Virus record (IMG/VR): IMGVR_UViG_3300005534_000007
Direction: 5' to 3' (one strand)
Source of the DNA: a virus
DNA length: 40,686 bases
Positions 1-40,686 of the stretch are shown in pieces; position 1 is the stretch's first letter, and the number at the start of each line of letters is the position of its first letter. The notes under the pieces are model-generated. The model did no database searches. It saw only the letters and a program-made list of their open reading frames with translations, and was not told the origin of the DNA. The position numbers were made by a program, and so were the translations under genes.

Positions 1-110
1 AAGTGAAACAGCTGATATAACGAACCTACTTGGCTTGTAATATTGTGGATTAATTGGAACGTTATTGTAGGGAGCTACAGGACCAGGGTACGGGTATGGA
101 AATGCCATAT
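1..110. repeat. Terminal direct repeat (left copy), identical to 40577-40686; indicates circular closure or terminal redundancy
   Basis: Base-by-base comparison of both window ends gives a 110/110 match. The repeat lies inside the 5' end of the minus-strand 142-aa ORF, whose first 36 codons recur at 108..1. Confidence 0.95.
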
Positions 111-131
111 TCTATTGCCTCATTTAAAAAA

Positions 132-151
132 GGGGAGAATTTCTTCTCCCC
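132..151 (-). terminator. Rho-independent terminator after the capsid gene pair
   Basis: Minus strand reads GGGGAGAA-GAAA-TTCTCCCC followed by TTTTTTAAA. It has an 8-bp GC-rich stem and a 4-nt loop, and sits 36 nt downstream of the stop of ORF 187..1332. Confidence 0.8.
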
Positions 152-186
152 TGAGTCATAACTCGTAATTATTACTTACAAGTTCA

Positions 187-1332
187 TCATGGTGATGATA
201 GATCGGTGAGCATTGCTCTCCAATAAATCTGATTACCATTAGCACCAACAAGAACAGAGCTTGCCAGGTTAGTGCCAGCTCCAGCACCAATCACGAATCC
301 CTGGCGTGTGTTATTGAAAAACGCACCTTGGATTGCAGGACCATTGATACTGCTATAAGAAATACCAGTATATGGAGTAATAACGGGTGAAGGATACAGA
401 TTACCGCCCGAATATGGGAAGCCACCTGTATTCACATCACCAACTGGTACCACTTGTGGATAATCAAGACCGGGAACGCTCGCCACTGTTTGGTTAGTGT
501 TGAACGCAGTAAATCCAGTAGAGTTGATATTAACCACAAATGTGAGATAGTCAGTTACAGAAGTCACATATCCGTACAATGGCGCTCCAGGAGTGCTATT
601 GTTAGGAAGTGAATTCAACTGAGTTGTCCCCCATACCGATGGAATACGGAATGCAACTTCTTGACCAACAACCAAGTTATGAGCTGTAGTTGTGGCAATA
701 GTAGTTGTAGTTCCTGTAACTATAGTCTGAATAGTAAGATCAGCTGGCAAATAGAGATAAGGATATAAAACCTTTTTCACAAATGCACCAGTTGGCGAAC
801 CACTCAAAGCTGTGTAGTTACTTTGGTTAGTATTCCAATGAATAGTAAACGTTGTTGCTCCAGTGACAGTTACTGTAAATGGAATGTTAGAAATCTGAGG
901 CATACCAGTCGTTGGAGACTGATAGAGACCTGTCATGATAACTACATCACCATTTGCATATCCGTGATTGGATGCAGTAGTAACTACAGCAGGAGATGCT
1001 TTGCTAATGGAAGCAATTTGGATTTGCTGACCAAATGACAGAAGCTGACCTGCGCTAAAAGTACTAATACCGTTTGCAACAACTGTATCAGCTACCAGAG
1101 CTAGAACAGTAGGTGTCGTAGCATATGTTTGGTAAACACCTGTTTCAAGGGCGAAACCTTGACCCATTGCTGAGTCCCAATATGCTGACACAACTGCGTT
1201 AGCCGCAGGTGCTGAGTTAGCTGCCGAATAGTTCCACATCTCAACGACGTTAGGAACGAAAGGCAACAAAACAGTTTGAGCTGCACCAGTTGAAGTGAAG
1301 CTACCTTTTGCGATTCTTGAATATTCAGCCAT
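187..1332 (-). CDS. Virion structural protein with two SH3-like (FCCH-type) repeats; head-decoration or head-fibre candidate
   Basis: 381-aa ORF whose ATG follows the MCP stop within 1 nt. Repeats contain HGYANGDVVIMTG and AHNLVVGQEVAFRIP. The C-terminal half aligns with the 142-aa ORF 40256..40684. A strong terminator follows. Confidence 0.55.
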   Translation of the reverse strand: MAEYSRIAKGSFTSTGAAQTVLLPFVPNVVEMWNYSAANSAPAANAVVSAYWDSAMGQGFALETGVYQTYATTPTVLALVADTVVANGISTFSAGQLLSFGQQIQIASISKASPAVVTTASNHGYANGDVVIMTGLYQSPTTGMPQISNIPFTVTVTGATTFTIHWNTNQSNYTALSGSPTGAFVKKVLYPYLYLPADLTIQTIVTGTTTTIATTTAHNLVVGQEVAFRIPSVWGTTQLNSLPNNSTPGAPLYGYVTSVTDYLTFVVNINSTGFTAFNTNQTVASVPGLDYPQVVPVGDVNTGGFPYSGGNLYPSPVITPYTGISYSSINGPAIQGAFFNNTRQGFVIGAGAGTNLASSVLVGANGNQIYWRAMLTDLSSP

Positions 1333-1333
1333 A

Positions 1334-2302
1334 TTATACCCCCAAATTGCTTAAGCGTGTACAGAGCAAATTACGGATAGCCGTATCTTGCGTGATCGCT
1401 TGGGCTTGGGCGAATTTAACGGCCAAAGTCGCATTTTGTGCGAGCATGCCAGAATAATAAGGATCACGATAGATCAGGTTCATGCTATAGCCGTCCTGAT
1501 TGATATGCGTGACTGCTTGCTTACCACAAACTGTATTGTAATATACATCTTGACCATTGGCTGATGCAGCACGTGCTACGGGGGCCTCGCTGGACGTTAA
1601 GATCCTGAGGTTGAACACACTGCCCCATTCGCTGGGCAACGCTGAGGTGTTGTTTGGATAATTCCAGACGTTGATCACGCCAGAACCAACCAAACTATCG
1701 AAATCCGTTTGCAATTCTGTGCTGGAAAGCATAAAATAGCTCGAACGAATCGGACCGGACCCGAAAGCTAGTGAGCCTTCGATACCGGACATAAATTTAT
1801 AGGCGTTATTTGTATCCAATGTAGTAGAAACTAAACTGAAATCTGATAGGCCTAAATTCGTGGGATTATCACCATTCGAACCGCCGCCGGCATTGATTTC
1901 CGAAGCAGCAGAGACGATGTAATCGCGCAAAATGAGATCCTCGGCCTGTCTCATGGAGACCGCCAATCTCTCGCTTACCCAGGCAAGAACACCTTCTTGG
2001 TCCTGTAAAATAACTTGTTCGTTAATGATTACGCCGGTACCAAAAAACGCCATCTGGGCGTCAATGATGTCACGCTGTGGCACTTGGGCTGGGGGATCGA
2101 TCCCGGAATTACCGAGTTGAATAGTAGGTGGTTGCAATGCGCGAGGACGCATGAACCGACAAGTCGTACCACCATTAACCGGCATGGAAATCTTGTCGGT
2201 GATAGTGATATAATTCATCGTAGGGGTCGGGACATACAACATAGCAGGCGCAAGCGACTGCAAAATCATGGGGCCCAAATTCCCTGTAGTTGTAATAGAC
2301 AT
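1334..2302 (-). CDS. Major capsid protein (HK97-fold; N4-gp56-like sequence pattern)
   Basis: 322 aa from ATG 2302, with AAGGA 8 nt upstream. The track start at 2323 is an upstream TTG. The gene lies downstream of the scaffold gene. The pattern RFMRPRAL...LGNSGIDPP...AFFGTGVIINEQV...RQAEDLILRDYI matches my memory of that MCP family. Confidence 0.7.
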   Translation of the reverse strand: MSITTTGNLGPMILQSLAPAMLYVPTPTMNYITITDKISMPVNGGTTCRFMRPRALQPPTIQLGNSGIDPPAQVPQRDIIDAQMAFFGTGVIINEQVILQDQEGVLAWVSERLAVSMRQAEDLILRDYIVSAASEINAGGGSNGDNPTNLGLSDFSLVSTTLDTNNAYKFMSGIEGSLAFGSGPIRSSYFMLSSTELQTDFDSLVGSGVINVWNYPNNTSALPSEWGSVFNLRILTSSEAPVARAASANGQDVYYNTVCGKQAVTHINQDGYSMNLIYRDPYYSGMLAQNATLAVKFAQAQAITQDTAIRNLLCTRLSNLGV

Positions 2303-2458
2303 TTGGAATATCCTTTTTGTCAATTAACAATCAGGATATGGCGATCGGTTGACGAACCTAACTTACGTCGTTTTCGACATATCGTATGAAGACGCGACGC
2401 TTCTTACGCTGGGGCACGACTTCCCTTACGTGAAATTGCATGTTATTAATTAAAATAA

Positions 2459-2635
2459 TTATTTGTCAATTCTAACTGATTCGATGTAACGCTCTTGCGC
2501 TTCTTCTAGCTTTTTTTTGTGCTTGTCGAAGCAAGAGACGCAGATAGAATATTTGCCAATGTGCTCATGCCACCGCCAATCAATTTCGCGGCGGCATATC
2601 TCACATTCTGGGCAATCTTGGCAGCCAACGGCCAT
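2459..2635 (-). CDS. Small Cys-rich zinc-finger protein (58 aa, below ORF-track cutoff)
   Basis: Hand translation: MAVGCQDCPECEICRREIDWRWHEHIGKYSICVSCFDKHKKKLEEAQERYIESVRIDK. The ATG abuts the upstream stop (TAAATG). Confidence 0.5.
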   Translation of the reverse strand: MAVGCQDCPECEICRREIDWRWHEHIGKYSICVSCFDKHKKKLEEAQERYIESVRIDK

Positions 2636-2824
2636 TTACTTATTTTTGAAATCTTTGAGGGTTTCGGCTAGATTTGCTCTTTTGCGTGTAGTCGGATTCT
2701 TAGAATGCTCTGCTTTTTTCAGCTTAGATTCAGGGATGGGTTCATCACCCTTCATGTGGAGGGATTTACGGAGTGATCCGGGTTTTTTAATGGCCTCACT
2801 TATCCATTTTTTCTTCTCGGCCAT
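2636..2824 (-). CDS. Small Lys-rich hydrophilic protein, unknown function
   Basis: 62-aa ORF with TAATG coupling to the upstream ORF. Contains the motif KKPGSLRKSLHMKGDEPIPESKLKKA...RKRANLAETL. Confidence 0.55.
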   Translation of the reverse strand: MAEKKKWISEAIKKPGSLRKSLHMKGDEPIPESKLKKAEHSKNPTTRKRANLAETLKDFKNK

Positions 2825-3003
2825 TATTTCTTTCCTTTCTTTTTGGAAACCTTTTCTCCCGCTTTCCTCGCCTCTGAAAGTCCGATCGCGATCGCTTGTT
2901 TGGGGCCAGTGACTTCTGGCCCCTTTTTACTTCCACTGTGGAGTTTTCCTCCCTTGAATTCTTCCATGACCTTCTCGACTTTGCCACTGGATTTTTTTTT
3001 CAT
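2824..3003 (-). CDS. DUF6496-like small protein (59 aa, missed by ORF track)
   Basis: Hand translation: MKKKSSGKVEKVMEEFKGGKLHSGSKKGPEVTGPKQAIAIGLSEARKAGEKVSKKKGKK. ATGA overlap with the scaffold stop. The EFKxGxLxSG...KQAIAIxLSEAR motif is recalled from that family. Confidence 0.6.
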   Translation of the reverse strand: MKKKSSGKVEKVMEEFKGGKLHSGSKKGPEVTGPKQAIAIGLSEARKAGEKVSKKKGKK

Positions 3004-3674
3004 CCTAACCTCAAATTGCTTCTAAGTTGCACCATTTTTTCATATGCTTGTTTTTTGCCCATGTCACTGAAATCGCCCGATTGAGCATAGGGAGCTGTCC
3101 CTACACCAGTTGGTTGATAGAAGGGAGTACGTCTCTTCGCATCAATTGTTTCTTGGATGGTTGATTGTTTCGGTTCTGGTTGGTCAATCTTCAAATGCTT
3201 GATAGTTTGATAAACCATCTTTTGTCTCTCAAACCCTTCCGGCATCTTGAGAATAGTTTTAGCAAGCTCCGGAGCTTTTTCCGCGAATTTATCCGCATGT
3301 TGAAGTACGTCGTAGAAATCTGGGTTACTATCAAGCCACATTTCCTGTTTGAGTTCTTCCTTGGCCGCAGCCTTGGCTGCCTCCATAGCTTTTTGTATCT
3401 CGCTCTGGGTACTTTCCCCAAATTTGGATAGTTTCTTTTCTAATTTACGATTGTCGACATAAGGCTCTGAATCTTCTTCATCGTCTCTGTCAAGAACGCG
3501 GGCTTTTTCCATTGCCTCTTTAGCAAGCTTTTCGGCGTCAGCTCTTGCGGATCGTTCTTTTTGGAGTTCTCTTTCATACTTCTCTTGAAGAAGTCTAAAA
3601 TTGTTTTCTTTAGCATTGGCTGAAAAATCCTGTTTTTGATTTTGACTCTGATTCTCTTGAACGTCTGCTGTCAT
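3000..3674 (-). CDS. Scaffolding protein (putative)
   Basis: 224 aa, highly charged (E/K/Q/A-rich) and predicted helical. It lies between portal and MCP on the same strand. Confidence 0.6.
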   Translation of the reverse strand: MTADVQENQSQNQKQDFSANAKENNFRLLQEKYERELQKERSARADAEKLAKEAMEKARVLDRDDEEDSEPYVDNRKLEKKLSKFGESTQSEIQKAMEAAKAAAKEELKQEMWLDSNPDFYDVLQHADKFAEKAPELAKTILKMPEGFERQKMVYQTIKHLKIDQPEPKQSTIQETIDAKRRTPFYQPTGVGTAPYAQSGDFSDMGKKQAYEKMVQLRSNLRLG

Positions 3675-3762
3675 ATCACCTTAAAATTTTTATTTGACAT
3701 ACAGTTTCTGTATATAAAAATAATTTTATGATGTAAATAAATTATTTTACAGATGAGGTTCG

Positions 3763-4329
3763 ATGAAAATTGATCGGCTAGAGACGCACGATAGACTATT
3801 GCAATTCAATAAGCAGTCAGACTATATTTCTCATGGATGCCAAGAATGTATAAACAACAGACCAAGGGAATATAATGATCATCCGTTTTATATTTTTGCT
3901 CATAAGAGAACTATCGGCCTTGATGAGAAAATCTCCATATTTAATGAGGATCTTAGACTAGCTCTCCTTAGTCCCCAGTACATCAGAAAGTACCAAACAT
4001 TAGACACGATTCCAGAAGCCAGATTGATATGGGAACCAAGACTTACTAAGCCGCGAGCGCAGTCCAATTCCATGTTATTCAAGGCCTATCCTCCCAGCGA
4101 CAATATCCGTGTAATATGGATGTTGCCAGCGCCAGAACTCTGGGAACAGTATCAAAAGGATAAGTTGACACAAAACCAGACGATTTGTGAAAGTATCGAC
4201 ATGTACATAAACAATCGCGGCAAGTTGGAAGGCAGGGAAGAGGATGATATTCCAGACCACGTCATCAAAGGGATCATGATGGAAATAGGACGAAATGCCC
4301 GATTGAAAAGGGGGAAAAGGGATGTTTGA
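3763..4329 (+). CDS. Hypothetical protein, opposite strand inside the head module
   Basis: 188-aa ORF with an ATG start, preceded by an 88-bp AT-rich intergenic region containing TTGACA. No motif recognised. Confidence 0.55.
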   Translation: MKIDRLETHDRLLQFNKQSDYISHGCQECINNRPREYNDHPFYIFAHKRTIGLDEKISIFNEDLRLALLSPQYIRKYQTLDTIPEARLIWEPRLTKPRAQSNSMLFKAYPPSDNIRVIWMLPAPELWEQYQKDKLTQNQTICESIDMYINNRGKLEGREEDDIPDHVIKGIMMEIGRNARLKRGKRDV

Positions 4330-4645
4330 CGAGACGACTAGTATACCTCCCATGGAAATACCTGATAAATATTTGAAAGGTGTTTCGTACAAAGTCTATA
4401 AAATTGAACCTACCTTGATAAGGACAGACGAAGTACCAGATTTCAAACAAAGATGCGATCGAGCTAAATTGAGAATGAATTCTTACTATGAAGAATACTG
4501 GAAAGAAAATACATATTGGGGTGGATTAAAAAGGAAAGAGTTCGAAAAAAATCTACTCAAAGAACGCAAGAAGAAGAAGAGTAAATTTTGGAAATTTATC
4601 TACTCGTTTATAAGATCAAACGACAGATCTAGGCGGTATTTTTAG
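4322..4645 (+). CDS. Hypothetical basic protein
   Basis: 107-aa ORF overlapping the upstream ORF by 8 nt. C-terminus is Lys/Arg-rich. Confidence 0.5.
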   Translation: MFDETTSIPPMEIPDKYLKGVSYKVYKIEPTLIRTDEVPDFKQRCDRAKLRMNSYYEEYWKENTYWGGLKRKEFEKNLLKERKKKKSKFWKFIYSFIRSNDRSRRYF

Positions 4646-4834
4646 TTTTTTCTTGCTTGTGTCATTCACCGGCGGTGTGTAACTATCCCTCATCTTGCCA
4701 AGCTTAGCCTTGATTCCTGTCCCGTAATAATCGCCCATTCCCATTCCAGTATGAGATACATGCCAATCACCCGCAAACGGGCCACCTTTCTTCGTGCCTG
4801 TATGCGACTGTTTCAAGGGCTTAGGGGATTTCAC
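4616..4834 (-). CDS. Small Gly/Lys-rich protein (possible internal head protein)
   Basis: 72 aa with a GTG start overlapping the upstream stop (GTGA). Contains the motif GMGDYYGTGIKAKLGK. Confidence 0.45.
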   Translation of the reverse strand: MKSPKPLKQSHTGTKKGGPFAGDWHVSHTGMGMGDYYGTGIKAKLGKMRDSYTPPVNDTSKKKLKIPPRSVV

Positions 4835-5151
4835 AGTATTTCCCGTTTCTCAGGATAGATCGGCACCGTGGCGACACGGCCCTTGGGAACCCCGCCGTCT
4901 GATTTTGGATTGCCTTCATGTCCGACGGGCTGATTGTGGCCTACGCCATAATCGGTGCCAGCCTGCATAAAGCAAGAGGATCGATTGTCGTAATGAGGCG
5001 CTTGCCAATTCCAGGGCTTTTCGCCTTCTTTATATTGCTTAGGAGCAATTGGGTCTTTAAAGCCTGTTTTCATAAATTGCCTTTTTAAAAGTATGCTGCC
5101 TATTTTAAACATTTTAAGTTCAAAATTGGAACGAATCTCACGTTTCCCCAT
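4831..5151 (-). CDS. Small Gly-rich protein, unknown function
   Basis: 106-aa ORF. The motif GTDYGVGHNQPVGH resembles that of the downstream 72-aa ORF. The true start may be an internal ATG (MKTGFKDP...). Confidence 0.45.
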   Translation of the reverse strand: MGKREIRSNFELKMFKIGSILLKRQFMKTGFKDPIAPKQYKEGEKPWNWQAPHYDNRSSCFMQAGTDYGVGHNQPVGHEGNPKSDGGVPKGRVATVPIYPEKREIL

Positions 5152-5168
5152 GAGGGCAGCATTAAAAA

Positions 5169-5453
5169 TTAGTTTCTGTAACCTGTTTTAAGAGGTCTGC
5201 CTTTGGCTTTGCTCATATTTTCCATCTGAGCAGATTTAATCGCCTCTGTGGTATCTTCATATCTTGGAAGGCTAGCAGCTCCCATTGCGCTAGATTCATC
5301 TTTCGTTTTAGCGCCTTCTGGGAATACAGAACCTTTAGAACGTCCACCACCCCACCATGAATGGTCGTCGATTCTCTGTCCACCAGAGGAAACTTTCGAA
5401 GCCATTTTTTGACTATCAGCCATTTTCACATCCTTAGAGCTTGCAGGGCTCAT
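5169..5453 (-). CDS. Small hydrophilic protein, unknown function
   Basis: 94-aa ORF directly downstream of portal on the same strand. Rich in Ser, Gly and Lys. Confidence 0.45.
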   Translation of the reverse strand: MSPASSKDVKMADSQKMASKVSSGGQRIDDHSWWGGGRSKGSVFPEGAKTKDESSAMGAASLPRYEDTTEAIKSAQMENMSKAKGRPLKTGYRN

Positions 5454-5514
5454 TGTACTTATATCCCTTATATATCATCTAGGATAAATAATTAAAATAA
5501 TTCTTTAATATACA

Positions 5515-7506
5515 TCACATTTGACCAGAAGCTTGTGGTGTATTTTGCTGCTCAGGTCCTTTCATCCCACCCATAATTTCAGCCAGAAACTTATTAGCAC
5601 CTGTGCGTCTCTCTACATCCTGTTTCTCAGCCTCTTCTCGCCCTTGAATCTGCTGGCTTTCCATATCCATTTTCATCTGTTGATACTGAGTCTCTATTTC
5701 ACCAAATCTTGCCATGTTTTCTAGCATAGAAGTAAGAGCTGCTTGTTTCTCTTTAAGAGACATGGCCCTATTACGCTCTATCATGCTCAGTCTTTCCTCG
5801 TACAAACCTAGGTTGCTTTCGCTACGACTATGATCTTCTCGTGCCCTTGCAATATTAGCCGCAGCCTTAGACATAAGTTCTTTAAGTTTAACTTCTTCAA
5901 ATGAATGCTTAATATTCATTTCTTCTTGTTGAGCTGCTTGCATTTGTTGTTCTTGTTGCTGTAAGAACTCGATGATTTCGGCTTTTCCTGTGATATTTAG
6001 CTTAGGAATAATCCTAGAAGGAGGGAATACCTCGCGCCCAAACATCTGATTGATTTCAAGCATGTTCTGTGCCTGCAAATTCTGCTGCGTTGGGGTAAGA
6101 TCAGCTTCTTCTACAAGCACCTGGCACTTGGCAAAGATTTTCGAATAGAAATGCGGTGTTGGCTCTTCTCCGATTAGTAGTTCTACCTTAGCCGCATTCC
6201 AATTGTTAATGGCGATCTGAAGTAGTCTTTCCCCAAGCAACTTATCCGATAGATCCCATTGATCGAAATACTTTTGAAGTACCATCAAATTGGCCGCTTG
6301 TTTCAGCATGGTGGTAAGAGAAGACGCCTGCTTATCATTTTGTGCAGACCAGTTCTCCAAATCAATGCCAGATGTGCCAAAAATCAAGGTGCGTAATCTA
6401 TCCGCCAAAGCAAAGTCTGATTCTGGAACAGAATTAGGCACGATCTTCTCGACATCGGTCATTTCGTAGCCTTCATTCACGATAACATCCCAGCCTTGAC
6501 CAGATTTCTTCATGTTATCTTCATTGGCCACAGAGCCAACTTTTCGCTTCCATCCAGCATTGATTGTAGCTTCTTTCTGATCATGGGAAATAATGATCTG
6601 GCGATTCATCAAGTAGTTTGAGTCGCGCATAGTGCGCACTAGACCTCGGCACCTTAGATCATAGTAGTTATTGTGCGGTTCATAATTCCAATAATAGGGG
6701 ATAAACGGGCAATCATCAAAACCAAGGGGATTATCACCTTGGAACATGAGCTGATCATTGAGGACAACGGCTAATTTCCATGTAGGAACTTCAACCGTTA
6801 CTTCCTCAAGATCGGGAATGGCCTGCATAATCATTTCTAGGTTTTCATCACCACCTGCGAAATCGAAGAACTGATTACGCCTTGGTGAGTAGAGACGTTT
6901 CTTTTTGCGCTTCCATTTATACCATACATAAGACAAGACCATAAGGTCATTGCGCGCCATGTTGTAGTTTTCTGGTAAGAAATAAAAGCTTCCATATCTT
7001 TGAGGAGATCCAGCCATTGGAGCGATCTTTTCTAGCTTATCAGGAAATCTAGATTCGGCTTCTTTCTTGGATACATACTCTTGACACCAAACGAATTGCG
7101 CATCGCTCATATCAGGGGAGCGGAAGTAGGGATCTACCAGAAAGCTATTATATTCCCATACCTTCAATTTAAGTTCACCTTGCGCCGGGTCATTACCCAT
7201 GAAATCAAGGTAAGGCTGAGCTAGTACCATGCCAGTTATGCAGGCTTGTTCCTTGGCCCTGGACTTCTGTTCATGGATTGCACCAGCATTAGCAACGCTT
7301 GTGATAAGCTTCGTATATTGATCGGTAGTTTGAGGATCAGCACCCTCTGTTGGAGTATAAATCCACTGCTTTCTATGCTGTCTTTCATAACCAGTAACCA
7401 TATTGACTGGCTGCTGGAGAAGATTGAAATAGAAGTTCTGCGCCGATGAAGATGGAGTAATACCAAAGTATCGGTTTATATACTGCTGAGCGCCTGCATA
7501 GAACAA
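5515..7506 (-). CDS. Portal protein with long C-terminal coiled-coil (barrel-like) extension
   Basis: 663 aa from a TTG start. Size, position near terL, and a Q/E-rich helical tail of about 150 aa support the call. The frame stays open for 53 further codons upstream (see finding). Confidence 0.75.
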   Translation of the reverse strand: MFYAGAQQYINRYFGITPSSSAQNFYFNLLQQPVNMVTGYERQHRKQWIYTPTEGADPQTTDQYTKLITSVANAGAIHEQKSRAKEQACITGMVLAQPYLDFMGNDPAQGELKLKVWEYNSFLVDPYFRSPDMSDAQFVWCQEYVSKKEAESRFPDKLEKIAPMAGSPQRYGSFYFLPENYNMARNDLMVLSYVWYKWKRKKKRLYSPRRNQFFDFAGGDENLEMIMQAIPDLEEVTVEVPTWKLAVVLNDQLMFQGDNPLGFDDCPFIPYYWNYEPHNNYYDLRCRGLVRTMRDSNYLMNRQIIISHDQKEATINAGWKRKVGSVANEDNMKKSGQGWDVIVNEGYEMTDVEKIVPNSVPESDFALADRLRTLIFGTSGIDLENWSAQNDKQASSLTTMLKQAANLMVLQKYFDQWDLSDKLLGERLLQIAINNWNAAKVELLIGEEPTPHFYSKIFAKCQVLVEEADLTPTQQNLQAQNMLEINQMFGREVFPPSRIIPKLNITGKAEIIEFLQQQEQQMQAAQQEEMNIKHSFEEVKLKELMSKAAANIARAREDHSRSESNLGLYEERLSMIERNRAMSLKEKQAALTSMLENMARFGEIETQYQQMKMDMESQQIQGREEAEKQDVERRTGANKFLAEIMGGMKGPEQQNTPQASGQM

Positions 7507-7691
7507 TGTATCAATATTGGATTGGTTCCACCTGCTTTGCTCCAGGGGCTGAAATTTGCTGTATAGATTATCAAGCCACTGGCGAACGTTACCTTGGTTA
7601 GGTTCAAGTGCATTATTCCAAGGGGGATAGTAGAAAGAAATAGTAGCCTCCGCGACCCGATTTGCTTAAAGGCTTACTATAAAGTAAAAAT

Positions 7692-8117
7692 TTATTTTAA
7701 CAAACGAGAATATCTATGAGCCATAACTAAACTTCCAGCCACTGCAACGTTCATACTATAGGGCTTACAAGAAGGAATATGGATTTTTGTCCAGTTATTT
7801 TCGAGAATGACTTTCGGAACTCCGTGATCTTCAGCTCCTAGTATATAGATAGTATTACGAGGATGTTCAAAATCCCATAATGAAGTAGATCCTTCACATT
7901 TTTCCACAATAATGGGTACAAATGCATGTGGTATTTCTAAATTATCCCATTCGAATAGAGGGATGTGCTTAGCCGCATTAGGCGTATCAGCTTTCAATCT
8001 TTTATAACGAGAATTTAGCATAAAAAGAAAATCAGCATCATACAGATAAGCAGAACGCCATAGCATCCCAACATTTTCCATAGTTTTACATGATGTAATA
8101 CCAATCCCAAAAGGCAT
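7692..8117 (-). CDS. SPOUT (SpoU/TrmH/TrmL-like) RNA 2'-O-methyltransferase, minimal 141-aa form
   Basis: Three SpoU motifs are visible: ENVGMLWRSA, IYILGAEDHGVP and IHIPSCKPYSMNVAVAGSLVMAH. They align by eye with E. coli TrmL motifs. Confidence 0.75.
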   Translation of the reverse strand: MPFGIGITSCKTMENVGMLWRSAYLYDADFLFMLNSRYKRLKADTPNAAKHIPLFEWDNLEIPHAFVPIIVEKCEGSTSLWDFEHPRNTIYILGAEDHGVPKVILENNWTKIHIPSCKPYSMNVAVAGSLVMAHRYSRLLK

Positions 8118-8131
8118 TCAGGCATATTAAT

Positions 8132-8398
8132 TTATCCGCGCATTATTCTGAATCTTTTTAGGCCAGGAGCATACGGTTCTTTGGAAACTCCCCAAAGTCC
8201 CCATCTGCTCTTTTTCCTATTTTCTGCTGCCAGTTTGTCTTTTTTCTTCTTATAGTCCGAGTTAATCCATTTCTCGTTGGAAAGCTTGATTTTATGTTGT
8301 TCAGCGCAAGCCCCAGAGCAATATCTCCTCGGGTGCTTCTGGTCCTCTTGAATTATAAATCGCCCATTACATCCAGGGCATAGTCTTTCTATCCCCAT
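8132..8398 (-). CDS. Zinc-ribbon protein with basic tail
   Basis: 88 aa with CPGC...YCSGAC. The segment SNEKWINSDYKKKK is paralogous to SNENWLKRDYKK in ORF 8404..8712. Confidence 0.55.
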   Translation of the reverse strand: MGIERLCPGCNGRFIIQEDQKHPRRYCSGACAEQHKIKLSNEKWINSDYKKKKDKLAAENRKKSRWGLWGVSKEPYAPGLKRFRIMRG

Positions 8399-8403
8399 GA
8401 TAT

Positions 8404-8712
8404 TTAATAAACCCTCCTAGTCGGATCGTACCTATTCGCATTGCCAAATGTCGATACTGTATGAATTTTCTGGGTATTCGATCCTAAGGTGCGTCCAAAA
8501 TTATCGTCGTCATAATTTTTAGCAACTCTATGAGTAGCAAGGGCATAGCGCAGAGCATCAACACTGTGATCATTTTCTTTGAGAGCCTGAGTCGATCTTT
8601 TGGCCGCAACTTTCTTATAATCGCGCTTTAACCAGTTCTCATTGCTTTTTTTGATATTATCCGCAGATTTTTTTGGGTCAGTAGGACCACCACATACTTT
8701 TTTAACCATCAT
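8404..8712 (-). CDS. Chimeric ORF: novel N-terminus fused to a diverged duplicate of the TerL C-terminus (possible gene remnant)
   Basis: C-terminal KENDHSVDALRYALATHRVAKNYDDDNFGRTLGS...YDPTRRVY parallels the TerL end KENDHSVDALRYAIATHRVPKYYVDDDDFGRTLGS...YEPTRRDY. Confidence 0.6.
   Translation of the reverse strand: MMVKKVCGGPTDPKKSADNIKKSNENWLKRDYKKVAAKRSTQALKENDHSVDALRYALATHRVAKNYDDDNFGRTLGSNTQKIHTVSTFGNANRYDPTRRVY
8528..8590. repeat. Conserved 63-nt core of the terL 3'-end duplication (copy 1)
   Basis: Matches 9003..9065 with 4 mismatches by hand alignment. Flanking homology is much more diverged. Confidence 0.85.
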
Positions 8713-8879
8713 TTATCTTTTGTTTTAAAGAACCTGGTAAGCAAGACAATTAGAGCACCCATTAAAAAAATGATCACATCCCCGCATAAAATAACGCATA
8801 GAAAAGTCCAGGAAATTTCTATAATATCCAGTAGTTTTAACGTCATCAAAATGAGAAAAAGAAAGCTGAAGAATCCCAT
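8709..8879 (-). CDS. Small two-TM membrane protein (56 aa, holin-like topology)
   Basis: Hand translation: MGFFSFLFLILMTLKLLDIIEISWTFLCVILCGDVIIFLMGALIVLLTRFFKTKDK. TAATG overlap with the terL stop and ATGA overlap with the next ORF. Confidence 0.45.
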   Translation of the reverse strand: MGFFSFLFLILMTLKLLDIIEISWTFLCVILCGDVIIFLMGALIVLLTRFFKTKDK

Positions 8880-10204
8880 TAATAGTCCCTCCTAGTGGGT
8901 TCATATTTATTTACGTTAGAAAAGCTAGCAGAGTCATGCGAGATTTTCTTACTTCCTAGCGTACGCCCAAAATCATCATCATCGACGTAATACTTAGGAA
9001 CCCTATGAGTAGCAATAGCATAGCGCAGAGCGTCAACACTGTGATCATTTTCTTTGAGAGGCTGATCGTATCCTTTTTTGGCAGCTTTCGGGTCCCAGAC
9101 ATAGCTTTGCACCTCGCGTATCAAGTTCTTGCATTCTGAGCAGATGAAAAGATTGCCCTTCTTCATCTCGGATGTCATGATTTGTATGCCGTTTTCCACA
9201 TCGTTATTAGCATGGACGGCGTGCAGGCCGCGCCTTTGTAGCTCTAGTTGGAACGCTGCCGCACTTGGGTCAATGTAGATATTTCTGACGGCGTAGGGTT
9301 CTAAGAATGCCTGCACATCATTTGCAAACTCGCTATTGGTCTTCTGTCGCCCCTCTTTCTTTGGATCTGGGTCCCAGTAGTATTCCTTCTCTACCCACAT
9401 ACAGCGCCCTGTTTGCGTATATTTCCCGCTTGTTACTCCTATCAGAAGACAGCAGAACGGATTAACAGTGCCGTAATCGATAGAAGCAATCCAATATTCA
9501 GCAGTAGCAGGAGGCCTATCCACCACATATAGCTTGCGATCAAAAAAGTCGAAAATGGCGCCTTCTGCCAAGCACCAAAGACCAAGATAATTTCTTTGAT
9601 AAAATAAGCCAGAAACAGAATCGCGAATACGCTGCTTATAAGACTCATCAACATAGGGGTTATCATCCAATGTAAAGTGCAGGGCGTAATAGTTCGGATC
9701 GCCAGCTTCCGCCTTATCAATCCACTGCTTGATTTTATGATCGGGGTGGCTCGGGTTCATGGACGCAAAGCCCATGGAATGCGGCGTCGATAGACGCGTA
9801 TCGATCATGTCGATAATCGACTCGGGGTAAAGCGTCATCTCGTCGCAGTAGCATAGGCTCATGGTGAGTCCCTGGAAGCTGCCGATAGCCCCCTCATCCT
9901 TGGCGCCGAGTATATTGATTACTTTGTCCTTGAAGTGCAGTTTTTTGCCAGACCAAGTGCAAAAAGGCCGATAGATCGAAAGCTCTGGCGACTCCATGAT
10001 AAGACGCACGACATTTCGATAAGCCGTGTCGAAAGTATGGCCCACGATGTATATCTTACTATCTGGACATTGCTCAGAGGCGTTTAAGAAGCGAAAGGCA
10101 TTCGCAACTGTTTTTCCAGTCCTCACAGATCCGTGGGCCAGATTCCAACGGGCTGTGCTGTTAAGGACAAATTCTAATTGCTTGGGTGAAAGGGGCTGTT
10201 CCAT
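8879..10204 (-). CDS. terL: Terminase large subunit
   Basis: 441 aa. Walker A is GSVRTGKT and Walker B is LCYCDE. Nuclease-domain acidic motifs are ASIDYG and ENDHSVDALRYA. Confidence 0.9.
   Translation of the reverse strand: MEQPLSPKQLEFVLNSTARWNLAHGSVRTGKTVANAFRFLNASEQCPDSKIYIVGHTFDTAYRNVVRLIMESPELSIYRPFCTWSGKKLHFKDKVINILGAKDEGAIGSFQGLTMSLCYCDEMTLYPESIIDMIDTRLSTPHSMGFASMNPSHPDHKIKQWIDKAEAGDPNYYALHFTLDDNPYVDESYKQRIRDSVSGLFYQRNYLGLWCLAEGAIFDFFDRKLYVVDRPPATAEYWIASIDYGTVNPFCCLLIGVTSGKYTQTGRCMWVEKEYYWDPDPKKEGRQKTNSEFANDVQAFLEPYAVRNIYIDPSAAAFQLELQRRGLHAVHANNDVENGIQIMTSEMKKGNLFICSECKNLIREVQSYVWDPKAAKKGYDQPLKENDHSVDALRYAIATHRVPKYYVDDDDFGRTLGSKKISHDSASFSNVNKYEPTRRDY
9003..9065. repeat. Conserved 63-nt core of the terL 3'-end duplication (copy 2, inside the functional terL)
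   Basis: Matches 8528..8590 with 4 mismatches. Confidence 0.85.
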
Positions 10205-10245
10205 AACCGCACTTTGTAACTTTTATTTTTTAATTGCAAAAAAAT

Positions 10246-10275
10246 TTTACAAAAATGGGTGCCCGCTCATATAAG
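10246..10275 (+). promoter_or_regulatory. Candidate sigma70-type promoter for accessory block A
   Basis: TTTACA, 18 nt, then TATAAG, in the 91-bp divergent region between terL and the first plus-strand gene. Confidence 0.3.
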
Positions 10276-10301
10276 CAAAAATTATATTACTATAGGTGGA
10301 T

Positions 10302-10685
10302 ATGATAGCGCGGCGAACCTTCTACATTTTCCTCAGCGTGATATGTTTAGCACTTCTCATAGCCTGTAGCAGGACCTACCTCCCGGACGTAACGCCCGCT
10401 TGCAGCTGTCGCACAGGCATAGCCCTACGTCACTATGCAATCAGAGATGGCGAGCTCAAGAAAATATATTCGCCCTACACAATTTTGTGCGCCAAATGTA
10501 AAGGAAATAATATGCATGTAGAGAAAGAGAAGAAAATCCACCTCATCATTGAGCTAAATCATTACGACATCGCTAGTCTGCAAGCCGGGCGCCCGATATA
10601 CCAAGACTTGCCGGAAGCAGATGGTATTTCCATGGGCATAGAAGTCTCCTACACGGGCGACGATTATTTTGGAGAGGATGAATGA
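10302..10685 (+). CDS. Putative lipoprotein, unknown function
   Basis: N-terminus MIARRTFYIFLSVICLALLIAC has a basic n-region, a hydrophobic core and the lipobox L-I-A-C. The track start is a GTG at 10296. Confidence 0.5.
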   Translation: MIARRTFYIFLSVICLALLIACSRTYLPDVTPACSCRTGIALRHYAIRDGELKKIYSPYTILCAKCKGNNMHVEKEKKIHLIIELNHYDIASLQAGRPIYQDLPEADGISMGIEVSYTGDDYFGEDE

Positions 10686-10981
10686 ACGATAAACCACAAG
10701 ACAATTTCTTCGCGCAGATACAAGATGAGGGGGTTCATCTGATAGATTCTCCAGTACATTACAGAAGGGCCCTTGGGTATCATCTTCTGCTGATTGCGGA
10801 CGCCCTTCACGATGTGGAATGGGTAGATAAGGGCCACCTCAACCCCGGTGATGACGAAGAGGCAGTCCGCATAGTCATAGAACCAGCCGATATACTCATA
10901 CAGGCGATGGAAATGTCGAAGCAAGCGGCAGAGGTCTTGCAATATGAAATGCAAAAAGCACAGGATTTTTTAAATGAATGA
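10682..10981 (+). CDS. Hypothetical protein; paralog of 11674..11964
   Basis: 99 aa. ALGYHLLLIADALHDVEWVDKGHLNPGDDEEAV parallels AFGLHLRLVAEALHGIEWVDSCDKSPGDEIEAI. Confidence 0.6.
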   Translation: MNDKPQDNFFAQIQDEGVHLIDSPVHYRRALGYHLLLIADALHDVEWVDKGHLNPGDDEEAVRIVIEPADILIQAMEMSKQAAEVLQYEMQKAQDFLNE

Positions 10982-11384
10982 AGAAGAATATGGATGGTCT
11001 ATCCGTTTTGGTGATCCTAAAAGTGGACCAAAATCACCAAGTGCTTTGCAAAAGCTAAAAAAAGCAGCGGATATGACCGGTCCGAATTCAGAAGTGTGGA
11101 TCGCGCCTAGCGCCCTTAACATGACAATCAGTGTAATTAGAAATATTTATAAAGAAGTAATACTACTCAACAAAAGGATGAGACAAATGGACAAGAAAAT
11201 GGCAAAAGTAACCAAAGAGATGAAAACAGCCGAAAAGGATATCAAAAAAGGCAAGACAAAAGAAGCTGTAAAGTCTCTCAAAGGTGCCGAAAAAAAGAAC
11301 GTTAAACTCACAGAAATCGATCGTACAAAACGCGATCCCATGATCAAAAAATGCAAAAAAGTCATGAAAAAAGGTAAAAAGTGA
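10974..11384 (+). CDS. Hypothetical protein with Lys-rich C-terminal half
   Basis: 136-aa ORF with an 8-nt overlap with the upstream ORF. Confidence 0.55.
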   Translation: MNEEEYGWSIRFGDPKSGPKSPSALQKLKKAADMTGPNSEVWIAPSALNMTISVIRNIYKEVILLNKRMRQMDKKMAKVTKEMKTAEKDIKKGKTKEAVKSLKGAEKKNVKLTEIDRTKRDPMIKKCKKVMKKGKK

Positions 11385-11578
11385 GCGAAACCGCAGTAGA
11401 AGTCACGGTCGTCCTTAAAGACTGCGAAAAAACACTCCGCCATCGAGAATTGTGCTACGACCCAATAAGCATGACTCCCGAAGATAAGCGTATCCAGGCT
11501 TTCGTAAAGAAGGCCATGGAAAGCTTCCAAGGCGAGCCAGATGATATCAGCATAAAATGTAGCATGGAGATTCAATGA
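11381..11578 (+). CDS. Hypothetical protein
   Basis: 65-aa ORF whose GTG start overlaps the upstream stop by 4 nt (GTGA). Confidence 0.5.
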   Translation: MSETAVEVTVVLKDCEKTLRHRELCYDPISMTPEDKRIQAFVKKAMESFQGEPDDISIKCSMEIQ

Positions 11579-11673
11579 CAACCCTTCATGACTCCATCTC
11601 TTTTGCTTGCGGTATTCTGGCGACGGCACTTATAATTATTATCATTTATAAAAGATTTAAGAGGTTAAAGTAG
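11575..11673 (+). CDS. 32-aa single-TM peptide
   Basis: Hand translation: MTTLHDSISFACGILATALIIIIIYKRFKRLK. ATGA overlap upstream, and its TAG abuts the next ATG. Confidence 0.35.
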   Translation: MTTLHDSISFACGILATALIIIIIYKRFKRLK

Positions 11674-11964
11674 ATGAGCGGGGGTAGCTGGGATTATTTG
11701 TATGACAAGGTCGCGGATGCGGCTATTCGTTTAGCCGGGGAAAGATGCCCACACAGAAAGGCATTTGGCCTCCATTTGAGACTCGTTGCAGAGGCTTTGC
11801 ATGGTATTGAGTGGGTGGACAGCTGTGATAAAAGCCCGGGAGATGAGATAGAGGCAATCATGAAGTGTATAACGCACGAACAAGTACTTAGTTCCGCTAT
11901 TCAAGAAGCTGAAAAAATATTGAATACACTTACAGAAACTATTTCGGAGATAAAAAAGCGATGA
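11674..11964 (+). CDS. Hypothetical protein; paralog of 10682..10981
   Basis: 96 aa sharing the HL.L.A.ALH..EWVD....PGD..EA core. Confidence 0.6.
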   Translation: MSGGSWDYLYDKVADAAIRLAGERCPHRKAFGLHLRLVAEALHGIEWVDSCDKSPGDEIEAIMKCITHEQVLSSAIQEAEKILNTLTETISEIKKR

Positions 11965-12164
11965 GCATAGATTTAACTGGATGGAACGAGTATATTGCAG
12001 ATGATATGCCCCCAGGTCCCATTCCCTGCGGAGTGGATCTGGAAATCATGCAGATAATAATTTCAGAGGCTACAAAAACAGACCCTGATGGGGTGTACCC
12101 CGGAGGATTAGTCAGAAAACCAGGATCGTTCAACCTCAAGATATTCTGGAGAGAAAAGCAGTGA
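11961..12164 (+). CDS. Hypothetical protein
   Basis: 67-aa ORF with a 4-nt overlap upstream. Confidence 0.5.
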   Translation: MSIDLTGWNEYIADDMPPGPIPCGVDLEIMQIIISEATKTDPDGVYPGGLVRKPGSFNLKIFWREKQ

Positions 12165-12424
12165 TCACGAACAAGGAAGTCATCGACAAACTACAGCAGT
12201 ACTACATGAGTTCTGACCCGGCGATAGTCGCAAGGGCCTTGGCCAATGCAGTGATAGATATGAACAGGATATACAACATTGAGTCTATCCAGGAGGGAGA
12301 ATACGAATGCCTGTTATACAGGATAGAAATGAATGCAAAATCTGTACAAAAATTTGTAGCGGATGGATGTGTAGATCCCGAACCACTGTGTCTTAATATC
12401 CTTAACAGCGATGAGGACTACTGA
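12161..12424 (+). CDS. Hypothetical protein
   Basis: 87-aa ORF whose GTG start overlaps the upstream stop by 4 nt (GTGA). Confidence 0.5.
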   Translation: MITNKEVIDKLQQYYMSSDPAIVARALANAVIDMNRIYNIESIQEGEYECLLYRIEMNAKSVQKFVADGCVDPEPLCLNILNSDEDY

Positions 12425-12543
12425 AATGATCGAATGGCTGTGCTCTCAAGAAGCCGCGAATCTTGGCAACTTCATGAAGGGTGTGGGGATAGTTGGAATA
12501 TTCGTCGTCGTCCGGCAGCACCTGAAGTTGCTCAGGAGATCGT

Positions 12544-13182
12544 ATGATAATTGACTGTGTCGCGGATCTCCATGGCCACTACCCGCAACTGGAAGGAGGG
12601 GACCTTCTCATTATTGCAGGGGATTTGACGGCGCGTGACACTATATATGAACATGCTGACTTTCTAGGTTGGATGAATACACAGCCTTACAAAAAGAAGA
12701 TTTTTATAGCCGGCAATCATGATAATAATGTCGATAAAGATTTTCATTGGGATGAATCAATAAGTTATTTATGTGACTCCGGAATAGAATTTGAAGGACT
12801 AAAGATCTGGGGATCACCCTGGACCAAGACCTTTCCTGGAATGAATCCTGATTGCAAAGCATTTACATGCGAAACGGAAGATGAACTTCTGGATAAATTC
12901 GAGAATATTCCTAAAGGCACAGATATACTAATTACTCATTCCCCTCCCTACGGAATACTTGATAAAGCCGACCATTATATAAGTGTCGGTAGCCAAGGCC
13001 TATTCAACTTCCTTAAATATGTAGAAAGGCCACGACTCCATATATTTGGGCATGTACACGAGTCTTACGGACGAGAAGAGTATTTCCCAACATATGAAAA
13101 CAAAATGATGATTTCAGTCAACGCCTCCCACGTCAATGAACGCTATCAGCCAGTCAATAAACCAATTAGGGTAATTTTATGA
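12544..13182 (+). CDS. Calcineurin-like metallophosphoesterase (MPPED/239FB-like pattern)
   Basis: Ordered motifs are DLHG, GDL, GNHD, THSPP and GHVHE, in 212 aa. Confidence 0.75.
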   Translation: MIIDCVADLHGHYPQLEGGDLLIIAGDLTARDTIYEHADFLGWMNTQPYKKKIFIAGNHDNNVDKDFHWDESISYLCDSGIEFEGLKIWGSPWTKTFPGMNPDCKAFTCETEDELLDKFENIPKGTDILITHSPPYGILDKADHYISVGSQGLFNFLKYVERPRLHIFGHVHESYGREEYFPTYENKMMISVNASHVNERYQPVNKPIRVIL

Positions 13183-13400
13183 TTCCATTCCTCCTATCCC
13201 TCCTCTTCCTCACAAATCACGGCCAGACAGTCGACATCGACGATATTATGAGCGTAGGCGGCTGCAACATGGGGGATCGATATGAAATGATTATCACAAC
13301 AAATGACGGAAAACGCTATTATCACGAAGTAAAGGACCTCTCCGAAGCAAATAATTTTTGCCTCTACATGCAGGGCCTAATCAATAGGGAGAAAAAATGA
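13179..13400 (+). CDS. Small secreted or membrane-anchored protein
   Basis: 73 aa with a hydrophobic N-terminus MIPFLLSLLFLTNHG. 4-nt overlap upstream. Confidence 0.5.
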   Translation: MIPFLLSLLFLTNHGQTVDIDDIMSVGGCNMGDRYEMIITTNDGKRYYHEVKDLSEANNFCLYMQGLINREKK

Positions 13401-13561
13401 GCAAATTCGGAAAATTCATGCGGATAACAGACACCGTAGCGTGGTGTATCGTGCTGGGGATAACCTTGAGCAATGTGGTCATGGGCAGATCGCCACTATC
13501 CATTCAAGAATCGATCGTACTATTCTGCGCAGGATGGCTAATCGGGCGCAGGAGGCCGTGA
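13397..13561 (+). CDS. 54-aa two-TM membrane peptide
   Basis: Hand translation: MSKFGKFMRITDTVAWCIVLGITLSNVVMGRSPLSIQESIVLFCAGWLIGRRRP. ATGA overlap upstream and TGATG coupling downstream. Confidence 0.4.
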   Translation: MSKFGKFMRITDTVAWCIVLGITLSNVVMGRSPLSIQESIVLFCAGWLIGRRRP

Positions 13562-13749
13562 TGAAGGAATTTATCAATAAAATCCGCTTCATAGTCTACG
13601 CGGCTGGGATATGCGCAATCGCGACGGCTGGCGTGACGGAGGCCCGCGAGTGCTACCAGTTCTACCCGCCGGATCTGGTGCCGCATCCAAATCTACCGCA
13701 GCCGAGACCTGGGCCGAATGGGGCGGCTTTTCCAGGAGTACAAAAATGA
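13561..13749 (+). CDS. 62-aa membrane-anchored protein with Pro-rich C-terminus
   Basis: MKEFINKIRFIVYAAGICAIATAGV... followed by PPDLVPHPNLPQPRPGPNG. This is the internal ATG of track ORF 13441..13749. Confidence 0.45.
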   Translation: MKEFINKIRFIVYAAGICAIATAGVTEARECYQFYPPDLVPHPNLPQPRPGPNGAAFPGVQK

Positions 13750-13952
13750 GTGAATTTGAGATCGTACTCAGAAGCCATGTAATAAGGGGAAATTCTAAAT
13801 CGGGTGCTTCCGAATTTCTAGACGAACTTACCCTTGCATTCAAAAGAAACAAGGAAAAGGGGGAACTTTGGGAGATGAACACATCGAAGGGATCACAAGT
13901 TATAAATCTCTCCCAACTGCAAATAGCCGAGGCATGGGAAAAAGATGACTAA
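13746..13952 (+). CDS. Hypothetical protein
   Basis: 68 aa from ATG 13746 (ATGA overlap). The track ORF 13611..13952 extends upstream in the same frame. Confidence 0.5.
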   Translation: MSEFEIVLRSHVIRGNSKSGASEFLDELTLAFKRNKEKGELWEMNTSKGSQVINLSQLQIAEAWEKDD

Positions 13953-14145
13953 GAAGACTGGAAAGTTAGGGCAGATATTCGACATCACGATAACTGTAAA
14001 AAACTGTTCGCGGTATAAATTTGATGCAGCTGATGTACACAGTATAATGATGGAAGCCCTCAAAGAACTAGATATCAGAATATTCAGGATCGAAAGCGTG
14101 AGATGTAGTCTTAGTTCGAGAGAAGAGAAATCACTACGGAATTAG
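13945..14145 (+). CDS. Hypothetical protein
   Basis: 66-aa ORF with an 8-nt overlap upstream. Confidence 0.5.
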   Translation: MTKKTGKLGQIFDITITVKNCSRYKFDAADVHSIMMEALKELDIRIFRIESVRCSLSSREEKSLRN

Positions 14146-14157
14146 GATGATTTTAGG

Positions 14158-14343
14158 ATGAGCGCAAAGCCGAAACTTAGCTACATAGGCATGATAAGTC
14201 AAATAATAATCGCATATCCCATTCTTACGGCGTGTTTATCGTACATAGAAGCACCATTTTGGATGAAGCTCGTAATTTACACTGTCCTGGGAGTTGAAAT
14301 CGGACGACGGGAGGGAATGCGCAATGTCCGGAGAATGCAATGA
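14158..14343 (+). CDS. Small two-TM membrane protein
   Basis: 61 aa with two hydrophobic segments and a basic C-terminus. An L-T-A-C lipobox-like tetrad lies at residues 22-25. Confidence 0.45.
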   Translation: MSAKPKLSYIGMISQIIIAYPILTACLSYIEAPFWMKLVIYTVLGVEIGRREGMRNVRRMQ

Positions 14344-14590
14344 ATGCGGGGAACATGCCCTGGAATGTGAGTGTGAAATGACTGAAATTCCGTTTGATAC
14401 ATGGGTGAATATTCCCTGTGAAGAAATCAATAAGAAAGGTTGGGCCCAGTGGGTATATCGGCCTTCGAATTATAAAGGACCACTCGTCATAGATGGATGC
14501 TTTAGAAAAGAAATATCCGATATACCAGGTACCCCCATCATCTTAACGAGAGAGGAGGCCGAGATTATGAGGCCAAAAAGATATGACTGA
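14324..14590 (+). CDS. Cys-rich small protein
   Basis: 88 aa from ATG 14324, with GGGAGGG 8 nt upstream. N-terminus is MSGECNECGEHALECECE. It shares the motif YRPSNYKGP with the next ORF. Confidence 0.5.
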   Translation: MSGECNECGEHALECECEMTEIPFDTWVNIPCEEINKKGWAQWVYRPSNYKGPLVIDGCFRKEISDIPGTPIILTREEAEIMRPKRYD

Positions 14591-14945
14591 AAAAACATTT
14601 ATTTACCGACCTCCCGATTATGAGGGGCCAATTGCTCAACAAGAGTATCAATCGAAAGACGATGAATTCCGATTTAGCAAGACTATTGTTCCAGTCAAGC
14701 TTGCCCAATATGGCAACGAAAATCTCGTCTCACGATCACAAGCAAAGCGACTATTGGTGGGGGTAGAGCTTTTTCAGGTCGTTATTTTGGATTTTGATGG
14801 AGTCAAGACTATCGGACAGTCATTTTCAGACGAGGTTTTTCGCGTTTTTACTAGCTCACGGCCGGGAATAAAAATTCATTATATCAATGCGAATCCAGAG
14901 ATTGAACGTATGATAGATAGGGCGAAAAGAAATGTCATCGAATAA
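14583..14945 (+). CDS. STAS-like domain protein (DUF4325-like)
   Basis: 120 aa. The pattern SRSQAKRLL...VILDFDGVKTIGQSFSDEVFRVF...IKIHYINANPEIERMIDRA matches my memory of the DUF4325 family. Confidence 0.5.
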   Translation: MTEKTFIYRPPDYEGPIAQQEYQSKDDEFRFSKTIVPVKLAQYGNENLVSRSQAKRLLVGVELFQVVILDFDGVKTIGQSFSDEVFRVFTSSRPGIKIHYINANPEIERMIDRAKRNVIE

Positions 14946-15039
14946 AGTAGATCCTACTAAGTACTCAACACTTAAAAGACTCTCAATATCGACTATACAG
15001 ACGGATTAAGCGTATATTTGTGAAACGGAAAATGGTACC

Positions 15040-15348
15040 ATGCGTAAGAAAATAACTAGCATCTCCTCCCCCTGGCACCCAGAATCGGAAAATGCGGATT
15101 CTCATTCTTTATGGAAAGATTACTTCAAAGAAAATCCAACAAAAGAAGGTTACTATCTAGTTGAAGTAATGGAAGAGAATGGAGCACATACTTGGTTTGA
15201 AGTGCAAAGATTTGAAAATCAAGATGAGTATGAAACAAGGTTTTCTAAAGAATTTAATCAAAATGTACGGATTTTAACTAAATCTGGACATAAAGGATTC
15301 AAAGAAAGAGGATGTTTTGTTTTGAGGTGGATGGAAATACCCAAATGA
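15040..15348 (+). CDS. Hypothetical protein; tandem paralog sharing the PWHPESE block
   Basis: 102-aa ORF. An identical 23-nt block occurs at 15070..15092 and 15372..15394. Confidence 0.55.
   Translation: MRKKITSISSPWHPESENADSHSLWKDYFKENPTKEGYYLVEVMEENGAHTWFEVQRFENQDEYETRFSKEFNQNVRILTKSGHKGFKERGCFVLRWMEIPK
15070..15092. repeat. 23-nt exact direct repeat (copy 1) encoding PWHPESE
   Basis: ccctggcacccagaatcggaaaa recurs at 15372..15394 in the adjacent gene. Confidence 0.9.
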
Positions 15349-15758
15349 AAGAACAATTAAATATTATTCTGCCCTGGCACCCAGAATCGGAAAAGCCCAG
15401 ACTACCGTTTGTGATTTGCACCAATGGAGAAGGGCATTATTGGATGGGGCAGTATGAAAATAAATATGCTATGGCTCATTGGTTAATCGCACAGCCGATT
15501 CATAAATATTCTTCAGATGGTTGGATACACGTAGATATAGCAATTGCACCTCTCGCCTGGTGTGATCCGACGGAGTTTGTGCCTTTTGAGAAGAGGAGAG
15601 AGGTGCATCAATGTGAGGGCACTACAGAATACGGCTCATATAAATGTGGTGAGAACGAAGATGGCACTTTCGTATGTACAGTTTTCGACGGTATGGAGAG
15701 AGCCCGGTTTGGCACCGAGGTATGCCCCTTCTGTGGGTATAAGGTACATAGAGAATGA
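15345..15758 (+). CDS. Hypothetical protein with C-terminal CPFCGYK zinc knuckle
   Basis: 137 aa from ATG 15345 (ATGA overlap). Its C-terminal domain is paralogous to ORF 15755..15934. Confidence 0.55.
   Translation: MKEQLNIILPWHPESEKPRLPFVICTNGEGHYWMGQYENKYAMAHWLIAQPIHKYSSDGWIHVDIAIAPLAWCDPTEFVPFEKRREVHQCEGTTEYGSYKCGENEDGTFVCTVFDGMERARFGTEVCPFCGYKVHRE
15372..15394. repeat. 23-nt exact direct repeat (copy 2)
   Basis: Identical to 15070..15092. Confidence 0.9.
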
Positions 15759-15934
15759 CAGAACTGTACAAAATTACAGAAACTATACAAGTTTTTGATC
15801 ATAAATGCCCAGGAGATTCTCAATGGGAAGTCAGGGAAACCGTGAATTCATACGTAGTATACCATAAAAATAACGGGACGGTACTTTTATGCGATTACTG
15901 TCCCTTCTGTGGATACAAAGCGGGTGAGAAATGA
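15755..15934 (+). CDS. 59-aa zinc-knuckle protein (below track cutoff)
   Basis: Hand translation: MTELYKITETIQVFDHKCPGDSQWEVRETVNSYVVYHKNNGTVLLCDYCPFCGYKAGEK. ATGA overlap upstream. Confidence 0.5.
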   Translation: MTELYKITETIQVFDHKCPGDSQWEVRETVNSYVVYHKNNGTVLLCDYCPFCGYKAGEK

Positions 15935-15948
15935 CACCTGAACAAAAA
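15924..15948. repeat. 25-nt junction direct repeat (copy 1)
   Basis: gtgagaaatgacacctgaacaaaaa versus 16225..16249 gtgagcaatgacacccgaacaaaaa, 2 mismatches. It carries a stop, an ATG and MTPEQK. Confidence 0.85.
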
Positions 15949-15958
15949 TGGTGGTAAA

Positions 15959-16228
15959 ATGGGCACCTATTATTATGCCGTAGACACTGGGCAGAAGCAA
16001 TATTTTTCACCACCGGAACATTACAATGTCGAATGTCCGGGATGTTATCATCCCCTTAATCCGTTCCCAGCAATGGTTGTGATGAAAAACGTACAGGGAT
16101 ATTGCTTCGAAATATGGAATGACTGCGGTAATGACATTCCTCCTGAAGAGGGTTATAAGGACATAACAGAAGAGGCTTTCCAAGAGCTGAAGGATGAATT
16201 CCCCAATTACGAATGGGACAGGAAGTGA
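15959..16228 (+). CDS. Hypothetical protein on a 301-bp repeat-flanked cassette
   Basis: 89-aa ORF lying exactly between the two 25-nt junction repeats. Confidence 0.55.
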   Translation: MGTYYYAVDTGQKQYFSPPEHYNVECPGCYHPLNPFPAMVVMKNVQGYCFEIWNDCGNDIPPEEGYKDITEEAFQELKDEFPNYEWDRK

Positions 16229-16249
16229 GCAATGACACCCGAACAAAAA
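16225..16249. repeat. 25-nt junction direct repeat (copy 2)
   Basis: See 15924..15948. Confidence 0.85.
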
Positions 16250-16372
16250 CGACGCGCCTGGGGCGATGGCCCCTGGGTGAACGAACCGGACCTACTGCAA
16301 TTTGAGATAGACGGCATCCACTGCCGAATTGTGCGCACTGCGCGCATGGCCAAGATGTCGTGCCTAGCATGA
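16232..16372 (+). CDS. 46-aa ORF, possibly a truncated remnant
   Basis: Hand translation: MTPEQKRRAWGDGPWVNEPDLLQFEIDGIHCRIVRTARMAKMSCLA. The region is locally GC-rich. Its start is duplicated as an 8-codon stub at 15931. Confidence 0.35.
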   Translation: MTPEQKRRAWGDGPWVNEPDLLQFEIDGIHCRIVRTARMAKMSCLA

Positions 16373-16527
16373 GAAACCAAGACCGGAAATTGCGGCAAAA
16401 ATTCGCGGAAGAATGCCCGCACCTGGCAGATATATACACATGGAAAAAATGGTATAAGGATATCGCCTATGTACGAGCGGAAATCGAGAATCTTGTGAGG
16501 CAGGTGAAGGAGAAAAATCTCACCTAA
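16369..16527 (+). CDS. 52-aa hypothetical protein
   Basis: Hand translation: MRNQDRKLRQKFAEECPHLADIYTWKKWYKDIAYVRAEIENLVRQVKEKNLT. ATGA overlap upstream. Confidence 0.4.
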   Translation: MRNQDRKLRQKFAEECPHLADIYTWKKWYKDIAYVRAEIENLVRQVKEKNLT

Positions 16528-16732
16528 GGGTATACGGAATAGAAATCCATACCATTTGTTCCGGCATGGATACGAATTCATCCGTGAGCGGGAAATCCGC
16601 ATACTCGATTAACCACCCATAGTCGCTAATCTTGCCTAAGTGCCTGCGATTGATCAGCTGGTGGAGGTCTCCGCCAATTCGCCTGTAGATTGCGGGTGAA
16701 CCGTTTGACGTTATCGAGAAGTCTATTGTCAT
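16520..16732 (-). CDS. Hypothetical protein, lone minus-strand ORF inside block A
   Basis: 70-aa ORF in a 270-bp stretch that has no plus-strand ORF. Composition looks protein-like, but no clear SD. Confidence 0.4.
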   Translation of the reverse strand: MTIDFSITSNGSPAIYRRIGGDLHQLINRRHLGKISDYGWLIEYADFPLTDEFVSMPEQMVWISIPYTLR

Positions 16733-16797
16733 GACTTAAAACTACAACATGCACACTTTTCTTGCATCTATATCCAAAGAGAAATTATGGTAATGCC

Positions 16798-16980
16798 ATG
16801 ACGGATGAGCCAAAACGCATAGTCGACGTGACATTTAGGAGCTTATCGGACTTTCAGGGAAGAATAGCTGCTCTTTGGCAGAACCAGAAAGATGATGAGG
16901 TCTACAACTTCATTTTCCTATGTGCGGAGGCGGAGGACGCGTTCAATGATCTGGTGAAGGCGTTCAGTAATGAAGAATAA
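16798..16980 (+). CDS. Hypothetical protein
   Basis: 60 aa from ATG 16798. The track start at 16762 is a TTG. Confidence 0.45.
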   Translation: MTDEPKRIVDVTFRSLSDFQGRIAALWQNQKDDEVYNFIFLCAEAEDAFNDLVKAFSNEE

Positions 16981-17356
16981 TCGGGCTAAATGCCGCCTAT
17001 GCGGCTCTATTATCGAAGCCCTGACCGAGGATGACTACGTCCCCTGCAATTGCGGCGAAATAGCCGTAGAAGGGCGCGATTCCTTGCGAGTATACGCAAA
17101 TGACCTGTCCAACATACTGAGGGTCGACGATGAAGGTAACGTGATTGTGCCGGTGATAAAAGAATCAGGCGGTGAACTTGCGCCCGCGCCCAGGGAAGCA
17201 GGCGACACGCCGCCCGGCCCCGATCTTCTCGACATGCTGCATGAAATGATTGGTAGTATCGAAAATCTTCCTCAAAATGCTATGCTTAAACCAATTACGC
17301 ACTATGACTTTGCGGCAGCGCTAATATTAATTGAACAGATATTGAGGGCGAAGTGA
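16970..17356 (+). CDS. Zinc-ribbon protein
   Basis: 128 aa with an N-terminal CRLCGS...PCNCG. Confidence 0.55.
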   Translation: MKNNRAKCRLCGSIIEALTEDDYVPCNCGEIAVEGRDSLRVYANDLSNILRVDDEGNVIVPVIKESGGELAPAPREAGDTPPGPDLLDMLHEMIGSIENLPQNAMLKPITHYDFAAALILIEQILRAK

Positions 17357-17580
17357 TGGAGTGGGTTAGTGTAAAAGATCGGATGCCACCTAAGAAAAAA
17401 GGGGAAATACTCACATTTTCTATGATAAAAACCCTTGAGGGTGAAATGGTCCCTTGCATTTCAATGGATCCTAGAAATTGCCTTTATATAAGAAAAGGTA
17501 GACTTTATTCTGACTTCGACACGGCAGAAATAACTCACTGGATGCCTTTACCAGAACCCCCGGAATTAAGCAGTGAGTGA
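17353..17580 (+). CDS. DUF551-like protein
   Basis: 75 aa. The W.SVKDRMP...ITHWMPLPEPPE pattern is typical of DUF551. Confidence 0.6.
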   Translation: MMEWVSVKDRMPPKKKGEILTFSMIKTLEGEMVPCISMDPRNCLYIRKGRLYSDFDTAEITHWMPLPEPPELSSE

Positions 17581-17842
17581 GTGGATTAGATGTTCAGAAG
17601 AACAACCTCCTAAAAACAGAGCGTTTATATTCCAATATTTTGGAGGTATAGGAGTTGGTCATTGGGGCCAGTGTTTTACGACTATAATTGGAAATTCAGA
17701 ACGCACGCACGAGGCCTATATTCTATATAATACTTGCGAATCCTATGACGGTAATGGTTTGAAAGAATACACATGGCAAGAAGACTACATGATTGAAATG
17801 GAGGTAAACTGGATGCCGCTTCCTATCCCTCCAGATAAATGA
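17573..17842 (+). CDS. DUF551-like protein (tandem paralog)
   Basis: 89 aa with WIRCSEEQPP...VNWMPLPIPP. Confidence 0.6.
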   Translation: MSEWIRCSEEQPPKNRAFIFQYFGGIGVGHWGQCFTTIIGNSERTHEAYILYNTCESYDGNGLKEYTWQEDYMIEMEVNWMPLPIPPDK

Positions 17843-17954
17843 ATCCCTTATACTTCCGAGTAAGCCAAGCGCGCCTGTTAAGAGCCACATGCCCCTGCCA
17901 TCCACAGCATGGACAATCGGCATGTCTTTTCCTGTAGTACTGTTTCTTGGTCAT
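17823..17954 (-). CDS. 43-aa basic Cys-rich peptide
   Basis: Hand translation: MTKKQYYRKRHADCPCCGWQGHVALNRRAWLTRKYKGFIYLEG. TAAATG coupling to the upstream ORF. Confidence 0.3.
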   Translation of the reverse strand: MTKKQYYRKRHADCPCCGWQGHVALNRRAWLTRKYKGFIYLEG

Positions 17955-18428
17955 TTAGATTGAGCCTTTAACCTTCTCACTCGGCTTCTTTTTCTTCTGC
18001 TGTTGAAGTTCGGCAAGCATTTTCTGAATCTGGTTATACTTCTGCAAATCTCCCTCAGACAGGGCCTGCTGCTCCTGGGCCTTTAGGGATGCTTCAAGCT
18101 TTAAGAAGTCCATCTTCTCATCTTTGAGGTAGCGATCGTAACATGTTGCATTTAAGTCGTATGCTTTCACATGTAACTTACCCTTAGAGACATCCCTCTC
18201 GCGTCTGCGACCGAGCATGGCTTTTGCAAGTTCATAAGCCAAGCAAAAGTCGGGGTCTTTCTTGCTCCAACCAAGCACTAACGAAGGCGAGATAAGGAAA
18301 TCAGCAGAAAAGCCACAAAGATTCCAGCTATCATCTTTTTGAGCCCATTCGAGTAAATCCGCGGCCACTTTCTTTAGATCATATTCACGGGGCCTTCCCA
18401 TTGGATTGCCTGTTTTTGGTGTAACCAT
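17955..18428 (-). CDS. Terminase small subunit-like HTH DNA-binding protein
   Basis: 157 aa. The N-terminal pattern GRPREYDLKKVAADLLEWAQ...LCGFSADFLISPSLVLGWSKKDPDF..AYELAKAM resembles TerS and gp3-type HTH domains. The C-terminal region looks like a coiled coil. Confidence 0.45.
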   Translation of the reverse strand: MVTPKTGNPMGRPREYDLKKVAADLLEWAQKDDSWNLCGFSADFLISPSLVLGWSKKDPDFCLAYELAKAMLGRRRERDVSKGKLHVKAYDLNATCYDRYLKDEKMDFLKLEASLKAQEQQALSEGDLQKYNQIQKMLAELQQQKKKKPSEKVKGSI

Positions 18429-18431
18429 CTA

Positions 18432-18477
18432 TCAAACCTTAAGTATGTTGTGCTTAAATGCTCATTTTAAGGTTTGA
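18432..18477 (-). promoter_or_regulatory. Hairpin overlapping the SD of the TerS-like gene
   Basis: 11-bp perfect inverted repeat tcaaaccttaa / ttaaggtttga with a 24-nt loop. On the minus-strand RNA the promoter-distal arm contains AAGG, 8 nt before the ATG at 18428. Confidence 0.35.
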
Positions 18478-18498
18478 ATAGTTTTTTTCAATTAATTT

Positions 18499-18945
18499 TT
18501 ATATAACCACGTCCTCTATCTCATCGCCCCGAGTCGGCGCTATCTCATGGATTGCCACAATCCGCACCACCGTCTTGGCTTCTTCGCCGTATCGCTTGTG
18601 AATGCCGAGATCAATTATCTGCGCATCATCTCGATAGAATATGCCCTTGAGGGCATTCGTTATGAGATAGGCGCAGTTGTCGGCATCTGGCTTCTTTATG
18701 TGGTGTATGACGTGATTGAGCATCTGCGTGCGACGCACGTTGCTCGTGCTTTTGGGCGGCTGGAAGTAGAAGGTTAGGTCTAGCTTAATTGGCCCAAGAA
18801 GCGGCTCTTTTGGCGCATAGGGGCGAACTTGCCATTGAATTTGTGTTTTATCTTTCTTGGATGGGTCATAGGCGATGCCCGTAGAGCGAATAAATTGCGT
18901 CTGCTTTTGGGGAATTGGATTTCCGATAATCTCGAATATAAACAT
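18499..18945 (-). CDS. rusA: RusA-family Holliday junction resolvase
   Basis: 148 aa. KKPDADNCAYLITNALKGIFYRDDAQIIDLGIHKRY aligns with the E. coli RusA segment [36 protein letters not shown]. Confidence 0.8.
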   Translation of the reverse strand: MFIFEIIGNPIPQKQTQFIRSTGIAYDPSKKDKTQIQWQVRPYAPKEPLLGPIKLDLTFYFQPPKSTSNVRRTQMLNHVIHHIKKPDADNCAYLITNALKGIFYRDDAQIIDLGIHKRYGEEAKTVVRIVAIHEIAPTRGDEIEDVVI

Positions 18946-18983
18946 GCTGCCTCTCTTGAGAGCAGAGATAGCATGTTATAATT

Positions 18984-19193
18984 TTATTCAGAAGGTTTTT
19001 CCAGCATATTCTTCAGGGTTTCTGTACACTTTTGCAGCATTTCATTCTTATCATTCGCTCTTCTTATTATCAAGGAGGTCAAATATAGGAGAGTAGCCAT
19101 CGCGATTACGGGACTTATGGCCTTTCTTTTGAAAATATCTAATATTTCATCTGAAAGACTATCCACTTCTATTTCTACTTCTTCATCCTGCAT
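18984..19193 (-). CDS. Hypothetical protein
   Basis: 69-aa ORF with an acidic N-terminus and an 11-nt overlap with the upstream ORF. Confidence 0.45.
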   Translation of the reverse strand: MQDEEVEIEVDSLSDEILDIFKRKAISPVIAMATLLYLTSLIIRRANDKNEMLQKCTETLKNMLEKPSE

Positions 19194-19617
19194 CTTCCCC
19201 TATCTCCCTTTGCTGCTTGTATGCGTTAATGAGTTTCTCCACTTCCGCCAGGGGCACAATCCACGTCACGCCCTTTCTGCGTGCTTTGATCTGCCCCATT
19301 CGGAGAAGATGATACAACCTATCGCGCGAGAAGTAGCCCAGTTCCTCGCTCAGAAGCACGAGCGCCTGCTTGACTGAGCAGTAGCCCTCATTCAAGTTGA
19401 AGTACAGCGCGCCCTCTTCGTCTTTTCGCTCATCGCGATTGAACTTGTTCTCTAGATACGCCGTGATATCTTCCGCCGTTACCTGCCACTGCTTGCCATA
19501 TTTCTGGGCCTTAAGAAGCCCTTTCTTAATGGCAATGTATACTCCCTGGCGGGTGGTATGCATGTATTCGGCGGCTTCACTTAGACTGTTGAATGTGAGC
19601 TTCTTATTCTTTTTCAA
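19183..19617 (-). CDS. DNA-binding protein with two excisionase/MerR-type (HTH_17-like) domains
   Basis: 144 aa with two copies of the pattern (SL)SEAAEYM..TRQGVYIAIKKGLLKAQK.GKQW.V and VKQALVLL....SRDRLYHLLRMGQIKARRKGVTWIV. Confidence 0.6.
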   Translation of the reverse strand: MKKNKKLTFNSLSEAAEYMHTTRQGVYIAIKKGLLKAQKYGKQWQVTAEDITAYLENKFNRDERKDEEGALYFNLNEGYCSVKQALVLLSEELGYFSRDRLYHLLRMGQIKARRKGVTWIVPLAEVEKLINAYKQQREIGEDAG

Positions 19618-19801
19618 TTCCGCGTATATCCTCGAATTTTATTTCACTTTTACTGGCTTTTTCTATCTTACGAGCCGTTGCCACGTGGGGAACAGACGTT
19701 CCCGCCAAATATCTAGACAGGCTCCTAGGCGAAATTCCTGAGATAATTGAGAATTCCTTCACCGTCATCCTGTGCTTATTGAGGTAAGACTTTAGATTCA
19801 T
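19604..19801 (-). CDS. Cro/CI-type (XRE) HTH regulator
   Basis: 65 aa. MTVKEFSIISGISPRSLSRYLAGTSVPHVATARKIEKAS is a typical XRE helix-turn-helix. It is the first gene of the leftward operon. Confidence 0.7.
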   Translation of the reverse strand: MNLKSYLNKHRMTVKEFSIISGISPRSLSRYLAGTSVPHVATARKIEKASKSEIKFEDIRGIEKE

Positions 19802-19833
19802 TTGAGTTACAATATCCCTTTTTTGCCATTGAT

Positions 19834-19861
19834 AATATATGACACTTTATGCCAAAGTCAA
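19834..19861 (-). promoter_or_regulatory. Candidate sigma70-type promoter for the leftward (cro-like) operon
   Basis: Minus strand reads TTGACT, 16 nt, then TATATT, about 30 nt upstream of the ATG at 19801. Confidence 0.45.
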
Positions 19862-19890
19862 TGGTTTATTTTCAAAAAGGATATTTTTTT

Positions 19891-20484
19891 ATGGGCGATG
19901 AAGGGGATTTTATCTGGCATGGGGGGAAAAGATACGCCCGCGTGTCCAATGTCATCAAGAGATACAATAACTTTGGTGAGGCTCCCCCTGAGCGCCTAGA
20001 GAATAAAAAGATAATTGGCACAATCGTTCATGAGGCAATTGATGAGGATTTACATGGTGAGCTTCCTCCTAATCTATTGCCTTCTTGTGTTGGCTATTTC
20101 AATAGCTATCGAAAATGGAAAGAGATCAATAAACCGCGTATTGTTGAGAATGAAACCCGCTATTTCAATGATGATCTCATGATTACAGGCCGCATTGATC
20201 TCTTGGCCATTTTGCCCTACGAGACAGTGCCTGTGCTTATTGACTGGAAAACCTCGGCCTCTGAATCACCCACATGGATACTTCAATCTCATCTATATGG
20301 CCATCTCATTGCCGGTGCCGGCAAAATGGTCGCCAATAGGTATCTGTTCATAAAACTATGTCCTCTTGGATCGAAACCCAGGGTTTTTACCTATGACTAC
20401 AGCGAAAAAACTCACTCATTTTCAATATCTTGCGTTAAAAAGTATTGGGAAGAGATAAATAATGATTGTCCTAAATTGTCTTAA
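19891..20484 (+). CDS. PD-(D/E)XK nuclease (RecB/Cas4-like exonuclease fold)
   Basis: 197 aa from ATG 19891 (AAAGGA upstream). Motifs are GTIVHEAIDE, GRIDLLAI, VLIDWKTS and QSHLYGHL. Confidence 0.65.
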   Translation: MGDEGDFIWHGGKRYARVSNVIKRYNNFGEAPPERLENKKIIGTIVHEAIDEDLHGELPPNLLPSCVGYFNSYRKWKEINKPRIVENETRYFNDDLMITGRIDLLAILPYETVPVLIDWKTSASESPTWILQSHLYGHLIAGAGKMVANRYLFIKLCPLGSKPRVFTYDYSEKTHSFSISCVKKYWEEINNDCPKLS

Positions 20485-20723
20485 TATGTCATATTATAGG
20501 GATAAATAAAACCATAGGAACCAAGACAAATGGAAAAAAACGCTTCTCACATATGCTCAATATGCAAAAAAGATTTCGGAATAATGATATTTGAACTTTT
20601 AGACAAGTCACACTGTTACAAATGTTTTTAGAAAGTCCACAATGAAGTTTACAAAAAATTCGAAGAATCAAAACGTGCGACATTAAAATATGCTGGAAAA
20701 ACCTTTCTCAAGGAGGAAATGAA

Positions 20724-20864
20724 ATGAGCTGCGAACAGAACGACAGTTTCTATGACTTTCTAGAAGATAGGGCGTATGAAGATGCGCTTACTCTATACGG
20801 GGAAAATCATACAGAAGAACAATTCGAGGAGGTTTACGAAGGCCTCATAAATAAGTATATGTGA
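20724..20864 (+). CDS. 46-aa acidic protein
   Basis: Strong SD (AAGGAGG 7 nt upstream). Hand translation: MSCEQNDSFYDFLEDRAYEDALTLYGENHTEEQFEEVYEGLINKYM. Confidence 0.45.
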   Translation: MSCEQNDSFYDFLEDRAYEDALTLYGENHTEEQFEEVYEGLINKYM

Positions 20865-20874
20865 GGAATAATAT

Positions 20875-21120
20875 ATGAGAAAAATGACAGACGGTATAAC
20901 CACTTTAAATATCTTGGAATGGATAATAGTTGAGGGGATTTTTTGGGAGTATTATGTCACCGAAAAATGGGATGAAAACAACTGTGCTTACTGCTTAGTT
21001 GACGGAGATTTTCAGGAGTTGGGATTGGTTTGTCTTGATGAGATAGAACCTCATATTTTATCGAGAATGGATGATTTAGAAGTATTGCAACCTGCGCCGG
21101 GATGGAAGTGGGTGCAGTAA
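20875..21120 (+). CDS. Hypothetical protein
   Basis: 81-aa ORF. Confidence 0.5.
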   Translation: MRKMTDGITTLNILEWIIVEGIFWEYYVTEKWDENNCAYCLVDGDFQELGLVCLDEIEPHILSRMDDLEVLQPAPGWKWVQ

Positions 21121-21142
21121 AGCTAGATGGAATAATAAAAAA

Positions 21143-21162
21143 CCCCTAGCGCTAACTAGGGG
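21143..21162 (-). terminator. Terminator-like hairpin, with the T-tract on the minus strand only
   Basis: CCCCTAG-cgctaa-CTAGGGG. The minus strand continues TTTTTTATTATT, while the plus strand has an A-tract before and no T-tract after, although both flanking genes are on the plus strand. Confidence 0.45.
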
Positions 21163-21191
21163 CAAACCCAATAAAATAAAAGGAGTACTTT

Positions 21192-21365
21192 ATGAATACA
21201 ATTCCCAATTTATCAAATATAGACGATTGCGTCAAATACATATTCTCTCTTGAGCATGAAATCATCAATAAAGACCTGCTCATTTCCGATTTACAAGCTG
21301 ATATCAACTTGCAAAAAACTATAGTTAAGGGACTTCAGCTGCTTAGCATGTCCTATTCAGCTTAG
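21192..21365 (+). CDS. 57-aa hypothetical protein
   Basis: AAGGAG 6 nt upstream. Hand translation: MNTIPNLSNIDDCVKYIFSLEHEIINKDLLISDLQADINLQKTIVKGLQLLSMSYSA. Confidence 0.45.
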   Translation: MNTIPNLSNIDDCVKYIFSLEHEIINKDLLISDLQADINLQKTIVKGLQLLSMSYSA

Positions 21366-21399
21366 TGTTAACTAAATCGTAGAGTAAAAAGGAGTCCCT

Positions 21400-21579
21400 A
21401 TGTATTTTAAAAATAATATTATGAGTAGTTTATCATTTGATCCACCCGTAGACCCGATGCCGCACAGCTGCCCTAAGTGCAAATCGGATTGTTATGAGCA
21501 TCTATTTGTGTTTGAGTGCACAGATTGCGGCTATGAGTTCGAAGAGCGCGAGGAGGCCTATTATGACGAATGCTGTTAA
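21400..21579 (+). CDS. 59-aa zinc-ribbon protein
   Basis: AAGGAG upstream, with CPKC...CTDC pairs. Overlaps the next ORF by 17 nt. Confidence 0.5.
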   Translation: MYFKNNIMSSLSFDPPVDPMPHSCPKCKSDCYEHLFVFECTDCGYEFEEREEAYYDECC

Positions 21580-22162
21580 TCTGCTCCCTTCCATGCAAGA
21601 TATGCTTGAGGATCTTCCTATTGTATGGGCTAATGATAAAAACCCCATCACAGCTGCTGAAAACATCTTGGATTATCTATTGCCTGAAGTTCGGTCTTTG
21701 GAGATTTCTTCTGAGAAATCGCTGAATAGAGCATCGGCTGCTTACAGTGAGATAAGAAGATTTCGTCTAAAAGTGGATGATTGGAAGAAGGCCAACAAGG
21801 CCCACTATGACAGAGAGGCCAAAAGACTCACTGATCCTCTATTGGATGCTGAGAATGAATTAAAAGAGAAAATGCTCTCTTATGAAGATTCATTTAGAAA
21901 ATCTCATGAGGAGTTCTTAAAAGAGGCCCATGATTTCTTCGGAATTGAGATGCAGCCTTCTATGAAGAGTGTTACTGAAACAAGCTCAGTGAAAATCTCC
22001 ACCAAAGAAGTCAAGAAGTGGCGCTTATCGGACTTTTCACAAATCCCCGATGAATTTCTCATGGTGAATGAGAAGGCGGTAGAAAAAGCCATTAAAGAGG
22101 GGCGCATAGTCCCCGGTATAGAAATTTACACAGAAGAAAAAACAACAATTAAAAGAATATAA
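21563..22162 (+). CDS. Siphovirus Gp157-like protein (recombination-module associated)
   Basis: 199 aa from ATG 21563 (GAGGAGG upstream). It has a coiled-coil middle. The C-terminus WRLSDFSQIPDEFLMVNEKAVEKAIKEGRIVPGIEIYTEEKTTIKRI matches the Gp157 pattern as I remember it. Confidence 0.55.
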   Translation: MTNAVNLLPSMQDMLEDLPIVWANDKNPITAAENILDYLLPEVRSLEISSEKSLNRASAAYSEIRRFRLKVDDWKKANKAHYDREAKRLTDPLLDAENELKEKMLSYEDSFRKSHEEFLKEAHDFFGIEMQPSMKSVTETSSVKISTKEVKKWRLSDFSQIPDEFLMVNEKAVEKAIKEGRIVPGIEIYTEEKTTIKRI

Positions 22163-22178
22163 TCATAAGGAAATAACA

Positions 22179-22907
22179 ATGTCAATTTTACCAGATAATT
22201 TTAATCCACCAAAAAAATACAGTCCCTACATGAAATTTGAAGAGGGAGAAAATAAATTCCGTATTCTAAGTAAGCTAGTTAATGGCTGGGAAGAATGGAT
22301 AAACAAAAAGCCAATTCGTTATAGTACCGAGGAAGATCATCCAGAAGAAAGCTCATATTTTGTAGCGATGATTGTCTGGAATTATCAAACAGAAAAGATA
22401 GAAATTCTCCAGATTAAGCAGGTAAGTATTTGGAGAACCATTACAGAATTCCCTAACGCTGCTAAACATGATATAAATGTCATGAGAGCTGGAGAAGGGC
22501 AGTCGACAAAATATGGTGTTTTCAAATCGAAGGAAAGCCCTTTATCTGATCATATAAAAGATGCATTCTATAAAAAAAGATGCTCTCTAGAAGCCTTTAT
22601 GCTTTGTGATGATCCTTTTACACCTCAAAATCGATCATGTAATTGGACTGCTCCAATTTTTGAACAAGCTACTGATTCAAAAGAATCTGTTCCCTCTCTC
22701 TGCAATCCCCTTGAGGAGCTTCGTGAACATCTGGCAATTGATGGACTGAACGTAGATTATCTGTTAGATTACGTGACTGACTTCAGTAAGCATAAAAATT
22801 ATAGTGTAGAGAAAACAGCAGAATATCTACTTACTATCTTGGACTCATTCAAGGACGCATATAAAAAGCACCTCACTACGCGCTTTCCTGCTGAGCAATC
22901 TGCGTAG
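22179..22907 (+). CDS. Putative ssDNA-binding protein (gp32-like OB-fold pattern)
   Basis: 242 aa. GENKFRILSK...YFVAMIVWNYQTEKIEILQIKQVSIWRTI...MRAGEGQSTKYGV parallels the T4 gp32 segments AVIRFLPS and YWANILVV...KKIWDKI. Position in the recombination module supports it. Confidence 0.4.
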   Translation: MSILPDNFNPPKKYSPYMKFEEGENKFRILSKLVNGWEEWINKKPIRYSTEEDHPEESSYFVAMIVWNYQTEKIEILQIKQVSIWRTITEFPNAAKHDINVMRAGEGQSTKYGVFKSKESPLSDHIKDAFYKKRCSLEAFMLCDDPFTPQNRSCNWTAPIFEQATDSKESVPSLCNPLEELREHLAIDGLNVDYLLDYVTDFSKHKNYSVEKTAEYLLTILDSFKDAYKKHLTTRFPAEQSA

Positions 22908-23265
22908 AGCTTCTCTCGCGCCTCTTGCGCCAGTTTTCCTTCATTGTCGTGGCCATGCGCGCTCTCTCCTCTGGGGTGCGCTTGCGGCCAGGTCTGGCCG
23001 TGGTCCTGTCCCGTCCCATTTCGGCGCGTAGGGCCTTGATTTCCGTCTGCATGTAGCCCATCAGCTCAAATAGGTGACCAAGGCGATTGGAGATATCCAC
23101 TAGGTCTTTTGTCAAAGACACGACCAGCGGTTCGACTAGCCTTTCATGCTGCATGAATACGTCTTTTGTATTGCGCACGATGGCGCGCTCTGTCATTTCG
23201 ATATGGGAGTCTACCTGCGTAAGCTTCTTCTCGATTGACTCTAGGCTCTTCAGTGGGTTTATCAT
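22876..23265 (-). CDS. Coiled-coil protein with basic C-terminal tail
   Basis: 129 aa with C-terminus GRPGRKRTPEERARMATTMKENWRKRRE. Its 3' end overlaps the convergent plus-strand ORF by 32 nt. Confidence 0.5.
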   Translation of the reverse strand: MINPLKSLESIEKKLTQVDSHIEMTERAIVRNTKDVFMQHERLVEPLVVSLTKDLVDISNRLGHLFELMGYMQTEIKALRAEMGRDRTTARPGRKRTPEERARMATTMKENWRKRRERSSTQIAQQESA

Positions 23266-23699
23266 TTGCGTTTCTCCATCCGATTGTCTTTATCATCGAC
23301 GAGGTATGAGGGTATCTCTACTGACTTAGGCGCTTTGTCAAAGTCGATGAGCATTTGGATTTCCTCTTTCTGCTTCTGAGACTTGAGGCGCGCTCTCGTT
23401 ATTTTTGCCATGGTGCCCTTCAAGTTCTTGGTTCTGTGGCTCCAATAGAGGTACTCTATATTCACCTTTTTGACCATGTGGTCGATGAACTGCGCCTCTA
23501 TCTCATCCAAAAATCCCTGTTTCATGCAGATTTTGATGAGGGCGAGCTGCTTATTGAAGAGTTTGCATTCTTTTATGCGGTCGTAATCGACGCATTCGCC
23601 GTAATTCTCGAGTGCTCGCACTTTTTTATGCTGCAAAAAAAGATTCTTGAACTTTTCTTTAAGAACGTCAGCTGATTCGAAAATATGTTGTTGATTCAT
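23262..23699 (-). CDS. Hypothetical protein
   Basis: 145 aa from ATG 23699, with AAGGAG 6 nt upstream. The track start at 23723 is a TTG. Confidence 0.5.
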   Translation of the reverse strand: MNQQHIFESADVLKEKFKNLFLQHKKVRALENYGECVDYDRIKECKLFNKQLALIKICMKQGFLDEIEAQFIDHMVKKVNIEYLYWSHRTKNLKGTMAKITRARLKSQKQKEEIQMLIDFDKAPKSVEIPSYLVDDKDNRMEKRK

Positions 23700-23838
23700 A
23701 AGGATCTCCTTTTCTCCTGTCAAATATCCTGTGGTCGCGAAAATTAAGACATTGTTAACAAGGAATGGCTTTTTCGATCAAGGGGAAAAGATTTAGATGG
23801 AAAAAAAGAAGCCGGAGAGTATCTTCTGAAATAAAAAA

Positions 23839-23976
23839 GGGCCCGCGCACAAACACGAGCCACCACAAAAAAGAACTAAAGACTTACCAGTATGAAGTGG
23901 TAATGCCCTGATGATACAATATCATGGGATTAACACAACATAAAAAAGTGGTGGTTTCGAAAATTGTGCGCGGTCC
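23839..23976. other. Nested multi-stem element (candidate structured leader, ncRNA or origin-associated cruciform)
   Basis: Outer stem is 23843-52 / 23964-73 (10 bp). Coaxial stem is 23860-66 / 23948-54 (7 bp). Inner hairpins are TTACCA/TGGTAA (23884-903) and CCC..ATGATA/TATCAT..GGG (23906-28). Confidence 0.45.
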
Positions 23977-23998
23977 TTGAATAAAACAAGGATTACTC

Positions 23999-24922
23999 AT
24001 GCCAAAACCGTTACAAATATCGCCAGAACTTTTAGAAGAAGCCATGAGGGAAGAAAGATCCCCTCGTCAATCTTTCGATACAGTCATTCCAGGACATGTA
24101 CATTTATTTCCCAGAAGCAAATTAAGCAATAGTGCTAAGAATTTTTATGGAGTTCTTAGAAAACATACGGAGGCCAAAGGATATTGCTGGGCTACCAATG
24201 GCTATTTTGCTGATTTGATGGGAGTAGATGAGCGCACAATTCAAAGATGGCTTGCTCAACTTGAAAAATGTCGTATAATTATTAAAGATCAGTATATCAA
24301 TAACCATCAACACTTTAGGCGTTTATGGATGGCTGAAATTAAAATAATGTTTAATCACGACAAAAATGTCAGGGGGGGACGACAAAAATGTCACCCAGAA
24401 GAAGAGAATAGAAATAGAGATATATCCCCTATAGTCCCCAAGGAGGACTCTCCTCCTAAACGGAAACGAAAGATTGAAGACAAGGAACAAGTTGCAGCTG
24501 AAGTCTGGCTAACTCCAAAGCAACAAGTCGATCTTCTAGCGAGGTGCTCAGGAAAGGATGAAAAGCTCAAATCCTGCTATCTGAAGCTCTCAGCATGGAA
24601 AATCGGCAAGCAAATCACAGGCGGTAATGATTACAAGGGCATCATAAATTGGGTAATAAAAGCTGTTGAAGAAGAACAATCTAAGCCAAAACCTCAGGAT
24701 AGAACATCTCAGAATGAAAAATTTGCAAATCTGGTGGAGAAGAAATTCTCAAGCAAAGTCAAGGGATATACCATTTATGTGGGTCCAAAATACCTAGAGT
24801 TTAATAATTACCCTGTTTGCACAGTTATCAATTTTTCAGAATATGGATTTAAAGATCAGGTCATAAGCTTCTTAAGAAAAATTAATGCAGACATACAGGG
24901 GTTAGATGCAGACAATGCCTGA
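23999..24922 (+). CDS. HTH DNA-binding protein; replication initiator or replisome-organizer candidate
   Basis: 307 aa. The winged-helix-like segment YFADLMGVDERTIQRWLAQLEKCRIIIKD, an Lys/Glu-rich linker and its position next to the recombination genes support the call. Confidence 0.45.
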   Translation: MPKPLQISPELLEEAMREERSPRQSFDTVIPGHVHLFPRSKLSNSAKNFYGVLRKHTEAKGYCWATNGYFADLMGVDERTIQRWLAQLEKCRIIIKDQYINNHQHFRRLWMAEIKIMFNHDKNVRGGRQKCHPEEENRNRDISPIVPKEDSPPKRKRKIEDKEQVAAEVWLTPKQQVDLLARCSGKDEKLKSCYLKLSAWKIGKQITGGNDYKGIINWVIKAVEEEQSKPKPQDRTSQNEKFANLVEKKFSSKVKGYTIYVGPKYLEFNNYPVCTVINFSEYGFKDQVISFLRKINADIQGLDADNA

Positions 24923-25071
24923 ATTACTCATTTCCGAGCCCCTTGTAGCCATTTTCTTTTTTATCCTAACCAGAGTATCAAATTACCTTTATTTCGCCTT
25001 AAAATGCGGTTTCTCGTTGTTTTTAGGCCATCGGCGTGATATATGCTAGATTTTAACCAACAAGGATTGAC

Positions 25072-25245
25072 ATGAAGCGTTTTCCATTCATCTTAGCGAC
25101 AATGTTCCTGACCGGCTGTAGTTACAGCCTGACTAACGTCATCACAGAAGGCCAAGCTAGCGACGTAGGCGACGACACCAATACGCCGACGGCGAATGTA
25201 TCGCCGACCGTCACGGTGCCGGTTAGCCCCCTTACTGGGCTATAA
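25072..25245 (+). CDS. Small lipoprotein (57 aa, below track cutoff)
   Basis: Hand translation: MKRFPFILATMFLTGCSYSLTNVITEGQASDVGDDTNTPTANVSPTVTVPVSPLTGL. Canonical lipobox L-T-G-C, with AAGGA 5 nt upstream. Confidence 0.6.
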   Translation: MKRFPFILATMFLTGCSYSLTNVITEGQASDVGDDTNTPTANVSPTVTVPVSPLTGL

Positions 25246-25250
25246 CGCCT

Positions 25251-26084
25251 CTAGTTGATGATCCAATAGTCCACGGTGCTTGTGTCTGTTACCTGATTAG
25301 AGGTGATGATGAAAGAGACACCTGGAACGATGGATGCTCTATCCACATAGTAAGAAGCGGGCAATGTTATCGTCCCTAACGTATGGGTAGCAAAGAAGAA
25401 AAGGGAGCTGGCAGTAACGGCTGTAGTACTCACTGTCACAGTTCCTGCTGTCATTGCCCCGGAAGTTCCCACCGAAGCGTTCGTTCCAGTCTTGATATTC
25501 AACTTGTTGCCAGCAACATCGAGATTGAAATTGCCATTCAGTACGCTATAATTCCCACTCGTGTCTAGGAATGTGCCGTATGTGGGGACAGGAGTGTTGG
25601 CGCCTGGCGCGGCGGGTGCTAGGCCTGGAGCTAAGTTCGGATTTCCGTACCATGAAATATTGAGAGGACCTGTATTGCCGTTCCTATTGCCGACTGTGAC
25701 CTGTAGGTATTGCTGGCCGGTTACATTATCCTGTACTATCGAAAGATTGGAGAAAACGTCTTGATTGAGGAGAGAATTATTATTGAGAACTGTGAGGGAT
25801 GCCGTATTGTCTGAGGAGTGGGCATCGCAGCTGAAGGAGAGGGTATGGTTCCTGCCGGCTCCTGTGAAGCCAAGGAAGAATATACCGCTGATACAGAAGG
25901 CTGCTTGCGTGATTGCCAGGTAATAGACCCCATCAGCTGGGGTGTTGATGTTGGCGAATAGCACCCCGTTGAAGACGTTGAATACTGGCATCCCAGTCTG
26001 ACCGGTGATGGCAGATAGGGGGACGAGGGGATTGTTCTGCGTCGTAGCTGGTGACCCTGTGGGGCTAGATCCTGTATAAGCCAT
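25251..26084 (-). CDS. Tail fibre/receptor-binding protein (C-terminal domain shared with the 589-aa spike)
   Basis: 277 aa. The C-terminus ...VPGVSFIITSNQVTDTSTVDYWIIN parallels ...AGTSFQITSTNASDDNAVNWIIFN of ORF 28152..29921. Confidence 0.65.
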   Translation of the reverse strand: MAYTGSSPTGSPATTQNNPLVPLSAITGQTGMPVFNVFNGVLFANINTPADGVYYLAITQAAFCISGIFFLGFTGAGRNHTLSFSCDAHSSDNTASLTVLNNNSLLNQDVFSNLSIVQDNVTGQQYLQVTVGNRNGNTGPLNISWYGNPNLAPGLAPAAPGANTPVPTYGTFLDTSGNYSVLNGNFNLDVAGNKLNIKTGTNASVGTSGAMTAGTVTVSTTAVTASSLFFFATHTLGTITLPASYYVDRASIVPGVSFIITSNQVTDTSTVDYWIIN

Positions 26085-26884
26085 TAGAAAACCTCATAAC
26101 CTACGTTATTGAAAATCACATTCATAGCTGCATAAGGATTGCGTATGAAGAAGCTAGTGGCGCCATCTATTGTGACTACTCCACCCACTGTCGTTACCGT
26201 TATCGGGTTACTCGCGGAGCCACCATCGGAATCTTTTATTGTGAATGTTGTACCGACCTTCGGGGCATTCGGTAGGAGGATAGTGATAGACCCTGTAGTT
26301 GCTAGACAGCCTAGATATTGATCAGTGCCAAGGACGGTGTATGGCGACATGGCGTGATCAACTTGCGTGTAATTTACGATAGTCGTTCCAGTTGTCGAGA
26401 TTGCTATAAATCCTGGCGCATTAGTTATCGATATGCCGTCCCCAGCAGTTAGATTTGCGGCAACTGGCGTTACTCCCACAGAGCCTATAAAAAGCTGACC
26501 ATTACCGATAGGGACGAGAGAGGCCGTAAGAGTGCTGGTACCGGGGTTGCCGGCCACAGTGATGGTAGATGCATCGCCCACGGTGTTGATATTTCCAGCT
26601 GTGGGAAACACTTCTCCTCCGGTGTTGCCCGTTAACCCACTGACATTCAGTGTTCCCGATGTTATATTGATCCATATGGCCTGAAGAATACCCCCTGAAG
26701 AGGTGAAAGAATTGAGATACCAGAGGTCCATTCCCGAAGTGTTTTGCCAAAACTGCCCGATCGGATAATCCACGTCATTGACTGTAGGATCACGCCTGGA
26801 GAGAAAGGTATTGCCGGTCCTCGTCGTTCCAGCAAACTGCGCATAGGCCTTCTGAGTCGGCTGGAATGTGTTTTGCGTGGACAT
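26084..26884 (-). CDS. Tail fibre protein (third member sharing the N-terminal anchor domain)
   Basis: 266 aa. RRDPTVNDVDYPIGQFWQNTSGMDLWYLNSF parallels VRNPSTSDINYPIGKRWVNTIANSTYALTSF. It has a distinct C-terminal domain (TFTIKDSDGGSASNPITV). Confidence 0.65.
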   Translation of the reverse strand: MSTQNTFQPTQKAYAQFAGTTRTGNTFLSRRDPTVNDVDYPIGQFWQNTSGMDLWYLNSFTSSGGILQAIWINITSGTLNVSGLTGNTGGEVFPTAGNINTVGDASTITVAGNPGTSTLTASLVPIGNGQLFIGSVGVTPVAANLTAGDGISITNAPGFIAISTTGTTIVNYTQVDHAMSPYTVLGTDQYLGCLATTGSITILLPNAPKVGTTFTIKDSDGGSASNPITVTTVGGVVTIDGATSFFIRNPYAAMNVIFNNVGYEVF

Positions 26885-26893
26885 ATTTCTCCT

Positions 26894-27229
26894 CTAAGCT
26901 ACCTTAGATGCGAAGGCACCCACATATACAGATCCTTGGGTTGGAGCTGTGCCGCTCTGTTTAGCATATACAGGACCTGGGGGTAAAATTATGCCGTTGG
27001 AGCGGAAATTGAAAATCACGTAGACGGGGAAGCTACTTTCATTTGCCAAGAAAAGATGATCCGTTATCCCATCGAATGAGATCAGAATATTGCCATCAGT
27101 CGTGTTAGTGAACTTGATAATGTCTAACTCTGATGCGAACGTACCTATCAATGTGTAGCCAGTCCCCACTGACGTTCCAGCCAGGCTAATCTGGGGCAGT
27201 GGTATAGCTGTCGAAAGGGGGAATGTCAT
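26894..27229 (-). CDS. Small fibre-associated protein (assembly factor or distal subunit?)
   Basis: 111-aa ORF embedded between fibre genes on the same strand. Confidence 0.45.
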   Translation of the reverse strand: MTFPLSTAIPLPQISLAGTSVGTGYTLIGTFASELDIIKFTNTTDGNILISFDGITDHLFLANESSFPVYVIFNFRSNGIILPPGPVYAKQSGTAPTQGSVYVGAFASKVA

Positions 27230-27239
27230 ATCTCTTTCC

Positions 27240-28142
27240 TTAGTTTAGAACTGTTCCGATTAGTGTTATGTTGGCAGTCGATGTAGTTGCCCCTGTTCCG
27301 TTTGTAACGGTGACGGTGGACTGATTGAGGGCATTGACTACGCTTTCGATTGTCAGAGCGGCTCCAGCTGTCGCACCAACCAATGTATATTGGATAAGCG
27401 TGGAGGCTCCCGCAATTGACGTATTCGATACTACAAGAGCCGTATCCGCACCAGCTGCGATGCTAACGCCTGTGAATGTGGCGGCAAAGACGCGTCCGTT
27501 TGTTGTCACAGGTGTTGCACCACTTGCTGTGACCGGAGTGAATACGACGCCAGTACCAGCAGTGGAGGCAACGAAGTTGCCATCCGTTGCCGTGATGTTA
27601 CCAAGGGTTGCAGAGATGTTAGTTGCTGAGTTGATACTACCCGCAACAGTCGTGATATTCCCGGCTGTTACACTGATACCACCCGCTGTAACGGTCAGGC
27701 CACCAGAAGTCACTGTGAGGCCGGTACCGGCTGTCATCGTGGTCGTGGAGGCGATGGAGCCAGGAGCAATGAATGTAGCCGGTACAGAAAAAGTCACCGT
27801 AGAACCAGAAGCCGCTGTCGTGATCTGATTAGCTGTTCCATGCAGAGCAATATTTCCGGCTGTGGGAACTGCTGTTCCTGTATCACCACTCAAAGTAGCA
27901 AGTGCAGAGCTTCCGCCACCTTCTGCCACCCATGTTGCACTCGTAACACCGCCCGTCGCGCTAAAGGAGGTTAGTGACCAGGTCGAATTAGCCACTGAGT
28001 TGACCCATCTTTTTCCTACCGGATATTGGATGTCGGACGTCGATGGGTTCCTCACATCGAGGTGGGGTGTCTGTACATTTAGTGGAGATGAGCCAAACCC
28101 CTGAGTGTAGGTCATCGCATTTGGTTGTTGAGGTGTTGCCAT
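27240..28142 (-). CDS. Tail fibre protein with heptad beta-repeat shaft
   Basis: 300 aa. The N-terminal ~60 aa are about four-fifths identical to the 589-aa protein by hand alignment. The shaft reads GLTVTSG GLTVTAG GISVTAG NITTVAG. Confidence 0.7.
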   Translation of the reverse strand: MATPQQPNAMTYTQGFGSSPLNVQTPHLDVRNPSTSDIQYPVGKRWVNSVANSTWSLTSFSATGGVTSATWVAEGGGSSALATLSGDTGTAVPTAGNIALHGTANQITTAASGSTVTFSVPATFIAPGSIASTTTMTAGTGLTVTSGGLTVTAGGISVTAGNITTVAGSINSATNISATLGNITATDGNFVASTAGTGVVFTPVTASGATPVTTNGRVFAATFTGVSIAAGADTALVVSNTSIAGASTLIQYTLVGATAGAALTIESVVNALNQSTVTVTNGTGATTSTANITLIGTVLN

Positions 28143-28151
28143 ATCTATCCT

Positions 28152-29921
28152 TTAGTTAAAAATTATCCAGTTTACGGCGTTGTCATCGCTTGCGTTTGTG
28201 GATGTAATCTGAAAGCTCGTCCCTGCAATTATGTTGTGGTAGCTAAGGCTACCGGAGTTGGCTAGGGTTCCGATGTATGTGAGAAATATCTTGGAGTTGT
28301 TGGTGACATTCGCCGTATTGACAGTCACTGATCCAGAAGATAAGAAAATTGTTCCAAGGCTTACGGGATCTCCAGAGAGACCAGTACCCACATTCAATGT
28401 GCCACCGGCTGGGACTGTCCACCCTCCCGATAAGTTCGACATAGAAGCAACGAGTAATCCTGATGCCCCGGGTATGCTTACAGATCCAGATCCTGTAGAA
28501 ATAAGTTGTATCTGAGAGTTGGCAGCCGTAGTTGTTAGATTTAGACCGACAGCATCTGTCGTGATCTGGCCAGTTACATTGCCACCAACGCCACCAATAG
28601 CAGTGAAGTTATTGTTGGCATCAATAACGACGCCGGTGTCCTTAAGCGTATTACCTCCCGTACCATTGAATGTGGGAACTGTGTTGTTGACGGAAGACGC
28701 AGGACCTGCAACACATCCCTTCGGCGTGACAAGTACGATAGAGGTGATAGTTCCAGAGATTGCGGTATTGGAAGGGAAGCTTACGGTATCGAGAGTGAGA
28801 GTTGCAGACGTAGATCCTGAAATCGCCGGATTATTCGGGCAATCAATAGTTGTATGCTCGATAAGGAAAGGTACTGAACTCGTGTAGACTATAGCCGATA
28901 ACCCATTTGTATTTAGGAAATTACATCCTGATACTATCGCGGCAGCTGTAGTCTGAACGGTCAAGGTAGCCGGGGTCGAGCATCCTTGCATATATAGAGA
29001 TCCACTCACAGCGACTATGGAACATGCAATTATCGAGTTGATGATAGTCACCGATCCTTCAGAGGTCATGGCACCAGTTGCGGGGCCAGCACCGATCACG
29101 GAGTTGGTTATATTCACAGCAGCCGGAGGAGAACCTCCCGTTATGTTCAAGATGCCGTTGGTCGTGCTTCCCACATCGAAACAGTTGTTGATGTAGAATC
29201 CGCCCGTCCAGCTGAAGGCAGTCACAACATAGCCATTGACGATTTCCCATAGGCAACCATTGAGAAACAGATTCACGGAAGAGGAAGATACGCCGAATAG
29301 GCTGCCAGAATTGACCGTGAAGTTGATGTTTCTAACGTTTATTGTACCGGTGCCACTGATCCCGTGATTGCCCACAACGATGACGTTAAGCGAGTTACCA
29401 ACTAGACTAATGCCTCCGGGAATCGATAGATTTTCTGTGTAAACTCCATCCTGAATGTAGACAGTAGCGTTTGGGGTAGCAGCATTGATCGCCGACTGTA
29501 TGGTCTGATATCCAGCTTTGCCAGCAGGTCCTACTACAAACGGAGTCACGGGGAAGCCACCGGCTGTAGCTGTTATGGTAAGAGTCGATCCTGATCCTGA
29601 TGTCGTGATTGTATTAGTACCTAGCACGTTGATATTTCCGGCCGTCGGCACGACAGCCGGACCAGTATTGCCGGTTAAAGTTTGGACCGCTACACTGGGG
29701 CCACCTTCAGCTACCCAATTGGCTGTCGTTTGGCCACTTACATTACTAAAAGAGGTGAGGGCATAAGTAGAATTTGCAATGGTGTTTACCCATCTCTTGC
29801 CAATTGGGTAGTTGATATCAGAAGTAGAAGGGTTTCTTACATCTAGATGAGGCGTTTGAACATTGAGAGGAGAAGCGCCAAATCCTGATGTGTAAGCCTG
29901 TACGCCTGGTTGAAAAGCCAT
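28152..29921 (-). CDS. Tailspike with right-handed beta-helix (pectate-lyase-like) domain; depolymerase candidate
   Basis: 589 aa with the shared N-terminal anchor. ATVYIQDGVYTENLSIPGGISLVGN and the following irregular ~22-aa repeats rich in N, G, V and I are typical of a parallel beta-helix. Confidence 0.6.
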   Translation of the reverse strand: MAFQPGVQAYTSGFGASPLNVQTPHLDVRNPSTSDINYPIGKRWVNTIANSTYALTSFSNVSGQTTANWVAEGGPSVAVQTLTGNTGPAVVPTAGNINVLGTNTITTSGSGSTLTITATAGGFPVTPFVVGPAGKAGYQTIQSAINAATPNATVYIQDGVYTENLSIPGGISLVGNSLNVIVVGNHGISGTGTINVRNINFTVNSGSLFGVSSSSVNLFLNGCLWEIVNGYVVTAFSWTGGFYINNCFDVGSTTNGILNITGGSPPAAVNITNSVIGAGPATGAMTSEGSVTIINSIIACSIVAVSGSLYMQGCSTPATLTVQTTAAAIVSGCNFLNTNGLSAIVYTSSVPFLIEHTTIDCPNNPAISGSTSATLTLDTVSFPSNTAISGTITSIVLVTPKGCVAGPASSVNNTVPTFNGTGGNTLKDTGVVIDANNNFTAIGGVGGNVTGQITTDAVGLNLTTTAANSQIQLISTGSGSVSIPGASGLLVASMSNLSGGWTVPAGGTLNVGTGLSGDPVSLGTIFLSSGSVTVNTANVTNNSKIFLTYIGTLANSGSLSYHNIIAGTSFQITSTNASDDNAVNWIIFN

Positions 29922-30028
29922 CGATAACCTTGGTTGCTATTGATGCCAATATATATAATTAAATATTTAATTTGAATATGCGTGAAAAAATTACTGTGTA
30001 AAATGTCACATGTTGTAAAAATAGGACC

Positions 30029-30229
30029 ATGGAAGAGAAAATAGTTAGGTTCAGAATCCCTCCTCAGCTATACAAACGTTACAAAGTCGTCTGCGTAAAG
30101 AAAGATCTTTCTATGCCAAAGCAGACGGCAGCATTGATACGCCAGTTTGTAGAAATATTAGAGGAAGAGATACGGGTGAAAGAACAACTTACATGGAACC
30201 CAAAGAATAATCAGAGACAAGCTGATTGA
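30029..30229 (+). CDS. Ribbon-helix-helix (Arc/CopG-like) DNA-binding protein
   Basis: 66 aa. KIVRFRIPPQLYKRYKVVCVKKDLSMPKQTAALIRQFVEIL fits a beta-strand followed by two helices. Confidence 0.6.
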   Translation: MEEKIVRFRIPPQLYKRYKVVCVKKDLSMPKQTAALIRQFVEILEEEIRVKEQLTWNPKNNQRQAD

Positions 30230-30236
30230 TTCAAAT
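30219..30236. repeat. 18-bp direct repeat (left copy) overlapping the RHH stop codon
   Basis: aagctgattgattcaaat is identical to 30806..30823. Confidence 0.9.
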
Positions 30237-30280
30237 ACGATTAAATTTTATAATGTTCAAAAAAAAATTAGGTTAATGAA

Positions 30281-30577
30281 ATGGGAATAGAAAATGGAAA
30301 ATTTGTGATAGCAAGAACCTACTCAGCTGGAGTTTTTGCAGGTATTCTAGAATCCAGGAATGGAAAAGAAGTTACACTGAAAGATGCTAGACGTATATGG
30401 TACTGGGCTGGGGCAGCTTCTTTATCTCAACTGGCGATGGAAGGAACATCTAAACCTTCAGAGTGTAAATTTCCATGTGCTGTAAACAAAGTCGAACTAT
30501 TAGAGGTCATAGAAATATTGGAATGCACACATACGTCTGAGAAAAGCATTATGGGAGTTCCGGTATGGAACCAATAG
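30281..30577 (+). CDS. Conserved phage protein of unknown function (DUF6948-like by memory)
   Basis: 98 aa. The motif ARTYSAGVFAG...ARRIWYWAGAASLSQLAMEGTSKPSECKF is recalled from many phage and prophage ORFs. Confidence 0.55.
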   Translation: MGIENGKFVIARTYSAGVFAGILESRNGKEVTLKDARRIWYWAGAASLSQLAMEGTSKPSECKFPCAVNKVELLEVIEILECTHTSEKSIMGVPVWNQ

Positions 30578-30801
30578 TATTAACATTCTCCGGCTACGGC
30601 TACGGCGACGGCTCCGGCCACGGCTCCGGCCACGGCGACGGCTCCGGCCAAGGCTCCGGCTCCGGCTACGGCTACGGCTACGGCTCCGGCTGCGGCTACG
30701 GCTCCGGCTACGGCTACGGCTACGGCGACGACTCCGGCCACGGCTACGGCCACGGCTACGGCTACGGCCACGGCTACGGCGACGGCTCCGGCCACGGCTA
30801 G
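30565..30801 (+). CDS. (X-Gly)35 repeat peptide rich in Tyr, Ser, His and Asp
   Basis: 78 aa: MEPIVLTF followed by 35 dipeptide units (13 YG, 10 SG, 6 HG, 3 DG, and one each of DD, QG and CG). The ATG overlaps the upstream ORF by 13 nt. Confidence 0.5.
   Translation: MEPIVLTFSGYGYGDGSGHGSGHGDGSGQGSGSGYGYGYGSGCGYGSGYGYGYGDDSGHGYGHGYGYGHGYGDGSGHG
30589..30798. repeat. Hexanucleotide tandem array (NNC-GGC) x35
   Basis: 210 nt, with 160/210 G+C by direct count. Codons used are GGC for Gly, TAC for Tyr, TCC for Ser, CAC for His and GAC for Asp, plus single CAA (Gln) and TGC (Cys). Confidence 0.95.
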
Positions 30802-30805
30802 ATAA

Positions 30806-30823
30806 AAGCTGATTGATTCAAAT
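30806..30823. repeat. 18-bp direct repeat (right copy)
   Basis: Identical to 30219..30236. The copies are spaced 587 bp apart. Confidence 0.9.
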
Positions 30824-30837
30824 GTCCAAATGTGGCA

Positions 30838-30855
30838 TCCTTTCTTAGGAAAGGA
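30838..30855 (+). promoter_or_regulatory. Hairpin sequestering the SD of the 28-aa ORF
   Basis: TCCTTTC-ttag-GAAAGGA. The 3' arm is part of AAAGGAG, 5 nt before the ATG at 30862. Confidence 0.4.
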
Positions 30856-30861
30856 GTTTAC

Positions 30862-30948
30862 ATGTGGTTAATTTGGACCGTTTTATTTCTGAAGTGCGGA
30901 TTTATAACTTTCTTGGCCGGGAATTTCATCTTTGGATGGGGTGAGTAG
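30862..30948 (+). CDS. 28-aa hydrophobic peptide
   Basis: Hand translation: MWLIWTVLFLKCGFITFLAGNFIFGWGE. Strong SD (AAAGGAG). Confidence 0.35.
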   Translation: MWLIWTVLFLKCGFITFLAGNFIFGWGE

Positions 30949-30953
30949 ATAGA

Positions 30954-32612
30954 TCACTTAGGAGATTCTTTCAGTTCGTTCTCCAGTTCATAAAATCCTT
31001 TTTCGGCTATAGCGAATCGTCCTGCTTTTAGATCATCTATAGCGTCTTTCCAAACGATTATAAGTGTTGGTTTGTCAAGAAGCATTTTCAGTGCATTCTT
31101 GGCTATCTCCCAGCCTGCACTCAACTTAGCAAGTTCTGGACTGAGAACATATTTTCCGGCTAGTTTTATTAGGTCTCGAAAACCAGCCGATTCTGCCCTT
31201 TTTAGAAGAGAATATGGTTTCTGGATCGACATAAAATCCTTTATCAATCCTTCGAAGTTTTTGAAATTTTCCTTTCCTAGTAACCTGATAAACGGCCTCC
31301 TAAGATTTTCATTCCTCTTGTCAAGAAGTTTTGCTATTTCTTTGAACTCAATTTTTTCTTTCCCAAATGGTTTTGAAATCTGTTCCTGAACAAATTCGTA
31401 ATCTTTCAAATGGCCCCATTGCTTATTCTGTTCTTTGAAAAGACTCAAAAATTGACTGTCAGGAAGAATAGTCTCATAGACATCTTCGAGAGCCTTATTA
31501 TATTCTAATAGAGCATCTCTCTTGCCCTTATTGAATCCTTTGGATTTCCCAGGTTCGAAATAGGTGGCTAATTCTTGATTGTTTTTTCTGAATTGTTCTA
31601 TTGATTGTGGAAGAGAAAATTGTTTATCTGCATTAGATACACGTTTTATAAGTTTTCCAAATTCTCTTTTAAAAGCTGATTCACTTTCTGAAAGCGTGAT
31701 GCCTTTTGTATTTTGAACACTATCTTTTAATCTCTTCTTCATGAAATTCTGAAGAGTGTTCTTGGTTATTTTGATAGGAAGATCGGCAGCAGATTTTTCG
31801 AGATTTTCAAACCCCTGGTTTAGTTTTTCGGCATATTGTATAGGGTTTTCTCTTATATCTTTGTAAGTGGGACTTTCTGATAAAATCTTGTCTGAAATAT
31901 TTTTAAAGTCCGCTTCCACTTTTTCGTTTATTATCTTATGCCTGGCAGCAGATAATTCCTTAGGCTTTTTAGTGCTTTCATATCTTCTAGTTGGTAAGCC
32001 TGAAGGTTTTGTTTCTTTGGCTATTGAAAATGGCATTTGAGGTTTAGGAGTTTTTGCAGATAAACCACCTATGCCTAATGCTATAGGATCTGCAAGTACT
32101 TCGGGAATTCCAGCGGCTTGGAGTCCCTGCGAAGAGGCCCCTGCAACGGCTCCTCCCACTGCTTTTTGTTGAATATTGCCTGGACTTATCTTCGAGCCCA
32201 AACCGGCTAGTCTAAGAGCTTTTTGATACCATTCTTTGGGCTCTAGTGGAACTCCAGTTCTTTCCTCTATTTCTCTAGCGATGTTAGAGACAGTTGGCAC
32301 ATACTTTAGGGCATTCCCGGCAGCCTCCATATACTTCTCTTCATCGAATGGGACGCCTTCTCTTTCCGAGACTTTTTTAATATGCTCTATTTCTTCCGGA
32401 TCTAAGACCTCTCCCATCCCCAGTAATTGCCAAGCAGAAGCAGCCAAACCAGGTGCTGTACCTTCTACAGCTCCTAACGCGGGTTGTACAGACGTTCGTA
32501 GAATTTTCTTACCGGTGGATTCTTCTGCGGACTTTAGATCATCCCATCGAAGAGAATTTGTTTGTGGAGAAGATAATGGTTTTAGGTCATCCCACTTCAA
32601 TTGCTTCGCCAT
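30954..32612 (-). CDS. Internal virion/ejection protein candidate (large, helical, Gly/Ala-rich segments)
   Basis: 552 aa, the last gene of the tail and internal-protein run. Has a duplicated (K/R)WDDLK motif at the N-terminus and hydrophobic Gly/Ala stretches. Confidence 0.45.
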   Translation of the reverse strand: MAKQLKWDDLKPLSSPQTNSLRWDDLKSAEESTGKKILRTSVQPALGAVEGTAPGLAASAWQLLGMGEVLDPEEIEHIKKVSEREGVPFDEEKYMEAAGNALKYVPTVSNIAREIEERTGVPLEPKEWYQKALRLAGLGSKISPGNIQQKAVGGAVAGASSQGLQAAGIPEVLADPIALGIGGLSAKTPKPQMPFSIAKETKPSGLPTRRYESTKKPKELSAARHKIINEKVEADFKNISDKILSESPTYKDIRENPIQYAEKLNQGFENLEKSAADLPIKITKNTLQNFMKKRLKDSVQNTKGITLSESESAFKREFGKLIKRVSNADKQFSLPQSIEQFRKNNQELATYFEPGKSKGFNKGKRDALLEYNKALEDVYETILPDSQFLSLFKEQNKQWGHLKDYEFVQEQISKPFGKEKIEFKEIAKLLDKRNENLRRPFIRLLGKENFKNFEGLIKDFMSIQKPYSLLKRAESAGFRDLIKLAGKYVLSPELAKLSAGWEIAKNALKMLLDKPTLIIVWKDAIDDLKAGRFAIAEKGFYELENELKESPK

Positions 32613-33594
32613 TAGGGCCTCTTCTATAACGCTTTCCGGTTGAAGGATCTGTTCTTATTTCTTCTTGCCCCGAAGATTTTCCTTTCCCAGATTGCGTGTA
32701 TAATTGGAAGCCTTCATTAATAATTTGATCCATTTCTGGCTTGAATCTAGCACGGACCTGTGCATCTATATTTATGGGTCTGTATCCGTCATTTTCTTCG
32801 AGAATTTGATCGTAAATCTGTTGCTTTCTCAAGTCAATTGTCGCCACTTTTGTCCAATAGTCAACAGCAGATTCATTAACTTCATTACTTTTCAATATGT
32901 CGGGCAAGATTGTTTCATACCAAAAGAATTCTTGTTGGGTAGGTTTAGATCCAAAAAGTCCCTTGAATCCTCCTGCAAAAGCCTTTGAAGACAAACTGAG
33001 TTTTTGGCCTGCTTTTCCCAGAAAAAGATTGGCTAATGGACTGTCCTTATCTTTCAAATATTTGTATAATATATTCTTTGCGGAAGCACCAGTTTCTCCG
33101 GTTGCGAGAGCTTCTCGTGCTTCTTCTGCGGCTAATAGGATACTTTCAGCATGTTCGCCACTTTCCCGCAAGTTTTCGGCATATTTAGAAGTTTCCTTAT
33201 GGCCAAATTCTCTATTGGACTGAGCCATTTTTCTTTCTTCCCTATCAGCTTTCTCCTGAGATTGTTGCTGATTTTGAAGTATCCCTCCTAATCCATGATG
33301 GGCCAATTCAGCCGCTAAGATCTGTTCTTGAGAGAATTTCTTATTCGGACTAGGAGTTCCTTGTGACTCTGGAACGCCTTGTAGTTGGGTTCCTATTTCT
33401 CCAGAATCCATTGCACCACCAGACATTCCCAGGATGGCTTGCAACATCTGCATCTCTTGTTGTTTTTTTGCTTTTTCGAGACCCAACTTGGATGCGTATT
33501 CATTTCCAGTCTGAATTCCCTGTGACAGTCCAGCACCCAGATTCCTGGCGAATTCTTCCCCAAAGCTTGGGGCTCTCGGTATTATTTGCACCAT
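32587..33594 (-). CDS. Internal virion/ejection protein candidate
   Basis: 335 aa, Q/E/G-rich, with AAGGGA 7 nt upstream. Confidence 0.45.
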   Translation of the reverse strand: MVQIIPRAPSFGEEFARNLGAGLSQGIQTGNEYASKLGLEKAKKQQEMQMLQAILGMSGGAMDSGEIGTQLQGVPESQGTPSPNKKFSQEQILAAELAHHGLGGILQNQQQSQEKADREERKMAQSNREFGHKETSKYAENLRESGEHAESILLAAEEAREALATGETGASAKNILYKYLKDKDSPLANLFLGKAGQKLSLSSKAFAGGFKGLFGSKPTQQEFFWYETILPDILKSNEVNESAVDYWTKVATIDLRKQQIYDQILEENDGYRPINIDAQVRARFKPEMDQIINEGFQLYTQSGKGKSSGQEEIRTDPSTGKRYRRGPNGEAIEVG

Positions 33595-33605
33595 GATCTA
33601 TTCCC

Positions 33606-34193
33606 TTAGAGAAGTCCCATTAATTTTAAAATCCAGTTATTTCCTGCATTGCCAGCTATTTGCCCTATACCACCGGCTGTTGCTCCAAGCAACTGCTGCC
33701 AGAATGGCTTCTGCTTTTCCATTAGCGAATAGGGCTGCTGTTGCAGCAAGTCGTTGCTCATGCTATGCAGATCGCGCAGTGCCTGCTGTTGCAGGCCAGA
33801 GCGCTGCGATTGGAGCTGCTGTGCAAAGTCTGATGAGGCCTGATTAAGGGTATTCTTAAAGCCGCTGCTGTGCCTTCCCCCTAGTTGACCCATTCCGCTA
33901 AATTTTGATGCTAGATTGCCCTGTAGCCCGCTGAATTGGCGAAGAGCAGGGGCTTCAATTTGATTGAAGGTTGCCTCGTCGCCACCAGCGAGTTTGGAGA
34001 GGAAGCTATCGGGACCGAGATTGCCAAACATCTGCTGGAAGAGCTGCATTTGTTCTGGAGTGTAGTTCTGAACTTGCTCATATCCACGAGGAGTAGAGCG
34101 GCCGCCTGATTGGAGAGATGCGCCTGGGGATCTGGAGCCGAGTCCCTGACCTGTTGGGCCGCGCAAGCCCTGTCCGCCGTAGAGTGATGACAT
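33606..34193 (-). CDS. Internal virion protein candidate (Gly/Gln-rich)
   Basis: 195 aa with a low-complexity G/Q/S-rich N-terminus and a C-terminal hydrophobic Gly-zipper-like segment LLGATAGGIGQIAGNAG. Confidence 0.45.
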   Translation of the reverse strand: MSSLYGGQGLRGPTGQGLGSRSPGASLQSGGRSTPRGYEQVQNYTPEQMQLFQQMFGNLGPDSFLSKLAGGDEATFNQIEAPALRQFSGLQGNLASKFSGMGQLGGRHSSGFKNTLNQASSDFAQQLQSQRSGLQQQALRDLHSMSNDLLQQQPYSLMEKQKPFWQQLLGATAGGIGQIAGNAGNNWILKLMGLL

Positions 34194-34248
34194 ATGGTAC
34201 CTCTTTTCTGTAGGATAACACTATAAAGACATTTTTTGAATATAAATG

Positions 34249-34716
34249 CTATGGCCGACTAATCCATTTCAAAACAACTGTTCCTGAGGTGATAGAGGGC
34301 GCTCCCGCCCCTGCTTGTATCACTATGTTGGTTGGCGTAACATATGCAGAAAGCTGTCCCGCGATTGCCACTGTTGTCCCGAATATGACGCCATAGGCGT
34401 TTGTGTTGTCGGTGTAACTCCCAAAGAGATCGACTATCTGCGAAGGCTGAAAATGCGTTATACCATGCGGGATGTTGCCGGTTGCTGTGAAGGTATAGAC
34501 CTGCTGCAATCCTTGCTGCCGGGTGTTGGCTGAGACGAACCAGCTTTCGCCATTTTGAGATGGGCGAGTGGTGGGGAATAAACCAATTGTTCGCACATTG
34601 ACTGCCTGCGCAATATCCACATAGCTCTTGTTCTGTTCCACGGTCAGCTGATGCAGATCCTCTGGGAACTCGCGAGAGGTGCGAAGGAAGACTGTCTGGT
34701 TTATGGGACTTGTCAT
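34249..34716 (-). CDS. Virion structural protein (tail-associated)
   Basis: 155-aa ORF whose start lies 1 nt after the upstream 946-aa gene. Confidence 0.5.
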   Translation of the reverse strand: MTSPINQTVFLRTSREFPEDLHQLTVEQNKSYVDIAQAVNVRTIGLFPTTRPSQNGESWFVSANTRQQGLQQVYTFTATGNIPHGITHFQPSQIVDLFGSYTDNTNAYGVIFGTTVAIAGQLSAYVTPTNIVIQAGAGAPSITSGTVVLKWISRP

Positions 34717-34717
34717 A

Positions 34718-37558
34718 TTAAGCCAGTAATTGTGAGGGACTTACGTCTAGTATTATACTATGCAATTCTATCTCAGAGAATTGGTTATTAAATCCCTGAT
34801 CTCTCATCTGCTGGTCATTCATGGTAAATCCTATCTGAACTGTATCTCCAATGAGAGATGTGTTCATCCGGTGCCATATCTGTGACTGCTGAGAGGCTGT
34901 GGGAGTCTGCAAGTTGATATTCGCAGGTGTTAGTCCCAAATTCGTGCTCTCTGGGCATGTATAAAGAACCGTGCTGTAGATGAGAGAATTATTCTGAGAA
35001 TCAGGACTTGGAACGATTTGAACCGGGTAAGGGAATTCAGGATTATTATACGGCACATTCGATTGGCTGAGGAATATTAGGAGGGTGATCTGAGATATGG
35101 CGGTAGTCGTGAGAAGATATTGCTGCGGGCCAAGGCGTGTCTTTCTGGCCATATCCCAGGCCACAGGGAATTGCTTTGTCTTAATTTGAGGGACGTACAT
35201 TCTCGTGATGAGACCGCCTCCAGAATAAGTCAGTCCTGGGATGATTGTTGGATCAAGAATAAACGTATTGGCATCTTGCACAAATACAGAAAATATCTTT
35301 CCATTTACTTCTGAAGCGACAGTTCCTATGCACCCGCTTATAGTTATGTAATCGCCAGTAGATAGGCAGTGATTGGGGGCTGTTACGACGCTGTTGCTGA
35401 ACGCTCGGATATAGAGAGAAGTTCCCTCGCTTGTTCCCTCCGTGCTGGAAAGCCTGACCAGGACAAATCCCTGTTGGTTTCCAGCTATTATCAGCGGCTG
35501 CAAAAGAGTCGATGATGAAGAATCCCATGCGGCATTCCACTGTTCCCAGCTACGATATCTTGTACCGATAGTCTGCCATGTATATCCGGATTGGGGTCTA
35601 AATGATCCATACGTGGTGTAGGATTCGTTAAAAATAGCCCAGGAGTTATCTCTATAGTTATATTGAAGCGTGCGCGTAGGAAATTCGTACACTGCTACAT
35701 TGCTACTGTTGCTACGGTAGGTGAAATATATCCATTCACTGATATAATCCCTCTGCGCACAGACGCGTTCGGTGCCGTTTTGTAGGAGGCTGAATTGGAA
35801 GACCTCGTCGGGAATTTCCAGATCTATCCTACGAACTTGCGTTTGTCCAGTGAGAATGATGCCACGAGAGCCAATTGATAGAACGCCCTCATCCAATATT
35901 ACTGATGAGAAAGTGCTGCTCGATCCAAGCTCTGAATTGATGATAAATAGATTGAACGGAATTATATCATTTCCACTAAATGCTAGGCGTACCTGCTGCT
36001 TATCAAAGCCGAGTATGAGTACGTCTTCATTGATGCCGACTGTGTTGATCGCTTGATCAAGACCGGCTGCAATAAAGCCACCAAACCCAGTCACATCCTC
36101 TGCATAAGCGAGGGGAGTTGCCGTTTGGTTTACCGGTGTTAGAATTGGCCTAAATACGGTGTTCGCGAATGTGGGATCGCCCGTGAATGAAGCTGTGTAA
36201 TAGGGAGTCCCATTTTGGCTATAGATGATTGTGTCAGGGAGATACACTTGGGAGTTGGCAGATGACGTCTGAAGTACTGGACCTATGAATAACAGGCGGT
36301 CCTTGAATGGGACGATTGCCCGTGCACCAATCAGGTAATATTGAGCTGTTGGTAAGTCCTCTATGAAGTCAGGCAGATTAGATATTGGAGGGGCGAAGTT
36401 GACCCACCCAAGATTTCCATTTAGCACCGGACTAGTTGGACTACCATTAGTGGCATCACCATCATACCATCGCAGGCAGTCCTTCGTGACGTCTGAGCGA
36501 TTTGTCAGATATTGAATTATGCCTGGGGTGTATGTATCAGTAGCGATCATGGCATAGGGAAAAGTGATTGTGAGGGTCTTGGTGGCTAGAGGAGGAGTAT
36601 TTGGCGAACACGCCGTCACATAACCGGTTTGTAGATTCAAAGTAGTTGCGTTCGCTGGTGTTGTGGATGTAAATTCATTGACAAAGACAAAGTCGCCAAC
36701 TATCAGAGGACAATTGGTGATGACTACAACAAGAGTTGTAGCTGTCTGAGAAGAAACAGTTATCGTGCTGGCGGGTGCGAACTGCATTCCAACATTGGTT
36801 GGATCGAAAGGAATTTCTATGCCATTCGTTGCCCACAAGGCTCCCTGATAATTCACGGTCCAAAATTGCTGATAATCTTCTCCATTCCAAGAAGTAGGGG
36901 TCACTGTGGCTTTTTGAACATAGCTTGGATAATTGGTGGGAAATGTCGCGGGAGGGTTTTTGTAGAAACTTACATCATAGATCAGGGCAGGAAATGTCGT
37001 AGTGATATTGTACGCATAAACAGTATCGAATCCAAGTGTCCCAGGAAATTGGGTTGAATTCGATATGAAATCCTCAAGACCCATCACGGGCAGATCTGGA
37101 TAGTATAGGAAAGTGGCGGTAACGGTGTTTCCAGCCTGTGCAGGAATAAGGATGGCTCCGGTCGCATAGTTTATGGTATTGGGACCGCTTGTCCCAGTGG
37201 GTGTCAAATAACCATCTCTGGTGGGATCTGTATAGGTGGTTGGGCCGCCAGAGGCCACTAGAGTCACGCTCCCAGGAACAATATTGCCGTCGACTTGCAG
37301 GGAGAAGGCGGTCAAGATATTTCCATTGCCTCCCCCGTCCAACGTTAGAACTAAAGCGCCAGGATTATACGATAGGGAAGTGGAATTAAAGTATCTGGTC
37401 AGCCTGCCGAGAAATTGTGTTCCCCTTTTTCTTTTAACTCTGGAGCGCCATTGGTAGGCATTTACCAATACAGGAAAGGAATCATTATCGATGTTGAATG
37501 GCGTTACGTCATTTCGAAGACCTTTCGTGATAGGACCAATGACTATTTTCTCGCCCAT
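34718..37558 (-). CDS. Large tail structural protein (nozzle/tubular-B-like candidate) carrying an FCCH-type SH3-like insert
   Basis: 946 aa, the largest virion gene. The insert VVTAPNHCLSTGDYITISGCIGTVASEVNGKIFSVFVQDANTF resembles the repeats in ORF 187..1332. Confidence 0.5.
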   Translation of the reverse strand: MGEKIVIGPITKGLRNDVTPFNIDNDSFPVLVNAYQWRSRVKRKRGTQFLGRLTRYFNSTSLSYNPGALVLTLDGGGNGNILTAFSLQVDGNIVPGSVTLVASGGPTTYTDPTRDGYLTPTGTSGPNTINYATGAILIPAQAGNTVTATFLYYPDLPVMGLEDFISNSTQFPGTLGFDTVYAYNITTTFPALIYDVSFYKNPPATFPTNYPSYVQKATVTPTSWNGEDYQQFWTVNYQGALWATNGIEIPFDPTNVGMQFAPASTITVSSQTATTLVVVITNCPLIVGDFVFVNEFTSTTPANATTLNLQTGYVTACSPNTPPLATKTLTITFPYAMIATDTYTPGIIQYLTNRSDVTKDCLRWYDGDATNGSPTSPVLNGNLGWVNFAPPISNLPDFIEDLPTAQYYLIGARAIVPFKDRLLFIGPVLQTSSANSQVYLPDTIIYSQNGTPYYTASFTGDPTFANTVFRPILTPVNQTATPLAYAEDVTGFGGFIAAGLDQAINTVGINEDVLILGFDKQQVRLAFSGNDIIPFNLFIINSELGSSSTFSSVILDEGVLSIGSRGIILTGQTQVRRIDLEIPDEVFQFSLLQNGTERVCAQRDYISEWIYFTYRSNSSNVAVYEFPTRTLQYNYRDNSWAIFNESYTTYGSFRPQSGYTWQTIGTRYRSWEQWNAAWDSSSSTLLQPLIIAGNQQGFVLVRLSSTEGTSEGTSLYIRAFSNSVVTAPNHCLSTGDYITISGCIGTVASEVNGKIFSVFVQDANTFILDPTIIPGLTYSGGGLITRMYVPQIKTKQFPVAWDMARKTRLGPQQYLLTTTAISQITLLIFLSQSNVPYNNPEFPYPVQIVPSPDSQNNSLIYSTVLYTCPESTNLGLTPANINLQTPTASQQSQIWHRMNTSLIGDTVQIGFTMNDQQMRDQGFNNQFSEIELHSIILDVSPSQLLA

Positions 37559-38107
37559 TTAGAATCCTATGGCTAGGAAATTGACTACGTGAGGAAGTTG
37601 TCCAATAGTGAGAGTAAAGCCCGTTGCTGAGCTGCTGGCTACACCTACAGAAAGCCCGTCATTTGTGAAAGGTAGAAAGAGAAGGGAGCTATTGATGAAG
37701 GGTTGCAAAGCAGGAGAAAGACCGGCGTAGGTAAAAGTCTGTGGAGACGCTGTCATGGTCAAAGAGCCGCCTTTAAGTATCATGCCTCCGAGAAGAAATG
37801 TACTGAAATTGGAAGCCGTGGAATACTGGCCCGAGCTTTGAGTTGCATCGCCAGAGTAGAAGAATAGCTGCGGAAGAGAGCCAACGGTATTGGTGAAGGC
37901 AGTCGGAAAAGTCGTCGGCACAGTCGGTACATTATTCGAGCTGAAACTCACCTGTAGGTGGGTTCCTCCGTTGTTCTCATTGAATCCCACATGATCAACT
38001 TCCCAGATTCCAGCATTGGAGGTATTGTTGACGGTCATATTGGGCTGATCCACTGAAGGATCATTTGTAGCTACTGGAAGTGGGCTCGTGTATGTGAAAT
38101 TTGTCAT
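37559..38107 (-). CDS. Virion structural protein
   Basis: 182-aa ORF with an ATGA overlap upstream. Its stop codon abuts the start of the downstream 946-aa gene. Confidence 0.5.
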   Translation of the reverse strand: MTNFTYTSPLPVATNDPSVDQPNMTVNNTSNAGIWEVDHVGFNENNGGTHLQVSFSSNNVPTVPTTFPTAFTNTVGSLPQLFFYSGDATQSSGQYSTASNFSTFLLGGMILKGGSLTMTASPQTFTYAGLSPALQPFINSSLLFLPFTNDGLSVGVASSSATGFTLTIGQLPHVVNFLAIGF

Positions 38108-39279
38108 AGTGTTCCCTGACCTACATTGTTGAAAGTACCCCCTCCCTGCACATCACTGAATATAGTAGCGGTGCGAGTGGAGGTAAACTGGCGCTGGCTT
38201 CTCTTCCATACGAGAGTCTCTTGCTCTTTAAATAGGGGTTCGTAGAACTGGAATTGGTCTATGTCCCCCGTATCTGCGAGTATCTTACGGGCTGCTCCTC
38301 TAGCTATGTATTCAGCCATATAGCCAAAAGGAATTGCTGAGGAGGTATTTAGAAATGCAGCCGGCGTGAGATAAGCATCTAATTCGACGAGATATTGAAG
38401 ATTTGGAGGAGGACGTAGAGATAGCGTGTTATTATAGAATAAAACACCCCTAGGAATACCTGGCTGAAAGAAGTAACATTGCGCTTGGATGGGGGTCCCA
38501 GCCGGAATGGTGGCGGGAAAGGTCACATTGGCGACGCCAGTCACATAATTGACTGTATTTAAGGATGTGTTATAGCCGCCAGCCAGCGGCTGATTGCCAA
38601 GGGGCGCAGCTCCTGGGGCCATCAACAGGCCGTAAAGATCACTATTCGTGCTGTCGCGCAGGAATTGTCCACTGTCAGCCACTACTATATTTTGGCCATT
38701 CGCGCCCGTGGCAGTGAAGTAAACGCCCGAATAGACGCTAGTGGTGGGAATGGTCGTGATAAACTCAGTGCTAGGACCTGATGGAACAAGAGGGGGGTCT
38801 TGAGTAGATCCGGTCGCAATGATACCAGTGATATCGATGTGACCAGGAATAGCTGGGAAGAAAGGAAGGGTCAATTGATAAACTGTGCTGCCATTTCCAG
38901 TTCCAGTTCCTACTTGCACGAGTGATTGGATGTAGTTTGGCCAAAGATTGAAGAATGTCTCTCGCTGCGTGTAGAAGGGCATCTGTATGCCGTTGACGGT
39001 CGCCGTCTGGCTAAAGCCTTGATAGACTGGGAAGGGGCCAATGGTCTGGCCTCCAGGTTCCGTTTGTACACTGTAGAGAGGTGTATTATAGTCTGATATG
39101 CCAGGGGTTGTCTGGAATTGGTACTTGGTCTTGAGGTCGAATGTCTGAATTCGAGCATCGACATCCATGAGCCAGAATCGATTGATATAATCAATCAATA
39201 AGGTGTCGGATATATCGGCGTTTGTGGGCGACTTTATTATCCGACGAACATAGGTAATGATGTCATTGAGCAAGTTCAT
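38104..39279 (-). CDS. Virion structural protein (adaptor or tail-tubular-A-like candidate)
   Basis: 391-aa ORF upstream of the large tail protein. No motif recognised. Confidence 0.45.
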   Translation of the reverse strand: MNLLNDIITYVRRIIKSPTNADISDTLLIDYINRFWLMDVDARIQTFDLKTKYQFQTTPGISDYNTPLYSVQTEPGGQTIGPFPVYQGFSQTATVNGIQMPFYTQRETFFNLWPNYIQSLVQVGTGTGNGSTVYQLTLPFFPAIPGHIDITGIIATGSTQDPPLVPSGPSTEFITTIPTTSVYSGVYFTATGANGQNIVVADSGQFLRDSTNSDLYGLLMAPGAAPLGNQPLAGGYNTSLNTVNYVTGVANVTFPATIPAGTPIQAQCYFFQPGIPRGVLFYNNTLSLRPPPNLQYLVELDAYLTPAAFLNTSSAIPFGYMAEYIARGAARKILADTGDIDQFQFYEPLFKEQETLVWKRSQRQFTSTRTATIFSDVQGGGTFNNVGQGTL

Positions 39280-39544
39280 TTCTGTTTAACCAGAGTACCT
39301 TATTTTTTTCAGTCAATTTCTGCTTAAATTCTCTTATCCAATTGATGACATTATCTAAATCACCACAACTTAGGAGGGCTACGATTGTATTTCCTAAAAC
39401 GAAGTTTAATGCTCTTCTGTTTTCTGATGATTCATGACCTGGCAAAGGGCCTATAGTTTCTATGTATTTATCCCTATGCTTATTCAATAGAGCAAAATAT
39501 ATGGAAATATCTTCCCAATGGCCTTTTTCTTCCTCAATCATCAC
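39263..39544 (-). CDS. Small helical protein, visibly AT-rich relative to neighbours
   Basis: 93-aa ORF (GTG, or an ATG one codon later) wedged between structural genes with overlaps at both ends. Confidence 0.5.
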   Translation of the reverse strand: MMIEEEKGHWEDISIYFALLNKHRDKYIETIGPLPGHESSENRRALNFVLGNTIVALLSCGDLDNVINWIREFKQKLTEKNKVLWLNRNELAQ

Positions 39545-40167
39545 AAGCTAGCCGCTCCCATGAAAATTGATTTCCTTGTACTTACGGGCATAGCATCAAG
39601 TCTTTGGATGGTCGTATCGGCAACCATTGATCCGTAGTACTGACCAGCGCCATCTGAGCCCGTCTTGATGGATTTGTCCATGGTGAGGCGGTGATAGAAT
39701 TTGCGTTTGATTTGCTCTGCTAGATAGCGAGGACCATGAACAGGAGTGTTGACTGGGACGGCCCATTCTTCGGCTGGCATACCAGCAAATGGCTTCGTCC
39801 AAATCTCGATTGATTCTCCTATAATTTCTTTATGCTCGGCTATGAAATAGACGTATTCTTTGGCGAAGTTATATTCTTCCCTGTATCTCTCATTGAACGG
39901 CTCTCTCGTCGAAACAGAACGTTTGGGTTTAAGGTAGATGTCTTTGCTTTTTCTAATATCATCAGAGGAAAGCTTAGTTTGCGGCTCCTGCTCTTCTCTT
40001 GGAAGATTACGACTCCTATCTAACTCAATGCCTTTGACTTGAGCAGTGAATTGATCGATCTGTTCCGCGGCTTTATCCAGTTCTTTTTGCCCTAAGGAAT
40101 TTACGGCAGGTCGTGGGCGCTTACCTGTGAAATCTTCAAAACTTGCGCTATCTTTTTCTTCTGACAT
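39541..40167 (-). CDS. Virion-associated protein, unknown role
   Basis: 208 aa with a charged N-terminal half and a conserved-looking C-terminal half (WTKPFAGMPAEEWAVPVNTPVHGPRY). Confidence 0.5.
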   Translation of the reverse strand: MSEEKDSASFEDFTGKRPRPAVNSLGQKELDKAAEQIDQFTAQVKGIELDRSRNLPREEQEPQTKLSSDDIRKSKDIYLKPKRSVSTREPFNERYREEYNFAKEYVYFIAEHKEIIGESIEIWTKPFAGMPAEEWAVPVNTPVHGPRYLAEQIKRKFYHRLTMDKSIKTGSDGAGQYYGSMVADTTIQRLDAMPVSTRKSIFMGAASL

Positions 40168-40255
40168 TTTAACCTATACGGGTGGTGTTAAATTATTTTT
40201 TTACACCCTAAGGTCAATCTACCATTTCAAATAATAATTTGTTAAAGTCTTTTTT

Positions 40256-40684
40256 TTAATTAGGCGAAATATCGACGAAGGCACCCGGTATATAGGTTCC
40301 GTTCATCACGCGGCCAGTTGGATTCACAGTACCTGTGTTTATATCACCAACTGCTATGATCTGAGCAACTGTCGTAGCAGAGCTGGAAATGAAGGGATCT
40401 ACGTCTAGAGATGAGTCTATATCTAACACAACTTGATTAGCCGCTGGGATGGATATCACATATCCTTCCTGCTCATTTAGTTGGACACAACCAAATGATG
40501 GAGGAATAAGCAATCTAACGAGCTGCCCGATGACGTAATTCATATTGACGGTCGTAGTGATGGTTGTAGTCTCGCCAAGTGAAACAGCTGATATAACGAA
40601 CCTACTTGGCTTGTAATATTGTGGATTAATTGGAACGTTATTGTAGGGAGCTACAGGACCAGGGTACGGGTATGGAAATGCCAT
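40256..40684 (-). CDS. Virion structural protein, single FCCH-type domain; paralog of the C-terminal half of ORF 187..1332
   Basis: 142 aa. YPYPGP..., NYVIGQLVRLLIPPSF, VGDINTG and PGAFV align with YPYLYLP, HNLVVGQEVAFRIPSV, VGDVNTG and QGAFF of the 381-aa protein. Confidence 0.55.
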   Translation of the reverse strand: MAFPYPYPGPVAPYNNVPINPQYYKPSRFVISAVSLGETTTITTTVNMNYVIGQLVRLLIPPSFGCVQLNEQEGYVISIPAANQVVLDIDSSLDVDPFISSSATTVAQIIAVGDINTGTVNPTGRVMNGTYIPGAFVDISPN

Positions 40685-40686
40685 AT
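40577..40686. repeat. Terminal direct repeat (right copy), identical to 1-110
   Basis: 110/110 identity. Confidence 0.95.

Follow-up and report, generated by a model that had tools for sequence, protein, structure and literature searches.

Integrative elements, such as islands and the prophages that target tRNA genes, may carry a replacement 3' end of the gene into which they insert. Genes with a foreign C-terminus are described among the mobile endonuclease ORFs (mORFs) of fungal mitochondria, with examples in atp6 of Allomyces macrogynus and in atp6, atp9, cox2 and nad3 of Glomus sp. (PMC3630166). In these mORFs the core of the host gene is followed by an in-frame foreign C-terminus, an endonuclease ORF and, further downstream, the native C*-terminus; the native copy matches that of an endonuclease-free relative, whereas the inserted copy is diverged (63% between the copies in Glomus atp6) (PMC3630166). 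Free-standing homing endonuclease genes (HEGs) cluster beside terminase genes, where they mark the boundaries of genetic exchange (Barth, Dunham & Seed 2023, PMC10448857), and among the small genes of HEG islands are fragments of neighbouring essential genes that possibly act as recombination substrates (preprint PMC10055350). Fractured genes represent a further arrangement, in which a split intein is combined with a free-standing endonuclease (Dassa et al. 2009, PMC2677866).

The locus described here lies in the tailed-phage record IMGVR_UViG_3300005534_000007, the whole 40,686-nt stretch of which is called the window, and concerns the 3' end of the terminase gene terL together with the island that separates it from the portal gene. 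The relevant features are as follows.

8879–10204, minus strand: terL, large terminase subunit of 441 aa, the intact functional copy (Pfam Terminase_6N, E 9e-11; PHROG 2, E 2.5e-50)
8879–9095, minus strand: repeat copy 1, the 3' end within terL itself, made up of pre-core, core, tail 1 and stop
8999–9064, minus strand: core 1, 66 nt, encoding QPLKENDHSVDALRYAIATHRV, the last conserved nuclease-domain motif; 61/66 nt equal core 2, and the conserved TerL fold ends here
8888–8893, minus strand: AGGAGG within the tail 1 codons for PTRR, followed 8 nt later by the ATG of tm56, a putative ribosome-binding site carried by the repeat (read from sequence)
8709–8879, minus strand: tm56, 56 aa, very hydrophobic with two hydrophobic segments, between the repeat copies, its start overlapping the terL stop (PHROG 1374, E 4e-7; hydropathy)
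8404–8712, minus strand: orf102, a chimeric 102-aa ORF; residues 1 to ~33 non-TerL (Zn-ribbon-tail-like), residues ~34–102 the presumed old terL end
8611–8655, minus strand: IKKSNENWLKRDYKK segment of orf102, paralogous to zn88 residues 37–51 (BLASTP, 10/15 identical, E 3e-5)
8404–8620, minus strand: repeat copy 2, the presumed displaced terL 3' end, forming the C-terminal two thirds of orf102 (tblastn E 6e-23; TerL-tail profile E 1e-11)
8524–8589, minus strand: core 2, 66 nt, encoding QALKENDHSVDALRYALATHRV (pS 0.20 against core 1)
8413–8418, minus strand: AGGAGG within the tail 2 codons for PTRR, followed 14 nt later by the ATG of zn88 (read from sequence)
8132–8398, minus strand: zn88, 88 aa; residues 3–37 (8288–8392) form a CxxC...CxxxC Zn ribbon, residues 37–51 (8246–8290) are paralogous to the orf102 N-terminus
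7692–8117, minus strand: spoU, a SpoU-type 2'-O-methyltransferase-like gene of 141 aa in the lineage-specific terL-portal island (Pfam SpoU_methylase, E 1.3e-12)
5515–7506, minus strand: P22-like portal gene, conserved and bounding the variable island on its right-hand side (Pfam P22_portal, E 1e-40)

The terL gene is intact, with TerL residues 22–399 aligning to PDB 5OE8/5OEA and tail 1 as its in-frame end, and a partial copy of the same end lies downstream. The last ~62–70 codons (8879–~9095) are present again 475 nt away at 8404–~8620, where they form the C-terminus of orf102. A repeat search resolves two direct repeats at this spacing of 475, one of 115 nt (8500–8614 and 8975–9089, 81%) and one of 33 nt (8404–8436 and 8879–8911, 79%), separated by two 3-nt indels that compensate each other. 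TerL residues 372–441 and orf102 residues 34–102 share 65–70% identity (tblastn E 1e-19 to 6e-23), and when all six frames of the whole window were scanned with a profile built from 117 TerL C-termini, orf102 matched with an E-value of 1e-11. Judged by these scores the similarity is far beyond chance, and the C-terminal part of orf102 is, on this alignment evidence, a TerL homologue that comprises the last nuclease-domain motif and the tail of the clade. An earlier note on this DNA had described a terL end recurring at 8404–~8600 with a period of 475 bp, a 102-aa ORF with a terL-like C-terminus and a 56-aa ORF between the copies, all of which is borne out. Its repeat length of ~190 nt is correct in its coordinates except at the upstream limit, since homology probably extends ~8 codons further, to ~9088 and ~8613; these extra codons have 63% nucleotide identity, as counted from the codon table. 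Only ~216 nt of the 475-nt unit are repeated, and tm56 has no counterpart in the second unit.

Divergence between the two copies is mosaic. The core, Q.LKENDHSVDALRYA.ATHRV, spans 66 nt of which 61 are identical (92%; 8999–9064 versus 8524–8589), whereas the tails are only ~60% identical; the near-identical core with four mismatches and the much more diverged distal codons of the earlier note are both recovered, the core counting either as 60 nt with four mismatches or as 66 nt with five. Synonymous divergence differs accordingly, with a pS of 0.20 in the core against 0.85 in the tails (Fisher p 0.011), where synonymous sites are saturated while pN is 0.29 and the protein is conserved. Within the DDDxFGRTLGS stretch of the tails pN falls to 0.15, with nearly all synonymous sites different. 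As the tails are conserved as protein despite saturated synonymous sites, both appear to have evolved for a long time as coding sequence, and the pattern is that to be expected of orthologous terL ends from two lineages. The identity of the cores does not follow from amino-acid constraint alone, because in locus L069 the peptide PLKENDHSVDALRYAI is identical and yet only 49/66 nt match, a level of ~74%; the cores of relatives reach only 47–79% nucleotide identity. The two tails are each other's closest relatives and have in common a rare type, ..DDxNFGRTLG.., that is otherwise found only in the TerL fragments P0123 and P0124, which implies that related donors exist. Nowhere do the two copies match exactly for more than a few tens of bases. 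A simple in-situ tandem duplication, which would repeat the whole unit with roughly uniform divergence, does not fit the ~216 repeated nucleotides out of 475, the non-uniform divergence (92% versus 60%) and the unpaired tm56. A 15-nt inverted match between tm56 (8764–8778) and both cores was set aside, as it contains the palindrome TGATCA and equals chance-level pairs.

The genes of the run had been thought to be coupled throughout by TAATG or ATGA overlaps, which is true of terL/tm56 (TAATG) and tm56/orf102 (ATGA) only; orf102 and zn88 are 5 nt apart, and zn88 and spoU 14 nt. A scan for promoters and terminators between terL and portal remained at or below shuffle expectation. The G+C content of the island (0.34–0.44) is lower than that of terL (0.42–0.56). 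The orf102 frame is open over 102 codons, with both indels in frame and its start coupled to the tm56 stop, features that could indicate selection for function. Its only match among 5.8e9 proteins is itself, which speaks against an independent conserved family, the case that the earlier note had named as contrary to its reading; a HMMER scan of 1.84e9 representatives returned only two C-terminal parts of genuine TerLs. The pre-core of orf102 lacks the TerL-conserved G, D and P of KAAxKGxDxP, which suggests that this copy no longer evolves as terL, and, since it retains only the last nuclease-domain motif, orf102 cannot be a nuclease. It is most likely a co-transcribed and translationally coupled by-product with no necessary function.

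The N-terminus of orf102 is paralogous to part of zn88, as had been proposed, through the common motif IKxSNExWxxxDYKK (10/15 residues, pairwise E 3e-5; 29/45 nt identical by our own count). A plain tandem duplication or an unequal crossover would predict equally well that both units have the terL end followed by the Zn-ribbon-tail module. The Zn ribbon of zn88 is homologous to the last Zn ribbon of HNH endonucleases encoded after terL in relatives, with matches to the HNH protein of locus L047 (pairwise E 2e-4), to positions 163–198 of the HNH profile (E 4e-4 locally, 0.0057 over the whole window), to a nuclease-less Zn-ribbon ORF of L019 (E 6e-4) and to PHROG 1271, 'HNH endonuclease' (E 0.013). 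With E-values of 2e-4 to 6e-3 the Zn-ribbon matches are weak, and they depend on a short motif rich in cysteines. A clade-specific HNH profile and a motif scan detected no nuclease domain in 7500–9200 or in the whole window, no endonuclease ORF was found between the two terL ends, and searches of the island proteins against Pfam, PHROG, NCBIfam and PADLOC gave no nuclease domain, with only zn88 resembling an HNH C-terminus. The SNExWxxxDY segment resembles the ..EWLRDRY.. motif of TerL family tails; a third, older terL-end remnant in this segment or in the zn88 C-terminus is treated as unproven, the profile giving 0.8 and -1.3 bits, respectively, neither of which is significant.

The proteins orf102, zn88 and tm56 are orphans. 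No homologue of tm56 was found in related loci or in INPHARED, zn88 has no relative in IMG/VR and matches only itself in the 5.8e9-protein index, and neither protein matched any of 50,697 GenBank phages by tblastn; the DNA of the terL region likewise found no match in those phages. The spoU gene is absent from the loci of all relatives. Several candidate explanations were discarded. A group I or II intron in terL gave no Rfam match at E<=1 in 7400–10400, and terL reads through to a family-type end; an intein or fractured gene is contradicted by the uninterrupted terL and by the absence from TerL, orf102 and tm56 of a Pfam intein (Hint) domain, which L004 and L038 do possess; a PADLOC search of the island proteins gave no support for a defence system.

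The duplication of the window is found in none of ~150 related loci or 120 TerL sequences, a comparison of the kind that the earlier note had suggested in order to find genomes without the 475-bp unit. The nearest relatives, with TerL identities of 81% and 77%, have short and different terL-portal spacers. In the collections searched the best TerL match stops at 81%, with no close 'empty-site' relative, and a comparison of terL with that of the nearest relatives gives no clear upstream breakpoint, identity simply dropping at the tail. Among IMG/VR and GTDB genomes no 'FGRTLG-type' terL ends were found besides L066 and L067.

At least four further lineages of the clade (L030/L047, L138, L101 and L107) nevertheless carry scars of terL-end duplication, and analogous inserts are sporadic across the clade. 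L047 and L030 have the order terL, HNH_3 endonuclease and terL-end remnant, and L138 has the same order with a different HNH_3 gene, such that an intact HNH_3 endonuclease lies between the copies in three loci from two lineages. L101 has terL, a 65-aa Zn-ribbon ORF and a remnant, and L107 has a diverged unit of ~1 kb in tandem, in which no endonuclease is recognisable. The remnants of L047 and L030 are 84 and 82% identical to the native terL end of the HNH-free L007, but only 66 and 61% identical to their own in-gene ends, which are 95% identical to each other; by these identities the downstream copy is the native one in both loci, matching the insert-free L007. Identity between the L030 and L047 terL genes rises from 0.77–0.89 in the body to 0.90–0.96 near the endonuclease, a gradient that reads as co-conversion. 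The same TerL motif (DHx|C DALRY) contains a mini-intein in L004 and, in L038, a split intein whose halves are separated by an HNH ORF, a member of the family found free-standing in L047, which shows that selfish elements target this site. In relatives the equivalent remnants are short, cannot be translated or contain stop codons. The old copy of the window begins ~10–15 codons upstream of the L047/L030 junction, and junctions also differ among the other lineages, with no single fixed cleavage or insertion point evident.

The locus is best explained, with a probability of roughly 60%, as the scar of a decayed homing-endonuclease-type replacement of the terL 3' end, in which the old end was left behind. 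In an ancestor, DNA of a related phage would have entered terL by copying, at the conserved nuclease motif (..LKENDHSVDALRY..) or slightly upstream of it, bringing its own terL 3' end and one or more downstream genes, including an HNH/Zn-ribbon homing endonuclease that would have made the break. As the terL-portal spacer is hypervariable, homology would have existed on the terL side only, and the far end would then have been joined illegitimately, just upstream of the recipient's own core. The incoming end would have become the working C-terminus of TerL, while the resident end, presumably the native one as in L047 and L030, moved 475 nt downstream. The endonuclease gene may later have decayed or been replaced, its last codons surviving as the N-terminus of orf102 in frame with the old terL end, with tm56 now occupying the rest of the spacer. 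Similarly, a paralogous endonuclease may already have been present behind the old end, and zn88 would be what is left of it, its truncated C-terminal Zn-ribbon module. Finally, the 66-nt core would have been homogenised between the copies by short-patch gene conversion. The window having neither a nuclease gene nor a close empty-site relative, we infer homing and the foreign copy by analogy, and support for the proposal of the earlier note, a recombination or homing-type event in which foreign DNA replaced the end of terL and the old end stayed behind, comes from the scars of relatives, from the HNH_3 genes that lie within three of them and from the match of the L047/L030 remnants to L007.

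An unequal (illegitimate) crossover that involved no nuclease is unlikely, though it has an appreciable chance of being correct; its partners would have been related phages in a co-infection, or concatemer copies of two haplotypes. Here both parents would have had terL followed by a Zn-ribbon gene, and a misaligned join of the 3' part of the downstream gene from one parent to the terL pre-core of the other would have placed diverged units in tandem. Such an event accounts for the collinearity of the two units (terL end, then the IKxSNExWxxxDYKK module) and for the similar divergence of both parts (~60% in the tails, 29/45 nt in the module), and it would suit the endonuclease-free unit of L107, the variable junctions between lineages and the missing nuclease domain of the window. 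It does not predict that an intact HNH_3 gene should lie exactly between the copies in three loci (two of the four other lineages), with co-conversion visible around it, nor that junctions should cluster at the motif that also hosts inteins; moreover, the old copy of the window is flanked by Zn-ribbon modules homologous to the DNA-binding end of the endonucleases. An assembly artefact, with two strain variants of one phage joined as a chimera, is extremely improbable. The origin is metagenomic and the copies resemble two alleles of one gene end, but orf102 and the arrangement are on record on 2–3 contigs of ~40.7 kb, so the structure was assembled more than once, contrary to the mis-assembly that the earlier note had considered. 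Nor would an assembly at k=141 mistake one copy for the other, given how far they have diverged and how short their identical stretches are. Start and stop codons overlap at clean junctions, and analogous structures occur in independent assemblies of other lineages.

There is a small chance that the arrangement is instead an old in-situ tandem duplication whose downstream copy was kept by selection, with orf102 either a functional small protein, made of the last helix of the TerL nuclease domain and the C-terminal tail, that might for instance modulate terminase docking to the portal or compete in it, or a reserve terL 3' cassette exchanged by recombination between the 66-nt cores. The 102 open codons, the in-frame indels and the ATGA coupling to tm56 would suit this, as would the mutual closeness of the two tails and their conservation as protein despite saturated synonymous sites, although the latter is equally explained if the tails evolved separately as real terL ends before being joined. 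Recombination between the cores would restore an in-frame terL with tail 2, followed by zn88 and its ribosome-binding site. Against selection, orf102 has no orthologue anywhere searched by which its conservation could be shown, TerL-conserved pre-core residues are lost, the equivalent remnants in relatives are degraded, and a single event predicts uniform divergence rather than 92% in the core and 60% in the tails. The TerL C-terminal tail region docks the terminase to the portal in several phages. It is doubtful, slightly more so than the kept duplication, that orf102 is a maintained and translated mimic of the TerL C-terminus, with the last nuclease-domain helix and the lineage-specific tail, either tuning or competing in packaging or standing by as a terL 3' cassette. 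If it were a mimic, orf102 could compete in packaging, for example against co-infecting relatives; if it were a standby cassette, the near-identical 66-nt cores would be kept for a swap by recombination.

Read as a decayed 3'-end replacement, the scar of the window is most likely of a known kind and not a new system. L047, L030 and L138 reproduce the mORF architecture exactly, and the window does likewise except for the nuclease. Unlike the fungal mORFs, the host is here a tailed phage and the gene terL, and the endonucleases of relatives are HNH_3 proteins with Zn ribbons rather than LAGLIDADG or GIY-YIG enzymes; in the window, furthermore, the endonuclease appears to have been lost, the old end is fused into a 102-aa ORF and the 66-nt core is apparently re-homogenised. 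The terL-portal spacer of the clade behaves like a HEG island, although the islands described involve T5orf172 and IPA-HNH genes in ICP1 and other cultured phages (PMC10448857; PMC10055350), and those papers include neither the clade of the window, nor its terL motif, nor a fused remnant ORF. With inteins and fractured genes the clade has in common the occupied TerL motif of L004 and L038, whereas the window has no Hint domain and an uninterrupted terL. As with integrative elements, the 3' end of the target is restored by the insert and a partial copy, now displaced, persists as a direct repeat, but no integrase or att-site logic is apparent, and the repeats are diverged orthologous ends with no identical att core.

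The locus provides a clean and datable example of remodelling at the terL-portal junction in a large clade of uncultured ~40-kb phages, in which selfish nuclease cassettes arrive with a terL 3' end of their own and the previous end stays behind. Hence terL, often chosen as a phylogenetic marker, can be foreign over its last ~200 nt, and adjoining small ORFs can be gene debris; orf102 itself is better annotated as a terL 3'-end remnant fusion than as a novel protein family. Within the clade, selfish elements of three kinds target a single catalytic motif in the nuclease domain of TerL: a free-standing HNH gene that goes with replacement of the 3' end, a mini-intein that is contiguous, and an intein split by a member of the same HNH family. 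The clade thereby offers a natural system in which to follow the movement of endonucleases between free-standing and intein-embedded states.

The window carries the following run of genes from the large terminase gene (terL) to the portal gene, the identities of these two resting solidly on Pfam and PHROG matches.

10204-8879, minus strand: terL, large terminase, 441 aa (Pfam and PHROG)
8879-8709, minus strand: tm56, 56 aa, two hydrophobic segments
8712-8404, minus strand: orf102, a chimeric ORF of 102 aa
8398-8132, minus strand: zn88, 88 aa, with a CxxC...CxxxC Zn ribbon
8117-7692, minus strand: SpoU-like methyltransferase, 141 aa
7506-5515, minus strand: portal, P22-type, 663 aa (Pfam and PHROG)

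TerL is alignable over residues 22-399 to PDB 5OE8/5OEA. The gene heads its leftward operon (10204-10300), the upstream genes being oppositely directed from 10296, and no small-terminase gene lies directly upstream. The earlier note described the whole run as coupled by start/stop overlaps, which is correct for terL/tm56 (TAATG) and tm56/orf102 (ATGA) but not for orf102/zn88 and zn88/spoU, which lie 5 and 14 nt apart. No excess of promoter-like or terminator-like signals was found from terL to portal, so the run is probably a single transcript. The G+C of the terL-portal spacer is lower than that of terL, and within the clade this spacer is hypervariable, 0.26-3.2 kb long and unrelated in content. 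The SpoU/TrmH-type RNA 2'-O-methyltransferase-like gene (7692-8117; Pfam E 1e-12), an unusual cargo within a head-morphogenesis operon, was not found in any relative's locus.

The 3' end of terL is duplicated, as had been proposed, the second copy lying 475 nt downstream as the C-terminus of orf102. Repeat pairs (8500-8614 / 8975-9089, 115 nt, 81%; 8404-8436 / 8879-8911, 33 nt, 79%; two compensating 3-nt indels between them) agree with the protein alignment, in which TerL 372-441 and orf102 34-102 are 65-70% identical (E 1e-19 to 6e-23). When all six frames of the whole window were scanned with a profile of 117 TerL C-termini, orf102 (E 1e-11) and terL itself were the only matches. Mis-assembly, which the earlier note had raised against its own reading, is very unlikely, to the point of being negligible, because the orf102 protein and gene order are recorded on 2-3 contigs of ~40.7 kb and exact-identity stretches between the copies are short.

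The two copies are mosaic in age. They were codon-aligned, and pS, pN and nucleotide identity were computed for each segment.

8999-9064 / 8524-8589, minus strand: core, 22 codons (Q.LKENDHSVDALRYA.ATHRV); nt identity 92%, pS 0.20, pN 0.04
Tails, 38 aligned codons, lineage-specific C-terminus: nt identity 60%, pS 0.85, pN 0.29
DDDxFGRTLGS stretch inside the tails: nt identity 69%, pS 0.91, pN 0.15

The contrast between a near-identical core and far more diverged distal codons, noted earlier, is thus upheld, and codons for the same amino acid differ in 3/20 cases in the core against 12/22 in the tail (Fisher p 0.011). Core identity is not accounted for by amino-acid constraint, since the cores of relatives share only 47-79% of their nucleotides and one relative (L069) has an identical peptide, PLKENDHSVDALRYAI, yet only 49/66 nt in common. 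The tails therefore diverged anciently under protein-level selection, and the core coalesced much more recently. Immediately before the core the resemblance is ~63% at the nucleotide level (KVAAKRSTQA in orf102, KAAKKGYDQP in TerL), orf102 having lost the family-conserved G, D and P; copy 2 no longer evolves as terL. The conserved C-terminal PTRR is encoded as CCN ACT AGG AGG in both copies, and the AGGAGG within these codons (8888-8893 in copy 1, 8413-8418 in copy 2) is also the Shine-Dalgarno ribosome-binding site of the gene that follows, tm56 and zn88 respectively. A cassette bringing a terL end would always supply a ribosome-binding site too. A 15-nt segment of tm56 (8764-8778) is the inverted complement, at 14/15 positions, of the AAGAAAATGATCACA stretch in both cores (8565-8579, 9040-9054); it includes the palindrome TGATCA and is no better than chance matches in the same scan.

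The arrangement is lineage-specific. An index of 5.8e9 proteins holds no homologues of orf102 or zn88 except themselves, and an orf102 search by HMMER across all 1.84e9 representatives matched only two proteins, P0123 and P0124. These two come from short contigs (L066, L067) and represent the C-terminal portion of genuine TerLs with the same rare tail, ..VPKNRGDDENFGRTLG.., so orf102 is not the independent conserved family that the earlier note had set against a local duplication. The TerL family itself is very large (3,208 matches at E<=1e-50, the best of them sharing 81% identity), and the tail type or duplication of the window occurs in 0/120 of the family sequences examined and is absent from ~150 related loci (IMG/VR, JGI metagenomes, GTDB genomes, Logan/ENA). 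Tails 1 and 2 are each other's closest relatives, and the searches yielded no additional FGRTLG-type tails that could serve to root them. No GenBank phage resembles the region. On L066 (48-1007) two ORFs (48-611, 687-1007) make up the TerL that shares the rare DDENFGRTLG tail; about 30 residues are absent from the gap between them, through what could be a frameshift, deletion or small insertion. A small two-TM ORF comes next after this terL, the position that tm56 takes in the window. The TerL end of L148 (IMGVR_UViG_3300045391_004411) matches a query alignment headed by the window's terL end at only 66% over 38 aa, and at a different position.

The same scar recurs elsewhere. When the TerL tail of every locus was compared with its own downstream DNA, terL-end remnants were detected in four lineages besides that of the window.

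L047, L030: terL, HNH_3 endonuclease (PF13392, E 6e-16 and 3e-14), remnant from the DA/LRY codons directly after the HNH stop
L138: terL, a different HNH_3 gene (E 5e-11), remnant QKQQDFMKQKLHPGGYGYR*
L101: terL, 65-aa Zn-ribbon ORF, remnant EYRLNRYDTSRRF*
L107: ~1-kb diverged tandem unit with terL end and downstream genes twice; in-frame stop in the remnant

The L107 unit (4207-5970) has no recognisable endonuclease; after its remnant come 101- and 116-aa paralogues of minus-strand genes (89 and 138 aa) located between the copies. The direction of transfer was read against L007, an HNH-free relative of L047 and L030. The L047 and L030 remnants share 84% and 82% identity with the in-gene terL end of L007 and only 66% and 61% with their own in-gene ends. 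Those HNH-linked in-gene ends agree with each other at 95%, and terL identity between the two loci climbs from 0.77-0.89 across the body to 0.90-0.96 over the last ~250 nt. These comparisons give the classic picture of co-conversion, in which the endonuclease moved with a flanking piece of terL and the native end was stranded downstream; wherever this is testable (L047/L030 against L007), the downstream copy is the native one. Same-family HNH genes also directly follow terL, with no detectable remnant, in L052/53, L054, L057 and L058.

In the window itself the traces of an endonuclease are indirect and number three. Residues 3-37 of zn88 align to the last Zn-ribbon repeat of HNH proteins, the preceding (D/G)IE(K/R)xC included (pairwise E 2e-4). 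An HNH profile also picks it out, with E 4e-4 in a local search and 0.0057 when the whole window is scanned, the sole match <0.01 there, and it matches PHROG 1271 'HNH endonuclease' at E 0.013. It also matches (E 6e-4) a 120-aa ORF of L019 that consists solely of the HNH family's two Zn ribbons, is nuclease-less and looks like a decayed homing endonuclease gene. In the close relative L019 (2936-4130; TerL 77%) this ORF and a 296-aa collagen-like protein with GPQG repeats are the two genes between terL and portal. The paralogy claimed between the orf102 N-terminus (..VCGGP..IKKSNENWLKRDYKK) and the part of zn88 after the Zn ribbon (..YCSGAC..IKLSNEKWINSDYKK) is confirmed at E 3e-5, and what orf102 joins to the old terL end would thus most simply be the 3' end of a zn88-kind gene. 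The fusion mirrors L047, whose HNH 3' end abuts the remnant. A third terL-tail remnant suspected inside zn88 or orf102 was not significant, and searches of the window for introns, inteins and defence systems were negative.

By analogy with these relatives, the locus is read, with a probability of roughly 0.6, as the remnant of an endonuclease-type replacement of the terL 3' end from which the endonuclease has since been lost. The homing-type event proposed earlier is supported: relatives carry the same scar with an intact HNH gene, but no nuclease domain was found anywhere in the window and the role of HNH is assigned by analogy. An unequal crossover independent of any nuclease would have the same outcome and is considered unlikely, the scars beside intact HNH genes speaking against it and the nuclease-free window for it. 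An old in-situ duplication, with orf102 selected for a function, seems more improbable still; protein-level conservation of the tails speaks for it, and the sharp difference in divergence from the core against it. Under endonuclease-type replacement, the recipient terL would have been broken in, or close to, its conserved nuclease-motif codons and repaired from a related donor, with synthesis running through the donor terL end and its downstream cassette. For want of homology in the hypervariable spacer, this synthesis would have been closed by an illegitimate join immediately upstream of the recipient's own core. Later the endonuclease would have been lost, its last codons fusing in frame to the old end as orf102, and short-patch conversion would have homogenised the core; speculatively, this conversion may represent a still-cleavable old target repaired from the resistant new copy.

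The scar has the architecture of fungal mitochondrial mobile endonuclease ORFs, which insert a foreign C-terminus together with an endonuclease, the native C*-terminus remaining downstream, as in Allomyces atp6 and Glomus atp6, atp9, cox2 and nad3 (PMC3630166). Homing endonuclease genes of phages cluster beside terminase genes and bound exchanged segments, and their islands have been noted to hold fragments of essential genes (PMC10448857, PMC10055350). One defining feature of the mobile ORFs, the endonuclease itself, is missing from the window, and the locus is therefore classed as a decayed remnant of such an element and not as an active one.

Inteins occupy the same conserved nuclease motif of TerL in relatives. 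The 578-aa TerL of L004 (5001-6737) has a contiguous mini-intein of ~150 aa (PF14890, E 3e-12) in the nuclease-domain motif DHI|C..N|CDATRY. Every TerL intein in a mycobacteriophage survey sits in the ATPase domain (PMC5050341), and the L004 insertion may mark a site not listed so far. In L038 (5001-7242) terL is a fractured gene, its intein split over two ORFs by an HNH gene: the first ORF joins TerL-N to the intein N-part (CVVGET.., Pfam Intein_splicing positions 17-80) and stops at 6452, a free-standing HNH_3 ORF (6456-7046) is 52% identical to the free-standing L047 HNH, and a 93-aa ORF (6961-7242) joins the intein C-part (..GMVIKN|CDALRY, positions 118-155) to the TerL C-end. The scar at the terL end is of a known kind, to which the window adds another instance; its interest is moderate, mainly because the clade displays free-standing, intein-embedded and decayed states of one process at one TerL motif.

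Follow-up and report, generated by a model that had tools for sequence, protein, structure and literature searches.

A phage accessory-gene slot carrying a mobile cassette for a predicted Sm-like DUF6948 protein and a Gly-X dipeptide-repeat peptide

Analysis of the viral record IMGVR_UViG_3300005534_000007 (one stretch of 40,686 nucleotides, called the window here), combined with a survey of related phage loci, gives good support for reading a small plus-strand island in its minus-strand virion operon as a variable accessory-gene slot of a P22-like podovirus, situated between internal-protein and fibre genes. The same level of support applies to the content of the slot, namely an RHH-like gene, a mobile two-gene cassette and an unconserved hydrophobic ORF, and to the view that the cassette, consisting of a DUF6948 gene and a gene for a Gly-X dipeptide-repeat peptide, is a widespread phage module. 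This module has apparently never been described before. Our best explanation of what it does is held more tentatively, at a probability of roughly 0.35: the slot-borne mobile cassette would encode a split system in which an Sm-like core and an acidic, aromatic disordered tail act on RNA or single-stranded DNA.

All four ORFs of the initial annotation were found in the ORF listing of the window, as were its flanks, with minus-strand genes at 28152..29921 and 30954..32612 bracketing the plus-strand island. The first of these, which is context outside the cassette, encodes a 589-aa tail fibre or spike protein (Pfam K1-lyase_C at residues 522-588, E = 1.7e-17). The second, convergent with the island and likewise context only, encodes a 552-aa protein of the virion operon without a match in Pfam, PHROG and phage-database searches; it has one relative, at 44% identity in the distantly related L085, and its earlier label of ejection protein is weaker, with synteny in a genome carrying a P22-like portal as sole support. 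The portal gene matches P22_portal (E = 1.2e-40) and shares its strand with terminase and capsid genes; the only virion genes recognised by PHROGs or Pfam were terminase, this portal, a weak capsid match and fibre C-terminal domains. Between the fibre gene and the island lies an AT-rich divergent intergenic region (29922..30028), in which minus-strand promoter-like sites at 30002-29975 and 29976-29948 are consensus matches only. The island begins on the plus strand with the RHH-like gene (30029..30229, 66 aa), the presumed regulator, followed by a sigma-70-like promoter candidate (30226..30254, plus strand; TTGATT-17-TATAAT, 10/12 consensus matches) upstream of the DUF6948 gene (30281..30577, plus strand, 98 aa), the first gene of the conserved cassette. 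The second is the Gly-X repeat ORF (30565..30801, plus strand, 78 aa), which contains a hexanucleotide array of 34 GGC-NNC units and a final GGC (30592..30798, plus strand). One 24-nt copy of a direct repeat covers the 3' end of the RHH-like gene together with its stop codon (30213..30236, plus strand) and the other begins at the stop codon of the Gly-X ORF (30800..30823, plus strand). A stable RNA hairpin (30815..30879, plus strand) covers the SD AGGAAAGGAG and the AUG of the hydrophobic ORF (30862..30948, plus strand, 28 aa), with which the island ends. An Rfam scan of 29800-31100 gave no matches at E up to 1.

The pairing of the two cassette genes carries the argument. Among 164 related loci from viral contigs and genomes, 155 DUF6948 genes were evaluable, and a Gly-X ORF lay next to DUF6948 on the same strand in 154 of the 155; linkage of the 98-aa protein to a Gly-X repeat ORF was thus strongly positive, and a gene pair shared by so many loci is an observation far beyond chance. 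The start overlap noted earlier was confirmed, the Gly-X ORF starting 13 nt before the DUF6948 stop, and across 119 unique loci the overlap was exactly 13 nt in 77 and the Gly-X start codon ATG in 116. The coupling signal, the SD and ATG of the Gly-X ORF (30553..30567, plus strand; GGGAG SD at 30553-30557), is made from the conserved DUF6948 C-terminal codons G-V-x-V-W, and the leader is conserved as M-E-x-I/V/L, with a hydrophobic fourth residue, as is the stop. That the two genes would be translationally coupled is well supported by these signals; in several loci (L075 and L169 among them) the Gly-X gene is set apart by a gap and has its own RBS. In-frame DUF6948-GlyX fusions also occur (P0220, P0274, P0277, P0280, P0281, P0361, P0363 and P0365), as do a fusion in the order GlyX-DUF6948 (P0268; the phrog_18306 profile is ordered likewise) and a tripartite fusion of DUF6948, GlyX and a third domain (P0293). 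Because fusions exist in both orders, and because synonymous codons vary while the Gly-X pattern is kept, the sequence evidence indicates that the repeat ORF is translated and functions with DUF6948. The third domain, roughly 155 aa long, which in some Firmicutes phages (L138, L144 and P0293) follows Gly-X in the fusion, is rare among the loci, was modelled by AF2 at a pLDDT of 55-68 in the tripartite protein, and had no Pfam, PHROG or PDB match. The 'ribonuclease inhibitor' label of a Riemerella phage homologue was rejected, as it stems from an LRR N-terminus.

In a profile-HMM search the 98-aa protein proved to be a full-length member of Pfam DUF6948 (PF22253; E = 4.1e-31, 107.4 bits against a cut-off of 27, profile positions 2-85 of 85). 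Its homologues carry precomputed PF22253 assignments, and its structural matches in BFVD are DUF6948 proteins (TM up to 0.94). The family is large: clustering at 90% identity gives at least 8000 groups, and clustering at 50% identity gives 1832. A literature search found no mention of DUF6948 or PF22253, and nothing on this module under phage Gly-rich, Sm-like, fibroin-like, dipeptide-repeat or Hfq-like proteins, in agreement with the earlier remark that no function had been described. The AF2 model of the protein has a pLDDT of 94.4, and for DUF6948 proteins of about 95 aa a predicted Sm/LSm-like small beta-barrel fold, five-stranded and strongly bent, is well supported. Among the top 50 Foldseek matches listed for the PDB, nearly all were Sm/LSm chains or complexes containing them, including Lsm1-7, archaeal SmAP and AF-Sm1, together with one NatC entry; E-values ran from 3.5e-3 to 2e-2 and TM scores from 0.45-0.60 (query) and 0.41-0.72 (target), the best match having E = 3.5e-3 and TM 0.53/0.71. 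This predicted similarity to Sm proteins is modest, and the model lacks the N-terminal helix and has a helix inserted between strands 3 and 4. The Sm1 and Sm2 motifs appear to be absent from DUF6948, with no link to Sm/LSm or Hfq seen at the level of sequence: a Pfam scan at E up to 1 returned DUF6948 only and no LSM match, and a PDB sequence profile search returned no Sm or Hfq chain. Many RNA binders are strongly basic; the core, by contrast, is close to neutral (median net charge +1, pI about 8).

The Gly-X product of the window has a 9-residue leader, MEPIVLTFS, followed by (Gly-X)34-Gly. Its array (Tandem Repeats Finder score 259-278) is 76% GC in a genome of 44% GC; within the hexamers, positions 1 and 3 never vary, positions 2 and 6 show one change each, and nearly all variation falls at positions 4 and 5. 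All 34 Gly codons of this array are GGC, a codon that makes up 29% of Gly codons in the window's long ORFs, and one Gly codon reaches at least 90% in 96 of 142 arrays against 2 of the 142 adjacent DUF6948 genes. The preferred codon differs from array to array (GGC in 104, GGT in 25, GGG in 8 and GGA in 5), which indicates that it is the amino-acid pattern that is conserved and not the DNA. The peptides are 25-270 aa long and about half Gly (49%), alternating mainly with Ser, Tyr or Asp, of which Ser is the commonest; His, Asn, Cys and Phe are found as well. Aromatic residues make up 14%, basic residues about 0, and the median net charge is -8. AF2 predicts the Gly-X segment to be disordered (pLDDT 25-45), and some phages have multiple tandem Gly-X genes (L008 and L062). 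Phages that are 99-99.96% identical in the flanks have arrays of different lengths, and it is well supported that array turnover is fast, via replication slippage of 6-nt in-frame units, while selection keeps the Gly-X pattern. Three other ideas about the array were discarded. A diversity-generating retroelement, considered for the variation at positions 1-2 of the NNC codons, would need a template, and the window has no second (template) array copy; a tRNA or queuosine link, suggested by the NAY codons of Tyr, Asp, His and Asn, found no support, Ser being the commonest X; and RNA structure was ruled out, as shuffled sequence folds at least as well as the array RNA (z = +1.8).

Several features indicate that the pair moves as a unit. 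The 24-nt direct repeat that brackets it in the window (family D3, 92% identity) has an exact core of 17 nt, AGCTGATTGATTCAAAT, with just two occurrences in the window even when 3 mismatches are allowed, and flanking direct repeats of at least 15 nt were found at 12 of 119 loci against 1 of 214 controls; with this bracketing repeat and similar flanking repeats elsewhere, the pair behaves as a mobile cassette. It was found in MAG bins and contigs labelled with many phyla, from Firmicutes to Acidobacteria to CPR, and in the cultured phages PhiPLPE of Iodobacter, NK-7 of Ralstonia (in which the Gly-X gene is annotated 'fibroin heavy chain-like') and Taid/Ymer of Pectobacterium. Genes for ERF, RecT, AAA_24, YqaJ, DnaB, DUF669 or VRR-NUC were present within the fetched flanks of 42 of 85 loci, upstream on the same strand in 30 of those 42. 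The usual location of the pair elsewhere in a recombination/replication region suggests a role in nucleic-acid transactions, not one at the membrane or as a toxin; this neighbourhood is seen in only about half of the loci, and the window and Pectobacterium phage Taid have the pair among tail genes, not early genes.

The slot itself appears to have a resident and a changing cargo. Of the initial proposal of an Arc/CopG-type RHH protein, the RHH resemblance survives as a sub-threshold match to Pfam RHH_10 (E = 0.016, 15.9 bits against a cut-off of 27) and as the pattern KIVRFRIP-PQLYKRYKVVCVKK-DLS-MPKQTAALIRQFVE, which fits beta-alpha-alpha by eye. No profile matched above threshold, and the Arc/CopG part of the proposal did not hold: the protein had no NCBIfam or PDB sequence match and no detectable homology to Arc or Mnt, and hhalign of a three-member RHH-like alignment was negative, with probability values of 0.9 against CopG and 0.8 against Arc. 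Only two homologues were found, in L166 and L167, each heading a plus-strand island between large minus-strand genes, with a cargo of small proteins that have one transmembrane segment and a coiled coil and with no DUF6948; the promoter-candidate element TATAATGTT / GATAATGTT, a consensus match, also follows the homologue in L167. In the more distant relative L085 the same position holds a different opposite-strand island with SPFH and HTH proteins. It is therefore well supported that the RHH-like gene is the lineage-specific resident first gene of a variable-cargo slot, and the differing islands in L085, L166 and L167 uphold the earlier view that the island is accessory cargo and not virion parts. 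A self-contained module of four genes was not borne out. In a co-occurrence search over viral loci L004-L083 (L086-L165 were left out), the RHH-like gene and the 28-aa ORF were absent from all 80 loci, so that linkage of the 98-aa protein with an RHH gene failed to appear, and the only other match of either was L084, which is the same phage; the conserved unit is the two genes inside the 24-nt direct repeat. The hairpin reported earlier at the SD of the 28-aa ORF was confirmed by folding (-25 kcal/mol, z = -3.09) and takes in the AUG as well. It lacks a downstream T-run and drew no terminator call; an equally possible role is that of a structure at the 3' end of the bicistron. This putative gene, whose ORF has an alternative GTG start at 30832 giving 38 aa, may be left over from small membrane proteins of the kind found at the slot in relatives.

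We propose that the two cassette products would form one functional unit, made of a folded, probably oligomeric Sm-like core and a low-complexity acidic/aromatic tail supplied in trans, the tail being fused to the core in some phages. The short hydrophobic leader (M-E-x-I/V/L) might dock the Gly-X peptide on the core, although the AF2 model of a natural DUF6948/Gly-X fusion has no tail docking on the core. Early in infection, this complex would have RNA or single-stranded DNA as its target. For the tail, which is polyanionic and rich in Tyr, one possibility is a role as a nucleic-acid-mimicking autoregulator or competitor, comparable to Hfq and SSB tails; alternatively, it might be a multivalent 'sticker' that concentrates the complex, comparable to low-complexity domains of the LSm4 or FUS type. 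A further reading, which we put forward only as a speculative possibility, is that the pair represents an unrecognised pan-bacterial phage system, in which a slippage-hypervariable dipeptide-repeat effector is handled by the Sm-like adaptor and its array length and X residues are re-tuned against the host. If this is true, prokaryotic viruses would possess a programmable low-complexity effector that serves to manipulate a conserved host process or to evade host recognition, and we know of no characterised counterpart.

It seems unlikely that the Gly-X polymer is a counter-defence effector, that is, a nucleic-acid mimic or decoy for a host nuclease, protease or immune sensor, with DUF6948 as its chaperone or adaptor and the slippage variation in array length and X residues as an arms-race feature. 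The strongly negative charge with almost no basic residues would suit such a role, as would the quick turnover of length and sequence between flanks that stay at least 99% identical, the concentration of variation at the two codon positions that define X, the cassette-like mobility with flanking direct repeats, the location in an accessory-gene slot in the window and the several tandem Gly-X genes of L008 and L062. Known DNA mimics, however, are folded whereas the Gly-X peptide is predicted to be disordered, no PADLOC or annotated anti-defence family was matched, and a host breadth from Firmicutes and Acidobacteria to CPR argues for a common bacterial target and not for one patchy defence system.

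The island as a self-contained exclusion or toxin-antitoxin-like system, with a regulator, small effectors and a membrane peptide, was favoured in the initial annotation and is now improbable. The opposite strand, the separate AT-rich upstream region with promoter-like sites, the small membrane proteins in the slot of relatives and the presence of sieA in the P22 immI region, at what we take to be the equivalent position, are compatible with it. Nothing in our results points to a toxin, exclusion or defence role, however: PADLOC gave no matches for any of the four island products at E up to 1, NCBIfam gave none that were relevant, and no toxin family was matched. Moreover, the RHH-like gene and the hydrophobic ORF never accompany DUF6948 and Gly-X in the 80 viral loci, the RHH homologues bear other cargo, and the 28-aa ORF is unconserved, with a hairpin-buried start.

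There is even less in favour of a virion-associated, silk-like peptide that would build beta-sheet or fibre material on the particle, for example a decoration or a whisker, with DUF6948 as assembly chaperone; we consider it very improbable. (Gly-X)n is the crystalline motif of silk fibroin, the NK-7 annotation echoes this, and the pair sits between tail genes in the window and in Taid, but about half of the loci are near recombination/replication genes, mostly on the same strand, and in the window the pair lies on the strand opposite the virion operon. The high Asp content and predicted disorder are ill-suited to a packed sheet, and in some phages (P0293) the repeat is a linker to another domain. 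Programmed -1 frameshifting within the 13-nt overlap, which would yield one fused protein and no free peptide, was rejected: the Gly-X frame is indeed -1 relative to DUF6948, the overlap is conserved and genuine fused genes exist, but the sequence ...GGA GTT CCG GTA TGG AAC CAA TAG has no slippery X-XXY-YYZ heptamer, the conserved SD, ATG and leader are a signature of independent initiation, and L075 and L169 have a gap and a separate RBS. Least credible of all is a DNA-level element, such as an origin, a packaging or recombination site or a G-rich structure, with the ORF incidental, since against the GC-rich array and the 33 of 164 contigs that stop no more than 400 nt past DUF6948 (because tandem repeats make assemblers break off) stand synonymous positions that vary freely between arrays while Gly-X is kept, conserved start codon, leader and stop, in-frame protein fusions, repeat RNA that folds no better than shuffled and the lack of an Rfam match.

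DUF6948 is a very large phage family without an assigned function, and in most cases its Gly-X partner gene lacks an annotation, has been called in a wrong frame or bears the erroneous label 'fibroin-like'. Recognition of the pair thus offers a concrete entry into widespread viral dark matter, with three cultured phage groups that carry it. The arrays also have practical consequences, as they break short-read assemblies and mislead gene callers. In a published survey, aromatic residues are reported to be strongly under-represented in low-complexity regions of prokaryotes and phages (PMC6821194), which makes a conserved Tyr-rich dipeptide repeat atypical.

The position of the island appears to be that of P22 immI (arc, mnt, ant and sieA), which lies between ejection gene 16 and tailspike gene 9. 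As there, an accessory slot headed by a presumed regulator would lie between internal-protein and fibre or spike genes in a podovirus whose portal is P22-like; its first gene encodes a small protein with sequence features resembling RHH, and the cargo differs among relatives; in contrast to immI, Arc/Mnt homology and an antirepressor gene are absent and the cargo is the DUF6948 and Gly-X cassette, and the window's 'ejection' genes in this comparison lack PHROG or Pfam recognition. The array resembles simple-sequence contingency loci in being a tandem short-unit array in a coding region whose length differs between near-identical genomes. Its unit is 6 nt, however, so that slippage alters peptide length and never the reading frame, and the array cannot serve as an on/off switch. 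With silk fibroin (GAGAGS/GAGAGY) and FUS-type [G/S]Y[G/S] sequences it shares alternating Gly-X with Ser and Tyr and codon-homogeneous arrays that evolve by unequal exchange or slippage, whereas the phage peptide is 25-270 aa long, Asp-rich and free of Ala, and is a cytoplasmic product obligately paired with a folded partner.

Both the E. coli Hfq C-terminal domain, through its acidic tip, and the SSB tail are competitors of nucleic acid. Like SSB, the pair would combine a small beta-barrel core, as predicted, with a Gly-rich disordered acidic tail, and it is frequently found beside ERF, RecT, exonuclease and helicase genes; unlike SSB, its predicted fold matches Sm, with no OB-fold protein among the top structural matches, and its tail has strictly dipeptide periodicity and no conserved D-D-D-I-P-F-type tip. 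SmD1, SmD3, SmB and LSm4 have Gly-Arg repeat tails, and Moraxellaceae Hfq has a long Gly-rich tail. DUF6948 shares with Sm/LSm/Hfq proteins a small bent beta-barrel core that superposes on Sm proteins in the predicted model, and with Sm/LSm proteins a disordered tail made of Gly in alternation with a single other type of residue, a tail that in some phages is covalently fused, as it is in Sm proteins. The differences are that the phage tail is acidic and aromatic (Ser/Tyr/Asp) where the Sm tail is basic (Arg), that it is usually a separate, translationally coupled polypeptide with a hypervariable array, and that the core lacks the Sm1/Sm2 motifs and the N-terminal helix and has the helix between strands 3 and 4. 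If core and tail truly cooperate, the cassette would be a prokaryotic-virus parallel to the eukaryotic Sm/LSm proteins with Gly-repeat tails, and might provide a simple model for the modulation of a nucleic-acid-binding ring by a disordered tail acting in trans.

The conserved unit in the opposite-strand island, by comparison of loci, is a pair of genes encoding a DUF6948 protein and a Gly-X repeat peptide. All four plus-strand ORFs reported by the initial annotation are present: a 66-aa RHH-like ORF (30029-30229), a 98-aa ORF (30281-30577), a 78-aa Gly-X ORF (30565-30801), and a 28-aa hydrophobic ORF (30862-30948; 38 aa from a GTG at 30832). The 98-aa product matched DUF6948 (PF22253) over its full length (E = 4.1e-31). 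We compared 80 viral loci and 80 loci from species-representative genomes (164 counted in all) and found a same-strand Gly-X ORF directly 3' of the DUF6948 gene in 154 of the 164; nine of the other ten were cut by a contig end, and in the last, the sole Gly-rich ORF was degenerate and lay elsewhere. The RHH-like gene and the hydrophobic ORF recurred in 0 of the 80 viral loci searched, and the four-gene module originally proposed does not hold. The genome loci carry labels (MAG bins or contigs) of Acidobacteriota, Planctomycetota, Bacillota, Pseudomonadota, Bacteroidota, Cyanobacteria, CPR, and others; those that sit on megabase-scale chromosomes or on contigs several hundred kilobases long are most likely prophages.

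The pair is carried by several cultured phages, and public annotation of its second gene is inconsistent: in Iodobacter phage PhiPLPE, the Gly-X ORF (L168, 1164-1409) is left unannotated; in Ralstonia phage NK-7 (L169, 2153-2566), it is labelled "fibroin heavy chain-like protein"; and in Chlorobiaceae phage CV-1-33 (L002, 4292-4537), the gene call follows the wrong frame (MAMAMALAMA...). In Pectobacterium phages Taid and Ymer and their relatives, tail genes flank the pair, which is again encoded on the opposite strand. At least one recombination or replication gene (AAA_24 [Sak4-like], YqaJ exonuclease, ERF, RecT, DnaB, DUF669, or VRR-NUC) was found within the fetched flanks of 42 of the first 85 loci, upstream and on the same strand in 30 of those 42, and the pairs of PhiPLPE, Taid, and CV-1-33 are likewise near such genes. 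In some phages, a single DUF6948 gene is followed by between two and four Gly-X genes in tandem (L008, 5197-5490 and 5529-5816; L062, 5263-6396); both copies in L008 have the leader MASINNG, and a RecT gene follows.

DUF6948 is catalogued in Pfam without a function, and our literature search found no paper on the family or on its pairing with a Gly-X gene. The family comprises at least 8000 clusters at 90% identity, and at 50% identity 1832 clusters matched with an E value of 1e-3 or better; among the matches listed, source names, where given, were "hypothetical protein". An AF2 model built from 54 sequences (pLDDT 94.4, pTM 0.84) has strands at residues 8-13, 18-27, 30-39, 68-73, and 76-81 and helices at 48-54 and 84-91. 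Nearly all of the best 50 Foldseek matches listed from the PDB were Sm/LSm chains or complexes containing them (E = 3.5e-3 to 2e-2; TM about 0.5 by query and 0.7 by target), including the Lsm1-7 complex, archaeal SmAP1, and AF-Sm1 bound to poly-U, and structural matches in BFVD were DUF6948 proteins and a few phage proteins named "Sm-like" or "RNA binding". No relation to Sm or Hfq proteins was detected at the sequence level in the Pfam scan or PDB sequence search. On these grounds we describe the predicted fold as Sm-like and do not claim membership in the Sm family; the first product is modelled as a folded, Sm-like barrel.

The second product is predicted to be a disordered, acidic, aromatic dipeptide-repeat peptide. 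The median length of the whole peptide is 82 aa, its repeat core has a median net charge of -8 with 49% Gly and 14% aromatic residues, and the Gly-X segment of a natural fusion was modelled by AF2 as disordered (pLDDT 25 to 45). Ser fills 30.5% of the X positions, Tyr and Asp 22% each, Asn 4%, Phe 3%, His 2.4%, and Cys 2%, with Lys and Arg together below 2%. Prokaryotic and phage low-complexity regions were found in a survey to strongly underrepresent aromatic residues (PMC6821194), and the composition of the Gly-X peptide is therefore atypical.

In some lineages the two products are fused, with DUF6948 followed in frame by Gly-X in eight homologues (P0220, P0274, P0277, P0280, P0281, P0361, P0363, and P0365) and the reverse order in P0268 and in the phrog_18306 profile. 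A three-part fusion (P0293) adds a third domain after Gly-X. In some phages of gut Firmicutes, this conserved domain of about 155 aa is linked by Gly-X to DUF6948 or to the leader alone (P0293; L138, 6267-6830; L144, 6237-7049; MT836871, 2369-2809; MT835900, 8338-8784); it had no match in Pfam, PHROG, or the PDB and its conserved motifs include AHGET and W-H-x-x-L-T-G-S-C-x-x-G-R. In Riemerella phages CRP5 and CRP6, it stands behind an LRR N terminus in a gene annotated as "ribonuclease inhibitor".

We propose that the two products would join in one complex, in which the short hydrophobic leader could dock the Gly-X peptide on a probably oligomeric core. The complex might work on RNA or single-stranded DNA early in infection, and its polyanionic, Tyr-rich tail might either regulate by mimicking nucleic acid or act as a multivalent low-complexity domain. 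To this mechanism as a whole we assign a probability of roughly 0.35. The acidic, disordered peptide could alternatively be a decoy or anti-defence effector chaperoned by DUF6948, which we regard as unlikely. Apart from the readings considered below, the remaining probability falls to something else.

The island itself is a variable-cargo slot with the RHH-like gene at its head. The 66-aa protein has only two homologues among 5.8 billion clusters, and both head plus-strand islands flanked by large minus-strand genes (L166, 5173-6048; L167, 1064-1714), where the cargo genes encode two to five small paralogues that each combine a single transmembrane segment with a coiled coil. A distant relative whose homologue of the 552-aa flanking protein is 44% identical has a different opposite-strand island at the equivalent position (L085, 5714-7478), encoding an SPFH protein, an HTH protein, and a transmembrane/coiled-coil protein. 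The RHH label is only suggestive: the sequence has the expected β-strand/Pro/helix/turn/helix pattern, but the match to Pfam RHH_10 fell below the cutoff (15.9 bits; cutoff, 27), hhalign comparisons with CopG and Arc were negative, and the PDB sequence search gave no match. A promoter-like TTGATT-17-TATAAT lies at 30226-30254, between the RHH-like gene and the cargo, and the -10 region (TATAATGTT / GATAATGTT) is kept 3' of the RHH homologue in L167 (about 1030-1040), which suggests a candidate cargo promoter controlled by the slot's regulator. The cargo of the relatives (transmembrane/coiled-coil families, SPFH/band-7, and HTH) may represent membrane-acting morons, perhaps for superinfection exclusion. 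The window's island could be an exclusion or toxin-antitoxin island, a reading that we consider improbable; DUF6948 is absent from both RHH-homologue islands. The Shine-Dalgarno sequence of the hydrophobic ORF, which had been placed in a hairpin, is indeed predicted to be buried there, together with its AUG (-25 kcal/mol, z = -3.1).

The window represents an almost complete phage genome that is circularly permuted, and the description of its minus-strand genes as a virion operon is reasonable because the operon wraps around the window ends and runs down to about 25251; it includes the large terminase (8879-10204), a P22-like portal (5515-7506; E = 1.2e-40), and a weak capsid match (1334-2323). 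The island is flanked by two minus-strand genes, convergent or divergent relative to it, encoding proteins of 589 aa (28152-29921; K1-lyase_C domain, E = 1.7e-17) and 552 aa (30954-32612). Genes adjoining the island had no match in Pfam, PHROGs, or the phage database, and the name "ejection protein" is therefore one given from synteny only. In P22, ejection gene 16 and tailspike gene 9 directly flank the immI region (arc, mnt, ant, and sieA); the island thus seems to occupy a known kind of accessory slot for this virion-gene layout. A K1-lyase_C-type domain ends two separate minus-strand fibre/spike-like genes (25251-26084 and 28152-29921), suggesting two receptor-binding proteins with similar C-terminal modules. 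Two further minus-strand virion-operon proteins (187-1332 and 34718-37558) matched the Pfam E1_FCCH domain of ubiquitin-activating enzyme (E = 2.4e-8 and 1.7e-3), probably a small β-barrel decoration or adhesion domain. Tandem Repeats Finder also reported short duplications at 15754-15790 and 31661-31700 (periods of 19 and 18, about two copies each). The window's pair lies among tail genes, a minority placement, and a silk-like virion component is a very improbable identity for the Gly-X peptide.

Several features argue that the pair is translationally coupled. The 13-nt overlap noted initially is present, with GGGAG 7 nt 5' of the Gly-X ATG, and an overlap with the DUF6948 stop of exactly 13 nt recurs in 77 of 119 unique cases; the Gly-X ATG and Shine-Dalgarno sequence are built from the conserved C-terminal G-V-x-V-W codons of DUF6948. 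A -1 frameshift fusing the two ORFs would use the same overlap, and we give it a very slight chance: an ATG starts 116 of 119 unique Gly-X peptides, and leader position 4 is Ile, Val, or Leu in 84 of 119. A single Gly codon accounts for at least 90% of Gly codons in 96 of 142 arrays versus 2 of 142 adjacent DUF6948 genes, the preferred codon being GGC (104 arrays), GGT (25), GGG (8), or GGA (5); X codons end predominantly in C in 89 arrays and in T in 51. In the window, GGC supplies 34 of 34 Gly codons in the array and 29% of those in long ORFs. Across these synonymous differences, a conserved product results only from the Gly-X reading frame. Folding of the repeat RNA is unremarkable (z = +1.8), an Rfam search gave no match, and an element acting at the DNA level is the least probable reading of all. 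We conclude, from sequence comparison, that the repeat is likely translated as Gly-X and works with DUF6948.

The arrays appear to evolve by slippage with selection at the peptide level. The window's array (30592-30798) comprises 34 hexamers and a final GGC; hexamer positions 1 and 3 are invariant, positions 2 and 6 have one change each, and almost all variation falls at positions 4 (T23/C7/G4) and 5 (A24/C9/G1). X residues correspond almost exactly to Tyr (TAC) and its single-step neighbours at codon positions 1 and 2 (Asp, His, Asn, Ser, Cys, and Phe). A pyrimidine ends 91% of X codons in the arrays of 142 loci; within an array, synonymous third positions are nearly invariant though X varies. 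Block amplification explains part of this uniformity, and selection for X diversity is still conceivable. Two loci with about 99% identity over 4.4 kb (L022 and L025) differ by a clean in-frame array indel of 108 nt, and two with 99.96% identity over 5.4 kb (L036 and L088) have arrays of at least 207 nt and 93 nt; such differences reflect either real polymorphism or assembly collapse, since repeats can be collapsed in short-read assembly. In 33 of 164 loci the contig ends no more than 400 nt past DUF6948, and in only 12 does it start within 400 nt before that gene, probably through assemblers breaking at the tandem repeat. A second record of the window's phage, an ENA contig of 40,761 nt, ends inside the Gly-X repeat, and the Gly-X gene tends to be the point at which such "complete" circular phage contigs are opened.

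The pair is also cassette-like. Two direct copies of a 24-nt sequence, which agree at 22 of 24 positions and share an exact core of 17 nt, enclose exactly the DUF6948 and Gly-X genes, the first forming the 3' end of the RHH-like gene (30213-30236) and the second lying at 30800-30823; the arrangement looks like a target duplication from insertion of the cassette. Read in the Gly-X frame past the TAG, the second copy gives I-K-A-D-stop, echoing the RHH C terminus R-Q-A-D-stop. Exact flanking repeats of at least 15 nt occur at 12 of 119 loci versus 1 of 214 displaced controls; those of different loci are unrelated in sequence and often include a ribosome binding site and ATG. These flanking repeats lead us to infer that the pair is mobile as a cassette and duplicates the junction it targets.

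Whether the pair amounts to a categorically new class of effector seems to us doubtful. Among known designs, an Sm-type core bearing a glycine-repeat tail comes closest, and analogues of the phage tail are the Gly-Arg tails carried by SmD1, SmD3, and LSm4, the Gly-rich or acidic Hfq tails, and the SSB linker and tip. In contrast to that design, DUF6948 belongs to a different sequence family, and the phage tail has an acidic, aromatic character in place of a basic one, is in most cases a polypeptide of its own, and is encoded by a hypervariable array, in a module that is phage-borne and cassette-like.
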